Shown here: piece after piece, positions 1 through 64,000 of the stretch
Layout of the letters: each line of letters begins with the position of its first letter
Numbering within the stretch: position 1 is the first letter of the stretch
Source of the DNA: an uncultured Gammaproteobacteria bacterium
Lineage (GTDB): Bacteria; Patescibacteriota; Patescibacteriia; Magasanikbacterales; UBA922
Direction of reading: 5' to 3'
Assembly (NCBI GenBank): GCA_964435035.1
Contig: CAYSXR010000001.1
Location: forward strand, 144,192-208,191
Length of the DNA: 64,000 nt
Notes under the pieces: generated by a model
Told to the model about the DNA's origin: nothing
Database searches by the model: none
What the model saw: only the letters and a program-made list of their open reading frames with translations
Position numbers and translations under genes: made by a program

Positions 1-117
1 GTCGAAAGTAAAATACGCAACTGGTTGCGTCTAGTATGGTAGGTAGTATATACTAATTTCACCTCAAAATCAACCAGAATAAAGTTTAAAAGACCTAAAA
101 GGTTAAAGTAAGATTTT

Positions 118-219
118 ATCCGTTTCAATCCGTCAAATCCGTGTTATCTGTGTTCTATTGCACAACATTCGCTTAATGGAACACGGATTGAACGGATAAC
201 ACGGATATACACGGATTTT
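118..219. promoter_or_regulatory. Array of 7 ACGGAT/ATCCGT hexamers (3 as ATCCGT at ~10-bp spacing, then a 30-bp core, then 4 as ACGGAT at 9-10-bp spacing), upstream of the phosphohexomutase gene
   Basis: Direct reading: atccgtttcaatccgtcaaatccgtg ... aacacggattgaacggataacacggatatacacggatt. The same octamer AACGGATT recurs at 3968-3997 and 6014-6021. Confidence 0.4.
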
Positions 220-239
220 AATCAATGTAAATCAATATT

Positions 240-1604
240 ATGGTTTATCCAAAACACATATTTAAAGCATACGACATTCGTGGGCTTGCAGAATCAGAAC
301 TTTCAGAAGAACTCGCTTGGTCAGTAGGGCACACATTTGCTCATATACTTGAAAAAAACGGAGTAGCATTGTCGGGTCGCTCCATTGTGGTTGGGTATGA
401 CATGAGACCAACAAGTATTCCCTTTGCCAAAAAAGTAATTGAAGGAATCCAGGCGCATGGAGTGTCGGTCGTGGATATTGGGCTTACCTCGACTCCGGTA
501 TTTAATTTTGCGTGTGCACATTACCCAGCTCATGCGGGGGGAATTATGGTGACTGCAAGTCATAATCCTGCAGAATACAATGGATTCAAGTTGACGTATG
601 AAAACGGATTGGCATTGGGTACCGGAAGCGGGATGGAAGAACTCCGTGATTTGATTATTTCCAATTATCGAGAAGAAAAACCAGAAAAAGGAGGGTATAC
701 AACATATGCGGTAGTGGATGAATATGTAGCATATATTTTGAGCTTAGTAGATACCTCAAAAATTAGACCCATGAAAATCGTGGTCGATGCGGGAAATGGA
801 ATGGCAAGTGTCTCAATTCCAAAATTACTCGAAAAACTTCCAGTCACTGTTGAGTATCTATTTCTCGAACCAGATGGGACATTCCCAAATCATGAAGCAA
901 ATCCACTGAAAGAGGAAACATTGAGAGATCTTCAAAAGAAAGTAATAGAAAATAACGCAGATTTTGGATTTGCACTTGATGGTGATGCTGATCGTATTGG
1001 ATTGGTAGATGAAATGGGCGAAGTGGTACCTGCATCATTTGTGGGTGGGCTGGTAGGGCTTGAAATTTTGAAATTACATCCAGGAGCACACATGTTCTAC
1101 GATCTTCGTATGAGTCGAAGTGTCAAAGAAGCATGGGAATCACATGGAGCAACTACTGAGATATGTAAGGTAGGGCATGCCAATATTAAGCGTATGATGA
1201 AAGATAAGAAAGCAATATTTGCGGCTGAGCTATCACTTCATTTGTTCTATCAAGATACGCATGATGTGGAGTCTACTGATTTTTCATTATTACTTGTCTT
1301 ATTGATGCTTTCGGGCACCGATAAAAAATTAAACGAATTGTGGAGGCCATTGCAAAAATATGCACATTCAGGAGAAATTAATTTTCATGTGGAGAATGCC
1401 GATGTGATTATTTCAGAATTAAAAGAAACGTATGCGGATGCAAAAATTAACGAACTTGACGGGGTATTATTTGAATATCCCGAATGTTGGATTAGCGTAC
1501 GCAAGAGTAATACTGAGCCGGTATTAAGGTTGATTATTGAAGCTGAAGACAAAAAGAAAATGGACCAATTGGTCAAAGAGATTTCCGCGAGTATCAGTGC
1601 ATAG
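240..1604 (+). CDS. Phosphomannomutase/phosphoglucomutase (alpha-D-phosphohexomutase family)
   Basis: 454-aa ORF with the TASHNPAEYNGFK active-site Ser loop and a DGDADR Mg-binding loop characteristic of PMM/PGM. Confidence 0.85.
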   Translation: MVYPKHIFKAYDIRGLAESELSEELAWSVGHTFAHILEKNGVALSGRSIVVGYDMRPTSIPFAKKVIEGIQAHGVSVVDIGLTSTPVFNFACAHYPAHAGGIMVTASHNPAEYNGFKLTYENGLALGTGSGMEELRDLIISNYREEKPEKGGYTTYAVVDEYVAYILSLVDTSKIRPMKIVVDAGNGMASVSIPKLLEKLPVTVEYLFLEPDGTFPNHEANPLKEETLRDLQKKVIENNADFGFALDGDADRIGLVDEMGEVVPASFVGGLVGLEILKLHPGAHMFYDLRMSRSVKEAWESHGATTEICKVGHANIKRMMKDKKAIFAAELSLHLFYQDTHDVESTDFSLLLVLLMLSGTDKKLNELWRPLQKYAHSGEINFHVENADVIISELKETYADAKINELDGVLFEYPECWISVRKSNTEPVLRLIIEAEDKKKMDQLVKEISASISA

Positions 1605-1608
1605 AATT

Positions 1609-3060
1609 TTAAGACTTTAATTCCTGCTGTAGTTCAATTAGAATAATTTTTTTGATGTCATCGACTAAACCTTCCTCATCTGTATAAGAGTCTTCAATTT
1701 CTTGCTCAAAGGAATCTTCGGAAATAGTTATGCCAGTACCGGCAAATTGTTCGTGGAAACTTCCAAATACATGAAGATCATTTTTTATCTGAAGAGTTGG
1801 AAATGTTTGGTGTAATTTATGTATGATTGTGTCAGCTAGTAAAATATCCTGCTCTCTGTTTCTTTCGGGTGAAACAAAGCTGTGGTACGTGGGAGTTTTT
1901 GCAGGTTCAACAGATGTATGGTAAACAGAATTATAGGTTTCTCCTATACCGAGATTGATTTTGACGGACTCTGTTGCGTAGGCACTTTTTTCTGGGAATA
2001 CCATTAACACGTCATTCCAAATGGTGATTGCACGTTCTTGTGCCAAAAAGCCTAACTCGAGCATAGCAGCCGTAGTCATTTTACTTTTTCCTAGGAATAT
2101 TTCATTAAATGCCTCTATTTTCCGATGCAAAGAGTAACGTTGTGCGTCTTTTTCAATAAGTTGTGCTTGTATAGTTTCCACTGCTTCTCTGCAGCTAGAG
2201 CGTTTATATGAAAATAAAATTGCCTTCATCTCTTTTTTTTTGGTGCGTCCTACGACATCGCCGACCATATCTTTATCATCGCAGGTTTTTAAAAATTCGA
2301 TAACTTCGTTATATAACAAAATTACCTCTGTTTCGGTAATATATTTATTTTGTAATTTTGTTGCGATTTCATTTTTTTTATAAATGTAATCTCGAATTTG
2401 TTGTTGGGTCCACTTGTCTAAGATCGTATCAATATCAATCATTCCTTCAGTCATCAAATTTTCAATGAGGGTGTGTGTAGGAATTTTCTCTTCGTTGTAG
2501 TGATAACGTGGTGTATATATTTTATTTTTAGGATCGGTAATATTAGTGAGTTCTCCGCGATTTCCAAAATTAGGATAATGAGGTGAAGAGCCATGTACCT
2601 CAATTTGATTGCCTTCAAATAATCCATACTGTCCGTCATATTGACAAGATAGGATAATCAGGTGGGCTGGGCGTATCGAAATAGAAAATTCATTGGGTTC
2701 TTTTTTTTGTCTATCAGACTGTGTTTGGTTGACTTGGGTTGATGGAGATTCAATAAGTCTGATTAATCTTCGTAAAAAGGAGGTAGTCAATTTTTTTTCA
2801 TGAGTAAGATCAACAGAAGTAATCTCATTCGGAGGAATTTTATTAGATAAATCTGGAATCAGTGCAGCTAGTTCTGCATCAATACAGCATGAAGATGTAT
2901 CTTTATCCCAGTCAACATCTTCTTCAAAAGAATCCAATGTTGCGTTTAACCATTGAAGCACGTGTTCACGAACTTCTCGTTTTTTTTCAGTTTCTAGATT
3001 AGGTTTTGTTTCGATTTTATTAAATTCGTCTGGTCTATGGTGAGACTCTGGGTTAGACAT
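1609..3060 (-). CDS. Hypothetical protein (483 aa), no recognizable family
   Basis: Long uninterrupted ORF with host-like AT-rich codon usage. The C-terminal VFGSFHEQFAGTG segment vaguely resembles a nucleotidyltransferase GS motif, but no DxD follows it. Confidence 0.55.
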   Translation of the reverse strand: MSNPESHHRPDEFNKIETKPNLETEKKREVREHVLQWLNATLDSFEEDVDWDKDTSSCCIDAELAALIPDLSNKIPPNEITSVDLTHEKKLTTSFLRRLIRLIESPSTQVNQTQSDRQKKEPNEFSISIRPAHLIILSCQYDGQYGLFEGNQIEVHGSSPHYPNFGNRGELTNITDPKNKIYTPRYHYNEEKIPTHTLIENLMTEGMIDIDTILDKWTQQQIRDYIYKKNEIATKLQNKYITETEVILLYNEVIEFLKTCDDKDMVGDVVGRTKKKEMKAILFSYKRSSCREAVETIQAQLIEKDAQRYSLHRKIEAFNEIFLGKSKMTTAAMLELGFLAQERAITIWNDVLMVFPEKSAYATESVKINLGIGETYNSVYHTSVEPAKTPTYHSFVSPERNREQDILLADTIIHKLHQTFPTLQIKNDLHVFGSFHEQFAGTGITISEDSFEQEIEDSYTDEEGLVDDIKKIILIELQQELKS

Positions 3061-3070
3061 ATGTATTATC

Positions 3071-3943
3071 TTACATTGTTCTCAGTCTCTTAACTCTTTC
3101 CTCAATCGGTGGGTGAGTAGAAAAAGCATTCGCAAACATTTTGCCTTTAAACGGATTTGAAATGAATAGATGAGCCGTTGCAGAGTTTGCAGTTTTCAAG
3201 GGTACATTTGATTGTTGAATTTTCTCGAGTGCCTTTGCTAGGCCTTCAGGGTATCGGGTCATGAGAGCCCCAGACGCATCAGCTAGATATTCACGTTTGC
3301 GTGAAACTGCAAGCTTGATAAGCTCTGCAATAATCGGGGAGAGGATGAGTAATACAATCCCAACGATTGCGAGAACTCCACCTGCTTTACTATCAGAATC
3401 ACGTTTTCCGCCAAAAAGACCAAATCGGAAAAACATATCAGCGAGAAGCGATACGGTTCCTACTAGTACAATGACAATGGTCATGACGCGAATATCAAAA
3501 TTTTTGACGTGTGATAATTCGTGTGCGAGTACCCCTTCAAGCTCTTCATTTTCAAGTGCATTGATAAGTCCGGTAGTAACGGCAATTGAAGCATGTTCAG
3601 GATCTCGTCCAGTCGCAAATGCATTTAAGGCAGGAGAATCGATAATGTGTACGCGTGGCGTAGACATGCCATTGGCAATTGCGAGGTTTTCTACCATGCG
3701 ATACACATAGGGATTATCTTCTTTTTTAATTTCCTTGGCACCGGTGGATCGGAGTGCAATTGCATCACCTTTGTAATACGAGATAAGAGTCATAACAATC
3801 GAGATGATGAATGCGAGGAAAACAGACTCGTATCCAAGACCAAGATAACTCGCGCCAAGCCAGCCAAGTCCAATGATGAATGCACAAAAAATTGCGATAA
3901 GCATTCTCGTTTTTCGTTTATTACTGTCGATTTGGCTATACAT
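3071..3943 (-). CDS. htpX: Zinc metalloprotease HtpX (peptidase M48)
   Basis: N-terminal TM helices, HELSHV (HExxH) motif, downstream Glu, about 290 aa. Adjacent to lemA as in many genomes. Confidence 0.85.
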   Translation of the reverse strand: MYSQIDSNKRKTRMLIAIFCAFIIGLGWLGASYLGLGYESVFLAFIISIVMTLISYYKGDAIALRSTGAKEIKKEDNPYVYRMVENLAIANGMSTPRVHIIDSPALNAFATGRDPEHASIAVTTGLINALENEELEGVLAHELSHVKNFDIRVMTIVIVLVGTVSLLADMFFRFGLFGGKRDSDSKAGGVLAIVGIVLLILSPIIAELIKLAVSRKREYLADASGALMTRYPEGLAKALEKIQQSNVPLKTANSATAHLFISNPFKGKMFANAFSTHPPIEERVKRLRTM

Positions 3944-3965
3944 ACATTAATAATAGAACACAGAT

Positions 3966-4026
3966 CTAACGGATTGAACGGAATTGAAACGGATTTAATT
4001 TCTTAATTTCCAATTTCTCAATTTCG
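3966..4026. promoter_or_regulatory. Two adjacent direct-repeat arrays in the htpX upstream region: AACGGATT x3 (9-10-bp spacing) then AATTTC x4 (7-8-bp spacing)
   Basis: Direct reading of aacggattgaacggaattgaaacggatttaatttcttaatttccaatttctcaatttcg. Confidence 0.35.
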
Positions 4027-4057
4027 TATTTATTTTATCTGTGGTGAGAGGCTAATC

Positions 4058-4621
4058 CTAGAAAGTAACCTTCACATTTTCCCTCTCCTTCGCATCTTCG
4101 ATTTCGAAGTATTCAAACTTAGTGAATTTCAATTGTCCTGCAATCATGTTGTTTGGGAATGATTCAATTTTGGTATTGAAATCACGAACCATGGTGTTAT
4201 AGAAGCGACGCGATGCTTGTATTTTGTTCTCAGTATCTGATAATTCATCCATCAATTGTGCAACATTCGTATTTGCCTTGAGATCTGGATATGCTTCGAA
4301 AGCGACTTGTAATTTACCAAGACTACTTCCGAGCATGCTTTCAGCTGAGGCAAGAGCCTGAGTGTCGCCACTGCTTTGAGCAGACATTGCTGCTGTTCGG
4401 TATTTGGTTACATTTTCAAGAATTTCACGTTCATGAGTCATGAATCCTTTGACACTAGCGATTAAGTTGGGGATGAGATCATGGCGGCGTTTGAGCTGTA
4501 CATCAATATCACTCCATCCTTCTTGGGTACGGTTGCGAAGCCGGATAAGAGCGTTATAGAGAAAAATAACCCAGAGCACAATTACTCCTACTACTATTAA
4601 TACAATAACAAGTGGGGGCAT
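4058..4621 (-). CDS. lemA: LemA family membrane protein
   Basis: N-terminal TM followed by the LemA signature NALIRLRN...WSDIDVQLKRRHDLIPNL. Confidence 0.85.
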   Translation of the reverse strand: MPPLVIVLIVVGVIVLWVIFLYNALIRLRNRTQEGWSDIDVQLKRRHDLIPNLIASVKGFMTHEREILENVTKYRTAAMSAQSSGDTQALASAESMLGSSLGKLQVAFEAYPDLKANTNVAQLMDELSDTENKIQASRRFYNTMVRDFNTKIESFPNNMIAGQLKFTKFEYFEIEDAKERENVKVTF

Positions 4622-4812
4622 AGAGACATGATTAAGATTAACAATTTAAAATGAGTAACTAACAAGTGGTATTATGTTAGCCTTTCGCTGTTTAACGTTG
4701 CTTAAATGAAATTCATTCGGCTATTGAATAAAGGGCCTATGTGTGAAATAATTAGAACCGTACAATTTAATTGTAGAGAAAGTTTAACATTTGGTCAATA
4801 CTAAGCGAATTT

Positions 4813-5982
4813 ATGGTCACTATCCTATTGTTTATTGTTATACTTGGTGTTTTGGTAGTAGTACATGAATGGGGACATTATTACAGTGCAAAAAAATTTG
4901 GTATCAAAGTCCATGAATTTGGTTTTGGCTATCCACCGCGCGCTTTTGGGTGGTATCGTGATCCAAAGACCAAAAAGATCGTCTGGATCTGGGGAAAAGG
5001 TAAAAGTAGTCTCAAAGAGACGGTATCGGGTAATGAACAAAATTCTGAATTTCCTGGAATGCTTTGGAGTATAAATTGGCTTCCACTTGGTGGATTTGTG
5101 CGTATCAAGGGTGAGAATGGCGAACGAGCTAAGGAAGCTGATAGTTTTGGATACCATAAAGCGTGGAAACGAATTACTGTGTTAGCGGCTGGTGTCATTA
5201 TGAATTTTATTCTTGCTGCAGTGGTGCTGGGGTTTGGATTTATGATTGGACTTCCCACAGATCTGTCGGAGGGAATAGATAAACATGCACAAATCGTTGA
5301 AGCTCCAAGTGTTATCGTAGAATCAGTAGAAGAAGGATTGCCCGCTGATGTTGCAGGTATGGTATTTGGGGACAAAATTACTTCAGTCGATGGAGTTCTT
5401 GTAGCTGGGGCGAACGACTTAATTGAATATATCAAGACACATGGAGACAATGAAGTCACGGTGCGTATCATGCGTGGACAAGAAGAGCTTGATATAAAAC
5501 TTACGCCTACCGTGACAGATGGGGAGAGCGCTCCTCGACTTGGAATTTCGATTGCTGAAGCGGGAATCATTAGATACCCATGGTACATAGCAATCTATAA
5601 AGGATTTGCTGCGGCAGGAATTGGTCTTATAACGATATTTGTTTCATTTTATTATCTCATTGGAAGCCTTGTTACTGGGCAGGGTCTCATGTTTGATATC
5701 GCAGGGCCTGTGGGAATTGCGCAGATTGTAGGACAGAGCGCAAAACTTGGTTTCCATTATGTGTTAAATGTCGTCGCCATGCTCTCTCTTAGTCTTGCGG
5801 CGATTAATATTTTACCTATTCCAGCGCTAGATGGGGGACGTATCTTGTTTATCATCATTGAAAAAATTATTGGTCGACCAGTATCCATGAAATACGAGCA
5901 ACTTGCACATACGATTGGATTTCTATTATTAATGGCCCTTGTTGTAGTGGTCACCTGGAGAGATATCGCAAAACTCTTTTAA
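4813..5982 (+). CDS. rseP: RIP (site-2) zinc metalloprotease RseP, peptidase M50 with PDZ
   Basis: HEWGHY (HExxH) in TM1, a PDZ-like middle region, and the NILPIPALDGGRI motif near the C-terminus. Confidence 0.85.
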   Translation: MVTILLFIVILGVLVVVHEWGHYYSAKKFGIKVHEFGFGYPPRAFGWYRDPKTKKIVWIWGKGKSSLKETVSGNEQNSEFPGMLWSINWLPLGGFVRIKGENGERAKEADSFGYHKAWKRITVLAAGVIMNFILAAVVLGFGFMIGLPTDLSEGIDKHAQIVEAPSVIVESVEEGLPADVAGMVFGDKITSVDGVLVAGANDLIEYIKTHGDNEVTVRIMRGQEELDIKLTPTVTDGESAPRLGISIAEAGIIRYPWYIAIYKGFAAAGIGLITIFVSFYYLIGSLVTGQGLMFDIAGPVGIAQIVGQSAKLGFHYVLNVVAMLSLSLAAINILPIPALDGGRILFIIIEKIIGRPVSMKYEQLAHTIGFLLLMALVVVVTWRDIAKLF

Positions 5983-6066
5983 AACATTGATTTAGACAGA
6001 TTAAAACGGATTACGCAGAAAATATTTATCAGTCTAAATCAATTGAATCTGTGTAATCAATGTTAT

Positions 6067-7098
6067 ATGATTGAAAAATTAGAAAGTATAAAAAAAGAAG
6101 CAATTACTGAGGTCAAAAAAGTAACGTCACTTATTGACCTTGAAGCTGTGCGTGAACGTTTTTTTTCTCGGAAAACGGGCACCTTTACAGTGCTTGTAAA
6201 AAACATGAAAGGATTGTCAGATGCTGAACGCAAAGCAGTGGGGCAAAAAATAAATGAAGTGAAAGTCGCGATTGAATCTGAATTTGAAAACAAAAAAGGA
6301 GAGTTTGAAAGCCAAGTATGGGATTCAATTGGAAAAACTGAGGTGCTTGATGTAACCCAACCAAAAGTTGAAGGAGTTAGTCGGGGCCATGTTCATCCAA
6401 TGTCTGCTGTCCACACTGAACTTGAGGATTTGTTTACCTCAATGGGATTCATTCTTCTTGATGGTCCTGAGCTTGAGAGTGAATATTATAATTTTGATGC
6501 CTTGAATATTCCAGAGAACCATCCAGCAAGAGATTCACAAGATACTTTTTTTATCAAAGATCATACTGAATGGGTGATGCGCACACACACCAGTCCGGTA
6601 CAGATCCGTGCAATGCAAAAATATGGCGCACCTTTGCGTGCAGTCGTCTCTGGTCGCTGTTTTAGAAATGAGTCAACTGATGCAAGTCACGAACATACAT
6701 TTTATCAAATGGAAGGTATTGTAATTGATAAAAATATTTCAATTGCAAACCTAATCGGGGTTATGAAAGAATTATTAAAAGGTGTACTCCGAAAAGATGT
6801 TGAAGTACGATTGCGCCCTGGATATTTTCCTTTTGTTGAACCGGGATTTGAACTTGATATGAAATGTTTGGTATGTGCGGGGGTAGGATGTGGTGCATGC
6901 AAACATAGTGGTTGGATCGAAACTTTGCCATGCGGTTTAGTTCACCCGAAAGTAATTGAAGCAGGAGGACTTGATCCGAAAGTATGGAGCGGTTTTGCAT
7001 TTGGTCTAGGATCCATGCGTCTCTGTATGCAAAAATATGGAATTGAAGATATTCGCCAATTGCATGGTGGAAATTTAAGTTTTCTTGAACAGTTTTAA
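6067..7098 (+). CDS. pheS: Phenylalanine--tRNA ligase alpha subunit
   Basis: Class II aaRS motifs (FRNESTDASHEHTFYQMEG, GLGSMR). The ORF track starts at a TTG at 6043; the first in-frame ATG is 6067. Confidence 0.9.
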   Translation: MIEKLESIKKEAITEVKKVTSLIDLEAVRERFFSRKTGTFTVLVKNMKGLSDAERKAVGQKINEVKVAIESEFENKKGEFESQVWDSIGKTEVLDVTQPKVEGVSRGHVHPMSAVHTELEDLFTSMGFILLDGPELESEYYNFDALNIPENHPARDSQDTFFIKDHTEWVMRTHTSPVQIRAMQKYGAPLRAVVSGRCFRNESTDASHEHTFYQMEGIVIDKNISIANLIGVMKELLKGVLRKDVEVRLRPGYFPFVEPGFELDMKCLVCAGVGCGACKHSGWIETLPCGLVHPKVIEAGGLDPKVWSGFAFGLGSMRLCMQKYGIEDIRQLHGGNLSFLEQF

Positions 7099-7100
7099 TT

Positions 7101-9566
7101 ATGCTTATTTCATACAAGTGGCTCAAACAATACGTCGATCTTCCAGACTCTCTGTCGCCTGCAGAGCTGGGTTTGGCATTGACTATGTCGACGGTCGAAG
7201 TCGAAGGAGTGGAGTATCAGGGAAAACAATTTGAAAATTTGGTCGTTGGTATCATACAAAAAGTAAAAAAACATGAAAATGCTGACTCGCTCAAAGTGTG
7301 TGATGTAGATGCGGGGAGTGAAATAGTACAAATTGTGTGTGGTGGATCAAATGTACGTGAAGGAATGAAAGTTATTTTAGGAAAAGTTGGTGCACGGGTG
7401 AAATGGCATGGGGAAGGAGAGCTTGTGGAACTTGCTCCAACAAAAATTCGCGGAGTTGAATCATTTGGCATGATTTGCGGGTCAGATGAAGTTGGTCTCC
7501 TTGAAATGTTTCCAAAAAAAGAAGAAAAAGAAATCGCAGACTTATCAAAAGTCAAAGCAAAGGCAGGGACTCCGCTTGCAGAAGCGCTGGAGCTTAATGA
7601 TGTGGTAATTGAGGTGGATAATAAATCAATCAATCATCGTCCAGACCTGTGGGGGCACTATGGAATGGCTCGTGAAGTTGCTGCAAAATACCGAAAGAAA
7701 TGGTCAGTGTACACAGTTCCTGAGATAAAAGAAGGTGGTGAGAAAAAAATTAAAGTCACGATTGAGGATGCGGCGAATTCAATGAAATATACGGCGGTTG
7801 CACTGGATGGGATAACTATTGGTCCATCGCCCGAAAAACTGCAAGCGCGCCTCCGAGCTGTGGGAATTCGTCCGATCAATAATATTGTCGACATTACTAA
7901 CTACGTCATGTGTGATTTGGGTCAGCCAATGCATGCATTCGATAGTTCAAAACTCAAAAGTCAAAAGTCGAAACTAGAGATTTCAGTTAGAAGGGCAAAG
8001 CCTGGAGAGACACTGGTTGGAATTGATGGAAAAGAGCGAAATTTAAATGAAGAGATGCTTGTTATTGCAGATAGTGAAAAGCCAATCGCGCTTGCTGGAA
8101 TTATTGGTGGAAAAGAGACTGAAATTACTGATTCTACTACTTCAATTATTTTTGAGTCGGCTCATTTTAATGCTGCATTGATCAGAAAAACTACCACCAA
8201 ACTTGGACTCCGGACTGATTCAAGTTCTCGATTTGAAAAAAGTTTGGATCCGAATAATTGTATCTATGCACTTAAACGTGCGGTTGAACTCACACTCGAA
8301 GTCTGTTCTGGGGCACGAGTAGTGAGTAATATTGCTGAAAAGGGAAAATCAATTGTGTTCACGGGTCCAATTACTATTACCAAAAAATTTATTGATACAA
8401 AAATAGGAGCGAGTATTCCTACCAAAGAATGTGTACGAATTTTGGAAAATCTAGGATTTGGTGTTGCGGTTAGTGGTAAAAAAGAGGAAGAAACTCTGAA
8501 GATTGAGGTACCAAGCTGGAGAGGGACTAAAGATATCTCAACCCCCGAAGACATGGTTGAAGAAATCGCACGCATGTATGGATATGGAAATGTGGAAACA
8601 ACACTGCCTATGTTTACGATTACTCCACCCGAGCGAAATGAAGTGAAAATGGTGGAAAGAAAAGTTAGAAACACACTTTCGACCATGTTTGGGTTTACTG
8701 AAACTTTGAATTATTCTTTTGTTTCACCGCGATTGCTGCAGTTATTACATCTTGATGTGTCAGAACATATCGAACTTGCAAATCCAATTGCAAGTGACCG
8801 TCCATATCTTCGTCGAAGTTTATTGCCAAATATATTGGAATTAGTAGAAAGAAATTCGCATGAATATGATGAGGTGAAAGTGTATGAAATTGGAAAAACG
8901 TATCTGAGAGAAGAAGCGGGTCCACGTGTATCTGAAAGTGGTGATGATTTATTACCACGACAAGATGTGGTGTTGGGAATTGCCTGTTTGAAAAAAGGGG
9001 AAAACACTCCATTCTTTACTGTTGCAGAAGCAATTCGAGAAATTGGAAAAGTCTCTGGGGTTGAGCTCGTAATTGAACCAATGGTTGCTTCAGCTGACTA
9101 TATACACCCAGGTCGTGTTGCAAGAGTTGCAACAGCATCCGGAGACTATGTGGGTGATATGTTTGAACTTCACCCGAAGATTGCACAGGATTTTGGTTTT
9201 TCTGATCGAGTTGCATATGCAGAATTAAATCTACGTGTACTATCTGAATTCGCTCGTACTCATTCAAATTATAAGGCACTTTCATTATATCCAGTAGTTG
9301 TCCGTGATGTTGCATTTGCTGTACAGACTATGGTATTCCATCGTGATATCCACACAGCACTTGTAGAAGCTCATCCATTAATTACCTCAGTAACACTTTT
9401 TGATGTGTTTGAGGGAAAAAATGTGGGAGAGGGGAAGAAAAGTATGGCATATCGGATTACATATCAATCAAAAGAAAAAACACTGGAGACGTCTGAAATT
9501 GATGAGGCACATAAAACAGTAGAAAAAATTCTCAAAGAAAAATTCAAAGCTGAAATTCGAACCTAA
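7101..9566 (+). CDS. pheT: Phenylalanine--tRNA ligase beta subunit
   Basis: 821 aa with the typical PheT N-terminus (MxISYKWLKQYVDL, tRNA-binding domain) and B3/4, B5 and FDX-ACB-like regions. Immediately follows pheS. Confidence 0.9.
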   Translation: MLISYKWLKQYVDLPDSLSPAELGLALTMSTVEVEGVEYQGKQFENLVVGIIQKVKKHENADSLKVCDVDAGSEIVQIVCGGSNVREGMKVILGKVGARVKWHGEGELVELAPTKIRGVESFGMICGSDEVGLLEMFPKKEEKEIADLSKVKAKAGTPLAEALELNDVVIEVDNKSINHRPDLWGHYGMAREVAAKYRKKWSVYTVPEIKEGGEKKIKVTIEDAANSMKYTAVALDGITIGPSPEKLQARLRAVGIRPINNIVDITNYVMCDLGQPMHAFDSSKLKSQKSKLEISVRRAKPGETLVGIDGKERNLNEEMLVIADSEKPIALAGIIGGKETEITDSTTSIIFESAHFNAALIRKTTTKLGLRTDSSSRFEKSLDPNNCIYALKRAVELTLEVCSGARVVSNIAEKGKSIVFTGPITITKKFIDTKIGASIPTKECVRILENLGFGVAVSGKKEEETLKIEVPSWRGTKDISTPEDMVEEIARMYGYGNVETTLPMFTITPPERNEVKMVERKVRNTLSTMFGFTETLNYSFVSPRLLQLLHLDVSEHIELANPIASDRPYLRRSLLPNILELVERNSHEYDEVKVYEIGKTYLREEAGPRVSESGDDLLPRQDVVLGIACLKKGENTPFFTVAEAIREIGKVSGVELVIEPMVASADYIHPGRVARVATASGDYVGDMFELHPKIAQDFGFSDRVAYAELNLRVLSEFARTHSNYKALSLYPVVVRDVAFAVQTMVFHRDIHTALVEAHPLITSVTLFDVFEGKNVGEGKKSMAYRITYQSKEKTLETSEIDEAHKTVEKILKEKFKAEIRT

Positions 9567-9580
9567 TTTAGTTAATTTAA

Positions 9581-10822
9581 ATGCCTGTTATGAAAATTAT
9601 TGAGATATTTGTGTGGTCAATTATAGTGACACTTGCTTTTGTCTACGCAGTAATTTTTCAGTGGATAATAAATCCACCCACTGTGCGAATGTCCAAGGTG
9701 GTTGCTCCAACTTCAACACCTGAAAATCAATTAGTAGAAAATGCTGAGAAAAAAGAGGGTATATGGGCTTTGCGATGGAAAGATGGTGAAGGTGAGGTAA
9801 TTCTCACAACATCAACAAATAAGAATGCGTGGTTAGGTTATTATCCAGATTCACTTGTTGTGCACTATAAGAAAGAAAACAAAGATCTTGTAGCTTTTTT
9901 CAAAGAGACCATAAGTCTTAAAGATGACACAAATATAATTTCTCATCAGCTTGTTTTGTTTGATGTGCTTACTAAAAAATCGAGTATTATTTTTGAATTA
10001 GAAAAGAAGGAGGGTGTTGTACCGCAGCAATTGGTATTAATTGGTGATACGGTGTACTTCTCTTTTACACGTGGGGAAGATGTGCTTGATAATAGTGTGA
10101 ATTATATCGATCTTTCAGAAAATAACATTTCGGTAAAAAAAATAATGGCTTCGGGTGCGAATCATTTGATTCAAAGATGGGGATATTATTGGTTAGAGGG
10201 TGGGTATGGGCATGCGGGAGCGTATGATAGTACTATGGTTTTTTTTGACACCGTTTCAAAGAAAACGGGTGAAGTCATTATTAGTGGATATGGGGGTGAG
10301 GAAGGATCGGATCTATTGGGTGTGACAAAGGATGGCATGGTTGTAATAGGATTTAAAAAGGAAGTAGGGGAAGAAGGGGGATGGGATATCACTGTTTATA
10401 ATAAGGTAACTACACATTTATTGAATAATGAAAATAAAAATACTGTAACACTCTTTGACGTAAGCGACATGCCGACGAATGTAGAAGATATTTTTTATAG
10501 AGAGGAAGAAAATGACCTATACTTAGTAGGTGATGAAGTGTGGTTATATGATTTTGATACCAAAAATACGGTAAAGATACGTCTCGATCAAAGTATGGTA
10601 GGTTTACGTATAACAAAATTTTTCGAGGGAGGTAGAAAGGTATGTTTGAGCAGTAGTCGATCCTGGAATGTAGGGGTACGCGCAATATGGAATACAGAAA
10701 ATAATTCAGTAGACTATTCTGATGTTTTATCATGCGAATCAAAAGCAGAAGATGAATCTATCAAAGCTCATTCGTTATTGCGTGAAGAGCTACCATTACA
10801 ATTGGAAGTTGTGGAAATATAG
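9581..10822 (+). CDS. Hypothetical membrane-anchored protein (413 aa)
   Basis: N-terminal TM helix and a long ORF with host-like composition. No family recognized. Confidence 0.55.
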   Translation: MPVMKIIEIFVWSIIVTLAFVYAVIFQWIINPPTVRMSKVVAPTSTPENQLVENAEKKEGIWALRWKDGEGEVILTTSTNKNAWLGYYPDSLVVHYKKENKDLVAFFKETISLKDDTNIISHQLVLFDVLTKKSSIIFELEKKEGVVPQQLVLIGDTVYFSFTRGEDVLDNSVNYIDLSENNISVKKIMASGANHLIQRWGYYWLEGGYGHAGAYDSTMVFFDTVSKKTGEVIISGYGGEEGSDLLGVTKDGMVVIGFKKEVGEEGGWDITVYNKVTTHLLNNENKNTVTLFDVSDMPTNVEDIFYREEENDLYLVGDEVWLYDFDTKNTVKIRLDQSMVGLRITKFFEGGRKVCLSSSRSWNVGVRAIWNTENNSVDYSDVLSCESKAEDESIKAHSLLREELPLQLEVVEI

Positions 10823-10884
10823 TGATCATAAAAAATGAGTATCTTAGAACCGGGATGATTTGATAATGTGAAATAAGTACTTAT

Positions 10885-10915
10885 ACACACCTGAATTCAG
10901 GTGTGTTTATTTTTG
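10885..10915 (+). terminator. Rho-independent terminator (perfect 11-bp stem acacacctgaa/ttcaggtgtgt plus T-run)
   Basis: acacacctgaattcaggtgtgtttatttttg, directly downstream of the 9581-10822 ORF. Confidence 0.6.
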
Positions 10916-10963
10916 ATCAACAAATTATGGTATACTGTATTTATTAACTTTGTATGCCTGTCT

Positions 10964-11290
10964 ATGTTTGAAACTAGCCGCGACTTATTATATGTAGTGC
11001 TCTCACTCGCCATCATCTGGTTTACGGTATTTTTGTGCTGGCTCATGTATCAGGCAGGTAGAACACTTCGAAATGTAAATAGAATTGTAGAAACTGCGCT
11101 TGAAAAGATGGAATTGATATCTACCGCAGTAGAATTTATACGAAAAAAAGTAGATAATATGTCGAGTCACCTCGGAGCAGTGTCAGGAATTGCATCAGGG
11201 TTATTTGAAAAGTTCGTGGTAAGTAAGTTGTCTGACAAACTGGATGAAAAACTTTCAGGAAAGAAAGGAAAATCTAGAAAAGAAGATTAA
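10964..11290 (+). CDS. Small membrane protein (108 aa), TM followed by a coiled-coil; DUF948-like architecture (uncertain)
   Basis: The ORF-track start at 10901 lies inside the upstream terminator, so I use the first ATG (MFETSRDLL...). An extended -10 tggTATACT sits at 10928-10936. Confidence 0.45.
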   Translation: MFETSRDLLYVVLSLAIIWFTVFLCWLMYQAGRTLRNVNRIVETALEKMELISTAVEFIRKKVDNMSSHLGAVSGIASGLFEKFVVSKLSDKLDEKLSGKKGKSRKED

Positions 11291-11328
11291 TTTACCCGCC
11301 TGTTTAGGGAGGGATTAAAAAAATTTAT

Positions 11329-11895
11329 ATGAGGAGGGGAGCAGCAATCTTTATTTTAATTGGATTGTTTTTTGTGTTTGTAATTAGTGGAGTGGTGTAT
11401 TTTTTGAGTCTCGAAAATACGCGCACTTCTGAAACAACGGACGTCCCAGTTGTCTCGGGAGTTCTTCCACAAGGTGTGCGTATTATCGAAAAAGAAGGTA
11501 ATAGAATATTGAAGGACGAACGAGCGGGTTATGAGATGGAGTTACCAGAAGAAATTAGTGCCGTTGTTGGTAAAGATAATACAGTCTTATTTTATTCCGA
11601 TAGCAGTATTCCCGACTATGGGACAGTACTTGGAGGTATCGGTATTTTTGATAGGGATAATTTATCTCTCGAAGATTGGGTTGCGCGGTTGCACAAAGAA
11701 ACGTTTTTGGTCTTCTTTGAAGAAAGAGAAAGAATTGACAAGGGTGATTTAGAAATTATAAAAATTAAGATGGATGGACCAGGTGAACCTTATGACTATT
11801 TTTTTCTGCATAAGGATAAAATTATTAACGTATCGTGGGTCACAGGGGATTACCTGGATACCTATATTCAAAATATAGTTTTTATGAACTTATAA
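11329..11895 (+). CDS. Hypothetical protein with N-terminal TM (188 aa)
   Basis: A GGGAGGG RBS lies 8 nt upstream. TM anchor; no family recognized. Confidence 0.5.
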   Translation: MRRGAAIFILIGLFFVFVISGVVYFLSLENTRTSETTDVPVVSGVLPQGVRIIEKEGNRILKDERAGYEMELPEEISAVVGKDNTVLFYSDSSIPDYGTVLGGIGIFDRDNLSLEDWVARLHKETFLVFFEERERIDKGDLEIIKIKMDGPGEPYDYFFLHKDKIINVSWVTGDYLDTYIQNIVFMNL

Positions 11896-11899
11896 TTAT

Positions 11900-14800
11900 A
11901 TGAATAAAAGGAGGGGGAAGAAAACACAATTCTTAAGTTATTTTTTATTCTGCTTATTCATTTCTATTATTTTTGGAAAAAATGCGTTCGCTAGTCAGGA
12001 GATACAAAGGTTTCTTATCTTACCTTTTTCTAGTGAAATAAGGTTATTGCAGGGCTGGGAATATACTATGCTAGTTCGAGGTAATAAGATACATGGAGGG
12101 ATTGATTATGATTGTAATTTAGGAGATCCGATTTATGCATCATATGATGGTGAAGCAATGACATCGGTTCAAGTTGAAAAAAAGTCTGGAGCTGGTTATG
12201 GAAATTTTGTTTTTATAAAACACCATAATGGATATGCAACATTGTATGGACACTTAAACAAAGTTGCAGAACATATTACTTTGTATCCTTCTGGGCTACG
12301 AAGTAATACTAATTATGTTGAATGGACGTCAGTTCTGAAAGGAGATTATATTGGTGACTGCGGGACTTCTGGAACCGACAATGTGCATCTGCATTTTGAA
12401 GTGACTACGGGAAAATATTCAACAGGTAGAATAGATAGCTATGATCTATACAAGACCAAACAATTTTATCCACCGAATGCGTCATACACTACCATGGGGG
12501 AAAAACATTTGTGGATGAGCGATCCTCCCCAATATCTAGAAGCAAAACATGTCGAGAATCAAAAAGGTAGGGCAACTGAAGAAAATAAAAATATTTGGGA
12601 GACAATAAAAGATTGGTTTGCGTCAAAAGAATCTAAGTCAGTTGGTGTGGTGTTAGGTGGAGAAAAAGAGTTACCAGAGAAAAAGGAAGAATTAGGGTTA
12701 TCTTTTGTTGATAGAAAAATTTTTGTATCGTCCACCGCCACCACTGAGGATATCTCAGTGGTGGTACAAGCAAAAAATACTGGTTCAAAAATTTGGAAAA
12801 AACAGGAAATCTCGCTTAATGTAATTGGAGGACGTGAAGCAAATGCGCCATTTAGGCATGCCTCATGGATTACCGATCTGCGTCCTGCGCTTCTCGATAA
12901 TACAGATATAAAACCAGGAGAAACAGGTTCGTTTAGTTTTAGTATTAAAAGTTTGCCTGAAGGTCTACATACAATAAAATTAATGGTAGTAGAAGTGGGG
13001 ACATGGAAACAAATAGGGAGTGAATATGTTGAGATTGAAATATTGGTTGCTAAACCAGTTAAAGAGCTGACTGAAGAGAGCAGAGAAGAGGGAATAGCTG
13101 AAGGAGTTATTCATGGAATAAAAGAATTTGCTGAAACAGTGGTGGACAAGGTGGTCGATGTAATCAAATCAGTACCAAAAATTTTTAGAGGTGGAGGAGG
13201 GAGTGGTGGTTCTCGACAATCGAATGAGAGTGTTGATACTATCACCGAAAGTCCTACTGAAGAAGTGATCCTGATAGAAGAAGATAATATAGTAGATGAA
13301 GATAGTGAAATCGAAAGTGTTTCTGACATGAGTAGAGAAATCATATTCAATGAAATTGCATGGTCCGGGTCAAGTTCGGTCTGCACTGATCGAGAATGGA
13401 TTGAAATATATAATGCATCGAGTACAGTCCTCTCACTTGAAAATTGGAAATTAGATATTTCTACTGCAGAGTCTACAAGTAGTATTGCGTTAGTCGGATC
13501 AATTGAAGCATATGGATATTATCTCATCTCACACGCAAATATATTTTCTTCGTTTATTACAACAGATGCGATATTACCTCAGCAGATACAAATTCCAGAT
13601 AGTGGTGCGAGATTGGTATTAAAAAATCAAGATGGTGAAAACATTGATGAGATAGACCAAACCAATGGGTGGCTTGGTGGAGATATGGGGCAATTCCCAC
13701 ATACGCTTGAGCGTGTTGCATCAAGTACATGGGGCACTAGTAACTCAGTGCGATATGGGGCACAATCAGGCAATTGTGGACAAATCACTGGTAGTCCTCG
13801 AATGGAAAATGATGGATATGCATTTATTTCAGATGCCACGTTGGGCTTTTATTCAAGGAATGTAGAAGGAAATATAATACTTACTCAAGAGGAAAATCCG
13901 TATTTATTTTCTAGTGTTACGATACCAGAAGATGAGGTGGTCGAAATTGGTTCAGGTGTGGTTTTTGTAGGCACTAATCCAGAGTCAAGAATGGTGGTGC
14001 AAGGTGAATTGGTCTTGAAGGGGGAAGAAAATGATCCAGTTGTAGTTACTTCGAGACACGATCATGAAGTTGTGACAACAAGTGCGTTATTTTCTAGTAT
14101 CTTTACCGGAGACTTCGCACAAGCAGGAGATTGGCAAAATATTGAAGTTTTGGAAAGTGGAAAATTAAAGATTGATCACAGTGTGTTGAAATATGGGGGA
14201 AATAAATTTGGTGTGAGTGCATTCTGTCAGGGTTGTAGTCGTTCACAAGTAATTACTAATATTGGTGGTGAGGTTGTATTACAAAATGTTGAAATTGGAA
14301 ATGGATTTGAATTAGGAAGTGGCGCGGGTCCAGATGTACTAGTCTATTCAAACAATGGAACTCTTAACTTACAAAATGTACAACTCCATAATGGAAAACG
14401 GGCGCTGCATAGTGAGGGAAATACAGAAGTTTTAGCGAGGTCTGTAGATGTGCATAATTTTGATTTGTCAGATAAGGTAATATATGTTGAACAGAAAATG
14501 CCTGCTGTATGGGAAGATGTAGATTTTTTAGAAAATACACCCTCGTATGCGTATAGTCCTGCATTAGTTGTAACTAGTTCGTACACACTTTCACCTGATC
14601 ATGCGTTTGAGTTTGGTATGGTATCCATAGAATCAGGTGGAGAGCTTGTGCTCGACGGGGGAAATTTGTATGCGCGTGAAATTACCGTACAAGGAAACTT
14701 GCGTTCTGGTGAAAATGAACACATGAGTGAAATAGCAGGTGGTGTATCACCTTCATCAACATTTTCTCGAATATTATTTTCAGTTGGATCATTGGGTAAT

Positions 14801-15238
14801 CTTGAGAATATAAAAATTCGAGGCGGGGGATATTTTCAAAGTACTTCGGGTTATCCATTTTCTTCACCTCGTCCCTATATGATATGGGTTGATGGGGCGA
14901 CGGTCTCAATTTCGCATTCTCAGTTGATTGATTCAAGACGTCCTGGCGGAATAATGGTAGTTCGAAATGGAAAAGTAGATATACAGGACACGGAGATAGG
15001 ATGGAATAGTGGGTATAATAAATTAAACAGTTTCGTAGAATATGGAATGGTATTGAATACTCAATCAGTTGGTCATATTGAAAATGTAAACTTCAGAAAA
15101 ATGGATTATGTGGTCGAATTGAATCAAGGGTCAACTGTAACCTTTGATCGGATGAGTAAAGCAAATTTGATTGATTTGTATCCTGCATTTTTTCCGAGCA
15201 AAAATTGGTTCCCGACAAGTATATTTCCATTTCAATAG
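11900..15238 (+). CDS. Large secreted M23 peptidase (LytM-type) fused to a lamin-tail domain and right-handed beta-helix repeats (1112 aa)
   Basis: Signal peptide; M23 motifs HGGIDYD ... HxxxD and GTSGTDNVHLHFEV (HxH). An LTD segment IIFNEIAWSGSS...EWIEIYNASSTVLSLENWKLD. Long G/N/V-rich beta-helix-like C-terminus. Confidence 0.8.
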   Translation: MNKRRGKKTQFLSYFLFCLFISIIFGKNAFASQEIQRFLILPFSSEIRLLQGWEYTMLVRGNKIHGGIDYDCNLGDPIYASYDGEAMTSVQVEKKSGAGYGNFVFIKHHNGYATLYGHLNKVAEHITLYPSGLRSNTNYVEWTSVLKGDYIGDCGTSGTDNVHLHFEVTTGKYSTGRIDSYDLYKTKQFYPPNASYTTMGEKHLWMSDPPQYLEAKHVENQKGRATEENKNIWETIKDWFASKESKSVGVVLGGEKELPEKKEELGLSFVDRKIFVSSTATTEDISVVVQAKNTGSKIWKKQEISLNVIGGREANAPFRHASWITDLRPALLDNTDIKPGETGSFSFSIKSLPEGLHTIKLMVVEVGTWKQIGSEYVEIEILVAKPVKELTEESREEGIAEGVIHGIKEFAETVVDKVVDVIKSVPKIFRGGGGSGGSRQSNESVDTITESPTEEVILIEEDNIVDEDSEIESVSDMSREIIFNEIAWSGSSSVCTDREWIEIYNASSTVLSLENWKLDISTAESTSSIALVGSIEAYGYYLISHANIFSSFITTDAILPQQIQIPDSGARLVLKNQDGENIDEIDQTNGWLGGDMGQFPHTLERVASSTWGTSNSVRYGAQSGNCGQITGSPRMENDGYAFISDATLGFYSRNVEGNIILTQEENPYLFSSVTIPEDEVVEIGSGVVFVGTNPESRMVVQGELVLKGEENDPVVVTSRHDHEVVTTSALFSSIFTGDFAQAGDWQNIEVLESGKLKIDHSVLKYGGNKFGVSAFCQGCSRSQVITNIGGEVVLQNVEIGNGFELGSGAGPDVLVYSNNGTLNLQNVQLHNGKRALHSEGNTEVLARSVDVHNFDLSDKVIYVEQKMPAVWEDVDFLENTPSYAYSPALVVTSSYTLSPDHAFEFGMVSIESGGELVLDGGNLYAREITVQGNLRSGENEHMSEIAGGVSPSSTFSRILFSVGSLGNLENIKIRGGGYFQSTSGYPFSSPRPYMIWVDGATVSISHSQLIDSRRPGGIMVVRNGKVDIQDTEIGWNSGYNKLNSFVEYGMVLNTQSVGHIENVNFRKMDYVVELNQGSTVTFDRMSKANLIDLYPAFFPSKNWFPTSIFPFQ

Positions 15239-15324
15239 TAGTCGTTGAGGATTTGTTAAGGGGTATTTTGTATATAGAAATGCATTTTTTTGGCTTATTT
15301 TAGGGAAATTATAGTACAAAAGTA

Positions 15325-15353
15325 TTGACAAATTGTCTCACGTGTGATACTAT
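15325..15353 (+). promoter_or_regulatory. Sigma70-type promoter (TTGACA-17-TACTAT) with a perfect palindrome TCACGTGTGA in the spacer
   Basis: attgacaaattgtctcacgtgtgatactat, upstream of the GC-elevated islet genes. Confidence 0.4.
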
Positions 15354-15430
15354 TTTACATTCCAAGTGAAGAGGCGTCTGCCTTTTTACCTCTGGGATAT
15401 AACAAGATCCTTAGGTTATAGGTGTAACTC

Positions 15431-15772
15431 ATGGCTCGTTTGATCGACATGTACTTCACTGCCCCCGTGGTCAACCACTGGACTACCTTCTACGAGAAGG
15501 CGTTCATGGGGGAGCTGATCATGGTTTACATCCATGGGGTGGGACGTCGCTGGGTACTTCTCCAGGACTTTCGCAGTAACGAGGAGGCTAAGAAACTTGA
15601 GTTCAGGGTACAGATTGTGCCGGAGCCGGGTAAAAAAAACCGGGACTCGATACCAAACAGCTGGTTTACTGGCACCTACTCCTGGGAGACCAACGATGGT
15701 TACCTCAAACTGCCGTCGGTTATGCGGCCATTGCCGTCGGTTATCCTCTCAAGCTGGATCAACCACGCCTGA
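15431..15772 (+). CDS. Hypothetical protein (113 aa) in the GC-elevated islet
   Basis: An AGGTG RBS lies 7 nt upstream. Protein-like composition, whereas the overlapping alternative ORF is Arg-rich. No family assignable. Confidence 0.4.
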   Translation: MARLIDMYFTAPVVNHWTTFYEKAFMGELIMVYIHGVGRRWVLLQDFRSNEEAKKLEFRVQIVPEPGKKNRDSIPNSWFTGTYSWETNDGYLKLPSVMRPLPSVILSSWINHA

Positions 15773-15850
15773 GGCAATAGCACACCCGACGCGTGCACAA
15801 GATTTGTTCCCACATGGGCACAAAATCGCGCACGCGTCGGGAACAATCTA

Positions 15851-15882
15851 CCCTATACCATGATTGGTATGGGGTTTTTGTT
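15851..15882 (+). terminator. Rho-independent terminator (10-bp stem ccctatacca/tggtatgggg, loop tgat, T-run)
   Basis: ccctataccatgattggtatggggtttttgttt. It is preceded by larger nested inverted repeats (cccgacgcgtgc ... gcacgcgtcggg). Confidence 0.55.
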
Positions 15883-15975
15883 TACAAAAATATTTTTTAC
15901 ACGTAAAATATCTCACGTTGATTCTGCAATACATAGTGCAGAAATGGCTCCATCGAAAAAGAGGGGGTTCGCAAA

Positions 15976-16392
15976 ATGGTCTACGATAAAAAATACTCGG
16001 TCGTGCACGAATGGCTGAGACGATTCAATCTGCATGAGGTGGAAGGTCTCCTGGAGCTCTACGTTGAGAAGCCCGCTCATACCTCTATGGATATCAAAAA
16101 AGCACACCCGAAGACGTACGGCACTATCTATGGAAGGACCCCGCTGTCCCAGTGGTGGTACCGGTGCTTCGAGTGCGATCCGAATCTCAGGTACGAGATG
16201 GATCTGTACCTCTCGTCTGGAGGAGACACTGCAGTACTCGTCTACTTCGAGGGGGTCGGTGGTGGAAATCCTCCAGCACATCGGATGATCACCTTCACCT
16301 TCGAGGGTCTCCTGATCAAGAGTACGAAGACTGAAGATGTGGACGATCATAGTTCACACATTCGTGGTGCAATCAACCCACGAGCCAACTGA
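15976..16392 (+). CDS. SnoaL/NTF2-like (ketosteroid-isomerase-fold) protein, 138 aa
   Basis: The pattern VVHEWLRRFN...D.EGLLELY...WW..F..DP.L..E......GDTAVLV.FEG.GG......H.MITFTFEGLLI fits the SnoaL_2/NTF2-like fold. RBS AGAGGGGG upstream. Confidence 0.5.
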   Translation: MVYDKKYSVVHEWLRRFNLHEVEGLLELYVEKPAHTSMDIKKAHPKTYGTIYGRTPLSQWWYRCFECDPNLRYEMDLYLSSGGDTAVLVYFEGVGGGNPPAHRMITFTFEGLLIKSTKTEDVDDHSSHIRGAINPRAN

Positions 16393-16538
16393 GTCTCACG
16401 GGGGGCACACTGACAAAAATAGCCCCCCAACCTGTACATATTGGTATATAGCAAGTATCTACAGGTTGGGAGGGAAAATGGGCTATGTTGTGATGCATGT
16501 AGTGCTACCCGATGCGTATCGTATTGATTAGATACAAT

Positions 16539-16573
16539 AAAACTCTGAGTAATTTCAGAGTTTTATTGTTTTT
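16539..16573. terminator. Hairpin terminator (aaaactctga/tcagagtttt) between the islet and tRNA-Lys, possibly bidirectional
   Basis: aaaactctgagtaatttcagagttttattgtttttg. Confidence 0.5.
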
Positions 16574-16574
16574 G

Positions 16575-16647
16575 TGACCCCGGTGGGGATCGAACCCACG
16601 ACCATTGGCTTAAAAGGCCACTGCTCTACCAGCTGAGCTACAGGGTC
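16575..16647 (-). tRNA. tRNA-Lys (anticodon UUU)
   Basis: Manual fold of the reverse complement gives a 7-bp acceptor stem, a GGTTCGATCC T-arm, and anticodon loop CU-UUU-AA. 73 nt, no encoded CCA. Confidence 0.85.
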
Positions 16648-16654
16648 TTAAATT

Positions 16655-16736
16655 AGTTCATAGCTAATAGCAAGAAAGTTCATAGGAAAATACAAATTCG
16701 TATTTCCATTGGCTATCCATCTATTGGCTATGAACT
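16655..16736. repeat. Palindromic intergenic element (arms AGTTCATAGCTAATAG / CTATTGGCTATGAACT); homologous copy at 34224-34298
   Basis: A 16-bp inverted repeat with one mismatch. The internal segment cataggaaaatacaaattcgtat is shared with 34239-34260 (aataggaggaaaatgcgaatcggtac). It lies in the divergent region between tRNA-Lys and the ATPase gene. Confidence 0.5.
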
Positions 16737-16794
16737 ACGAGAGACGCGAATATGATATACTAAGTAAACATAAAAGTCAAGTAAACTTTATCTC

Positions 16795-19470
16795 ATGAAA
16801 AAACAAGATTTTCATTCATTAAGTATCGCACATTCGCTCGATATTTTAAAGAGCAGTAAACAAGGCATCACTCATGAGGAGGCACGCCGACGACTGCAGG
16901 TCAACGGTAAAAATGAAATTCCCTCGGGAGATCGGGATGTTACTGGTTGGAAAATCTTTGGTGAGCAATTTGCAAGTCCACTTATTATTATTCTGATTGT
17001 TGCAACAGCAATCAGTTTTTTGCTCGGCGAATGGGTCGATGTAATGGTGATCGGTATAACTATCGGAGTAAATGTATTGGTTGGGTTTATTCAAGAATAT
17101 CAGGCAAATGCAGCACTTAAAAAACTGAAAAACATGGTGACGTATAATGCGACTGTAATTCGAAAAGGAGAATCAATGCGCATACCAAGTCGGGAAATAG
17201 TAGTAGGGGATATCATGATTATTCTTGCTGGGGACAAAATTCAAGCTGATGGTCGAGTAATTGAAGTGTCTGAATGCGAAGTAAATGAGTCTGTTCTCAC
17301 TGGTGAAGTAGAACCACAGAAAAAAATAAGCAATACGGTTCTCAAGAAACATATTCCCATAGCAGATCGAATGAATATGGTGTACCGTGGTACAGTCGTT
17401 ACTCGCGGGCGTGCACAGGTGGTAGTGACTGCAATTGGTGGGTCTACTGAAATTGGAAAAATCGCTGAGATGGTTGGAAGTATGGATGAGGAGTCTACTC
17501 CGTTGCAAAAACAAATTTCAAAATTAGGGAAAACATTAGGTGTATTGGTGGTAGTTATGTGCACAGGCATTCTCATGCTGGGATTTTTTTTACAATCTGA
17601 ACATAGTGAAAAAGGAATTGAATTATTTAAGACAGCGGTCGCAGTTGCAGTGGCTGCTATTCCTGAAGGATTGGCAATTTCAATGACTATTATTCTTGCA
17701 ATCGGAATGAAAAATATTCTCAAAAGAAAAGCGTTGGTCCGGAAATTACTTGCCGCAGAAACACTAGGTTCGGTTTCGGTGATTTGTACAGATAAAACAG
17801 GTACCTTGACTGAAGGAAATATGTCAGTCGTAAAAATAGTCACATCCCGTGCAGTATTTGGTGCATCAGATTTTATTGGTAAAGAGATAGGCGATGATTC
17901 TCTGGAACATGACGCGAGATATGCACTCAAGCTAGGAATACTCTGTAATGATGGGATGATTGAAAATTATACTAAGCCAGAAAGCGAATGGACAGTATCT
18001 GGAAATCTTACTGATTCCGCACTCATACGTTATGGTGCAAAAATAGGGTTATATAAGACTGAACTCGATCATGTATACGAACGCTTATCTGATATTCCGT
18101 TTGATAGTAAGAAGAAATACATGGGGGTATTAACTAATGAAAGCACTTCTCGGCTGGTGATTATGAAGGGTGCCCCTGAAAAAATGTATTCACGTGTGCG
18201 TTCGTATCAAGCTGAAGGAAAAGTATATGCGTGGGGTAAAAAAATTGAAGAGTATATTAAAGAAAAAGAAAGAGCACTTACAGGGGAAGGACTGCGAGTC
18301 ATCGGGGTGGCGTATAAAGAAACATATTCAGGAAAAAGAGTAGTAACTGAACATGATTTTTCTGACTTGGTATTTGTAGGATTGATTGCGTTTGCAGATC
18401 CACTACGGTCAGACGTACCGAAGACTGTTCAGGCTGCAAAGAAAGCTGGAATTCGGGTTATTATGATGACCGGAGATCATGCAGTGACTGCACATACGAT
18501 TGCGCAAAGTGCGGGAATAGGCGGACGTTTAGAGCGAGTTTGTGAGGGGGTTGAATTAGATCTATTATCTGATCGTGAATTGGAAGAAAAAATTAAAAAT
18601 ACTTCAGTATTTGCACGGGTTGAACCAAAACATAAAATGAGAGTAATCCAGACACTTCAATCAGAGGGGCATGTAGTCGCTATGACGGGGGACGGAGTAA
18701 ATGATGCTCCAGCACTTAAAGCTGCTGATATTGGGGTTGCAGTAGGGTCAGGAACTGATGTGGCAAAAGAAATTGCTGATGTAATTTTATTAGATAATTC
18801 ATTTACGACGATTGTGTCATCAGTCGAAGAAGGAAGGGGGATTTATCAGAACATTAAAAAAGTGGTGTTATATTTACTTTCCAGTAGTTTTTCCGAAGTA
18901 TTGTTGATTGCTTCAAGTATTATCGCGGGCATGCCACTACCAGTACTTCCAGTGCAGATTTTGTGGGTCAATTTGATCCAAGATACCTTTCCGGTAATTG
19001 CACTTGCCTTTGACCGTGGGAGTACACAGGTTATGGAAGAGCGTCCGCGCAAAAGAAATGCACCTATTATTGATCCTGAAATCAGGACCATTATTATTGC
19101 AAAAACAATTTTTGCGAATATTCTTTTATTTGGAATGTTTTTCTATTTTCATACCACAAGTGACGATATCGCACATACTCGCACCATCATGTTCCTCGCG
19201 TTTGCAGTGAATTCGCTGTTCTATATTTATGCAATTAGGGATTTAAGAAAACCAATGATTAAAATGCGATGGTTTGATAATCACTATCTCACGGCTGCGG
19301 TAATTTTTGGGTGGACGATGTTACTTCTTGCTACCTACGTCGCGCCATTCCAGAAAATTTTACACACGGTCCCACTGGGTGTGAATGAGTGGATCATATT
19401 GCTCGGATTCGGTGTAGCAAATTTGTTATTTATAGAAATACTCAAAGTAGTGATGAATAGAAAAAAGTAA
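16795..19470 (+). CDS. P-type cation-transporting ATPase (P2-type, Ca2+/Mg2+-like)
   Basis: DKTGTLT phosphorylation motif, TGDGVNDAPAL hinge motif, and about 10 TM helices in 891 aa. Confidence 0.9.
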   Translation: MKKQDFHSLSIAHSLDILKSSKQGITHEEARRRLQVNGKNEIPSGDRDVTGWKIFGEQFASPLIIILIVATAISFLLGEWVDVMVIGITIGVNVLVGFIQEYQANAALKKLKNMVTYNATVIRKGESMRIPSREIVVGDIMIILAGDKIQADGRVIEVSECEVNESVLTGEVEPQKKISNTVLKKHIPIADRMNMVYRGTVVTRGRAQVVVTAIGGSTEIGKIAEMVGSMDEESTPLQKQISKLGKTLGVLVVVMCTGILMLGFFLQSEHSEKGIELFKTAVAVAVAAIPEGLAISMTIILAIGMKNILKRKALVRKLLAAETLGSVSVICTDKTGTLTEGNMSVVKIVTSRAVFGASDFIGKEIGDDSLEHDARYALKLGILCNDGMIENYTKPESEWTVSGNLTDSALIRYGAKIGLYKTELDHVYERLSDIPFDSKKKYMGVLTNESTSRLVIMKGAPEKMYSRVRSYQAEGKVYAWGKKIEEYIKEKERALTGEGLRVIGVAYKETYSGKRVVTEHDFSDLVFVGLIAFADPLRSDVPKTVQAAKKAGIRVIMMTGDHAVTAHTIAQSAGIGGRLERVCEGVELDLLSDRELEEKIKNTSVFARVEPKHKMRVIQTLQSEGHVVAMTGDGVNDAPALKAADIGVAVGSGTDVAKEIADVILLDNSFTTIVSSVEEGRGIYQNIKKVVLYLLSSSFSEVLLIASSIIAGMPLPVLPVQILWVNLIQDTFPVIALAFDRGSTQVMEERPRKRNAPIIDPEIRTIIIAKTIFANILLFGMFFYFHTTSDDIAHTRTIMFLAFAVNSLFYIYAIRDLRKPMIKMRWFDNHYLTAAVIFGWTMLLLATYVAPFQKILHTVPLGVNEWIILLGFGVANLLFIEILKVVMNRKK

Positions 19471-19477
19471 TAATACA

Positions 19478-19549
19478 AAACACCACCTACATCCTCCCTT
19501 TGCTGCTTCAAAATATTTTGGAGCAATAAAGGGTATGCAGGTGGTGTTT
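19478..19549. other. 72-bp imperfect palindrome immediately after the ATPase stop (possible bidirectional terminator or structured element)
   Basis: aaacaccacctacatcc ... ggtatgcaggtggtgttt, with an inner near-palindrome cttcaaaatattttggag. Confidence 0.45.
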
Positions 19550-19582
19550 GAAAACATCCTCCTCATACCTTGTAAAGACTAG

Positions 19583-19783
19583 TCACTCTACGGACTCTCC
19601 TTCGGTAGTGGCTTTCTCCGACTCTGAGTCGGGGTTGGTATCCTGCGGGCGCGCACGAGCGATCGTATCACTCATGGGACGCCGGATACATTTTCCATTT
19701 TTATCGTAGATCCACACTTTGCCGACGCCATTCTCGATCTCAAGGCGCATTGTCTTGCCGTCGGGTCTAGGAAAAAGTCCCAT
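19583..19783 (-). CDS. Small hypothetical protein (66 aa) in a locally GC-elevated segment (about 52% by eye)
   Basis: Good RBS (GAGGTG, 5-nt spacer). Composition differs from the flanking DNA. Confidence 0.4.
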   Translation of the reverse strand: MGLFPRPDGKTMRLEIENGVGKVWIYDKNGKCIRRPMSDTIARARPQDTNPDSESEKATTEGESVE

Positions 19784-19914
19784 AGCTCACCTCGTTGTTG
19801 TGTCGTAGAAAGGACCTATCTCAGACAGTATACTAAAGTAAATAAACTGTAAATAGTATCGTATTGCCCCTTTTCTTCTTTCACGATACACTATGTTCAT
19901 CCTAATTTTTATAT

Positions 19915-21360
19915 ATGTCTAAAAGAATAAAACAAACAAAAATCGTTGCAACCATTGGTCCAGCATGTGAAAGTATCGAAATTCTTGAGCGCATGGTACA
20001 TGCAGGTATGAATGTTGCTCGATTGAATTTTTCCCACGGTACTCATGAAAATCATGCGATGCTTATCAAAAATATTCGTGAAGTGGAAAAGCGCACGGGA
20101 GAGCCAGTGGCAATTCTACAGGATTTGCAAGGGCCAAAATTACGACTAGGGGAATTGCCGCCTGAGGGTATTGAAATAGAAAAAGGCACAGAAATTGTGT
20201 TTGCATATAATCCCGAAACATCGGTGGAAATTCCAATTGGTTTTAAAGAATTGTGTGAATTTATGAAACCAGGAGAGCGTATTTTACTCGATGATGGGAA
20301 ATGCGAAGCACGTGTCTTCCGAATTGAAAAAGAAAAAATTATCACCACTGTAGTGGTGGGTGGAAAGCTCACGTCACACAAGGGAATCAATGTGCCTGAT
20401 ACTGATTTGAAAACACTTAAAGTGTTAACTGAAAAAGATAAAGAAGATTTGAAATTTGGTGTAGAACACGGAGTTGATTTGGTCGCATTGTCTTTTGTGA
20501 TGGACGCACAAGATATTCTTGACGTGAAGTTTTTTATTACTGAAATCGAGCAATCAACAAAAAAAGTGGGAAATAATCCAATTCGTATTATTGCAAAAAT
20601 AGAAAAACACGAAGCAGTACAGAAAATTGAAAAAATTATTGATGTTGCTGATGGAATCATGGTGGCACGTGGAGATTTGGGTATTGAAATACCTGCAGAG
20701 GAAGTGCCGCTTATTCAGAAAAGAATTATTGATTTGGCGCGTGAGGGAGCAAAGCCTGTGATTGTAGCAACTCAAATGCTTGATTCTATGCAACATAACC
20801 CTCGTCCGACGCGTGCAGAGGTGTCAGATGTGTCAAATGCGGTAATCGATCATACTGATGCAGTAATGCTTTCAAATGAGACGGCGACAGGAGAATATCC
20901 AGTTGAGACCATTGAAACTATGGCTTCAATCATCCGATCTGCAGAAGAATCAGATTATGATGATGTGAGTGTGGCTACAAGCTCTAGTTCAAAACGAAAA
21001 AATATTGATACGACGATTAGTGGATTATCAAAATTAGTTGCCGAAGAAGTGGGTGCAACATTGATTTTGGCAGCATCACTTTCCGGGGACACAGGTCGTC
21101 TGATCTCAAAATATCGTCCAGAGCTCCCCATTGCTGTTGCTGCAAGCTCGGATCGGGTACTTCGTCAGCTCAATCTTTCATGGGGCGTGAGACCATTTAT
21201 TCTCGAGGAATGCAAAACTATCGAAGAGCTGATTGAACGCTCAATTCTGATACTCAAAGATAGAAAAATGGTAGAAAAAGAAGATCGGATTATTATCGTT
21301 GCTGGGGAGCCAGTTGGGCAAGCAGGACATGTAAATTTACTGGAAGTTCGTGAGGTATAG
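19915..21360 (+). CDS. pyk: Pyruvate kinase
   Basis: TKIVATIGPA N-terminus, the MVARGDLGIEIP active-site motif, and the C-terminal allosteric domain. 481 aa. Confidence 0.9.
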   Translation: MSKRIKQTKIVATIGPACESIEILERMVHAGMNVARLNFSHGTHENHAMLIKNIREVEKRTGEPVAILQDLQGPKLRLGELPPEGIEIEKGTEIVFAYNPETSVEIPIGFKELCEFMKPGERILLDDGKCEARVFRIEKEKIITTVVVGGKLTSHKGINVPDTDLKTLKVLTEKDKEDLKFGVEHGVDLVALSFVMDAQDILDVKFFITEIEQSTKKVGNNPIRIIAKIEKHEAVQKIEKIIDVADGIMVARGDLGIEIPAEEVPLIQKRIIDLAREGAKPVIVATQMLDSMQHNPRPTRAEVSDVSNAVIDHTDAVMLSNETATGEYPVETIETMASIIRSAEESDYDDVSVATSSSSKRKNIDTTISGLSKLVAEEVGATLILAASLSGDTGRLISKYRPELPIAVAASSDRVLRQLNLSWGVRPFILEECKTIEELIERSILILKDRKMVEKEDRIIIVAGEPVGQAGHVNLLEVREV

Positions 21361-21377
21361 TTTTTATAAGAATATAA

Positions 21378-21406
21378 AAAGACCCTGTAAAAGGGGCTTT
21401 TTTTAT
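21378..21406 (+). terminator. Probable rho-independent terminator after pyk
   Basis: aaaagaccctgtaaaaggggcttttttta. Confidence 0.5.
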
Positions 21407-21472
21407 ACACAAAATTGTTTAAAAATAACTGAAAAAGAGGTATACTATATCTGTGTTTGAAAACTATGACAC

Positions 21473-24400
21473 ATGACTAGATTAACATTTTATCGAAGAC
21501 TTTCAATTGTCTCAGGTTTAGTATTGGTATTACTAAACCATTTTGCGTTTGGTTTTTTGGGATTTTTTATTCCAGTCGCAAAGGCCGATGCGATAACATG
21601 GGTAGGTCCATCAACGGGTTATTGGGATAATCCAACAAATTGGAGTAGTGGCACTATACCAACTGCTTCAGATGAGGTGATAATCTCAGGGGACGACATG
21701 TTTATATTAGCAACATCAACTATTAATTTTGCTTCGCTTACTCTTGCGGGTCCTGATGTGCGTTTCAGTCTGTTGGGGGGTATTGGAACTGGAGGTGACC
21801 TTACGATCTCTGAGAGTTTGTTTATACAATCCACGTCAACACGTCAGACGATCAGTGGGACTTTAACAATTAATGATGGGGTGATGCAGCATCTACAAAA
21901 CACTTCAACAACGTTATATAAGCTTGATTTTGTGGCGGAAAATATTGTTATCGAGCCGGGCGGACATGTACGAGTGGATAATGAGGGTTCACCGGGAGGT
22001 GAAATAGGAGAAGACGGGTATGGAAATGGAGGGGGTGATGGAGATTCAAATATAAGTGCTGGTGCAGGTGGAAGCAATGCTGGGACCGGAGGATCGAGTA
22101 GTTCAGGAAACTATGGAGGGTTTTCAACCTGTACTTTTTCTGATGTTGGACCATCCTATGGCGGAAGTGGGGGAGGCGGAAGTGCTACCTCTACTGGAGG
22201 GGATGGGGGAGGATTTGTGCGTCTTGAAGCAAATAATACATTTACGATAAATGGACGTATTACCGCAGACGCTGATCATACTTCGGGGCAGACTGCAGGC
22301 GAAGGTGCGGGGGGTGGATCTGGAGGAACTATTTATCTAGTCGCTGATACGATTAGCGGAGTTCCAGAAGCTCCAATTTCTGCTCGTGGGGGAAATAGTT
22401 TTGATGCAAATGGAGGAGCTGGAGGTGGTGGGTGTGTCCGCTTACAATATACCACAACAAGTACCATCGATGGTGCAAATATTATTGTTGATGGTGGAGT
22501 TGGTTTTGAAAACGGTGGTGCTGGAGTTGCACTGGTAGAAAAAGAAGATCAGTCAATTCGAAAAATGTATGTAACTGCAACAACAACACTTAATTATGGA
22601 GTTGGACAGCTTTATAGCACTGCTGGTACAAATTTTATTTCCTTATCCGGCGCTGAGGAACTCACGACCTTGTCAGTCTCAACTTCTTCTGTATATATCA
22701 TTGGAGATTTTTTAGGTGCAAGTGAACTCACACTTACGGGGGCTACTCCATTTCAAGGCAGTAGTCCATCAGGTACCGTACGAATTCAGGGTGACGTAAA
22801 ATTAAAGCTGTCTTCAGGGGCAAGTATTGAGGATGTAACTCTGGAACTGTATCACGAAGATGTGTCTCGGCGTGCGCGTCTCGTAGATCGTGCTACAGAC
22901 GAATCAGCTACTCTTGATATTGTAATTGGTGACCAAGGGACGCTTCTTTTAAATAATTTCAATTCCACAACTCCCTTGATGGTTGAGACATTTACTGTTG
23001 CAGCCGGTGGAGTCGTGACTCATGAACAAAATAGTATCTCACCGGAACAAAGAGAAATGGTGAATATACAGGCTGAAAATATTACCATTGAGAGTGGTGG
23101 ATCTATTAATGTAGCTGGAAAAGGATACAGTGGGGGTAGAGGTTTAGGAGGTAGTGGCGATGGGCTTGGTGGTGGAGCCTATACGTCGAATGTAGGTGTA
23201 GGTGCGGGACATGGTGGAGATGGTACAGCAAATAATCTTGATGGCTCGTCTGCTGGAGCTGGTGGCACATCATATTGTGATGTTTCTAATCCTTCTACTA
23301 TTGGTTCAGGGGGAAGCTCAGGGTTGTTTAGTGGGAGCTTAGGGCGTAGAGGTGGAAATGGTGGGGGGATGGTATGGCTCGTAGCGACAAATACAATTAC
23401 GCTTGCAGGAGATATTTTTGCAGATGGCGAAAATGGGTCGTTTGACTCGTATGCAGGTGAAGAAACTTTTGAATCTATTTCCGGTGCAGGTTCAGGGGGG
23501 AGTGTAAAATTATTTGCTCCCACTATTGGAGGAGCAGGAGAAATTTTTGTAAGAGGTGGAAATAATGGGGTTGATCCAAGTCCGGCTCCTTCAGAATATG
23601 GCGGAGGCGGAGGCGGATGTGTATTGATAAACTATACGTATGACAATTCAGTTGTCACATCAAGTATATATATTACTGGAGGTGGACTTGATGCTGGGGT
23701 CGCAGAAGATGGACAATTGAGTATTGTGGAAGAAAATGAAGTTCCTGAGTTGTTTTTGAATTTTCATAAACCGGAATTTGTAGCTCGAGTTACAAGTACT
23801 ATTATTGATGGAGCTGGTGACCTGGCAGTTTCGGGCGATTATGCATATGTGGGAGGATTGATGGGTTCGAGTTTTGCGATTATCAATATCTCTAGTACTA
23901 CCAATCCGGCCGTAGTAGGAACCATAGAAACTACATCTGATTTGGCAGGTATATATGGAGTCGAGGTTTCGGGTAATTATGCGTATGTTGTTAATAGTTT
24001 TGACAATAGTTTTCGAGTGATCGATATTTCTAGTAGTACCAACCCGACTATTGTTGCAGGGATAGAGTTCGATACACCGATTCCAGAATTAATGAGCATT
24101 GCAGTATTAGGGAATTATGCTTATGTGATAGTAGGAGAAGATGGATACAGTTCACTCCGTGTGATAAATATTTCAAATCCGCTTTCTCCAACAGTAGTCG
24201 GGAGTATCATTAATGATTCTGACTTAGATTTTCTGAGTGATATTGTAGTTTCTGGAAGTTATGCATATGTTTCAACATTAGCAGCACAGTTTTCAATTAT
24301 TAATATCTCAAATCCAAGTTCGCCTGCCGTGGTAGGAAGTGTGCATGATACAACAATCCTTGATAATTCATTTGGTGTCGCAGTATCAGGAAATTACGCG

Positions 24401-27400
24401 TATGTAACTTCAGATGATAATAGTTCTGTTGCAGTTATTGATATTTCTGATCCAGAGAATCCGGATATAGTGAAAGTGGTGACTGGTGGTGAGTCGATAG
24501 TTGATAGTCTTCGGATGATTGTGATTGAGGGAGATTATGCGTATGTGGGAATGATTAGCCCTAATCCAGGAATTGGGATAATTGATATTACAAATCCACT
24601 CACTGCTAATTTTGTAGGGTATATTTTAGATCCAGATTTACTCACTACGCCAGCTAGAATGCAGGTAGCAGAGGGGGTGGTGTATATGACAGATTTTTCT
24701 GAGGATTCATTGAATATATTTAATGTATCACTGCCTTATTCGGTAAATCCTATTGTTCCATTTGATATTTCAGATGGTGATCGAGAAACACTCTCGGTGA
24801 AGGCAGAGTTTGTTCCTGGATCATGCGCGTACAGTGGTACGACATATGCAACGTTTGTTACCTCGACCGCAACATCAACCTATGGGGTTGCAATAGATAA
24901 TTCTGCAGTTGATAATCGAAGAATTAAAGATATTATCATTGACCCAGTTTCTGATTTTCCAATTACACAAGTAACCACCACATGGCACACCTCAGTAGAT
25001 ATTCCCGGTGATGAAGGGGAATATTGTATGTTTATGACTCCTTATGACGGTGAAGATGAAGGAATACGTGTAGCGGGTACGCTATTTGTCGATGATCCAT
25101 TACTCGCCCCAAACGCCCCTTCTCTCTCTGCCACCAAAACTCAAACCTCGATTACGCTTTCTTGGCCTGTGGCAAATGGGGCTAATCATTATGTGATTGT
25201 ATCAAGTATTTCGGGTATTCCTACAGAAACAGATGAAACTTCGGTGACTTACGCGGGTTTGGTAGCAGGGAATGAATATACTTTTCAGGTTAAATCGGTG
25301 GATAATTATGGTAATGAAAGTGCGTATTCAGAAGTATTTCCTGTTACTACTGTTGCACTAGGATCCTCTCCTCAACCCAGTGCACCCCCTCCTCCGTCAG
25401 ACACCACTCCTTCATCAACGACGACTTCAACGGTCTCGAATCCTTCTAGTCTCATTGTTATTAATAGTGGAGCATACTATACCAAATCACGAGAAGTGAA
25501 CGTGTTATTTAATACTGATTTTACGTCGGCGTATATGCTCGCAGACACTTTTGATTTTTCAGGAAAGATATACAAACCAATCGTTTCCTCAACAACCTAC
25601 ATACTCACTCCAGGAGACGGGGAAAAAAGAATTTATGCTCGTTTTAGTAATAATTATGGTATTTATGATGCGTATGATGTGATTGTGCTTGATACCGTGC
25701 CACCGAGCCAACCTACTATTAATGCAATTAGTTCTCCTGATTTTGTTCTAAAAACTGAAGGAGTGTATGGGCGAAAGAATACGAGTAGTACTGTGCGCAT
25801 CAAACCAACACTTGGAGGTACTGCTGAGCCAGGAAAACGAATTATGATCACTGTCTCCTATGGAGGAACAAATATGGTGATGATGATGTTAGCTGCAGTA
25901 GAAACATACTACACCACTGCAGACAGTAATGGAAATTGGTCGTTTACGTTTCCGAACGAACTTCAAAATACGTATTATACTATTTCGGTACAAACACAAG
26001 ATGAAGCAGAAAATAACTCAAGTGCAGTAGAAATAGAGCTTGACTTACGTAGTCTGGAGACTCTTCCTTGTACTATAAATTGTGAACCATTAGACGAACC
26101 TCCTCTAGAGGAGCCCCCTGAAGATCTGCTGCCAGTCGAAGAGCCATTAGACGAACTTCCTCCTATTGAAACAGCTGAAGAGATTCCTTCCTGTACGATT
26201 GATTGTGGGGGAGAAGAATCTTCACCTGTAGATACGGGAGGAGAGAGTTCAGGTACTGAAGAAGAAAATACAACTGATGCTACGAGTGGAGGTGATACAG
26301 AGGGTAATGTAGACAATAGTTCAAATGAACCAATAGGCGAGCAAGTTATTTCGAGTATTACTGATTCAGTGTCTATTATTTCAGATACAATTGAAACTTT
26401 TTTTACTGAAGTTGGTAACTTATTACAAGAGATACCTATGGTGCGGGGGATAGTAGAAACTGCATCAGTTGCAGTTGAAAAAACGAGAGAAGTTATTGAT
26501 AATCCAACAATTGAAAAAAGTAATGAAGTAATTGCTGCCCCTATAATCGCTGTAGCTGCAGCAGCAAACGTCGCAGTTGGCGGGGCAGGTCTTCTATCAC
26601 AAGCCATGTTGTATCTTCGTCTTATTTTCTCTCAGCCACTACTTTTACTTAAATTGAGAAAGCGTAAAAGGTGGGGTGTGGTATTCAATGCATACACCAA
26701 ATTACCACTTGATTTAGCAACGGTTCGTCTAGTAAATGGAAAAAGTGATTCAATTATAAGAACACAAGTGACTGATGCAAAAGGTAGATATTTTATGGTT
26801 GCTGAAAATGGTGTATATCGACTTGAAGCAAAAAAGGATGGGTTTGGAACTAATGTTAACGTGACTACGGAGGATTCAGCGTTTCCAAATGTGTACCATG
26901 GAGAAGAGTTGGAATTAGCAGAGGAATCGAATAATCTTAATTACAATATCCCACTCGAACCTATCGTAGAAGAAAAATCAAATACGCACGTGCTCCGAGA
27001 ATATGCGAGGAAAGCTACTCATAAAACGGTTAGTTTGATCGGAGCGGTGGCAACCATTGTTTCGCTGATTATTTCTCCGAAGCCATGGATCACTGCATTG
27101 CTTGTATTCCATATTGTCCTGTATAGCCTCATGAGGCGCCTTGCTCATAAAAAGATCAAAGGAACCTTTGGTTTAGTTACTGATAAAAAAACAGGTAAAG
27201 AGATTGGTAAAGTGGTAATCCGTGTTTTTGATGCAGCGTACAATAAGCTAGTTGAAACCGGAGTTACAGATTCAAAAGGTAGGTATGCAATTCTGGTAGG
27301 TCCAAGTATCTACTATATTACTGCAGAAAAAGAAGGTTTTATTACCTATCAATCACCAACGATAGATTTTTCAAGTGAGAAGACGGATGGTCTCGGAGGT

Positions 27401-27466
27401 GTAATTTCTGAGTCATGTAGTTTAAAACCCATTGATTTTCATGAGAAAAATGGCGACACGCTTTGA
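21473..27466 (+). CDS. Giant cell-surface protein (1997 aa): signal peptide, Gly-rich region, LVIVD-repeat beta-propeller, fibronectin-III domain, acidic Pro/Glu linker, and a C-terminal TM plus two carboxypeptidase-regulatory-like (prealbumin-fold) domains
   Basis: Many GNYAYV...VIDIS...NP repeats (LVIVD type). An FN3-like block (SITLSWP...YTFQVKSVDNYGNES). The C-terminal about 380 aa are paralogous to the C-terminus of the next gene. Confidence 0.85.
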   Translation: MTRLTFYRRLSIVSGLVLVLLNHFAFGFLGFFIPVAKADAITWVGPSTGYWDNPTNWSSGTIPTASDEVIISGDDMFILATSTINFASLTLAGPDVRFSLLGGIGTGGDLTISESLFIQSTSTRQTISGTLTINDGVMQHLQNTSTTLYKLDFVAENIVIEPGGHVRVDNEGSPGGEIGEDGYGNGGGDGDSNISAGAGGSNAGTGGSSSSGNYGGFSTCTFSDVGPSYGGSGGGGSATSTGGDGGGFVRLEANNTFTINGRITADADHTSGQTAGEGAGGGSGGTIYLVADTISGVPEAPISARGGNSFDANGGAGGGGCVRLQYTTTSTIDGANIIVDGGVGFENGGAGVALVEKEDQSIRKMYVTATTTLNYGVGQLYSTAGTNFISLSGAEELTTLSVSTSSVYIIGDFLGASELTLTGATPFQGSSPSGTVRIQGDVKLKLSSGASIEDVTLELYHEDVSRRARLVDRATDESATLDIVIGDQGTLLLNNFNSTTPLMVETFTVAAGGVVTHEQNSISPEQREMVNIQAENITIESGGSINVAGKGYSGGRGLGGSGDGLGGGAYTSNVGVGAGHGGDGTANNLDGSSAGAGGTSYCDVSNPSTIGSGGSSGLFSGSLGRRGGNGGGMVWLVATNTITLAGDIFADGENGSFDSYAGEETFESISGAGSGGSVKLFAPTIGGAGEIFVRGGNNGVDPSPAPSEYGGGGGGCVLINYTYDNSVVTSSIYITGGGLDAGVAEDGQLSIVEENEVPELFLNFHKPEFVARVTSTIIDGAGDLAVSGDYAYVGGLMGSSFAIINISSTTNPAVVGTIETTSDLAGIYGVEVSGNYAYVVNSFDNSFRVIDISSSTNPTIVAGIEFDTPIPELMSIAVLGNYAYVIVGEDGYSSLRVINISNPLSPTVVGSIINDSDLDFLSDIVVSGSYAYVSTLAAQFSIINISNPSSPAVVGSVHDTTILDNSFGVAVSGNYAYVTSDDNSSVAVIDISDPENPDIVKVVTGGESIVDSLRMIVIEGDYAYVGMISPNPGIGIIDITNPLTANFVGYILDPDLLTTPARMQVAEGVVYMTDFSEDSLNIFNVSLPYSVNPIVPFDISDGDRETLSVKAEFVPGSCAYSGTTYATFVTSTATSTYGVAIDNSAVDNRRIKDIIIDPVSDFPITQVTTTWHTSVDIPGDEGEYCMFMTPYDGEDEGIRVAGTLFVDDPLLAPNAPSLSATKTQTSITLSWPVANGANHYVIVSSISGIPTETDETSVTYAGLVAGNEYTFQVKSVDNYGNESAYSEVFPVTTVALGSSPQPSAPPPPSDTTPSSTTTSTVSNPSSLIVINSGAYYTKSREVNVLFNTDFTSAYMLADTFDFSGKIYKPIVSSTTYILTPGDGEKRIYARFSNNYGIYDAYDVIVLDTVPPSQPTINAISSPDFVLKTEGVYGRKNTSSTVRIKPTLGGTAEPGKRIMITVSYGGTNMVMMMLAAVETYYTTADSNGNWSFTFPNELQNTYYTISVQTQDEAENNSSAVEIELDLRSLETLPCTINCEPLDEPPLEEPPEDLLPVEEPLDELPPIETAEEIPSCTIDCGGEESSPVDTGGESSGTEEENTTDATSGGDTEGNVDNSSNEPIGEQVISSITDSVSIISDTIETFFTEVGNLLQEIPMVRGIVETASVAVEKTREVIDNPTIEKSNEVIAAPIIAVAAAANVAVGGAGLLSQAMLYLRLIFSQPLLLLKLRKRKRWGVVFNAYTKLPLDLATVRLVNGKSDSIIRTQVTDAKGRYFMVAENGVYRLEAKKDGFGTNVNVTTEDSAFPNVYHGEELELAEESNNLNYNIPLEPIVEEKSNTHVLREYARKATHKTVSLIGAVATIVSLIISPKPWITALLVFHIVLYSLMRRLAHKKIKGTFGLVTDKKTGKEIGKVVIRVFDAAYNKLVETGVTDSKGRYAILVGPSIYYITAEKEGFITYQSPTIDFSSEKTDGLGGVISESCSLKPIDFHEKNGDTL

Positions 27467-27627
27467 ATATAATTACCGAAGAAGTAGAAAAGATTGTGTG
27501 ATGTAGTTAGTATGGTCTATTCACAAGAATATATGGGAAGTATTGATTAGTAGCTGGTGTGAATGTTTAAAAGTCGATTTATTAGTAGAATAAACGTATA
27601 CTTATTAGGGTAATCTATTATTACAAC

Positions 27628-29610
27628 ATGAGTAGTTTGATTAAAAAAATAATTTTCGCAGCTTTTCTTCTGTGGCTTGTGCCTTCAGTAATTTTTGCTT
27701 CAGATAGTAATGGTACAATCAATACAAGTCATAAATATGGATGGGGAGAAAACTTGGGTTGGATTAATTTTGCCCCAACTGATGGGTCGAGTAATTATCA
27801 CGGGCTTACCATTACTGATTCTGCTGTTACTGGCTATGCATGGTCAGAAGCCTATGGCTGGATTAATTTTGCTCCAAGTAATGGCGGAGTAACTAATAGC
27901 TGTACCGGACAACTTGGTGGTTGGGCATGGTCTACACAATTGGGCTGGATTTCCATGAGCGGAGTAACAATTGGATCGACCGGAGAATTTAATGGTGTAT
28001 CAGGTGGAACAACGCTTCCTTCGGGTAGAATTACCTTTGATTGTGATAATTGTGATGTGCGTACTGATTGGATTCCTTGCGCTGAGCGTGAAGAAGAAGG
28101 TGGTGGAGGCCCTCCGCCCACCTGTTCCAATGGCGCGTCAGATTATCCAACCTGTACACCACCCACTCCACCAACCTGTTCTAATGGTGCTTCGGATTAT
28201 CCTACCTGCACACCTCCTCCAGATCCCACCTGTTCCAATGGCGCATCAGATTATCCAACCTGTACACCACCCACTCCACCTCCAGATCCAGTCTGCTCTA
28301 ATGGCGCATCAGACTACCCAACTTGTACGCAGCCACCAGATCCCACCTGTTCCAATGGTGCATCAGACTACCCAGCTTGTACTGCCTCTACCGATGGGGG
28401 TGATGGAGGTACCGGAGAGGGTGATGGAGGTGCTAGTGATGGGGGAGAAAGTGAAGGGGCGGGGAGTAGTGGAGGCGGAGGTGGTGGTGTTGCCACAGAA
28501 ATAATTTCAAATATTACTGATTCAGTTGGGGTAGTGGCTGATGCAACAGTAGCTGTTTTGCAAGATGTAGCAGAAGTGCTGGTTACTATTCCCGGAGTAC
28601 AAACTGTAGTTAATGCGGCCCAAGTTGCTATAGAAAGAACAGAAAAAGTTATTAATAATCCTACGGTTGAAAAAATAGATGAAGCAGTTTCAACTCCAGT
28701 GCTCACAGCAACAGCTGTAGTAAACGTAGTAGTAGGTGGTGCAACATTATTTTCGCAGATTTTAATATTTCTCCGTTTATTGTTTTTGCAGCCCTTACTA
28801 TTATTATTCAAACGTCATAAACAAAAAACATGGGGAACGGTTTTCAATAGTCATACAAAGCAACCTCTTGATTTGGCAATGGTGCGTCTGGTGCATGGAG
28901 AAAATGACACAATTGTACGCACCCAGGTGACTGATGCCCAGGGTCGTTATTTTATGGCTGCAGGAAGTGGTACGTATATTTTGAAGACTACTAAAGAAGG
29001 TTTTGGTCCACATAGTGGAACGCAAGCTGAAGATTCGGTATATCCAAATTTGTATCGTGGAGAAAAATTGGAATTAGTGGACAGAGAAAGTGAACTTAAT
29101 TACAACATCCCGCTTGAACCAGTGTATGAGGCAAAGAGTACTGCTGATATAATCAAAGAATATTCGAGAAAAACATTCCAAAAAACGTTGAGTTTGATTG
29201 GTGCAATTGCAACGGTGGCATCACTGATTATTTCTCCAAACATTTGGATGGCTGCTCTTTTGGTAGTACATCTGCTTATCTATGTGGTCATGAAACGGTT
29301 TGCACAAAAAAAAGTAAAAGGTGATCGTGGAATAGTAGTGGATAGTAAAACTAAAAAACCAATGAAGAAGGTGGTGATCCGTGTGTTTGATAATGCATAC
29401 AATAAATTGGTGGACACTGCAATTACTGATAACAATGGGTGTTATGCGGTTCTAGTGGGTCCTAGTACTTATTATATTACTGCAGAAAAAGAAGGGTATG
29501 CTCCATATCAGTCTGATACGATTGATCTAACGAGTAAAAAGACTAATGGAATTGGAGGTGTTATTACAGAAAACTTCTCTTTGATGTCAGTTGATGAAAA
29601 GAAAAAGTAA
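27628..29610 (+). CDS. Surface protein (660 aa) with signal peptide, GWINFAP repeats, a 5x Cys-containing tandem peptide repeat, a Gly-rich spacer, and the same C-terminal anchor module as the upstream giant protein
   Basis: Long blocks of alignable identity to the C-terminus of the 21473-27466 product (e.g. ISSITDSV...VGGAGLLSQAMLYLRLIFSQPLLLL... versus ISNITDSV...VGGATLFSQILIFLRLLFLQPLLLL...). Confidence 0.8.
   Translation: MSSLIKKIIFAAFLLWLVPSVIFASDSNGTINTSHKYGWGENLGWINFAPTDGSSNYHGLTITDSAVTGYAWSEAYGWINFAPSNGGVTNSCTGQLGGWAWSTQLGWISMSGVTIGSTGEFNGVSGGTTLPSGRITFDCDNCDVRTDWIPCAEREEEGGGGPPPTCSNGASDYPTCTPPTPPTCSNGASDYPTCTPPPDPTCSNGASDYPTCTPPTPPPDPVCSNGASDYPTCTQPPDPTCSNGASDYPACTASTDGGDGGTGEGDGGASDGGESEGAGSSGGGGGGVATEIISNITDSVGVVADATVAVLQDVAEVLVTIPGVQTVVNAAQVAIERTEKVINNPTVEKIDEAVSTPVLTATAVVNVVVGGATLFSQILIFLRLLFLQPLLLLFKRHKQKTWGTVFNSHTKQPLDLAMVRLVHGENDTIVRTQVTDAQGRYFMAAGSGTYILKTTKEGFGPHSGTQAEDSVYPNLYRGEKLELVDRESELNYNIPLEPVYEAKSTADIIKEYSRKTFQKTLSLIGAIATVASLIISPNIWMAALLVVHLLIYVVMKRFAQKKVKGDRGIVVDSKTKKPMKKVVIRVFDNAYNKLVDTAITDNNGCYAVLVGPSTYYITAEKEGYAPYQSDTIDLTSKKTNGIGGVITENFSLMSVDEKKK
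28120..28392 (+). repeat. Coding tandem repeat, 5 copies of about 51-66 bp (peptide CSNGASDYPTCTPPTPP(P)DPT)
   Basis: Direct reading: acctgttccaatggcgcgtcagattatccaacctgtacacc... repeated five times with third-position variation. Confidence 0.7.
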
Positions 29611-29664
29611 TAAACAGGTATATATTTTTGAAAAAAACTGAAATATGATATACTACTTGCATCT

Positions 29665-32600
29665 ATGAAATTGAGTATAAAAAAAGGTAAAAATAAAAAA
29701 AATAGTGCACGAGAATCCGCACATATTTTGTGGTTTGAAGAAATTGGAATTACTGATATTCCATTGGTTGGTGGAAAAAATGCGTCATTGGGGGAAATGT
29801 ATACTGGACTCAGATCAAAAAATATTGCAGTTCCGAATGGTTTTGCAATTACCGCAAAAGCGTATTGGGATTTTTTCGAAGCTCATGGATTAAATAAGAT
29901 AATCAAGAAAGAAATTAAAGGATTGAATGTACTTAAAATTAAAGATTTGAATCGAGTGGGAAAAAAGATACGATCACTCATTATTAACGCAAAATTTCCT
30001 GACGATTTACAAAAAGAAATTATTGAAGCGTACGAATCACTTAAAAAACAAGAAGGAGTAACTCATCTTTCAGTAGCGGTGCGATCGAGTGCAACTGCAG
30101 AAGATTTACCTGATGCAAGCTTTGCGGGTCAGCAAGAAACATATTTGAATATCGAAGGCCATGATGAATTATTGATTGCGGTAAAAAAATGTATTGCATC
30201 TCTATTCACTGATCGTGCGATTTCTTATCGTGAAACCAAAGGATTTGATCACATGGCAGTTGCTCTCTCGGTGACCGTGCAGACTATGGTTCGGTCAGAT
30301 GTGGGAGTCTCAGGAGTAATGTTCACGATTGATACTGAATCTGGTTTCCCTGGAGTAGTGCTTATTAATGCGTCATACGGGTTGGGTGAATATGTAGTCA
30401 AAGGTCAGGTAACTCCGGATCAGTTTTATGTGTTTAAAGAAGGTGTAAGAAAAGGGAAATCAGCAATTATCAGTAGAATCTTTGGTTCAAAAGAAGTGAA
30501 GTTGGTATATGGAAAACGCCTCACTACTCAAAATATTGTTCCGGCTGCTGATCGTCATAGATTGTGTATTTCAGATGAAGATGTGCTCACTCTTGCAAAA
30601 TGGGGGATGGAGATTGAGAAATTTTATAATAAAGCCCAAGATATTGAATGGGCAAAAGATGGTGTTACTGGGAAATTATATATCGTTCAGGCACGACCTG
30701 AAACAGTTCAGTCCCAAGCAAATCATGCGGTTATTGAGTCGTACGAGCTGAAAGAAAAAGGAAAATTAATTGCTCGCGGTATCTCAATTGGACAAAAAAT
30801 TGGGGCAGGTGTCGCGCGTATTATCAATGATCCTCGAGACATGAAGCTGTTTAAAAAAGGTGAAGTATTGGTAACCCGTATCACTGATCCTGATTGGGAG
30901 CCGATTATGCGTCTTGCGAGTGCAATTGTAACTGAACAAGGAGGAAAAACAAGTCATGCAGCAATTGTATCTCGTGAATTGGGAGTCCCTTGTGTAGTGG
31001 GTACCAAACAAGCACGTGCACTGATCAAAACAGGAGTAAAAGTAACGGTTTCGTGTGCTGAAAGCGAAGAGGGGCATGTGTATAAAGGCATGCTTCCGTT
31101 TGAAGTAAAAAAAACCACAATTACTGATATTGCAAAGACCAAGACTAAAATCATGATGAATGTGGGAGATCCGGATCATGCATTTGCATTATCATATTTA
31201 CCAAACGATGGAGTAGGACTTGCGCGCGAAGAATTTATATTTTCTAATTTTATTAGAATTCATCCACAAGCTCTCCTTAATTTTGACAAACTTAAAGATA
31301 AAAAAGCAAAAAAGAAAATTTCTGAATTAACTGTCGGGTACAAAGATAAACGCCAGTACGGAGTGGATAAACTCGCCGATGGTATTGCACGTATTGCTGC
31401 TGCATTCTACCCTCGCGATGTCATTGTACGTCTGTCTGATTTCAAAACCAATGAATACGCCACCTTGATTGGGGGGCTCGAATTTGAACCTAAAGAAGAA
31501 AATCCAATGATTGGTTGGCGTGGAGCTTCTCGGTATTATTCAGAGGAATATAAGACTGCATTTGGTATCGAGTGTGAAGCATTGAAAAAAGTTCGAAGCG
31601 ATTGGGGACTCAATAATGTAATTGTCATGGTGCCATTTTGTCGTACTCCAGAAGAAGGGAAGAATGTATTGAAAACCATGGCGGATTTTGGACTCAAACA
31701 AGGTGAAGATAAATTACAGGTCTATGTCATGTGTGAAATCCCATCAAACGTCATACTTGCAGAAGAATTCGCGAAAATTTTTGATGGATTCAGTATCGGA
31801 TCTAATGATTTAACGCAGTTGACGCTTGGGGTAGATCGTGATTCTGCATTAGTAAGCCATGTGTATGATGAGAAGAATAGTGCGGTAATGACACTGATCA
31901 AGCAGGTGATCAGAGTAGCTCATAAACATAAACGAAAAATTGGAATTTGTGGCCAAGCGCCAAGTGATTATCCAGAGTTTGCTGAATTTCTTGTGCGTGA
32001 AGGAATCGATAGCATCTCACTCAATCCAGATACGGTATTAGCAACACGCGCACGCATTGCAAAGACAGAAAAGAAAGTAGGTATGCGTGGCGGTACCACG
32101 AATCATAAATTTTTGACACTAGTATTTCTACTTGGGGTTTGCTCAGCAAGTATGATACTTCTTGGTGGTGGTTGCGGTGCAATCAAATCTGACAATTCGG
32201 TAAATACAATTACAACAGAATTAAGTCCGGCGCAAGTGAGAGCACAGTTTGAAGCGCGTGCATTGAGTGAGGCAGAAGAGCGTATTGAATCGAAACGAAG
32301 CACAATGACTATCTCCTCGCTAGGGTCATTTAAAGTTTCGTATCCACAAACGTGGGCAGTTGAAGAGCTTTCGAGTGTGCCAGGATATATGTTTTCAAAA
32401 CCTGAATCAAAAGCGCAGGTCGTAGTGGTAAAACAGAAAAAGTCTTCGACTACTGTGTCAGATGGTACTTCCTCCGTAGAGACTGCCGATACAGGTTTGT
32501 CTGCTGGAACAGTTGATAAGAATACTGCAAGCTCATACATCATAGTTGGTGAAAATACGCTAGAAGTCGAATATCGAAAAACTGAAGAGGGAACTGTTCT

Positions 32601-32802
32601 TACTGCAGTACATATTCCTCTTGATGAGGAAGAAGAATTATTTGTGTATGGGACACCAGGAAATGAATTTAATGACATTGTAGAAAGTCTTACGTTCACT
32701 GATCCTGAGGTGGCACCACCTCAAATATTACCAGATGCAGGAGAAGCTTGTATCCATGTAACACCTGATTCGGGTGGAAGTGATGCTGTTAGTTGTTACT
32801 AA
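29665..32802 (+). CDS. ppsA: Phosphoenolpyruvate synthase (pyruvate,water dikinase), continuous in frame with a 239-aa C-terminal lipoprotein-like module
   Basis: The first about 806 aa carry the ATP-grasp, phosphohistidine (GGKTSHAAIVSRELGVPCVVG) and PEP-utilizer (GSNDLTQLTLGVDRDS) domains. An internal ATG at 32083 begins MRGGTTNHKFLTLVFLLGVCSAS...GGGC, a signal peptide/lipobox-like segment, with no intervening stop codon. Confidence 0.85.
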   Translation: MKLSIKKGKNKKNSARESAHILWFEEIGITDIPLVGGKNASLGEMYTGLRSKNIAVPNGFAITAKAYWDFFEAHGLNKIIKKEIKGLNVLKIKDLNRVGKKIRSLIINAKFPDDLQKEIIEAYESLKKQEGVTHLSVAVRSSATAEDLPDASFAGQQETYLNIEGHDELLIAVKKCIASLFTDRAISYRETKGFDHMAVALSVTVQTMVRSDVGVSGVMFTIDTESGFPGVVLINASYGLGEYVVKGQVTPDQFYVFKEGVRKGKSAIISRIFGSKEVKLVYGKRLTTQNIVPAADRHRLCISDEDVLTLAKWGMEIEKFYNKAQDIEWAKDGVTGKLYIVQARPETVQSQANHAVIESYELKEKGKLIARGISIGQKIGAGVARIINDPRDMKLFKKGEVLVTRITDPDWEPIMRLASAIVTEQGGKTSHAAIVSRELGVPCVVGTKQARALIKTGVKVTVSCAESEEGHVYKGMLPFEVKKTTITDIAKTKTKIMMNVGDPDHAFALSYLPNDGVGLAREEFIFSNFIRIHPQALLNFDKLKDKKAKKKISELTVGYKDKRQYGVDKLADGIARIAAAFYPRDVIVRLSDFKTNEYATLIGGLEFEPKEENPMIGWRGASRYYSEEYKTAFGIECEALKKVRSDWGLNNVIVMVPFCRTPEEGKNVLKTMADFGLKQGEDKLQVYVMCEIPSNVILAEEFAKIFDGFSIGSNDLTQLTLGVDRDSALVSHVYDEKNSAVMTLIKQVIRVAHKHKRKIGICGQAPSDYPEFAEFLVREGIDSISLNPDTVLATRARIAKTEKKVGMRGGTTNHKFLTLVFLLGVCSASMILLGGGCGAIKSDNSVNTITTELSPAQVRAQFEARALSEAEERIESKRSTMTISSLGSFKVSYPQTWAVEELSSVPGYMFSKPESKAQVVVVKQKKSSTTVSDGTSSVETADTGLSAGTVDKNTASSYIIVGENTLEVEYRKTEEGTVLTAVHIPLDEEEELFVYGTPGNEFNDIVESLTFTDPEVAPPQILPDAGEACIHVTPDSGGSDAVSCY

Positions 32803-32812
32803 AAAATAAATC

Positions 32813-32838
32813 AAACACCTCCTTGTGGGGTGTTTTTG
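32813..32838 (+). terminator. Rho-independent terminator after ppsA
   Basis: aaacacctccttgtggggtgtttttg (7-bp stem aaacacc/ggtgttt plus T-run). Confidence 0.55.
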
Positions 32839-32898
32839 TAATACTTTGTTCTCATTGAATAAAACATAAAAAATTGGTATTCTAAGAATACTAATTCT

Positions 32899-34224
32899 AT
32901 GAAAAAATGGTCCCAAAAAATAACTTGCATTCTCATGCTTTTTAGCATGTCTATTGTGGTTTTTTTTGGTAGACCTGTGTATAGTTCAATCGAAGAACAG
33001 AAAGAGTTACAACAGGAGCTCAAAAATATCGAAGCAGAGATTGGGAAGCTTGAACAAGAAATTACAACTACAAAAGGCGAAAAGAAAACACTTGCAAGTA
33101 AGATTCAACAACTTAAACAAGAACAAAATAAAATTAAGCTTCAGATACAGGCAACTGCCCTGCACATTAAAGACCTGGAAAATAAAATTGATGTCACTCT
33201 TGATGAAATACAAAAGAATGAAGAAAAAAGTGAGGAGCTTAAAAATAATTTAGGCGTATTACTTCGTCTCTTGTACCAGAGAAATCAGGAAGCGCGGGCG
33301 TTTCGATTAATATTGCAGGGAAAGCTTAGTGATGCGATTGTTGAAGTAAGAAATTTGGAACGGTTGTCTGATTCAATCGGGGAGTTACTGGATGATGCAA
33401 AAAAAGTACGGAAAGATCTTGAAGTGCAGAAAGAGAAGTATGCGACTGACCAGGAAGACGCAAGTGAACTTTTGAAGCTTGTAGAAGCGGAGGGTGGTTC
33501 ACTTACGGGTAAGCTGCAGGAACAAGCAAAATTATTGAAGAGTACACAAGGCAAAGAAGAAAATTATCAGAGTCAGCTTCAGGATAATAAAAAACGCGCA
33601 GCAGAAATCAAGAGTCGAATTTATGAGCTTCTTGATGTGGGTACGCAAATTACCTTTGGTGAAGCGGTAACCATTTCTGAATGGGTGAGTGGACAGATTG
33701 GTGTGCCAGCTTCGCTTCAGCTCGCAATTCTGACCCAAGAATCAAATCTAGGTAAAAATGTAGGAACCTGTAATCGTCTGGGCGACCCCCCTGAAAAAAG
33801 CTGGAAAGTGATTATGAAGCCTGAACGGGACCAAGAGCCGTTCAAAAAAATTACCGAAGAATTGGGAAAAGATCCGGATATTACACCGGTGTCTTGTCCT
33901 ATGCGGAATAAAGATGGTAGTCAGCTCGGATGGGGAGGTGCTATGGGTCCAGCACAATTTATTCCTTCGACATGGGTGGGGTATAAGGCTAAAGTTTCAG
34001 CAATTACGGGTAAAACTCCAGCAGACCCTTGGGATATTCGAGATGCATTTCTCGCCTCTGCCTTGCTTCTCAAGGCAAATGGAGCTGATGGTACTCGTGA
34101 CGGGAATTGGAAAGCCGCAATGCGCTATTTTTCAGGTGGAATCAATCCAAAATATAGTTTTTATGGGGATAATGTGATAGCTCTTTCGGATAAGTACGAG
34201 GAAGATATTAAAGCGTTGAAATAG
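32899..34224 (+). CDS. Secreted coiled-coil protein with a C-terminal lytic-transglycosylase-like domain (441 aa)
   Basis: Signal peptide, about 250 aa of heptad-rich coiled coil, then LQLAILTQESNLG and GAMGPAQFIPSTW motifs reminiscent of the MltB/SLT glycosidase fold. Confidence 0.65.
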   Translation: MKKWSQKITCILMLFSMSIVVFFGRPVYSSIEEQKELQQELKNIEAEIGKLEQEITTTKGEKKTLASKIQQLKQEQNKIKLQIQATALHIKDLENKIDVTLDEIQKNEEKSEELKNNLGVLLRLLYQRNQEARAFRLILQGKLSDAIVEVRNLERLSDSIGELLDDAKKVRKDLEVQKEKYATDQEDASELLKLVEAEGGSLTGKLQEQAKLLKSTQGKEENYQSQLQDNKKRAAEIKSRIYELLDVGTQITFGEAVTISEWVSGQIGVPASLQLAILTQESNLGKNVGTCNRLGDPPEKSWKVIMKPERDQEPFKKITEELGKDPDITPVSCPMRNKDGSQLGWGGAMGPAQFIPSTWVGYKAKVSAITGKTPADPWDIRDAFLASALLLKANGADGTRDGNWKAAMRYFSGGINPKYSFYGDNVIALSDKYEEDIKALK

Positions 34225-34298
34225 CTCATAGCCAATAGGAGGAAAATGCGAATCGGTACTCTTAATTGGCTTTCTTGCTTTCTCTCTATGAACTAATT
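34224..34298. repeat. Second copy of the AGTTCATAGCYAATAG palindromic element, filling the gap between two convergent genes
   Basis: gctcatagccaataggaggaaaatgcgaatcggtac...ttaattggct...ctctatgaactaatt. It overlaps both stop codons. Confidence 0.45.
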
Positions 34299-34866
34299 AA
34301 AATTGTTTCATTATCCACATCACCTCGTCAGGGTAGGATGGGATCACGGTGCCATTGTAGTAGTATAATTTTCTTTTGACCGAAGGAGTCGAATACCATC
34401 GAGCAGTTCTCGGATTATCTCCACACAAATTTTTGCCTACTTCCTGTATTGCTTCATCAATATTTTTGAAAGGAATTTGGGCTCCTCCCCAACCAAAAGG
34501 ATTATTATACTGCATCCGCTTTCCACCAGTGGATTCGCGTACTGCAATTGCAGGAAGCAATCGCCAATCCAGTCCGCAGCTATCAGCAACTGCAATAAAA
34601 CTTTTACCATATCCAGCAAGCGGCATGTTATATTTTTCAAAATACGCATCAATCCTGTCTGCTCGCTCGTCGGCAATTGTTGGCTCTGTATATATGCGTG
34701 CAATAATATATATTGTAAGTCCTCCGAGTATACTCAAGATAAGAATTGTGCTCATGAGGTGTCTGCGATAACGAAGAAAAAGTACGGGGAATACTGGCTG
34801 TTTTTTGATGCGACGGTTTTTTTTCTGTTGAATAGAAAGAGTACTTCGTTTTTTTGTACGGGGCAT
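34297..34866 (-). CDS. Membrane-anchored glucosaminidase-like (PF01832-type) peptidoglycan hydrolase domain protein (189 aa)
   Basis: Basic N-terminus, a TM helix, then AIAVRESTGGKRMQYNNPFGWGG, which matches the ESgwG...NNlFG core of mannosyl-glycoprotein endo-beta-N-acetylglucosaminidase domains. Confidence 0.5.
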   Translation of the reverse strand: MPRTKKRSTLSIQQKKNRRIKKQPVFPVLFLRYRRHLMSTILILSILGGLTIYIIARIYTEPTIADERADRIDAYFEKYNMPLAGYGKSFIAVADSCGLDWRLLPAIAVRESTGGKRMQYNNPFGWGGAQIPFKNIDEAIQEVGKNLCGDNPRTARWYSTPSVKRKLYYYNGTVIPSYPDEVMWIMKQF

Positions 34867-34941
34867 ACAAATATGTTATTGCACTAGTATACCATAACAT
34901 ACCCCGTGGGTGGGGTATGTTATGGTAGGTGTAGGGTGTGA

Positions 34942-36417
34942 TTAGAGTTTTCCCAAATTTAATTCTTCAGTGATACGAATTTGTTCGACAAAATCTGGCA
35001 TATGAGATACGAGGATGATTGTTCCTTCATATTCATTGATAGCTTCTGCAATCACCGGGATGTGTCTGAAATTGATATGGTTGGTAGGCTCATCAAGAAT
35101 GAGAAGTCCAGGTTTTTGCAATACAAATCGGGCATAGCAGAGTAATCCTTTTTGTCCTTCTGAGAGTGACCCGACCGTATTTTTCATAATGTCAGAAGTC
35201 AGAAGAAATTGTGCACCTGTCGCATATATTTCCTGATTATCAGGCACGTCCATCATCTGAGCAAGAGAATCATACACCGTAGCTTCAAAATCAAGCCCAG
35301 AGAAGTCTTGTCGGTAATAACCAATCTTTATTCCCGGAGCAATAGTCGCGTGATCAGCAGGTTCAAGTGCAAGTTCTTTCAAAAGCGTGCTTTTCCCAAC
35401 GCCATTAGGTCCGACAATTTGTAGTCTGTTTCCTTTCCACAGTTTAATGTCCACTTTTTTACTGATGCGTTTATGATTAATAATAGCGCCCACATTTGAA
35501 ATAGTCACAACCACTTCAGACCATGATTGCGCAGGAATTGTAAATGGGCGGATGGTTTTGTCATCACGTTTTACCTCAACCATGTTATCTTCATCCTCTT
35601 CAACTTGGTCTTTGAGTTTGCTTGCGAGTTTTCGCATCTTACCTCCTTTGTGTGCAAAGAAGTTTACTTTATCTTTTTTGTCTTGGATATTTTTTCGGAG
35701 TTGTGCATTTTTTCGTTCTTCACGTTCAATTTGCGCTTTAATTTCCTCGATCACATCGAAATAGTTTCCCACATATTGCTCAACTTTTTTGGTATGAAAG
35801 TCTACGTTCAAAACTCCATCAGTAAATGAATTCAAAAATGCTGCATCATGGGAAATAACAATAACCGTTCCTTCATACATCACGAGGAAGGCAGTGAGAT
35901 GTGCAATACCATCAGCATCAAGATTATTGGTAGGTTCATCAAGTAGAAGAATGTCAGGTTTCTGTATGAGTGCATATGCCAAGAGCAGGCGCGCGTGTTG
36001 TCCACCTGAGAGTTCTTTTACTTTCTTTTCAAGTGGAATGCTGAGGTCAACTACTGAAAGTACATCAGTAACCAGTTTTTCAAGGTTATACAGATGTTCA
36101 GAAAATGCAGTCGCAAAATATTCAAGAATAGTTAAATCAAAAAATTCTTTGGGCATGACCTGGAGCCCGATCGCAATAGTTGCGTTGTCTGTAATATGTA
36201 TATTACCTGAATTTGGTTTGAGGATGTCAGGTTTGGTAGAGCCAGAAGCACCGAGAATAAGCTTGAATATCGTACTTTTTCCTACACCATTTTGTCCCAT
36301 GATGGTAATTTTTGCATTTTCACGAACCGAAAAAGAAGCCCCATCAAGGATTTGTTTATCATCGGTATAGGCGAATGATACGTTATCAAAACGCACAATA
36401 ACATTGCCGTGGCTCAT
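34942..36417 (-). CDS. ABC-F family ATPase (two tandem ABC cassettes, no TM domain)
   Basis: Two Walker A motifs (GQNGVGKST, GPNGVGKST) and two signature motifs (LSGGQ, LSEGQ) separated by a charged linker. 491 aa. Confidence 0.85.
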   Translation of the reverse strand: MSHGNVIVRFDNVSFAYTDDKQILDGASFSVRENAKITIMGQNGVGKSTIFKLILGASGSTKPDILKPNSGNIHITDNATIAIGLQVMPKEFFDLTILEYFATAFSEHLYNLEKLVTDVLSVVDLSIPLEKKVKELSGGQHARLLLAYALIQKPDILLLDEPTNNLDADGIAHLTAFLVMYEGTVIVISHDAAFLNSFTDGVLNVDFHTKKVEQYVGNYFDVIEEIKAQIEREERKNAQLRKNIQDKKDKVNFFAHKGGKMRKLASKLKDQVEEDEDNMVEVKRDDKTIRPFTIPAQSWSEVVVTISNVGAIINHKRISKKVDIKLWKGNRLQIVGPNGVGKSTLLKELALEPADHATIAPGIKIGYYRQDFSGLDFEATVYDSLAQMMDVPDNQEIYATGAQFLLTSDIMKNTVGSLSEGQKGLLCYARFVLQKPGLLILDEPTNHINFRHIPVIAEAINEYEGTIILVSHMPDFVEQIRITEELNLGKL

Positions 36418-36492
36418 AGTGAAATAGTTCTAAAATAAATAACTCGCACGTAGGAGTTATTCTGGTGGACAGGTTTTTAGTAAAACAATAAG

Positions 36493-36566
36493 CGGGCTGG
36501 ACGGGACTCGAACCCGCAACTTCTGCCGTGACAGGGCAGTGCTCTAACCAGTTGAACTACCAGCCC
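36493..36566 (-). tRNA. tRNA-Asp (anticodon GUC)
   Basis: The reverse complement folds with acceptor gggctgg/ccagccc, a GGTTCGAGTCC T-arm and anticodon loop CU-GUC-AC. 74 nt. Confidence 0.85.
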
Positions 36567-36607
36567 GCTTATTGTTTTACACATGTAAGGAAAAGGCCTT
36601 GGATGAC

Positions 36608-36727
36608 TTATTTCTGTGCGGTTGCAGCAGCCTTACGTACGCGCTTCAACTTTTTTTTGTCGCGTGTAACTTTGTCCACTTTCCATTGTGCCTTCATTTT
36701 ATTTCTCATTTTTTTGCGCATTCCCAT
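36608..36727 (-). CDS. Very small basic ORF (39 aa, MGMRKKMRNKMKAQWKVDKVTRDKKKLKRVRKAAATAQK), possibly a ribosome-associated peptide
   Basis: Lys/Arg-rich ORF in the same orientation and just downstream of infC-rpmI-rplT. Weak RBS. No match to a known r-protein family by eye. Confidence 0.3.
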   Translation of the reverse strand: MGMRKKMRNKMKAQWKVDKVTRDKKKLKRVRKAAATAQK

Positions 36728-36831
36728 ATGAGGTAAAGATAACCAATTAAATATCTGTGTGAATGAAATATATAATACGTTTTTTTTACACGTTTGTCAA
36801 TATGTAGAGGGTCGTCTACAAAACAAAAGAC

Positions 36832-36905
36832 CCTTAGTGTGTCCGGCGCGGCAAGGGAGCGAAGGAGGGGGCGCTCCCGCCATCGCCAAACACACTAAGA
36901 GTCTT
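36832..36905. other. GC-rich long hairpin in an AT-rich spacer (cttagtgtgt...acacactaag with internal GC-rich arms)
   Basis: Terminal 10-bp perfect inverted repeat enclosing ccggcgcggcaagggagcg / ggcgctcccgccatcgcc, about 70% GC locally. Lies between rplT and the small basic ORF. Confidence 0.5.
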
Positions 36906-37151
36906 TAAGTGTTAGTATACAAAATAGTACCATCCCAGAATAAGACGTGTCAAGGGTAATTAAGCGAAAAAAATTCTTATTTTTAGGGGATTGTAAACTG
37001 TATACTAATTAGATAGTAAAAAATTTTTAAGTATTAGTTTATGTAATAATTTCACCGGGAATATTACGTATGAAGTGTTGCTGTGTATAAAATAATCCCC
37101 CAGAATGGGGGATTAGATACTGTTGAGGAATTTTGTACTGCTTGTAAGTGT

Positions 37152-37496
37152 TTAGGAAACTGATTTTACTATTGCAGCAAATACTTTTGGATGTTTTTCA
37201 GCAATCTGTGAGAGTACTTTGCGGTCAAATACCATATCATTCTTTTTCAATGCTCCCATGAATTTACTATAAGACATTCCGTGCTTGCGGATTTCAGCAT
37301 TGATCTTTACCTGCCATAGATTTCGTGTCGTACGTTTTTTTACTCGACGATCACGATATGCGTGTGCTCCAGCTTTAGTATCTGCAGTTTTTGCAAGTTT
37401 CAATAATTTTTTGCGACCACCTTCAAATCCTTTCACCCGTTTGAGAATGTTTGAACGTCTTTTGGCATGTCGCATTCCTCGTTTTACTCGTGGCAT
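37152..37496 (-). CDS. rplT: 50S ribosomal protein L20
   Basis: MPRVKRG...HAKRRSNILK N-terminus; 114 aa. Confidence 0.9.
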   Translation of the reverse strand: MPRVKRGMRHAKRRSNILKRVKGFEGGRKKLLKLAKTADTKAGAHAYRDRRVKKRTTRNLWQVKINAEIRKHGMSYSKFMGALKKNDMVFDRKVLSQIAEKHPKVFAAIVKSVS

Positions 37497-37523
37497 ACTA
37501 TCTTAAATAAGTCTTTTAATGGG

Positions 37524-37742
37524 TTAGTTTGAAGCAGCGTAGGGGAGTGCTTTCAATACGGTGCGCTGCAACGGGGTAGAAGTACTTCGATCCCGGCGTT
37601 TGTTTCTGCGTACGCTTCCTGATTCACGGGAATTAAAATGGTCCTGTCCGTCAGTGCGTTTGAGGACTTTTAATCCGTTCTTTCGTGATTTCTTTACTTG
37701 AAATCTTTTTGCGGTTGCTTTATGAGTTTTGAGTTTAGGCAT
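37524..37742 (-). CDS. rpmI: 50S ribosomal protein L35
   Basis: MPKLKTHKATAKRF N-terminus; 72 aa. Lies between infC and rplT. Confidence 0.9.
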   Translation of the reverse strand: MPKLKTHKATAKRFQVKKSRKNGLKVLKRTDGQDHFNSRESGSVRRNKRRDRSTSTPLQRTVLKALPYAASN

Positions 37743-37797
37743 ACAAATTCATTATGTGCGGGCTAGTATATAGTATTTTGTGTCAGGAGTCAAGAGC

Positions 37798-38346
37798 TTA
37801 TTTCCGCACCACGACTGCAGTCACTTTCTTGCCCTGTCTCGTGATTTCTTGCTCAAATTTTACGGGGACCTTTGGTTCGAGCTTTTTGACCATGGTATCG
37901 ATGATTTCGTTCGCCAAATCACCTCTTGCATTCTCTCGTCCTTTGAGTACGACTTCAAGTCGTACCTTGTCCCCACGTAAGAGGAATTTCTCAGCCTGAT
38001 CAGCTTTGATCGTGAGATCATGATCGCTAATGCGGATAGAGAGACGGATTCCCTTGATTTCACTCACATGTGAATGAGCTTTTTGTTTGCGAGCTTCTTT
38101 TTCTTTTTGATACTTAAATTCAGTAAAATCAATCAGTTTTACGACGGGAGGAGTGCTTTTAGGGTTGATTTCAACTAGATCCAGTTCTTTCTCTTCTGCA
38201 AGAGCAAGTGCTTCTTTCGCAGTCATGACATTGATTCGTTTACCTTCTTCATCAAGAACCATAACTTCAGGAGAGTCAATTTCCTGATTTTTTCGATAGT
38301 GTGCAATGAGCGGCTTATCTGGTCTTTTTTTACGGGAAATTCGCAT
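37798..38346 (-). CDS. infC: Translation initiation factor IF-3
   Basis: IF3 N- and C-domains (VMVLDEEGK..., IKGIRLSIRISDHDL...). Classic infC-rpmI-rplT order. Confidence 0.9.
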   Translation of the reverse strand: MRISRKKRPDKPLIAHYRKNQEIDSPEVMVLDEEGKRINVMTAKEALALAEEKELDLVEINPKSTPPVVKLIDFTEFKYQKEKEARKQKAHSHVSEIKGIRLSIRISDHDLTIKADQAEKFLLRGDKVRLEVVLKGRENARGDLANEIIDTMVKKLEPKVPVKFEQEITRQGKKVTAVVVRK

Positions 38347-38374
38347 AGTTTAAAGTGAAAGGTAAATTTAAGTT

Positions 38375-38647
38375 CTACAAAGTTGAGTTATTTTCTAGAT
38401 AATATCTTAATTGTTTTTTTAAAAACTTCCATCCTGATCCACTTTTAAGAAATTTTTCTCTTCCGGTAGCATCTTTTTTGTTTAGATACAGTTCTGCATA
38501 AATTAATTTCCATGGCATGTGTTTTTTTGTTGATATCGTTGAACCTTGATTATGTTGAATTATTCTACGTTTAATATCCGTAGTCCAGCCGATATAATGC
38601 CGATTTGGGTCTTTAATTGATTCAATAAAATAAACTACATAATACAT
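38375..38647 (-). CDS. GIY-YIG nuclease-domain protein (YhbQ/UPF0213-like, 90 aa)
   Basis: YVVYFIES...HYIGWTTDIKRRIIQHN motif set. AAGGAGG RBS with a 5-nt spacer. Confidence 0.75.
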   Translation of the reverse strand: MYYVVYFIESIKDPNRHYIGWTTDIKRRIIQHNQGSTISTKKHMPWKLIYAELYLNKKDATGREKFLKSGSGWKFLKKQLRYYLENNSTL

Positions 38648-38776
38648 ACTTCCTCCTTAAAAAAGTTGTATTGGCAGTGCCACGAGGGCGCGCTGTGCTT
38701 AGTAATGTTGCTGCCACGTAAAGTCGCTACGCTCCTACGTGGCACTCAAAGGCGCTCTGAGAATCGCGCCTTTTCG

Positions 38777-39173
38777 TGGAGATGCCGGGAGTCGAACCCG
38801 GGTCTAGACGGGTTACCCCGATACTCTACATGTGTATCGATGTTTGGTGTTTCGCATACGAATATGAAACATCGAAAAATATCGCATGCTATCGCATGAA
38901 TGGTTTCAACTAACTTCCATACGAACAAAGTTAGTCTACGCTCGAACTAGGGTTGGCACCGTGGATCCACCATCGAGTATCGTGGGTACGATGGTCGTAG
39001 TGATTTAGGCTACAACAGAAGCAAAGCTAGGCATACTGAAAGCTTTCGCTACAGTGTTTTTAGCTCGCTCGAACAAGTTTGCACTTGTGGAATTGCCTAT
39101 TTGTTACAGAGACAGGCACTCTGACATGCATATACAAGATAACAGAATCCATCTATCGAAGCCTGTCATCCCC
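38777..39173 (-). ncRNA. ssrA: tmRNA (SsrA), about 397 nt
   Basis: 5' GGGGAUGACAGGCUUCGAUAG... pairs with 3' ...GGUUCGACUCCCGGCAUCUCCA(CG), giving a 7-bp acceptor stem and a T-arm GGUUCGACUCC. It sits directly upstream of smpB. The tag reading frame is not securely assigned. Confidence 0.8.
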
Positions 39174-39198
39174 GTTGGTCTTTTGTAAAGGACGCTCA

Positions 39199-39690
39199 TT
39201 AGTCGTCTCTTCCGTGCTTCAATATTCGTTGGAGCGATCGTTTGCTCTCTCGTTCTTTTATCGTACGGCGCTTGTCATGGGTTTTTTTACCTTTGGCAAT
39301 ACCGATCTCAAGTTTGATTAAAGTTCCCTTAGTATAGAGGGAAAGTGGCACGATTGTCAAGCCTTTTTCCTCGGTTTTTCCGCGTAAATAATTGATTTCT
39401 TTGGTACTCAAAAGTAATTTTCTGGTGGCATCGGGGACATAATGGGGATTGGTCGCGTACCGATAGGCTCCAATATGCATGTTTACGATTGTCGCACTTC
39501 GGCCTCTCACCATCACAAAACTCCCGTCTAATTTGGCACTGCCATTGCGGATAGATTTTACCTCGGCTCCAGTCAATACCAAACCTGCCTCGAGACTCTC
39601 AAGGATTTCATAGTCGAATCGTACTTTTTTATGAGTGGCGAGTGTAGGCATAATCAGTGCCAAGTATAGCGTATTTTTGCTATTTTGCAA
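39199..39690 (-). CDS. smpB: SsrA-binding protein SmpB
   Basis: VRFDYEILE..GLVLTGAEVKS...KLLL conserved core; 163 aa. Confidence 0.9.
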   Translation of the reverse strand: MQNSKNTLYLALIMPTLATHKKVRFDYEILESLEAGLVLTGAEVKSIRNGSAKLDGSFVMVRGRSATIVNMHIGAYRYATNPHYVPDATRKLLLSTKEINYLRGKTEEKGLTIVPLSLYTKGTLIKLEIGIAKGKKTHDKRRTIKERESKRSLQRILKHGRDD

Positions 39691-39704
39691 GATAGAGGGG
39701 AAAA

Positions 39705-40187
39705 GTGTATACTTACCGTTACTTTATCGTATACCTAATCGTTTATATGGACACTGAATTCTCATCAACCAGAAAAATACCAGTCGTTATGTGGATTGTT
39801 TTAGGAGTAGTATTGGTCTCCGCCATTGCATTGGGAATATGGGCATTCCGTCATAAGGGTGAGATTTTGCCAGGTGGATTTGGTGGTACGAATGATTCAG
39901 GAAGTGCAACTACCCCTGTTCTCACGGAAAAAGAAATTAAAGATCGGTATGTGGCGTCACTTACTGCGATCGCGACCGAAGTTCAGACAATGAATGTTAC
40001 AAGTCAGGCTGAACTAGTAGAAAAAGTAGAAGAGAAACTGATGGAAGTTCGGGTACCAGGTGAGCGGAGAGATCTGTTTATACACACATTTTTAGCAATT
40101 GGAAAATTACGAGAGACAGGAGAGAATAGTGATGTGCTCAAAACAAAAATTCTGCAATTAATTAACTCATTGCGTACATCAACATAA
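39705..40187 (+). CDS. Hypothetical membrane-anchored protein (160 aa). The true start may be the internal Met at 39747.
   Basis: One TM helix followed by a soluble domain. No family recognized. Confidence 0.5.
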   Translation: MYTYRYFIVYLIVYMDTEFSSTRKIPVVMWIVLGVVLVSAIALGIWAFRHKGEILPGGFGGTNDSGSATTPVLTEKEIKDRYVASLTAIATEVQTMNVTSQAELVEKVEEKLMEVRVPGERRDLFIHTFLAIGKLRETGENSDVLKTKILQLINSLRTST

Positions 40188-40212
40188 GTTCTTGGTTGAT
40201 TGAGAAGTAGCT

Positions 40213-40968
40213 ATGAATAAAACGTTTACTATCAAAATAATTTCATGGCTTCTGCCATCGGTGGTACTTCTTGTTATTTTATTATTTCCCGATCTTTTTG
40301 TTGCACTCCTTGCGAGTGCAGTATGGTTTGGGTACATGGCGTATGTAGCAATCGTGTACCGGAGCCAGATTTATGAGCTACTTACCCAAGTCTTCACCAT
40401 GTTTTCACTGTTGTGGCTTCTGTTTCTGGTAGAGTCGTTGACCCTTCGGTGGTTTTTGGTCGGCATCTCACTTCCATTTTTCTTCTTTTTGATCTGGATG
40501 AGCTCAGAGCTTACGGGGATGCTCGTGCATATACAGGAGAAGCCGCTTCGCCGTATACGCATGATGATTCATGTGTTCAATATGTATGCAGGATGTCTTG
40601 CGTTATTTGCGGTAAATATTTTTTTTCCAGGAATTCCGTTTGTGGCTGTTGCAGTGATTGGAGGAATGTATGCGGCAATCATCTCATTACTTATTTGGAA
40701 ATTATATTTCAAAGTACCCATTCGTGAATTTGCCTTGCCTCTTCTTGCAGTATCAGTCGGTGTGACCGAACTTATGTGGGCATTGCATTTGATGCCATTT
40801 GGATATCTCGCACAAGGGCTGCTCGTGGTATGGGTATGGTATATATTACAGCTCTTAGTTCGTTTTCATCGAAGTCCTCGGGGAATTGTGTGGAAAGAAC
40901 AGGCTATTTTTTTGGGTATCAACGCTGTATTATTTATGTCAGTACTTGCATTTATTCGCTGGGTTTGA
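40213..40968 (+). CDS. Hypothetical polytopic membrane protein (251 aa, about 7 TM helices)
   Basis: Hydrophobic segments span the whole ORF. Confidence 0.6.
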   Translation: MNKTFTIKIISWLLPSVVLLVILLFPDLFVALLASAVWFGYMAYVAIVYRSQIYELLTQVFTMFSLLWLLFLVESLTLRWFLVGISLPFFFFLIWMSSELTGMLVHIQEKPLRRIRMMIHVFNMYAGCLALFAVNIFFPGIPFVAVAVIGGMYAAIISLLIWKLYFKVPIREFALPLLAVSVGVTELMWALHLMPFGYLAQGLLVVWVWYILQLLVRFHRSPRGIVWKEQAIFLGINAVLFMSVLAFIRWV

Positions 40969-41016
40969 GAAGTTTAGAGTAGTTTAGGTTAATTAGAATA
41001 ATTTGTATTAATTTGT

Positions 41017-42069
41017 ATGTCCCATCCTCCACATCTACCACTTCCTGAAAAAGATTCTTCAATACAGGTGCAACAGCAGAGGATGTTTGTCATACTGGTA
41101 AATGTGGTATTATCTCTTGGTGCAGGGATAGTTGGGGCACTGAGTGTATTCGCGTGGATTATTCCTGGCGGGTATATAGATGGTGGAGTATTAGTTTCTA
41201 GAGGACAATCTGGATTCAATACTGCTGTATATAATGAGCCAGAAATTTCAGTAATACGAAAAGTGAAAAATGTTACTGCTGATGTATTTCAGAAAAGTCA
41301 GATTCTTCCGAATGGGTATTATGGAAGTGAGGCGCAAGTTGGTAGTGGTGTGATGCTTACCTCTAATGGGTGGGGGGTAGTGTATGCTCCACAATTAGTG
41401 AGTGCAGGAACAATTCCCGCACTCACCGTGCGAGATGCTCAGGGTGTGTGGTACACACCAGACATGGTAGTTGCAGATAAAGAAAATGGACTCGTGTATT
41501 TCAAACTCACGGGAAACGAATTTTATGTAACGACTTTTCCTGATTGGCGGACCCTTGCAACGGGAGGCGAAGTTTGGACTTTTACCGGACGTGAATGGAG
41601 AGGTCGAGTCTTAGGAGAAATGGAGCCTGTTTCAGATGAGATGGTGTTTGCTGCGGTAGACGAACACACTCGATTTAGGTTGTCTCCGGTGAGTACGATA
41701 AATACGGGCACCGTTATTTCAGATGCAGGAGATTTTATTGGATTTAGTGATGCAAATGGAGTATTGCATGATGCATGGATTATTGAATATTCAATTCCAA
41801 AATTACTCGAGTTGGGTGTAATCGAAAAAGCAGAGATAGAGTGGAAAGGTTCGATAGTCGAAGCAATGGAAGAGGGAAAATTAGTCAAAGGATTTTTGGT
41901 TGATCAACCAGGGAAAACAACGGTGAATGGGCTCAAGCGGGGGGATATTGTACGTGCAGTTAATGGGACTCCTGTTACTGAAATGAATCTCTATCGTCTA
42001 GTGAGGGAAACACCACTAAACGCGACGATATGGAGAGATGGGCAAGTTTTTGATATACTAGTACCGTAA
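41017..42069 (+). CDS. Membrane-anchored trypsin-fold/PDZ-like protein (HtrA-like, probably non-catalytic), 350 aa
   Basis: GSGVMLTSNGWGVV resembles the HtrA GSGfii..G.ilTN segment but lacks the His. The C-terminal GDIVRAVNGTPV...LVRETPLNATIWRDGQVFDILVP is PDZ-like. Confidence 0.45.
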   Translation: MSHPPHLPLPEKDSSIQVQQQRMFVILVNVVLSLGAGIVGALSVFAWIIPGGYIDGGVLVSRGQSGFNTAVYNEPEISVIRKVKNVTADVFQKSQILPNGYYGSEAQVGSGVMLTSNGWGVVYAPQLVSAGTIPALTVRDAQGVWYTPDMVVADKENGLVYFKLTGNEFYVTTFPDWRTLATGGEVWTFTGREWRGRVLGEMEPVSDEMVFAAVDEHTRFRLSPVSTINTGTVISDAGDFIGFSDANGVLHDAWIIEYSIPKLLELGVIEKAEIEWKGSIVEAMEEGKLVKGFLVDQPGKTTVNGLKRGDIVRAVNGTPVTEMNLYRLVRETPLNATIWRDGQVFDILVP

Positions 42070-42070
42070 G

Positions 42071-42184
42071 TAAATTCAAAACTTAAATCTCAAAATTCAA
42101 AACTGGAATTCAAAATTCCGGGAGATGAAAGTTTTAAGATTTAAGTTATAGTTTTGAACTTTGAGTTTTACATTTTGAATTTAA
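42071..42184. repeat. AT-rich long hairpin element (arms about 50 bp built from AAATTCAAAACTTAAA / TTTGAGTTTTAC units), immediately after the stop codon
   Basis: taaattcaaaacttaaatctcaaaattcaaaactggaattcaaaattccggg | ...gttttaagatttaagttatagttttgaactttgagttttacattttgaattt. Related copies at 51671-51728 and 61796-61843. Confidence 0.55.
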
Positions 42185-42220
42185 TATATTATTTCCATCA
42201 CTATTTAAACTTAGTCTACT

Positions 42221-42832
42221 ATGGACCTCCCCATGACTCATTCACCAATGAAACGCCTCGCCAGATCAAAAAAATTGCTTATTGCGGTCGGAATACTCTG
42301 TGGATTGATTGCGGGAGGGGCAACATTAGCATTTCCACTCAAATATCGGGCAGACGCACAGGTTTATATTCTTTCTCAGGCACGTTTTGGAGTTGATCCC
42401 TATACGGTTGCAAAATCAGGAGAACGAATTGCCGAGAATTTGGCACAGATCATGAAGACCGAAGATTTTTATGAAAAAACAAAATCAGAAACCAGCTACG
42501 CAGTAGACTGGAGTTATTTTGAAAACAAGACGCTAAGAGATCGAAAAAAAATGTGGGAGAAAACAATTGATCCAGCGGTAGTGTATGGATCAAGCGTGCT
42601 CACGGTAAGCGCGTATCACGAAGAACCTGCACAGGCAATCGCAATTGCAGGTGCAGCAGCGACTGCTCTCGTCACCAAGACAAGTGAGTACGTAGGTGGT
42701 GATGTATCGATTCGATTGGTGAGTCGCCCTATCGCGACACAGTTTCCGGTAAAACCAAATCCACTCGTGAATGCATTTCTGGGAGCCGGAGTGGGAATAC
42801 TTTTTGCGGCTCTGCTATTACTTAGAAAATAG
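42221..42832 (+). CDS. Wzz/YveK-like polysaccharide chain-length determinant (PCP) protein, TM at both ends (203 aa)
   Basis: N-terminal TM (LLIAVGILCGLIAGG), a periplasmic segment, a proline-rich C-terminal motif (RPIATQFPVKPNP) and a C-terminal TM (GAGVGILFAALLLL). Confidence 0.45.
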   Translation: MDLPMTHSPMKRLARSKKLLIAVGILCGLIAGGATLAFPLKYRADAQVYILSQARFGVDPYTVAKSGERIAENLAQIMKTEDFYEKTKSETSYAVDWSYFENKTLRDRKKMWEKTIDPAVVYGSSVLTVSAYHEEPAQAIAIAGAAATALVTKTSEYVGGDVSIRLVSRPIATQFPVKPNPLVNAFLGAGVGILFAALLLLRK

Positions 42833-42848
42833 ATATTAATTTTTTTCT

Positions 42849-43172
42849 ATGCCTGGTCCGCTTTATTTTACTGATGAATATATTCGGAAACTGTTGGTAG
42901 AAGAATCGATTACATTTTCAGAAGCTGAAAGCAGGGTGTATATCCCGCGTTTTGTTGCACTGATAGAAGAAAAACTGGGTGGCGTACTCATGGAAAAACT
43001 CACTGATGCTCAACTTACTGAATTCGAAAAGCTATTTTCAGATGCACAGACTACTGGAGAACAGTGGAAAATATTTTGGAACAAAAGTATTCCGAATTTT
43101 TCTCTGTTTGTGGAGGAATACTTGCATAGCTGCACCGGAGAACTCAAAGGGCTTTTGAAAAATAATGTATAG
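42849..43172 (+). CDS. Hypothetical protein (107 aa)
   Basis: ORF with host-like composition; no family recognized. Confidence 0.4.
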   Translation: MPGPLYFTDEYIRKLLVEESITFSEAESRVYIPRFVALIEEKLGGVLMEKLTDAQLTEFEKLFSDAQTTGEQWKIFWNKSIPNFSLFVEEYLHSCTGELKGLLKNNV

Positions 43173-43377
43173 AGGTATGTCGCAGATGAAAGATTTTGGT
43201 GTACAAAAATCAACCCTGCATGAAGCGGATGTGCTTCTTGGTGAGTACGAAGAATTAATGGTAGAAATTAGGGATTTGAAAAAGAAAGCGATGCGTCTAT
43301 ACTCGGAGGTAGAGAAAGACCAGAATAAATCAGAAGTCGTACAAGCTCTTGGAAAAATTTTAGAAATTCCTGAATAA
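43165..43377 (+). CDS. Hypothetical small protein (70 aa)
   Basis: Short ORF overlapping the previous stop by 8 nt; coiled-coil-like. Confidence 0.35.
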   Translation: MYRGMSQMKDFGVQKSTLHEADVLLGEYEELMVEIRDLKKKAMRLYSEVEKDQNKSEVVQALGKILEIPE

Positions 43378-43393
43378 ATTATTTTTTAAATCT

Positions 43394-46240
43394 GTGTGTA
43401 TGGTAGCGATATCCCCCGAACAATCAGTACCGCAAGAATCACGAAAGAAAAAAACACCTGATACGGTAAAAATAGAGAAATATAGTGAGGTGTGGGAGCA
43501 TGCAAAAAATCTGGAGGGTAAAATAAAAAAACTCAAAGAACATGCAATCGATGCGGATGAAATCGGAGAAATAGAAGGTATTCTCAAAGATGCAAAAGGA
43601 TATTTTTCTAGATTTGGAGAGAAAAAAGATAAAGGCAGAAGTGTTGCTCAGCTTGAAGAGAGGCGTAAGGCTGCAGTAGAAAAACTTACTGACCTTAATC
43701 GGCGCATGGTGTCGATGCTTGAAAAATTAGGACAACCAATTCCTAATACTCTTTTGTCGTACAAAGACAGTGGATTTGTTGATATTGTAAAAGAATCTAA
43801 TAAAGAAGGGTTGTCTGAAGAAAAAAAAGAAGAAGTGTCTGAAGTTGTGGGTGCTCATATAATTCAGCCCCCTGAAAATTATTCTAAAGAGTCATTGGGT
43901 GATTCAGAAATTGGTGGTGTGAATAGTATCGAGGCGCCAGAGAAGAAGGAAGAAGTGTTGGTTTCTGCCGAAGAGTCGCCTGTAAATGTACGAGAGGAAT
44001 CATCCTCACCTGAAACACCAATAGAAGATGTTATCAAGATTTCTTCAGGAGGAAAAACATATGAATTCGGCTGGCACGAACAGGTGGTTTACACTACTGC
44101 AAAGGGTAAGCAGCTTGAGTGTATTGTGCTTGGAAAATCAAATGATGAGAATAAGCCGGGGCTTATTTTGAAAGATCTTGAAAAAGGAAAAGTATTTGCT
44201 CTTGGTGCAGATGCGGTTGCAAAACGGGTACATGTTTCTGATGGTGAAATAGTTTCTCCACGTGTAGAAAATAATAAGGCCGATTCTGGTCAATCTGCTG
44301 AAGGTGAAGATATTGATAGAGAAGAAAAAGCTGCTCTTGAAAAAATGAAAAAAGACCAGAGGGAAGTAGAAGAGAAAAAAGCTCAAGAATTAAGTGAATT
44401 ATTAGCACAAGCTGGAAAGTCTGCCGAAGATGACACTTCATTTGTACACACAAGCACAGATGAGAGGGGAAGTTTCGATCAGAAGATGGTTGATAAACTT
44501 GTAGCTGATGGATCGATTGAAAAAATTAACACGTTATTGAAAAATAAATCCGAGGTGTGGGTACAGGAAGATGGTAAATGGTATCAGGGTGTAGTGCAAG
44601 ATATTACCGGAGCACAGGTGGGTGTTACTGTAGGAGAGGAGGGTCGAGAGAAAAAATATTTCTATGTGGATGCTGAAGAATTTTTGGGCATGCAGGATCG
44701 AGCGAAAAAATTGTTGAAATACAAAAAAGAATTAGAGCTTCCCTCGGTGGTGGTGGACACCGAATTCCTCGCTCGTCCAGATACGATCACCAAAGGTGAA
44801 ATTTTTACTCCTCCGACCGAGAGAAAGACCGTACCTGACGTGCCTCTAGTGAGTATTGATACTCCATTGCCGGTACGAGAACGAAAAACCTACCCAGAAG
44901 TTTCAGAAAAAAAAGCAATACAGATGATTCAATCAGTCGCTGAAGAATTTGAAAAAACATGGAAAGGAATGCGCATGATGACGACAGAAAAACAAAAGAC
45001 CGGATGGCTCCAGAGTAAGGAAGTTGAACGAGAGATGACGGTGACAGAAAAAAAGGAGCAATTAGAAGCGTGGCTTGATATGGTGGAGCAGGCATTTGAT
45101 TCACTCGACAAGCAAAAAGATGGGACACACATGGAAAAACCAGTACTCATGTGGCATCAGGCACAGGCATTAATTCGCGCATTAGAAAATGAACTTCGGT
45201 ATACAGAAGAAACGAATAAAAGTGAAGAGTGGGATCACGCACTTGAGGCTTTTAGTAGTATAATTAATGAAAGAAGCACACGTCTCAAGGAAAAAAAGAA
45301 AGGGTCATTGATTGCACCGTGGGCCATGAAAACGACACTTGCTGCCTTGGGTGCTTTTGCAATCGGAAATGCAACAAACAATCGAATAGAAGATGTGGCT
45401 GCAGTGAGTGAACGATATATGGAAGCAGGTGAAAAAAAATATGAATTACCCAGAGAAGAACATACGGGTGATGCACAGAGAAATATGCTAGATTTTGTAA
45501 TTAATATGAATCGGATGATAAACGAGCCCACACTTTCGATAACACCCGTTGCAATTGATGCTCGACTTACTCCACAGATCAAGGATAAAATATCAGGGAA
45601 AGTTCCGGGTTTGGCTGGTGCAGAAATAGCATCTGATGGAAAATCAGTTACATTGACTTTTGATAATAACCAAACAGTTGAAAGTCGTCCTGAAAAAATA
45701 CAAAAGTCGGGTCGCGATAGTTGGAAACTGAAGACAGCTGAGAAAAAGGGTCCGGAGTATGGCGAACAAATGTTGAGAGAATTAAGGAAAGTATTGGGTG
45801 AAGTAAAGCAAGAGTTTCCTGATATGTTTCGTGGACCAGAATCATCTTCCAAGCAAAAGAGAGTAGTAAGAACAGTAGTACAGGCCGAAAAGAAATTACG
45901 AGAAGCAGAGGTAGTAATACCGAGAAGTGGTGAGGCGAGAAGACAGTTGGAACAAGTAAAACAGGTGTTGGAACAAGTAAAACCAGGACTCGAATCTATT
46001 TCAAAAGAGATTGTAGATGAGATTAAGGCAGAGGATCTCGAATTGCCACAGGATGTATTTGTGCGTTTTAGTCGAGAGGTTACGTTTGATCCAAAGGCAG
46101 ATGCTCTATTTGAGGAATGGGGAAATGCACGAAATTCTCTCAAAGCAGCACAGGAAGCAGGAGATCAAGAGGGGGTAAAGAAAAGTAACGAGGAGTTGCG
46201 TAAGGTTATTGAAAAAATAACGAAAGAGTATAGTAAATAA
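43394..46240 (+). CDS. Large Lys/Glu-rich coiled-coil protein (948 aa)
   Basis: Long ORF with low-complexity charged coiled-coil segments; no enzymatic motifs. Confidence 0.6.
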   Translation: MCMVAISPEQSVPQESRKKKTPDTVKIEKYSEVWEHAKNLEGKIKKLKEHAIDADEIGEIEGILKDAKGYFSRFGEKKDKGRSVAQLEERRKAAVEKLTDLNRRMVSMLEKLGQPIPNTLLSYKDSGFVDIVKESNKEGLSEEKKEEVSEVVGAHIIQPPENYSKESLGDSEIGGVNSIEAPEKKEEVLVSAEESPVNVREESSSPETPIEDVIKISSGGKTYEFGWHEQVVYTTAKGKQLECIVLGKSNDENKPGLILKDLEKGKVFALGADAVAKRVHVSDGEIVSPRVENNKADSGQSAEGEDIDREEKAALEKMKKDQREVEEKKAQELSELLAQAGKSAEDDTSFVHTSTDERGSFDQKMVDKLVADGSIEKINTLLKNKSEVWVQEDGKWYQGVVQDITGAQVGVTVGEEGREKKYFYVDAEEFLGMQDRAKKLLKYKKELELPSVVVDTEFLARPDTITKGEIFTPPTERKTVPDVPLVSIDTPLPVRERKTYPEVSEKKAIQMIQSVAEEFEKTWKGMRMMTTEKQKTGWLQSKEVEREMTVTEKKEQLEAWLDMVEQAFDSLDKQKDGTHMEKPVLMWHQAQALIRALENELRYTEETNKSEEWDHALEAFSSIINERSTRLKEKKKGSLIAPWAMKTTLAALGAFAIGNATNNRIEDVAAVSERYMEAGEKKYELPREEHTGDAQRNMLDFVINMNRMINEPTLSITPVAIDARLTPQIKDKISGKVPGLAGAEIASDGKSVTLTFDNNQTVESRPEKIQKSGRDSWKLKTAEKKGPEYGEQMLRELRKVLGEVKQEFPDMFRGPESSSKQKRVVRTVVQAEKKLREAEVVIPRSGEARRQLEQVKQVLEQVKPGLESISKEIVDEIKAEDLELPQDVFVRFSREVTFDPKADALFEEWGNARNSLKAAQEAGDQEGVKKSNEELRKVIEKITKEYSK

Positions 46241-46416
46241 CATTTTGATATAGAGAAGAAAAATCACTGATAGCAGTCGGTGATTTTTTGTTTTTTTAAG
46301 GTGTTTGGGCTAGAAATGTGCTAAAAAGTATGAGAGTAGTCAAAAGGGGCTACACCCTTTACTTTTTGTCAAAATTTGCATAAAGTACGTTAATGCTTAT
46401 TGTGGCAGGGGTATAC

Positions 46417-46445
46417 TTGACAAAAAGGTATAAATATGCTATAGT
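46417..46445 (+). promoter_or_regulatory. Strong sigma70-type promoter TTGACA-17-TATAGT (cassette type P: cTTGACAaaaaggtataaatatgcTATAGTac)
   Basis: Perfect -35 and a 17-bp spacer. Near-identical cassettes occur at 49347-49375 and 63780-63808. It lies about 210 nt upstream of the first high-GC gene. Confidence 0.55.
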
Positions 46446-46655
46446 ACTGCGTTATTTCAAAAGCCCTACATAGGTCTTCGAAATAGCAATCCAGGGGCCC
46501 CATCAGAGAGGATATGTGTCCCTTCTGATGGAGTCCCTGGTCTAGGAGCTCCCACTGTGGCCCGTTCGGGCAATAGTGAGAGCCTTAGGCTCATTACAAT
46601 CGAAGAAGCTAGAACACGTGCCCCTATGAAAGGGGTGTAAACGAGGAGATCAGAA

Positions 46656-48104
46656 ATGATTGACCGCAACAAGAAGAGCAACAAGAAGAGCACGCCCGTG
46701 AAGGGCGGCGCTGCGGCGAACCCGCAGGCGATGGCAACCGTGGCGTCTCACAAGGACGACACGGCTCAGATCGATGTGGTGGTCGAGACCAATCCCGAGG
46801 CCGACAAGGTCGAGGGTGAGGTCAAGGCCGATGAAGAGGCGAAGGTCGAAGAGACCGTCGCCACCGCCCCGACCGAGAACGTCGAGAAGAGCGAGGAGCC
46901 GGCCGTTGTGGTCGACCCCGAGCCCGAGCTCGAGCAGAAGCGGAACTTCCGTAAGGAAGACCTCCGCCTCCGGTACAACGACAACCCGCAGGTGCTGCTC
47001 ACCTCCGCGGATCTCAGCGAAGAGGACAAGGTCCTCATCGGCGAGATCGCGAGCGAGCAGAACCAGGTCGTCCGCGACTATGCCGCGCTGGCACAGGAGC
47101 TGACCGACGAGAAGGACCAGCTCGAGCAGAAGCTCGACGCGACCAACTCCAAGCTGGGGAACGTCACCAACCTCATCGCGACCACGGTCAAGGAGACCGT
47201 GGGACAGGTGGACAAGGAGACGTCGGCCTTGATCGAAGGTCTGAAGATCGAGATCGAGGGCGTCATCGGCAAGGGTAACGGCGTGAAGAACGCCGTCACG
47301 AAGATCGGGGACGATGTCAACAAGGACATCGGCTCGCTCAAGGGTCAGGTCAACGCCAACGCCAAGTCGGTCAACGACAAGGTCGATGGGATGGCCGCGA
47401 TGCTCGGGAAGATCGACGAGAAGATCTCCGAGATCAAGTCCCCGCCGCCCCCGCAGCAGCCGCCGGCTCAGTCCAGCACCACCCCGTCCTCCGGATCCTC
47501 CGGGTGGCCGTGGGTCGTGGCCGTGGGCATCTTGCTCGCGGCCGTGATCGCGGTCTTCCTCCTGAACAAGGATGTGAAGATCGAGGTCCAGGTGCAGCAG
47601 CCGGCGGTGAACACCGTGAAGGGTGTGGTGCCGCCGGTGGTGGACAACGCTCTCGGGGTGACCTCGCAGCAGGTGACCCCGGGTGGACCGGGGAATCCGA
47701 TCGTGCCCACGGTGGTCGGTGCCACGTCCGAGGATCCCTGCAAGGGGAAGGTCGGTGGGGAGCTCGGGTCGTGTGTCCTTCAGCTGGAGAAGTTCCGGCC
47801 GAAGGGGTTCACTGATGCGCACTGGAACACGGTCGTCGAGACCTTCCAGAACGTCATCATGGTCCCCTTGAGCGTTCCGTTCAAGGACATCAAGCACCAC
47901 GACAAGGCCATCGAGCACAACATGAGGAAAGACGCGGCACTGCAGGCGTGCGTCGACGCATACGTCTTGAAGACGGATGATGTCGAGTCGAACGTCCGGT
48001 GTCAGCGGGCGGTCGATTGTCTGTTCACTTCGGTGGACGAGGCAGCACAGTGCTACATGACGCATACGCGCTCGATCACGGGCGTTTTGGTCACTGTCAA
48101 CTGA
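46656..48104 (+). CDS. Island gene 1: bitopic membrane protein (482 aa) with a cytoplasmic 11-mer-repeat/coiled-coil N-domain, one TM, and an extracytoplasmic Cys-containing C-domain
   Basis: Protein-like composition on the + strand versus R/L/D/G-rich junk on the antisense strand. TM WPWVVAVGILLAAVIAVFLL preceded by a PPPPQQPPAQ linker. Confidence 0.65.
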   Translation: MIDRNKKSNKKSTPVKGGAAANPQAMATVASHKDDTAQIDVVVETNPEADKVEGEVKADEEAKVEETVATAPTENVEKSEEPAVVVDPEPELEQKRNFRKEDLRLRYNDNPQVLLTSADLSEEDKVLIGEIASEQNQVVRDYAALAQELTDEKDQLEQKLDATNSKLGNVTNLIATTVKETVGQVDKETSALIEGLKIEIEGVIGKGNGVKNAVTKIGDDVNKDIGSLKGQVNANAKSVNDKVDGMAAMLGKIDEKISEIKSPPPPQQPPAQSSTTPSSGSSGWPWVVAVGILLAAVIAVFLLNKDVKIEVQVQQPAVNTVKGVVPPVVDNALGVTSQQVTPGGPGNPIVPTVVGATSEDPCKGKVGGELGSCVLQLEKFRPKGFTDAHWNTVVETFQNVIMVPLSVPFKDIKHHDKAIEHNMRKDAALQACVDAYVLKTDDVESNVRCQRAVDCLFTSVDEAAQCYMTHTRSITGVLVTVN

Positions 48105-48159
48105 ACCTCAACCCAACTAGTCCGACCTCCCTCGGGAGGTCGGACACAGGAGAACAGAC

Positions 48160-49095
48160 ATGAAGCAGCTCGTCGCGAAGATCGTGGTTTATTACATCGT
48201 ACTTCTCTCGGCGTCGGCCTTCGGCTCGACGCCGAACCCCGGTGACCAGTTCGACCTGATCCAGGGAGGGATCCCGGCGAAGGTCGAGGTCACGCAGCAG
48301 GAGATCAAGGCGATGGACACGTCCATCGACCAGCTCCTGAAGCGCACCGGCGGTCTCCTCAAGAAGGACGCCGAGCTCAAGAAGGAGCTCGAGGACCTCA
48401 AGAAGGAGCTCGAGGACCTCAAGAGCAAGCTCGACAAGGTGGTGAAGCCGGGTGATCTCACGGTCATCCGAGTGGATCTGGGAAGGTTGTGGACGCAAGT
48501 CAACAACCATGGACAGCGCCTCACCGAGCTCGAGCAGGACGTCGAAGATCTGAAGAGGAGCGACAAGGCTCAGGACGATCGACTCGGTGATCACGACCAG
48601 AAAATCGAGGACATCAACAAGCGCCTCGATCGAGGTCTCGGAGTGAAGTTCGGCATCGGAGCCTATGGCGTCTACGGGACGCAAGGCTCGATCAACGGTG
48701 GAGCTTCGGCTCGGCTGAGGATCCCGCTGTCCGGTGGATGGCAAGCGATCGTCAATGGCGGAGTCGGCGGCAACCATCAGGGAGCTTCAGGATTCGCCGA
48801 TCTGTCGGTCGGCTACCAGTTCGCGAGCGGCATCTACCTGGGGGCAACCCTCGGTATCGACGCCAACTGCGACGGTATGTGCACCAGGCTCCTCACGGAG
48901 ATCTGGGGCGCAGGTCCCGACATCGGCTACCTGTCCGACGATGGACTCTTCATCCGGGCTCGTGTGCTCTTCGGGAGCGAGTGGATCAAGGGTCCGACGA
49001 TGCAGATCGAGTACCCGGATCGTACGGTCTTCAAGACCGACGAGTCCCGGGAGTTCGGCATCTCGGCTTTGATCCAGCTCGGTCACGAGTTCTAG
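48160..49095 (+). CDS. Island gene 2: secreted protein (311 aa) with signal peptide, a KKELEDLKKELEDLK coiled-coil, and a Gly-rich amphipathic beta C-terminal region ending in Phe (possible outer-membrane beta-barrel)
   Basis: Signal peptide LLSASAFG; alternating hydrophobic pattern GVKFGIGAYGVYG...ADLSVGYQFASGIYLGATLGIDA...; terminal ...LGHEF. Confidence 0.6.
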   Translation: MKQLVAKIVVYYIVLLSASAFGSTPNPGDQFDLIQGGIPAKVEVTQQEIKAMDTSIDQLLKRTGGLLKKDAELKKELEDLKKELEDLKSKLDKVVKPGDLTVIRVDLGRLWTQVNNHGQRLTELEQDVEDLKRSDKAQDDRLGDHDQKIEDINKRLDRGLGVKFGIGAYGVYGTQGSINGGASARLRIPLSGGWQAIVNGGVGGNHQGASGFADLSVGYQFASGIYLGATLGIDANCDGMCTRLLTEIWGAGPDIGYLSDDGLFIRARVLFGSEWIKGPTMQIEYPDRTVFKTDESREFGISALIQLGHEF

Positions 49096-49346
49096 ACTTC
49101 AAGATTCGGGGAGTGTCTCTACTCCCCGGACCCCTCACCTCGCCGACTTCAAGGCAGAAGGGATAAGACAATGAGACAAACACTCGAGTAAACGGCGTGG
49201 TCGCACAACGCGGCCCCCAATACTGGAGCATGGGCGATATTTCGAAAGAAATGTCGCCCCTCGCACAGCGTATATCAGTCTCTGGTATGCGATGACGAGA
49301 AAAGCATCTCACGTAAATCCCGACTAAATCGGGACACGTGACAAGC

Positions 49347-49375
49347 TTGACAAACGAGAGTATTTATGCTATACT
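49347..49375 (+). promoter_or_regulatory. Promoter cassette type P (cTTGACAaacgagagtatttatgcTATACTaag) within an AT-rich patch inside the island
   Basis: TTGACA-17-TATACT, highly similar to 46417 and 63780. Confidence 0.5.
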
Positions 49376-49500
49376 AAGCTGTTACAAAATAAAGAAGTGC
49401 CATGGGAAATCTCGATGTAGTCGGGGTATCTATGGTAGATCGTCATGCACTGCATGGTGGTCCATTGAACCTTACAATATATGCGAAATGTATAAAAAGC

Positions 49501-49544
49501 TTGAAAGGCTAGAAAGGCCGGAAAGGCTTGAAATGCTAGAGAAC
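49501..49544 (+). repeat. Tandem 9-mer direct repeats (ttgaaaggc tagaaaggc cggaaaggc ttgaaatgc tagagaac) in the leader of island gene 3
   Basis: Direct reading; about 5 units with core GAAAGGC. Confidence 0.5.
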
Positions 49545-49685
49545 GTATCTTGTGACGTGAAGAAAGAAATTTTCAATAAGAATTTTTTCTTAGCGTCACG
49601 AGGAGTTCTCAGGCGTGAAAACTTCTCGTGTGGTACACGAGGAAGCAACAACAAAACCCCGATTGAATCGGGGAGGAGAAGAGTC

Positions 49686-51452
49686 ATGAAGAAGTTCAAC
49701 AAGTTCCTGTTCGTCGTCATGTTCATCTCGTTCGTCGCGGCCATCACGGGCTGCGCCGATCACGGTGGCGAGACGGTCGTCGTCAAGGGTGACGATGGGG
49801 AGAGCGTCAAGCTCTGCCCCGAGGAGCATCAGTGCTCCTCGGCCGAGTTCTGCAACTCGCAGGGTCTCTGCGTCATCCCCGGTGCCAACGGCACCAACGG
49901 CGAGGACTTCGAGCGATGCTCGAATAGTCGTGGTGACTGTGTCGGTAACGAGCTCTGCAACTCGCAGGGCGTGTGTGTGCTCGAAGGTCCGCAAGGGCCG
50001 GCGGGGGAGTCCTGTACCGTGTCGACGAAGGTCGACGGGTGCTTCTTCCTCTACTGTGGCGCAAGCGTCACGGAGATCTGCGACGGCGAGGACGGTGTGT
50101 CCTGCACGGTCGCAGGGCAGCCGGACGGCAGCGCTCAGGTCGAGTGCTCGGACGGTTCGTTCGCGACCATCCTCCCCGGACAAGACGGCGAGGACGGTCT
50201 CAACGGCACGAGCTGCACGGCCTCGACGGTCAAAGGTTGCCTCGTGGTGACCTGCGGAACGCAGTCGACGGAGATCTGCCCGGAGGATCTTCCGGATCCC
50301 GAGCCGGTCGACGGCTGCCAGAAGGACTCGGACTGCACGGACGGCAGCGAGTGCACCAACGACATCTGCGATCTCAACACCGGCACCTGCCGGTACGTGT
50401 CGCAGGTGTGTGATGACGGCGTCGCCTGCACCAACGACTGGTGTGACACGAACGGCTACTGCCGTTCGACCGCGGACAATGATCAGTGCAGCGGCGGCGA
50501 CTTCTGCTTGCCGACCGGTTACTGGTTTTGGTCCTCGGCGGTGGGTTCTGAGGAACTCGCTGACGGAGGCTGTTACGAGTGCCGCTGGGACTCTGATTGT
50601 GCCGACGGCGACGCGTGTACGGTCGACACCTGCGACGCGGGTGTTTGCAAGAAGGAAACGCGCGAGTGCCCCACGGGTGCGACGTGCGTCGAGTACTCGA
50701 GCAACTACTACGACGACTCGGAGTGGAACTACGTGTGCCAGGACAATCCGTCGTGCAGCAACAACAGCCAGTGCGACGACGGCAAGTACTGGACGACGGA
50801 TGCGTGCGTGGCCGGGGAGTGTGTCTACACCCAGGTGTCGTGCAACGACAACAACGCATGCACCGTGGACACGGTGAACTCGAGTGGGCAGTGCACCTAC
50901 GCCCAGATCTCGTGCGACGATGGCAAATCCGCCACGGTCGACACGTGCTCTGCGAATACGGGGTGCGTACACACGCCGGTGAACACCGGCTGCGAGCACG
51001 ATCTCGATTGCGATGACGTCGACGGTACGACCACGGACCTGTGCGAGGACAACGGGAGCTGTACACATACTCCCAATGCCCAGTGCAAGTCCCTGACGGT
51101 CAAGGTCGGCTGGGCCATCCTGTGGTCGCGCGGTCCCGAGATCGGAACCACCAATGTCCCGATGGGCAACTGGCGTAGCTGCGAGGAAGACGAGGCGGAG
51201 AACTGCCGTACCATGTCGTGGTGCGGTGACGACATCGTGGAGTTCAATGTTCAGCAGATGCCGAACGTGGCAGGTGCCGACTGGCTCGTGAAGAACGAGA
51301 AAGGCGACAGCCCTTGCACGTCGAACGCAGATGCGACCTTGAACTACACGCCCGCTGATCTCTTCGTCGGGGCGACGCCGGTGCAGAAGGGCTGTTCGCT
51401 CTTCTGCGACCCGAACGGGTACACCAACTACACCTGCGATTCCGCGGAGTAG
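49686..51452 (+). CDS. Island gene 3: Cys-rich repeat lipoprotein (588 aa; start at ATG 49686 with a GGAGG RBS)
   Basis: Lipoprotein signal MKKFNKFLFVVMFISFVAAITGC. Many C-x-x-D-x-D-C / C-T-N-D-x-C-D repeats (e.g. CQKDSDCTDGSECTNDICDLNTGTCRY, CDDGVACTNDWCDTNGYC). The ORF track's upstream extension from 49338 is AT-rich non-coding leader. Confidence 0.7.
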   Translation: MKKFNKFLFVVMFISFVAAITGCADHGGETVVVKGDDGESVKLCPEEHQCSSAEFCNSQGLCVIPGANGTNGEDFERCSNSRGDCVGNELCNSQGVCVLEGPQGPAGESCTVSTKVDGCFFLYCGASVTEICDGEDGVSCTVAGQPDGSAQVECSDGSFATILPGQDGEDGLNGTSCTASTVKGCLVVTCGTQSTEICPEDLPDPEPVDGCQKDSDCTDGSECTNDICDLNTGTCRYVSQVCDDGVACTNDWCDTNGYCRSTADNDQCSGGDFCLPTGYWFWSSAVGSEELADGGCYECRWDSDCADGDACTVDTCDAGVCKKETRECPTGATCVEYSSNYYDDSEWNYVCQDNPSCSNNSQCDDGKYWTTDACVAGECVYTQVSCNDNNACTVDTVNSSGQCTYAQISCDDGKSATVDTCSANTGCVHTPVNTGCEHDLDCDDVDGTTTDLCEDNGSCTHTPNAQCKSLTVKVGWAILWSRGPEIGTTNVPMGNWRSCEEDEAENCRTMSWCGDDIVEFNVQQMPNVAGADWLVKNEKGDSPCTSNADATLNYTPADLFVGATPVQKGCSLFCDPNGYTNYTCDSAE

Positions 51453-51670
51453 TCGTACCCACAAACATTTCGTGTAAAAGCTTTGAGTAGCCTAGCTACC
51501 AGACTCAAAGTTCAATCAACGTAGCGGGAGGGGGCACAAGCGTTCATCTGAATTGCGCAAGCGATTCAGTGACGAGTGCCTCCCTCCCATTCCAACATAT
51601 CTTTATCAAAATTCAGAACTCAGATTACAGTGAGAGACTAGTGAGTATTGGTAGAGAGATGTGGGGATGG

Positions 51671-51728
51671 AAAATTCAAAACTTAAAACTTAAAACTCAA
51701 AATTTAGATTTAAGTTGTGAGTTATTAC
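51671..51728. repeat. Copy of the AT-rich AAAACTTAAAACTCAAA hairpin element inside the high-GC island
   Basis: aaaattcaaaacttaaaacttaaaactcaaaatttagatttaagttgtgagttattac. Same unit as 42071-42184. Confidence 0.5.
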
Positions 51729-51795
51729 AAACCCTTTCCATCATTATGATGGTTTCAATTCCCCTCAACCGCGACGACAGAAATGTCACGCGCGG

Positions 51796-51821
51796 AAAAA
51801 ACCCGCGCATGCGGGTTTTTT
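51796..51821. terminator. Rho-independent terminator (cccgcgcatgcggg stem flanked by an A-run and a T-run; potentially bidirectional)
   Basis: ggaaaaaacccgcgcatgcgggttttttaaa. Confidence 0.6.
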
Positions 51822-51913
51822 AAATTCCATTACCTCGGGTATATCGTATAATGATGGTATATCTATGGTAGAGGAATTCTACACGCCAGTTCACAAAAAC
51901 CAGGAGGGGACAC

Positions 51914-52651
51914 ATGTTGGGTATGACGTTTCGTTTGTTTGTTTTCTGTCTCACCGTGTTCACCGCCGCATGCATCGAGGATATGCGGCGGGAGGAAGCG
52001 TCCATGGTCCAGGTCGATACGTCGACTGGCATCATGGATATGGTGGAGGAAGTCAAAGACGTACCAGATTCACGGGTCCGTGATCGGTATGATATCGAAT
52101 TTCCTCCTACAGCCGACGAGTGTGTCGTCGATGAATTCATCGCAGAGGGAAGCCCTTGCGATGATGGCGATGCATGCACGATCGATGTCTGTATCCAGGG
52201 CATGTGTCGTAATCGAGCTATCGACTGCGACGACGGAAATCCCTGGACGGATGACGAGTGCATCGTCGACACTGGGGCGTGCTCCAGTGTACATCGGGTG
52301 ACTCATTTCACCGTTCGCGCGGAGCGTCCGGGAAAGGTGAAGCTTTGGTATGGGAATCACACCGAGCCAGAGACCTATCCCATGAACTCGAGCTTCGAGA
52401 TCCAGAAGATGGATCTCTGCGTCGAGAACCGTGTGCTCACGCTCGCGGTAGAGGACGAAGAGTTCCCGGGAACCTACTGGGGTTGTAACCCTGGCCTTCC
52501 TTCGAAGAGGGAACTCGCAGTCGAGATCGACGGGGTGGACACGCCCGGTTATTTCGCTGCGGATCTCGGATGGGAGGTGCCCAACTCTGCGTGTGGTGGG
52601 AAGGGAGAGGGTGACCTCTACTTCTTGCGGGCGCAACTCGCATGTGACTGA
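51914..52651 (+). CDS. Island gene 4: small Cys-rich lipoprotein (245 aa) sharing the CTxDxC motif and a C-terminal CNPGLPSK domain with genes 3 and 5
   Basis: Signal/lipobox FRLFVFCLTVFTAAC. The segment CDDGDACTIDVCIQGMCRNRAIDCDDGNPWTDDEC. C-terminal GCNPGLPSKRELAVEIDGV aligns with LDCNPGFPSKSTLTVMVNGV of gene 5. CAGGAGGGG RBS. Confidence 0.65.
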   Translation: MLGMTFRLFVFCLTVFTAACIEDMRREEASMVQVDTSTGIMDMVEEVKDVPDSRVRDRYDIEFPPTADECVVDEFIAEGSPCDDGDACTIDVCIQGMCRNRAIDCDDGNPWTDDECIVDTGACSSVHRVTHFTVRAERPGKVKLWYGNHTEPETYPMNSSFEIQKMDLCVENRVLTLAVEDEEFPGTYWGCNPGLPSKRELAVEIDGVDTPGYFAADLGWEVPNSACGGKGEGDLYFLRAQLACD

Positions 52652-52739
52652 TGACCGGGTGTCTCGCGAAGGATAGGATGGCGTATACGCTATGCTGTCC
52701 ACCTTCGCGAGCACCACTAATTCAACAAATAGAATTATA

Positions 52740-52768
52740 TTGACAAAATACTCTTTTCCTGATATGTT
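52740..52768 (+). promoter_or_regulatory. Candidate promoter TTGACA-17-TATGTT for island gene 5
   Basis: attgacaaaatactcttttcctgatatgttg. Confidence 0.4.
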
Positions 52769-52878
52769 GATACGATTGTATCTACGCATATCGGATATCT
52801 AGAGAGGTATCTGGTATGCGCCACTGGAGAATCATTCTCAAGTGTGTATGTTCATTATAATCACATAAGTTTTTTGTT

Positions 52879-52946
52879 CAGCTAGAGGATGGGTGCAGAT
52901 AGAGGTATATGTAACATATCTTGTATCGATAGCCACCCTCTAGCTG
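52879..52946 (+). promoter_or_regulatory. Nested palindromes in the gene-5 leader (outer 13-bp arms cagctagaggatg/caccctctagctg enclosing atatgtaacatat)
   Basis: Direct reading. A second nested set (gtctcgcgaagg ... gcgtatacgc ... ccttcgcgagc) lies at 52660-52712, just after the gene-4 stop. Confidence 0.45.
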
Positions 52947-52998
52947 AGACACAGTGTCACTGCTGGAGTTCAACGGCCTCACAACGGAGGAAGGCCAA

Positions 52999-55041
52999 AT
53001 GCGTCTGAAGAACAACAACAACCGGATGTTCATCATCACGGTTGCCCTCGCCATGGGGTTCATGGCGGCGTGCACGGAACACGGCGGCGACGAGCCGATC
53101 GTGGTCGTGATGAAGGCGGACCTCGACCTCGACGAGGTCCCCAACAACGTCGACAACTGCCCGGGGGACAACAACCCCGATCAGTTGGACACCGACGGCG
53201 ACGGCATGGGCGATGCGTGCGACAACGACGTCGACGGCGACGGGGTCTTGAACCCCGCCGACAACTGCCCCGACAACTTCAACCCCGACCAGGCGAACCT
53301 CGACAAGGTCCTGGCCGACAGCGGCAACGTCACCGTGGTCGCGGATCTCTTCGGAGACGTCTGCGACAACGACGACGACGGCGACGTGGTCTGCGACCCC
53401 TGGCTCGGCGTGGACGGGTGGGAAGAATTCCATCCCGGTCAGGGCGAGACGTGTCAGGGCGAGGACAACTGTCCCGACGTCGCCAACGCCGACCAGGCGA
53501 ACCTCGACAAGGACTTCGAGGGCGACGTCTGCGACAACGACGTCGACGGCGACGGCGACCTCAACGGCGCAGACAACTGCCCGCTCGTGACCAACGCCGA
53601 CCAGGCAAACCTGGATCGGGACGACTGGGGCGACGCCTGCGACACCGACGACGACAACGACAGCTTCTGCGACGAAGCTGCCCCCGTCTCGATGCCGCGA
53701 AATGCGCCCGCGATGCCCCTCTGCGAGGGCGAGGACAACTGCCCCCGCTTCAAGAACGCGGGACAGGAAGACATGGACGAGGACGGCATGGGCGACGTCT
53801 GCGACGACGACTGCGACGGGGACCTCTACCCCGAAGCGTCGCCCTGGGATTTCCCCAACCTGTCGTGCTTCGTGTATTGCAATCCGGAAGGTCCGGGAAC
53901 CGAGTGCGACGACGCGAACACGTGCACCACGGACACCTGCAACGGGCAGGGCGTTTGCGAGTACGTGTTCACGCAGTCCGAGACGTGCGAATGCGTCTTG
54001 GACTCCGACTGCGAGCCGACCGACGCCTGCGTCACCGAGATGGCGTGCGTGGAAAACACGTGCGTCGAGACCGGATGGAAGGTCCTGACCGACGGGGACA
54101 ACTGCACCATCGACACCTGTGATCCCTCGACCGGCGTGGTCACCCACGTCGAGAAGGACTGTGGTGGGGACCTCTGCGGAGGAGGCCTCTCGTGTAACCG
54201 CATGACCGGAGAGTGCAGCACACCCGTGCCGCAAATTCCGATCAACGACAGCAACGCCTGCACCACCGACGCGTGCGATCCCGAGACCGGCGTGGTCACC
54301 CACGTCGCGATCGTCTGCGACGATGGGAACGCATGCAACGGCACCGAGACGTGCAACCCGGCTTCCGGGTGCGTCGCGGGTACGCCGCTCACGTGCGATG
54401 ACGGAAGCGTCTGCACGATCGACAGTTGTTCGGCAAACACCTGCCAACACGTGGCGGTGACGACGAACGACAACAACATGTGCACCACCGACACCTGCGA
54501 TCCCGAGATGGGGGTGCAGCACACGGCGGTGGTGTGCAACGACGTGAACTCCAACACCACCGACACCTGCGATCCGGCGACGGGTTGCGTGCACACGCCG
54601 ACGGGGAACTGCACGGTCAACGCGGATTGCAACGACAGCAATCCCCTGACCTACGACACCTGCGTCGCGCTCGTCTGCCAACATGTGGAAGGTGTCCGCG
54701 TGCAGGTCTCGTCGACCGACACGTCGGAGACCTGGCAGGTCAATTTCTACTACAACGGTACGACGATCTCCGGCAACCTGCCCTTCGACGGGACCTTGCC
54801 GAAGACGCTCGCATGCAGCTGGGGCGCCGACATCGCCGTCAACCGTCCGAGCACGAACTTGTTCTTGGACTGCAACCCGGGGTTCCCCTCGAAGTCCACC
54901 CTGACCGTCATGGTCAATGGTGTCACGAAGGCGAACGACTTCCAGGTTCGTTCGCAGGCATGCGACGGCGCTCCGCCGGGCAACCTGTGGCTCTCCGACG
55001 AGAGCGGTGACAACGACCTGGGATGCCCCGCGGCACCCTAG
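52999..55041 (+). CDS. Island gene 5: lipoprotein (681 aa) with at least 5 thrombospondin type-3 Ca-binding repeats followed by CTTDxCDPxTG Cys-rich repeats and the shared C-terminal domain
   Basis: Signal/lipobox MFIITVALAMGFMAAC. DNCPGDNNPDQLDTDGDGMGDACDNDVDGDG-type TSP3 repeats (five DNCP motifs). Repeated CTTDTCDPETGVVTHV/CDDG units. RBS GGAGGAAGG upstream of ATG 52999. Confidence 0.75.
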   Translation: MRLKNNNNRMFIITVALAMGFMAACTEHGGDEPIVVVMKADLDLDEVPNNVDNCPGDNNPDQLDTDGDGMGDACDNDVDGDGVLNPADNCPDNFNPDQANLDKVLADSGNVTVVADLFGDVCDNDDDGDVVCDPWLGVDGWEEFHPGQGETCQGEDNCPDVANADQANLDKDFEGDVCDNDVDGDGDLNGADNCPLVTNADQANLDRDDWGDACDTDDDNDSFCDEAAPVSMPRNAPAMPLCEGEDNCPRFKNAGQEDMDEDGMGDVCDDDCDGDLYPEASPWDFPNLSCFVYCNPEGPGTECDDANTCTTDTCNGQGVCEYVFTQSETCECVLDSDCEPTDACVTEMACVENTCVETGWKVLTDGDNCTIDTCDPSTGVVTHVEKDCGGDLCGGGLSCNRMTGECSTPVPQIPINDSNACTTDACDPETGVVTHVAIVCDDGNACNGTETCNPASGCVAGTPLTCDDGSVCTIDSCSANTCQHVAVTTNDNNMCTTDTCDPEMGVQHTAVVCNDVNSNTTDTCDPATGCVHTPTGNCTVNADCNDSNPLTYDTCVALVCQHVEGVRVQVSSTDTSETWQVNFYYNGTTISGNLPFDGTLPKTLACSWGADIAVNRPSTNLFLDCNPGFPSKSTLTVMVNGVTKANDFQVRSQACDGAPPGNLWLSDESGDNDLGCPAAP

Positions 55042-55227
55042 AACTTCTCCTGCGACGACTGCAGGAGCATCTCGAAGTGAACGTGTGATTCGCTTCTGTA
55101 GGTGAATGTTCGAAGACAATCACACAAACCGGGGGAAGTGCGCTCGCTACTACAGCGACCGCTTCCTCCCCTCTACTCTGAATTCAAGTACGATCTTGAG
55201 AATAGAGTAGAAGGGCACGCTAGAATA

Positions 55228-64000: not shown

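Follow-up and report, generated by a model that had tools for sequence, protein, structure and literature searches.

Candidate sigma70-type promoters ahead of GC-rich genes and a GT4 gene in an uncultivated CPR bacterium

Described systems and the layout of the locus

Sigma70/sigmaA promoters with a TRTG extended -10 element are typical of Firmicutes and other Terrabacteria, and a preferred 17-bp spacer, a TG or TRTG element, an A/T tract beside the -35 hexamer and a transcription start 7 bp past the -10 hexamer are general promoter features (PMC12641261). Three sites in the window, the 64-kb stretch of DNA analysed here, are like consensus promoters of this type in their hexamers, 17-bp spacer, TRTG element, A-tract and A/T-rich spacer, and also in lying 3' of gene ends or terminators and facing genes. 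They differ at position 5 of the -10, which is G or C and not A. Structurally nothing else is different; the host is an uncultivated CPR bacterium, and the sites are predicted from its sequence. The window is part of a 276,756-nt MAG contig, and two of its proteins, IF-3 and a lytic transglycosylase, belong to 90%-identity clusters in which the named members are Candidatus Magasanikbacteria.

Phage 'morons' offer a second comparison. A moron is a gene that brings a promoter and a terminator of its own and differs in composition from the DNA around it. Similarly, each GC-rich gene or gene pair described here has a complete predicted promoter, in some cases with a terminator-like hairpin to follow, and the composition of these units differs sharply from that of their flanks; single-gene versions are present in metagenome contigs (L054, L056, L033 and L015). 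Unlike morons, the cluster has no prophage context, its units are syntenic and conserved across relatives rather than sporadic, and they have long, conserved, structured leaders. The features of the locus, with promoters and leaders as predicted from the sequence, are listed below.

4798-, 16780-, 36953-, 37793-, 39360-: other near-consensus host promoter candidates
15325..15353, plus strand: promoter candidate of the same type, TTGACA-17-TGTGaTACTAT, before a GC-rich ORF (15431-15772, GC3 0.72)
36772..36800, minus strand: host promoter candidate for comparison, TTGACA-17-TATTAT, upstream of a tRNA gene
46354..46382, plus strand: block upstream of P1, ACCCTTTACTTTT..AATTTGCATA, at about -100 to -70 from the predicted start
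46417..46445, plus strand: P1 (site 1), -35 TTGACA at 46417-22, 17-nt spacer ending TATGc, -10 TATAGT at 46440-45; predicted start near 46452
46452..46655, plus strand: leader 1, a predicted structured 5' UTR of about 205 nt
46656..49095, plus strand: GC-rich operon of g1 and g2
46656-48104, plus strand: g1, coiled-coil/TM protein, GC3 0.89
48160-49095, plus strand: g2, signal peptide and coiled coil, GC3 0.81
49100..49315, plus strand: putative inter-gene structured RNA, 3' of the g2 stop codon and 5' of P2
49347..49375, plus strand: P2 (site 2), TTGACA, 17-nt spacer ending TATGc, TATACT; predicted start near 49382
49382..49685, plus strand: leader 2, a predicted structured 5' UTR of g3, about 305 nt
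49686..51452, plus strand: g3, lipoprotein with Cys-rich Dicty_CTDC-type repeats, GC3 0.84
51824..51852, plus strand: weaker promoter candidate for g4, ATTCCA-17-TATAAT, 9/12, 3' of a terminator-like hairpin
51914-52651, plus strand: g4
52740..52768, plus strand: P4, promoter candidate, TTGACA-17-TGaTATGTT, 10/12 plus TG; a predicted structured leader of about 224 nt follows, then g5
52999-55041, plus strand: g5, lipoprotein with TSP3 and Dicty_CTDC
63780..63808, plus strand: P3 (site 3), TTGACA, 17-nt spacer ending TGTGg, TATAGT; predicted start near 63815; 24 nt 3' of a terminator (63725-63756), with a leader of about 37 nt to the GT4 start at 63852

Three near-consensus sites and their counterparts elsewhere

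The original prediction described three near-identical promoters, two of them driving foreign genes from AT-rich patches and one driving a GT4 gene, and it left a choice between a very constrained strong consensus promoter and a portable cassette. The sites are present where it placed them: site 1, cTTGACAaaaaggtataaatatgcTATAGTac, at 46416-46447; site 2, cTTGACAaacgagagtatttatgcTATACTaa, at 49346-49377; and site 3, cTTGACAaaagtatatagatgtggTATAGTac, at 63779-63810. All three are intergenic, lie 3' of the end of the preceding gene and point to the next one, with a terminator-like hairpin preceding sites 1 and 3. The spacers that hold sites 1 and 2 have 42-46% GC, while the genes behind them have 60-64% GC (GC3 0.77-0.89), in agreement with the prediction, as is the identity of the gene behind site 3 (MRIAMIGQKGIP...), orthologues of which match Pfam Glyco_transf_4 and Glycos_transf_1. 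The prediction of long leaders for all three holds for site 1 (about 205 nt) and site 2 (about 305 nt), but not for site 3 (about 37 nt). To call the sites near-identical was an overstatement: the identical positions are consensus positions. Each site matches the -35/-10 consensus at 11 of 12 positions and has the TG in addition, with TRTG one base 5' of the -10 (TATGc at sites 1 and 2, TGTGg at site 3). A 'gtat' said to be common to the spacers is out of register, starting at spacer position 6, 8 and 4 in sites 1, 2 and 3, and is missing from P1 of two relatives (L010 and L071); it was discarded as a common element. Two more promoters of the same type, at 52740 (before g5) and at 15325 (before another GC-rich ORF), had been overlooked.

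The exact pattern TTGACA-N17-TATANT is found only at these three positions (46417, 49347 and 63780) on both strands of the 64 kb, against an expectation of 0.07, and at least three matches were seen in none of 100 shuffles. A relaxed pattern, TTGACN-N16-18-TANNNT, has 11 matches in the window (3 exact and 8 relaxed) and is not enriched over its shuffles (8.5 +/- 2.7). Such a count is at shuffle level and was not used as evidence; the placement of the matches alone is informative. Intergenic DNA in the right orientation makes up about 5% of the search space and yet holds 10 of the 11 (p ~1e-12, or 1e-7 if a 3-fold A/T enrichment is allowed for); these matches precede tRNA, tmRNA and protein genes. 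A promoter match of at least 10/12 is present in 11 of 29 upstream regions and in 2% of size-matched coding segments. All 11 motif matches in the window are explained as ordinary promoters. This census covers 64 kb of the genome and fragments of relatives.

The features shared by the sites recur well beyond this genome. The fullest pattern common to sites 1 and 2, TTGACAAA-N11-ATGC-TATANT-A-N4-GTTAY, was found at 57 loci of public metagenomes, of which 43 are non-redundant, with GC contents of 0.27-0.63. At the positions that this pattern leaves free, C or A stands before TTGACA in 41 of the 43, with T in none; ATGC has a T in front of it in 39, and the spacer is A/T-rich in its 3' half. Among viral contigs, the core without GTTAY was present in at least 120 stretches, as compared to one for a composition-matched reversal; of 100 non-redundant viral promoters with this core, 65% have C at -1 and 72% a T ahead of ATGC, and the upstream region is A-rich. 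Of the two predicted possibilities, the constrained strong consensus is the one supported: its features recur in the 43 metagenome and 100 viral promoters, and within the window near-consensus promoters are also found ahead of host genes for tRNA, tmRNA and proteins.

Related genomes were represented by the contigs of four g1 homologues, two MAG contigs found by the leader pattern and one contig found by g4. Their layout is a large host protein, a terminator, the upstream block, P1, leader 1 and the GC-rich g1. P1 is at the syntenic place in L005/L009, L006, L007/L011, L008, L010 and L195, and is conserved in place in seven assemblies in all, with six distinct versions; at the syntenic place in L071, a promoter of the same type is followed by a different leader. 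The P1 hexamers and TATGC are invariant and spacer positions 3-11 are variable (with L071 included, the versions are aaaaggtataa, aaagggagtat, aaataccccat, aaagtatgtat and aaaagcttcct). Fixed hexamers and TATGC combined with spacer drift indicate selection on a working promoter and not a recent insertion. P2 is conserved in L006, L007/L011 and L010, again with fixed hexamers and TATGC and a variable 5' half of the spacer; it is absent from L195, whose genes at that place differ. P4 is nearly identical in L195. None of the related contigs covers site 3. A promoter of this type precedes the GT4 orthologues (M[RK]IAMIGQKGIP...) of four unrelated metagenome lineages, and its spacers are unrelated. 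In all orthologues of P1 and P2, the -10 is followed by A-N4-GTTAY, which cannot be called generic, as none of 100 viral promoters has it.

These observations concern sequence, placement, orientation, conservation in place and the generic nature of the common features, and they support a match of sites 1-3 to the sigma70/sigmaA architecture with an extended -10 (TRTG). The three sites are very probably active promoters. We consider it highly likely that they are independent, working housekeeping promoters of the sigma70/sigmaA type lying near the optimum for the polymerase, and that they are alike because they have converged on the same optimum and not because of copying. This optimum would comprise a -35 TTGACA after C and before an A-tract, a 17-bp A/T-rich spacer, a TRTG '-16 / extended -10' element and a -10 of TATA(G/C)T followed by A. 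The -16 region was reportedly defined by Voskuil and Chambliss in 1998. Transcription would start about 7 nt past the -10, near 46452, 49382 and 63815, so that P1 would be followed by the conserved 205-nt structured leader and g1-g2, P2 by the 305-nt structured leader and g3, and P3 by the GT4 gene with a short leader. The result is mostly an annotation, in an uncultivated CPR genome, of five well-supported promoter positions with predicted starts and leader boundaries, and it indicates that this lineage uses the textbook TTGACA-17-TRTGnTATAnT architecture.

Leaders, an inter-gene RNA and the GC-rich genes

Structured 5' UTRs include riboswitches, attenuators and stabiliser stem-loops. The 205-305 nt leaders at this locus resemble them in predicted stability (z = -5.4 to -7.0), in being conserved above the level of the coding sequence and in having a hairpin a few nucleotides from the predicted start; they differ in having no Rfam match and no demonstrated ligand-type core or terminator/antiterminator pair, and in being known as predicted folds. 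Leader 1 has 85-95% nucleotide identity across genomes in which the g1 protein has 45-78% and the upstream host protein 31-59% identity. Its minimum free energy is low compared to shuffles (z = -6.7), and in its consensus fold three hairpins are conserved, with a further small one ahead of the GAGGAG ribosome-binding site. Pairing is kept despite one-sided changes, and just two pairs are compensatory because the sequence hardly varies. Leader 2 has a z of -6.95 and a 3' half that is about 85% conserved in L010 and L011, while the P4 leader (about 224 nt) has a z of -5.4.

The RNA at 49100..49315 (about 215 nt) has 78-97% nucleotide identity, with 95% of cells paired. Ten pairs are changed on both sides, as compared to 3.7 +/- 1.5 in shuffles (0 of 500) and 0-2 when the partners were slid, in an alignment of five sequences from which the structure itself was derived. 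This element may be part of a 3' UTR or a separate RNA. Leader 1 and the inter-gene RNA are thus better conserved than the flanking genes. Rfam 15 at the gathering threshold matched just a tmRNA and two tRNAs in the window, and its E-value mode gave no credible match in 46240-46700 or 49080-49700; assignment of the leaders or the inter-gene RNA to a known family was set aside for want of an Rfam match. A 13-mer (TATCTATGGTAGA) that is common to two spacers (49427 and 51860) was treated as possible chance because 10 of 100 shuffles gave at least three matches at up to two mismatches.

The genes themselves stand out from a genome of about 40% GC and a GC3 of about 0.30. Five genes at 46.6-55.0 kb have 56-64% GC and a GC3 of 0.65-0.89, and three of these (g3, g4 and g5) encode lipoproteins with Dicty_CTDC and thrombospondin type 3 repeats. 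As in a genomic island, a block of about 8.5 kb departs in composition from its host (GC 0.56-0.64 and GC3 up to 0.89 vs 0.40 and 0.30), codes for secreted or surface proteins and differs in content from one relative to another. Unlike an island, this block has no integrase, tRNA junction or flanking repeats, no donor homologues were found for it, and its position and high GC3 are constant in six genomes despite protein identities of 45-78%. Its intergenic parts are host-like (42-46% GC), and one of the spacers carries an A/T-rich repeat with further copies between host genes, at 42.07 and 61.8 kb.

The genes were described as foreign, which the sequences do not demonstrate. The cluster is syntenic in L005-L008, L010, L011 and L195. 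In every one of six genomes, GC3 is 0.85-0.90 for g1 and 0.74-0.85 for g2, as compared to 0.29-0.37 for the adjacent host gene, and the g1 and g2 proteins have diverged to 28-78% identity between genomes. Among 5.8 billion proteins, only four g1 homologues were found, all in the same context. No donor was found: the searches returned just repeat-level TSP3/Dicty matches with 12-53% coverage for g5, and one 78% orthologue plus repeat-level matches for g4, while exact-protein look-ups gave no match for g1, g2 or the upstream 948-aa protein. A scan of the cluster and of six flanking genes detected no integrase or transposase domain, and boundary repeats and a tRNA junction were not found at the cluster. 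A literature search yielded no description of GC-rich clusters in Magasanikbacteria. As judged from these sequences, the cluster does not appear to be a recent capture, and a foreign origin does not appear demonstrable. Imported DNA is usually expected to drift toward the composition of its host, an expectation that is contradicted by a GC3 near 0.9 beside 0.3 across at least six diverged genomes. What is left unexplained is this stable GC3 contrast, together with conserved structured RNAs of no known family.

The intuition of captured genes behind special promoters holds statistically in one respect: the promoters with the best consensus are over-represented before GC3-outlier genes. The six GC-rich units of the window have a promoter match of 10.2/12 vs 8.8/12 for 23 host units (Mann-Whitney p = 0.007). 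On metagenome contigs, GC3 outliers make up 4 of the 20 genes that come first after the promoter and 2 of 170 other ORFs (Fisher p = 0.0012). Examples are L054, a TSP3 protein (GC3 0.83), L056 (0.97), L033 (0.89) and L037 (0.93); a further one, L015 (0.85), was left out of the Fisher test as its contig is too short. From these comparisons, with their small numbers and crude ORF calling, a GC-rich gene in an A/T-rich genome would seem apt to have a complete, near-perfect promoter to itself. A GC-rich unit may need its own complete promoter because GC-rich ORFs offer no fortuitous promoter-like sequence, and such genes would be silent without a complete strong promoter of their own. If the GC3, RNA and promoter-outlier patterns hold, they would provide a testable handle on the expression and diversification of surface proteins in tiny symbiotic bacteria.

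Alternatives to convergence

A short mobile or recombined promoter unit, inserted before captured genes and before the GT4 gene, would be in keeping with the grouping of sites 1-3 by a repeat finder into one family (70% and 82% identity over 33 nt), with the contrast between GC-rich coding regions and host-like A/T-rich upstream DNA, and with L008 ceasing to match L011 precisely at the 5' boundary of the P2 -35, where 29 nt of its contig remain. However, the identity is limited to positions that are fixed or biased in unrelated promoters. Free positions are at the level of the null: the sites agree pairwise at 10, 12 and 16 of 32 as compared to 10.7 +/- 2.8 for unrelated promoters, the highest value (sites 1 and 3) lying, uncorrected, in the 5% tail. 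Direct repeats flanking sites 1-3 are no longer than 5-6 nt, a length reached by 39-70% of shuffles; the sequence on either side of the core is unrelated between the sites, and 'gtat' is out of register. The leaders of the window are unrelated to each other and gave only one weak 39-nt match to leaders behind the same motif elsewhere (blastn and nhmmer), those of other lineages being dissimilar. P1 and P2 are collinear with their flanks in relatives; P1 is always present, P2 is missing from L195 together with a whole gene module, and in the contigs compared the core alone was not seen to be polymorphic for presence or absence. On the 64 kb and the fragments of relatives covered, the portable cassette is largely refuted, and we rate it as highly improbable; what looks by eye like a reused cassette can be mere convergence on the polymerase optimum. 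An older relationship restricted to P1 and P2, either as paralogues or through a common control element (TATGC...TATAnTA-N4-GTTAY, acting through a factor or a 5'-terminal stem), draws on the A-N4-GTTAY that is in register in every orthologue of both and absent from the 100 viral promoters. In P1, GTTAT forms the 5' strand of the first leader hairpin, and several metagenome promoters selected for GTTAY have, by eye, a matching ATAAC downstream that could form a 5' stem. The P1 and P2 leaders nevertheless share nothing past those 5 nt, a post hoc coincidence of 5 nt is weak, the full GTTAY pattern occurs at 57 metagenome loci from unrelated lineages, and site 3 has GTTCG. Such a relationship is unlikely, if less so than the cassette.

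Convergence on the polymerase optimum is compatible with a further possibility, one that adds a role for the flanks. Promoter, leader and inter-gene RNA may be the fixed parts of expression slots in which GC-rich surface-protein genes are swapped by recombination, with the conserved non-coding parts as recombination anchors. Between L006 and the window, the upstream gene, P1 and the 5' half of leader 1 match at 100%, and divergence sets in from there (78% protein identity for g1 and 91% for g2). Leader 1 (85-95%) and the inter-gene RNA (78-97%) are more conserved than g1 and g2 (28-78%), and g3, which follows a conserved P2 and leader 2, is mosaic between genomes. P1 with leader 1 is retained in L195, as is g4-P4-g5, with 87.7% nucleotide identity from g4 through P4 to g5, which is above that of most flanking host genes; the genes in between are different and have no P2. 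The conservation of the leaders may, however, reflect RNA function alone, the divergence of the genes may be due to ordinary diversifying selection without exchange, and the comparison is based on about seven genomes. Such an exchange of genes behind fixed slots is a tentative suggestion, with the odds against it. We would put forward with similar reserve a broader proposal, that a perfect sigma70 promoter and a conserved structured leader, with a structured RNA between genes, make up slots for fast-evolving, GC3-rich (0.85-0.90) genes of secreted or surface proteins, which Candidatus Magasanikbacteria keep and possibly exchange, and that their GC3 is maintained in place by mRNA selection or biased conversion and is no remnant of a recent import, with units of this kind recurring in other uncultivated lineages.

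The block at 46354..46382 forms invariant columns in alignment A1 and is present in L010 and L195; it may be a regulator site or a UP-type site. A palindromic element (55253-55358) was inserted separately and is missing from L195.

Composition of the GC-rich cluster and of genes behind consensus promoters

46656-55041, GC-rich cluster (genes g1 to g5)

The cluster was compared with its counterparts in six related genomes (L005, L006, L007, L008, L010 and L195), in which the GC3 of its first gene, g1, is 0.85-0.90 versus 0.29-0.37 in the adjoining host gene. Protein identity across genomes is just 45-78%, yet the high GC3 of the cluster is retained, with no drift in composition towards the host in the GC3 values of the six genomes. 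Homology searches for a donor lineage did not find one.

Compositional outliers also occur behind this type of promoter (TTGACA-17-TRTGnTATAnT) in other metagenome contigs. At five loci (L054, L056, L033, L037 and L015), a single gene with a GC3 of 0.83-0.97 lies immediately 3' of a perfect-consensus promoter, and the gene in the same position at a sixth (L025) has a GC3 of 0.60. These contigs are unrelated, the surroundings of the genes are A/T-rich and a leader of at least 200 nt is common between promoter and GC3-rich gene. In metagenome contigs of at least 3 kb, GC3 outliers accounted for 4 of the 20 first genes behind the promoter versus 2 of the 170 other ORFs (p = 0.0012).

Within the window, there is also a small second GC-rich patch, which adjoins a tRNA gene (16575-16647, minus strand) and contains two ORFs, both preceded by a promoter of their own; their GC3 values are 0.72 and 0.52.

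15325-16393, second GC-rich patch
15325, promoter in this patch, TTGACA-17-TGTGaTACTAT
15881, promoter in this patch, TTTACA-17-TAAAAT

A relaxed form of the promoter motif matches 11 times in the whole window versus ~8.5 matches expected from shuffling. Only 1 of the 11 is internal to an ORF, being located upstream of the tmRNA gene; coding DNA of the window thus seems poor in this motif.

Conserved sequence and RNA structure around the cluster promoters

46354-46382, conserved block ACCCTTTACTTTT..AATTTGCATA, upstream of P1 (the promoter before g1)
49100-49315, conserved structured RNA of ~215 nt, between g2 and P2 (the promoter before g3)

The block 5' of P1 is unchanged in seven genomes and may be a regulator-binding or UP-type site. 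Leader 1, the predicted 5' UTR of g1 (46452-46655), is 85-95% identical across genomes, well above both flanking proteins, and has three conserved hairpins. In the structured RNA, paired cells amount to 95% and compensatory change occurs at 10 pairs versus 3.7 in shuffles. Rfam searches with the RNA and with leader 1 returned no match.

Two relatives depart from their counterparts. L006 is identical to the window sequence up to ~46553 in leader 1 and is divergent beyond, a pattern that may reflect a recombination breakpoint within the leader. L008 (3225-3263) matches L011 (4425-4470) until the base preceding the P2 -35 hexamer, after which its sequence is unrelated and the contig ends 29 nt on; either an alternative junction or a branch in the assembly graph could account for this. 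For L010 and L011, MAGs in which this same Magasanikbacteria-type locus is present, the record title reads 'uncultured Gammaproteobacteria bacterium', a label that looks like a misnomer in view of synteny and of the names in the IF-3 cluster.

Palindromic elements and intergenic repeats

55253-55358, 61104-61245 and 61580-61720, palindromic elements of ~110 nt, GTCATTCCGAGCGAG...GGAATCTTTCCT
42072-42187, 61794-61852 and 51672-51713, A/T-rich 'TCAAAACTTAAAACT'-type repeats

Positions 55254-55365, at the first palindromic element, and the whole block 61082-61743 are absent from the otherwise collinear L195 and are therefore insertions. The block contains two palindromic elements and a 92-aa GIY-YIG ORF (61288-61566). 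Breaks in Logan contigs fall within the palindromic elements. The A/T-rich repeat has two host intergenic copies (42072-42187 and 61794-61852) and one between g3 and g4 of the GC-rich cluster (51672-51713); the cluster spacers therefore have host-specific repeats in common with host intergenic DNA.

Follow-up and report, generated by a model that had tools for sequence, protein, structure and literature searches.

Introduction

The OmpM/SlpA proteins of diderm Terrabacteria are envelope tethers that consist of an SLH domain, which binds peptidoglycan/SCWP, a coiled-coil stalk on the periplasmic side and a C-terminal barrel (PMC10160955). Compact barrels of eight strands are found in OmpW/AlkL (PDB 2f1t, 6qwr) as well as in NspA/Opa, OmpX/Ail, the N-terminal domains of OmpA/OprF and Thermus TtoA (1p4t, 3qra, 1qj9, 1bxw, 4rlc, 3dzm), the last of which places this fold within a Terrabacteria lineage. 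Barrels of the NspA/OmpX/OmpA type are anchors or adhesins rather than pores; they have a salt-bridged polar lumen, aromatic girdles and long, variable exposed loops. Autotransporters and TAAs join a variable N-terminal part, which includes a coiled-coil stalk in TAAs, to a conserved C-terminal barrel with a terminal Phe or Trp; the barrel has 12 strands (four per chain in TAAs) and a helix in its pore. In the Gracilibacteria (BD1-5), Sieber et al. (2019) described a hypervariable extracellular and probably adhesive gene, which breaks assemblies and is written in GAC-enriched, non-genomic codons (PMC6851277).

A large part of bacterial diversity belongs to the CPR/Patescibacteria, which live attached to other cells and whose host attachment and exchange are poorly known. 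They have been described as monoderm or as having given up the outer membrane (PMC8871954, PMC10160955, PMC6851277); they belong to the Terrabacteria, for which a diderm ancestor has been argued (PMC10160955), and the envelopes of most of them have never been imaged (PMC8871954). We found no precedent in the literature for OMP-type barrels in CPR. A single-chain barrel of this type in a supposedly one-membrane lineage would mean either that an outer lipid layer has been overlooked in some CPR or that the fold was put to a new use, for example insertion without BAM into the membrane of another cell. Either outcome bears on the evolution of the Terrabacteria envelope and on the mechanics of episymbiosis.

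Here we describe a candidate for such a protein, gene 2 of a hypervariable module in a stretch of 64,000 nucleotides (the window). The DNA had been assigned to CPR from its letters alone, and this assignment agrees with its PheT, which is 50% identical to that of a Magasanikbacteria MAG, and with a syntenic NCBI contig of Ca. Magasanikbacteria. Gene 2 resembles OmpM/SlpA in the order of signal peptide, coiled-coil stalk and C-terminal barrel and, in the role proposed below, in bridging two envelope layers; it differs in having no SLH domain (Pfam), eight strands instead of a much larger barrel, and no sequence similarity. It shares 11% identity with OmpW/AlkL and has no Pfam OmpW match, adds an N-terminal coiled-coil stalk and belongs to an organism presumed to be without an outer membrane. 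The salt-bridged polar lumen and the aromatic girdles of the NspA/OmpX/OmpA type recur in the predicted barrel of gene 2 with no sequence relationship, but here the loops are short and most conserved whereas the N-terminal stalk is variable. Compared with autotransporters, the layout and the terminal aromatic residue are alike, yet gene 2 has eight strands per chain and no YadA-anchor or autotransporter match in Pfam, and since its predicted lumen is filled the barrel would not be able to export a passenger. The Gracilibacteria gene, in turn, encodes a protein of PTD tandem repeats that is anchored by an N-terminal TM segment; a barrel, a multi-gene module and wholesale codon inversion are all absent there.

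Results

A predicted exported protein with a variable stalk

Prediction and comparison define the gene, its conservation, its domain layout, its barrel fold, its membrane-type surface and its operon context. The features of gene 2 are as follows.

48122..48143, plus strand: intercistronic hairpin between gene 1 and gene 2, CCGACCTCC-CTC-GGGAGGTCGG, read from sequence
48148-48152, plus strand: AGGAG ribosome-binding site of gene 2, 3' of the intercistronic hairpin
48160..49095, plus strand: gene 2 ORF, 311 aa
48160..48219, plus strand: signal peptide (read from sequence), residues 1-20, with predicted cleavage between ASA and F, upstream of 48220; AxA site kept in homologues
48220..48639, plus strand: helical, heptad-phased stalk, residues 21-160, from heptad phase and predicted helices
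48640..49095, plus strand: predicted C-terminal eight-stranded OMP-fold beta-barrel, residues 161-311, and stop codon
Residues 163-173, 178-189, 194-205, 208-220, 225-238, 244-258, 263-284 and 289-310: predicted barrel strands
48868-48882, plus strand: Cys237/Cys241 pair in loop 3 of the barrel

GC3 is 0.81 in the frame of gene 2, against about 0.30 in the backbone, and homologues are conserved in the same frame, which indicates that the plus strand is coding. Minus-strand coding was rejected by the GC3 phase and the conservation: the minus-strand ORFs, including a minus-strand gene call at locus L001 (Logan), are shadow ORFs of GC-rich DNA. The ATG lies 8 nt downstream of the AGGAG Shine-Dalgarno sequence, beyond the hairpin.

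The N-terminus, MKQLVAKIVVYYIVLLSASA followed by F, has two Lys, a hydrophobic core of 13-14 residues and an AxA site, and an equivalent site (AQA, AHA or ASA) is present in all full-length homologues. The product is predicted to be exported by Sec with a cleavable signal peptide. Heptad phase is maintained across residues ~35-104 and ~98-153, and both the cleavable signal peptide and the coiled coil of the sequence-only reading appear to be right. Residues 74-88, KKELEDLKKELEDLK (48379-48423), are encoded within a 21-nt tandem repeat at 48357-48434, which is allele-specific, as the 91% identical L002 protein differs there. The stalk (~130 aa) is hypervariable, with 27-30% identity between allele types, and gave only coiled-coil noise against Pfam and NCBIfam.

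The gene 2 family has about seven members among billions of proteins, which all occupy one locus in CPR genomes that are Magasanikbacteria-like. This position is shared by at least seven related genomes, with alleles 34-91% identical, and each locus has one copy; the 64-kb window holds no paralogue. An exhaustive HMM search of 1.84 G representatives added two true members, and P0007-P0010 were discarded as low-complexity false positives. Outside the CPR clade, no relative of gene 2 was found among 5.8 G clustered proteins and 1.84 G representatives, in 185,579 species genomes (GTDB) or in IMG/VR; gene 1 likewise has no relative outside the clade, and JGI metagenome contigs also gave no match. 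Gene 2 is a real, lineage-restricted gene whose product has a signal peptide, a variable helical stalk and a conserved C-terminal domain.

Backbone proteins of the window and of L001 are 87-99.5% identical, against 57% for a 948-aa neighbour, 46% for gene 1 and 40% for gene 2. The barrel has a dN/dS of ~0.15-0.19 and is, by this estimate, under purifying selection. Stalk and barrel recombine independently of each other, and the type of the gene 1 ectodomain follows that of the stalk, not that of the barrel; this co-variation could be simple linkage of adjacent segments.

The C-terminal domain is predicted to be an outer-membrane-type barrel

AlphaFold was run once on an alignment of five sequences and gave a whole-chain pLDDT of 71 and a pTM of 0.45; the C-terminal part of the model has eight strands, its barrel blocks reach pLDDT 77-92 and the five models score alike. 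A Foldseek search of the PDB with this model returned 42 matches at E<1e-3, of which the natural ones are nearly all outer-membrane barrels and the remainder designed transmembrane barrels, while the structural matches in BFVD are phage-encoded OMP barrels. On OmpW, 141 residues superpose at 2.7 A. Identity to the structural matches is 7-18%. Neither Pfam (E<=0.1), whose MBB clan includes OmpA_membrane, OMP_b-brl, OmpW, Ail_Lom, Opacity and PagL, nor NCBIfam (E<=0.01) returned a barrel family, and a profile search of the PDB with a cut-off of E<=10 yielded noise only.

Residues 161-311 contain 19% Gly and show a strict two-residue alternation, which is kept in 7/7 members: in the per-column analysis the mean Kyte-Doolittle value is +1.55 on the outward face and -0.92 on the inward face, the faces being assigned from hairpin register and residue types, not from coordinates. 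Each strand has 5-7 successive outward hydrophobic positions (I/L/V/F/A), and this face carries aromatic residues at either end, Y172, W249, W275 and F299 at one and F164, W194, Y219, Y257, W263 and F311 at the other; the two belts lie one membrane thickness apart. Inward there are ~14 invariant Gly together with R185, R187, R266, R268, D214, D234, D254 and E274. The pattern holds among members merely 34-60% identical, and the beta7-beta8 hairpin is long and conserved. These data favour, as a prediction, a closed eight-stranded antiparallel barrel of the OmpW/NspA/OmpX/OmpA type, its strands joined to their nearest neighbours. The sequence-only reading had seen a barrel in the last ~150 aa and had named a soluble non-barrel fold as its refutation; structure prediction gives the barrel. 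As the lumen is Gly-rich with Arg/Asp/Glu pairs, the domain looks like an anchor, not an open pore.

Cys237 and Cys241 are both present in five alleles and both absent in two. This pattern suggests that the loop end carries a disulfide and argues against this end facing the cytoplasm. The loop end is also the most conserved part of the barrel (invariant T174, H206, S210, N236, E247, E274, W275 and R297). In classical exposed OMPs the loops vary, so the conserved loop end of gene 2 needs a special explanation, for example that it takes part in insertion or binds a conserved partner or ligand.

Gene 2 lies in a hypervariable, probable surface module

The remaining features of the module are listed below.

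46417..46445, plus strand: sigma-70-type promoter of the gene 1-gene 2 operon, TTGACA-17-TATAGT with TG extension, 11/12 matches
46446..46655, plus strand: gene 1 5' leader, ~210 nt (alignment A7)
46656..48104, plus strand: gene 1, 482-aa bitopic membrane protein, GC3 0.88, topology read from sequence
49096..49312, plus strand: conserved structured element, ~215 nt, directly 3' of the gene 2 stop codon (alignments A5, A6)
49347..49375, plus strand: gene 3 promoter, TTGACA-17-TATACT, followed by a conserved leader of ~310 nt
49686..51452, plus strand: gene 3, lipoprotein MKKFNKFLFVVMFISFVAAITGC with Cys-rich Dicty_CTDC-type repeats
51914..52651, plus strand: gene 4, small lipoprotein with lipobox ...TAAC and one Cys-rich repeat, its C-terminal domain common to gene 5
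52740-52768, plus strand: gene 5 promoter
52999..55041, plus strand: gene 5, lipoprotein with thrombospondin type-3 (Ca-binding) and Dicty_CTDC repeats

The operon promoter is unchanged across six loci, and native promoter-like sites of the same type occur upstream of the tmRNA and tRNA-Asp genes (39360 and 36800). Gene 1 is always directly upstream of gene 2. It has no signal peptide; an acidic coiled-coil N-terminal part (residues ~89-260), which is probably cytoplasmic, is followed by one TM helix (~285-303), a linker rich in Pro and Gly, and a helical ectodomain in which six Cys are conserved. With a pLDDT of 44 its AlphaFold model is too low for a fold search, but the helices, the TM segment and the helical ectodomain are readable.

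The order gene 1, gene 2, lipoprotein is kept in every locus whose contig is long enough to show it. The body of gene 3 differs between loci and is collagen-like in L086, while the start of gene 5 at 52999 is supported by a 100% identical protein of 680 aa (P0015). The island is positioned between Wzz-like and GT4/Wzy envelope genes, and these flanks, the TSP3/Cys-repeat lipoprotein neighbours and the hypervariability point to a surface or contact role of the module. Our best reading of these sequences is a hypervariable surface module in which the gene 1-gene 2 pair would be the constant core and to which adhesin-like, variable Cys-rich lipoproteins also belong.

Discussion

We tentatively favour, while giving it somewhat less than even credence, the view that in gene 2 a variable stalk carries a barrel that anchors it in a membrane, that the protein works in a cell-contact complex and that its barrel probably sits in a bilayer other than the cytoplasmic membrane of its own cell. 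Gene 2 would be co-transcribed with gene 1, a bitopic protein of the cytoplasmic membrane with a Cys-rich ectodomain. The exported barrel would not enter this membrane but would insert, without BAM, into a different bilayer, most likely the outer membrane of the partner cell that carries the episymbiont. The stalk would connect back to the CPR surface, plausibly via the gene 1 ectodomain, and the complex of the two proteins would be an intercellular tether or contact device. The target membrane, the independence of BAM, the interaction with gene 1 and the tether role are what we infer here. The suggestion in the sequence-only reading that the products are secreted or host-interaction factors fits the context of the module.

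In its more specific form this proposal makes the barrel a self-inserting, BAM-independent anchor in the outer membrane of a bacterial host, with stalk and gene 1 ectodomain joining the two cells, and in this form we find it possible but rather unlikely. The small eight-stranded barrels OmpA, OmpX and PagP reportedly fold into bilayers in vitro without BAM, as work associated with Kleinschmidt and Fleming is said to have found, but spontaneous insertion from outside into an LPS-covered outer membrane is kinetically unfavourable. Such an anchor would be the bacterial cell-to-cell counterpart of Tir and of Neisseria PorB, where a pathogen inserts its own receptor or porin into a host membrane. 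The gene 2 protein is small, expressible and testable in vitro.

One would argue that the barrel does not enter a membrane at all: its exterior could be buried in a coiled-coil homo-oligomer or covered by gene 1 or by the lipid moieties of the lipoproteins, or the barrel could be an OmpW/AlkL-like conduit or shuttle in the wall zone for lipids or other hydrophobic cargo that comes from the host. The two aromatic belts one membrane thickness apart and the 5-7 outward hydrophobic positions per strand, however, are hallmarks of bilayer insertion, and a lumen that is lined by Gly, Arg and Asp is probably closed. We regard these options together as unlikely, though by no means negligible.

It is quite improbable, in our estimate, that gene 2 is a classical OMP of the CPR cell itself, whose clade would then possess an outer membrane or some OM-like layer of lipid; BAM or some other route would insert the barrel there, with the coiled coil reaching inward as the OmpM/SlpA stalk does. 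The signal peptide, the eight-stranded barrel, the aromatic girdles and the C-terminal aromatic residue are formal OMP features, a coiled coil N-terminal to the barrel is the OmpM/SlpA layout, and both the diderm ancestor argued for the Terrabacteria (PMC10160955) and the unimaged envelopes of most CPR (PMC8871954) leave room for it. Against this stand the reports of CPR as monoderm and the ~38 ORFs scanned within the 64-kb window, none of which has an Omp85, POTRA, Lol, Lpt, TolC, Skp or SurA domain. A real outer membrane needs many OMPs, whereas this family numbers ~7 worldwide, with a single copy at each locus; it also has no SLH domain and matches the beta-signal only partly.

The BAM beta-signal consensus is polar-x-G-x-x-aromatic/hydrophobic-x-aromatic/hydrophobic, with a terminal aromatic residue. 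The chain of gene 2 does end in ...LGHEF, as had been pointed out from the sequence alone, but the terminal Phe that was taken there for a BAM signature is not invariant: five of the seven members end in F and one in L, and in one the barrel closes with W, after which comes an acidic tail of 30 aa. The last strand has its invariant Gly at -4, not at -6, and H, Y or R at -3, a position that is aromatic in just 2/7. The same reading held that the lipoproteins, too, would need an outer membrane, which is mistaken, for monoderm bacteria anchor lipoproteins in the cytoplasmic membrane via Lgt/Lsp.

Insertion from outside into the cytoplasmic membrane of the CPR cell, which would anchor the coiled coil at its surface, would make a second membrane unnecessary; a protein exported by Sec meets no bilayer nearer than this one, and small barrels can self-insert in vitro. 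But the reducing cytoplasm would then surround the loop end, where the Cys pair co-varies and a polar ring is conserved, and an N-terminal helix or a lipobox, as in the neighbouring genes, would suffice for anchoring. To our knowledge no beta-barrels occur in cytoplasmic membranes, where they would be expected to be harmful. We consider this placement distinctly unlikely.

We give equally little credence to a prediction artefact, by which the domain would be an open sheet, or an amyloid-like or beta-solenoid surface domain. The shallow alignment of five sequences, the whole-chain pLDDT of 71, the pTM of 0.45 and the missing sequence homology to barrel families would allow for it. Yet the barrel itself reaches pLDDT 77-92, with five models that score alike, and places 141 residues on OmpW at 2.7 A, and strand boundaries, turns and in/out periodicity are kept in the most divergent members.

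The composition of the island could suggest that gene 2 is a passenger, brought by horizontal transfer from a high-GC diderm donor and without adapted function. GC jumps sharply from 40% to 60-65%, GC3 of the island coding sequences is 0.65-0.88 against ~0.30 in the backbone, a codon usage typical of high-GC organisms, and relatives of gene 5 with TSP3/Cys repeats occur in many diderm phyla, including Myxococcota-type MtsC. However, the inversion is strictly confined to coding sequences; the spacers have a host-like GC of 41-46% and are highly conserved, the GC2 of 0.37-0.38 in genes 1-2 resembles that of the backbone, and the alleles of the locus, present in at least seven genomes, all retain GC3 of 0.73-0.88. 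Neither gene 1 nor gene 2 has relatives beyond the clade. Transfer is largely refuted already and seems very improbable to us. The framing of the module as a foreign island is weak, given the native-type promoters, the conserved spacers and the purifying selection on the barrel; the donor-machinery framing of the sequence-only reading, which presupposes a recent arrival from a diderm, is not supported either, as gene 2 has no relative beyond the CPR clade and sits at the same locus in at least seven genomes behind native-type promoters. Were the module expressed within a diderm host of high GC, in the manner of Agrobacterium T-DNA, this would jointly explain codon usage, lipoboxes and beta-signal, but the native-type promoters argue against it and we deem it extremely improbable.

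Other explanations were considered and rejected. A chimeric assembly does not agree with the same junctions in independent assemblies and with AT-rich spacers inside the island, GC-biased gene conversion, as a source of the high GC, would not spare the spacers, and a DGR target would be at odds with the missing adenine-specific pattern and with no RT nearby. Gene 5 did not point to a donor, as its 3822 repeat-driven matches spread over many phyla with no closest lineage.

The module poses a separate puzzle, with hypervariable coding sequences of mirror-image codon usage inside ultra-conserved AT-rich spacers with structured RNAs, and it may serve as a strain-level marker of host specificity. 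If gene 2 is an anchor in the membrane of the host, the codon inversion limited to the CDS and the structured RNAs would be a dedicated control layer by which the contact module is expressed in one particular state only. Leaders and 3' element matched no Rfam family beyond sub-threshold miRNA-type noise, and no motif shared among the five spacers of the island was found. The leader of gene 1 is nearly invariant between loci whose gene 1 proteins share just 45-78% identity; stable hairpins are predicted in it, its variation being too low for covariation. In the element at 49096..49312, 11 of the 62 predicted pairs show compensatory changes, and its conservation exceeds that of the flanking coding sequences.

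Architecture of the gene 2 product

The GC-rich 46.6-55.1 kb stretch carries long ORFs on both strands, and its plus strand is identified as coding by third-position GC (GC3 is 0.81 in gene 2 and 0.88 in gene 1) and by homologue conservation. Its genes are:

46656-48104, (+), gene 1, bitopic membrane protein
48160-49095, (+), gene 2, barrel protein of 311 aa
49686-51452, (+), gene 3, lipoprotein
51914-52651, (+), gene 4, lipoprotein
52999-55041, (+), gene 5, lipoprotein

The 55 nt between genes 1 and 2 hold a perfect hairpin and then an AGGAG ribosome-binding site. Every element that the sequence-only reading had listed was found in gene 2: a signal peptide, a coiled coil, a Gly-rich alternating C-terminal part and the LGHEF end. 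Read from the sequence, the signal peptide is MKQLVAKIVVYYIVLLSASA (next residue F), with an AxA site that also occurs in all full-length homologues. Heptad phase extends over about residues 35-104 and 98-153, divided by the invariant Pro97, and this region is helical in the AlphaFold model; residues 74-88 (KKELEDLKKELEDLK) originate from a 21-nt tandem repeat and are allele-specific. Residues 161-311 contain 19% Gly in strict alternation and run to the LGHEF terminus.

The AlphaFold2 model, built on a shallow alignment of five sequences, has eight strands (residues 163-173, 178-189, 194-205, 208-220, 225-238, 244-258, 263-284 and 289-310; block pLDDT 77-92). Foldseek returned 42 PDB matches with E<1e-3; the natural proteins are nearly all outer-membrane barrels and the others designed transmembrane barrels, and the BFVD matches are phage-encoded outer-membrane protein (OMP) barrels. 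Since the fold alone separates membrane from soluble barrels poorly, we compared both strand faces in all seven members. One face bears I/L/V/F/A at 5-7 alternate positions per strand and aromatics at both ends, forming belts at the turn end (F164, W194, Y219, Y257, W263, F311) and the loop end (Y172, W249, W275, F299). The opposite face has about 14 invariant Gly together with Ser, Thr, Asn and Arg/Asp/Glu pairs. Judged from the residues, the two faces are patterned as in narrow, closed transmembrane barrels (OmpA and OmpX, for example), and the C-terminal domain of gene 2 is very probably a membrane-type barrel of the OMP fold.

A new family on a known fold

Gene 2 has no sequence match in Pfam, NCBIfam or the PDB. 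A word-indexed search of 5.8 G clusters gave four relatives, the barrel profile, run as an HMM exhaustively against 1.84 G representatives, brought in only two more members, and none occurs in GTDB species genomes, IMG/VR or JGI contigs. Every member is built from a signal peptide, a helical stalk and a barrel; one member, P0006, continues for a 30-aa acidic tail beyond the barrel, which is therefore not C-terminal in every member. Loop 3 contains both Cys237 and Cys241 in five alleles and neither of them in two. This joint presence or absence suggests a disulfide, which would place the loop end in an oxidising, extracytoplasmic location. Exposed OMPs usually have variable loops; here, in contrast, the loop end carries an invariant ring (T174, G176, H206, G208, S210, N236, G239, T242, T246, E247, S273, E274, W275, P279, T280, R288, R297, F299).

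The barrel is akin to OmpW, NspA, OmpX and OmpA by fold, but to none of them by sequence. OmpM/SlpA tethers also combine a coiled coil with a barrel, but gene 2 has no SLH domain and only 8 strands. Autotransporters show the same pattern of variation, but no passenger can be exported through the 8-stranded, filled-lumen barrel of gene 2. The agreement with the BAM beta-signal is no more than partial. On these comparisons we class gene 2 as a sequence family and an architecture that are both new, built on a known fold and found in an unexpected lineage.

A hypervariable surface module

Gene 1 lies upstream of gene 2 on every contig that reaches that far. Its product lacks a signal peptide; an acidic, coiled-coil N-terminal part is followed by one transmembrane helix and by an ectodomain in which six Cys are conserved. 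The AlphaFold model of this protein (pLDDT 44) is uninformative. Gene 2 is followed by a spacer of about 550 nt and a lipoprotein gene that starts MKKFNxFLF...ITGCADHGG, with a body that varies by locus: Cys-rich repeats in the window, collagen-like or DUF7151 sequence on contig L086. Two more Cys-repeat/TSP3 lipoproteins lie downstream in the window; the Cys-rich repeats encoded by genes 3, 4 and 5 are paralogous, and the products of genes 4 and 5 have a C-terminal domain in common. At the same position, L086 2070-3401 and L085 2780-3007 join the same lipoprotein signal peptide to collagen-like (GxY) or DUF7151 bodies. Adhesin bodies are exchanged downstream of gene 2 in a cassette-like manner. 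A Wzz-like gene flanks the island on one side and GT4/Wzy genes on the other.

Protein identity between alleles

Backbone proteins, window and L001: 87-99.5%
Upstream 948-aa protein, window and L001: 57%
Gene 1, window and L001: 46%
Gene 2, window and L001: 40%
Gene 2, window and L083: stalk 27%, barrel 86%
Gene 2, L001 and L086: stalk 75%, barrel 47%

The differing histories of stalk and barrel indicate that the two recombine independently at their junction. Across L083, L084, L086 and L001 the gene 2 alleles are domain mosaics joined near residue 160 (window position about 48640). dN/dS is 0.15-0.19 in the barrel and about 0.4 in the stalk (closest pair). The type of the gene 1 ectodomain goes with the stalk type of gene 2 and not with its barrel type, which would fit a contact between ectodomain and stalk and is equally well explained by simple linkage. 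We regard gene 2 as a predicted exported protein in which a variable coiled-coil stalk is modelled in front of a conserved 8-stranded barrel of membrane type. It is predicted to be co-transcribed with gene 1, in a surface module that is under diversifying pressure.

The 948-aa protein upstream of the island (43394-46240) has normal codon usage and is hypervariable, so the variable region starts ahead of the GC jump. Contig L002 encodes its final 212 aa with 100% identity, and its counterpart in an NCBI MAG has 1214 aa. Public assemblies repeatedly break in or just past the module (L087 inside gene 1; also L001, L002, L083-L086 and L088), and most of these contigs are 2-5 kb long. Such breaks fit strain-level hypervariability and may explain the apparent rarity of the gene 2 family.

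Organism and location of the barrel

Backbone genes in the window encode PheS/PheT, pyruvate kinase, PPDK, IF3, SmpB, tmRNA and giant M23/LVIVD/DUF11 surface proteins. The CPR assignment is sound, because the best relative of PheT belongs to a Candidatus Magasanikbacteria MAG (50% identity; next come other Patescibacteria at 37-40%) and a syntenic NCBI contig with the same locus carries the label Ca. Magasanikbacteria. From the earlier interpretation the OMP-type barrel stands, borne out by the model and the face pattern; a simple recent transfer of the island does not. Nor do the lipoproteins call for an outer membrane, as had been argued, since monoderms anchor lipoproteins in the cytoplasmic membrane. 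Published accounts present CPR bacteria as monoderms or as cells that lost their outer membrane (PMC8871954, PMC10160955, PMC6851277). A barrel in such a genome is surprising and open to experimental test.

As to location and function, we infer the following. Because its lumen is closed and polar, the barrel would serve as an anchor. It would need a bilayer. It could insert, without BAM, into the outer membrane of a partner cell, while the stalk and gene 1 would tie the complex to the CPR cell; we favour this full tether model over the other readings, though tentatively and at less than an even chance. A barrel outside any membrane, shielded by an oligomer or lipid or acting as a lipid carrier, is rather unlikely. 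Residence in an OM-like layer of the CPR cell itself would suit the OMP fold, is at odds with the monoderm envelope described for CPR, and seems improbable. The cell's own cytoplasmic membrane would supply a bilayer, but is disfavoured by the Cys pair that co-varies at the loop end, and is equally improbable. We give the same low credence to an artefact of the model, given its shallow alignment on one side and the face pattern on the other. That gene 2, with its conserved barrel, is an inert passenger of horizontal transfer is scarcely credible.

Codon inversion and conserved RNAs

The codon inversion, hypervariability and conserved RNAs of the module pose a separate puzzle. GC is about 40% in the window and 52-65% at 46.6-55.1 kb, and the codon usage of the five island CDSs (46656-55041) inverts that of the backbone: AAA (Lys) has a fraction of 0.80 in the backbone and 0.06 in the island, ATC (Ile) 0.19 and 0.97, ATA (Ile) 0.20 and 0.00, and GC3 is about 0.30 against 0.65-0.88. 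The bias sets in at the first codon and ends strictly at the stop. GC is 41-46% in the long spacers (island spacers: 48105-48159, 49096-49685, 51453-51913, 52652-52998), and genes 1-2 resemble the backbone in their GC2. Conservation is far higher in the island spacers than in the CDSs, and the island promoters (TTGACA-17-TATAGT or TATACT) correspond to the native promoter-like sequences ahead of the genes for tmRNA and tRNA-Asp. All these points speak against a simple recent transfer of the island. Recent transfer with amelioration fails as well, because all seven loci keep the codon pattern with proteins merely 34-91% identical; the bias seems to be maintained. A Gracilibacteria genome offers a partial precedent, a surface-protein gene that is hypervariable and atypical in its codon use (PMC6851277).

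The roughly 215 nt directly past the gene 2 stop codon (49096-49312) form a conserved element, which exceeds its flanking genes in conservation (8 loci). It is predicted by RNAalifold to form four or five hairpins with 62 pairs, of which 11 show compensatory changes, and Rfam has no matching family; we regard it as a candidate for a new structured RNA, which would be an sRNA or a 3' UTR element. At 46417-46655 a promoter and a gene 1 leader of about 210 nt are almost invariant in 6 loci, where the gene 1 proteins are 45-78% identical; long stable hairpins are predicted in the leader, which has no Rfam match. The gene 3 leader (49376-49685, about 310 nt) is likewise conserved; inside it, at 49495-49540, about 5 copies of the 9-nt tandem repeat AAAGGCTAG correspond to a gap in other loci.

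The GC-rich CDSs contain long antisense shadow ORFs (46650-48065, 48097-48777, 49596-51464 and 52957-55119, all (-)). The public gene call at L001 8467-9987 (-) is on the wrong strand for gene 1; a position-1 GC of 0.80 marks it as the complement of the true frame. Database annotations of the gene 1-gene 2 locus are thus likely wrong. The RNA genes of the window are tmRNA (38774-39173 (-), tag ANLFERAKNTVAKAFSMPSFASVVA), tRNA-Asp(GTC) (36492-36566 (-)) and tRNA-Lys(TTT) (16574-16647 (-)); the last, its sole Lys tRNA, reads AAA best, and 94% of the island Lys codons are AAG.
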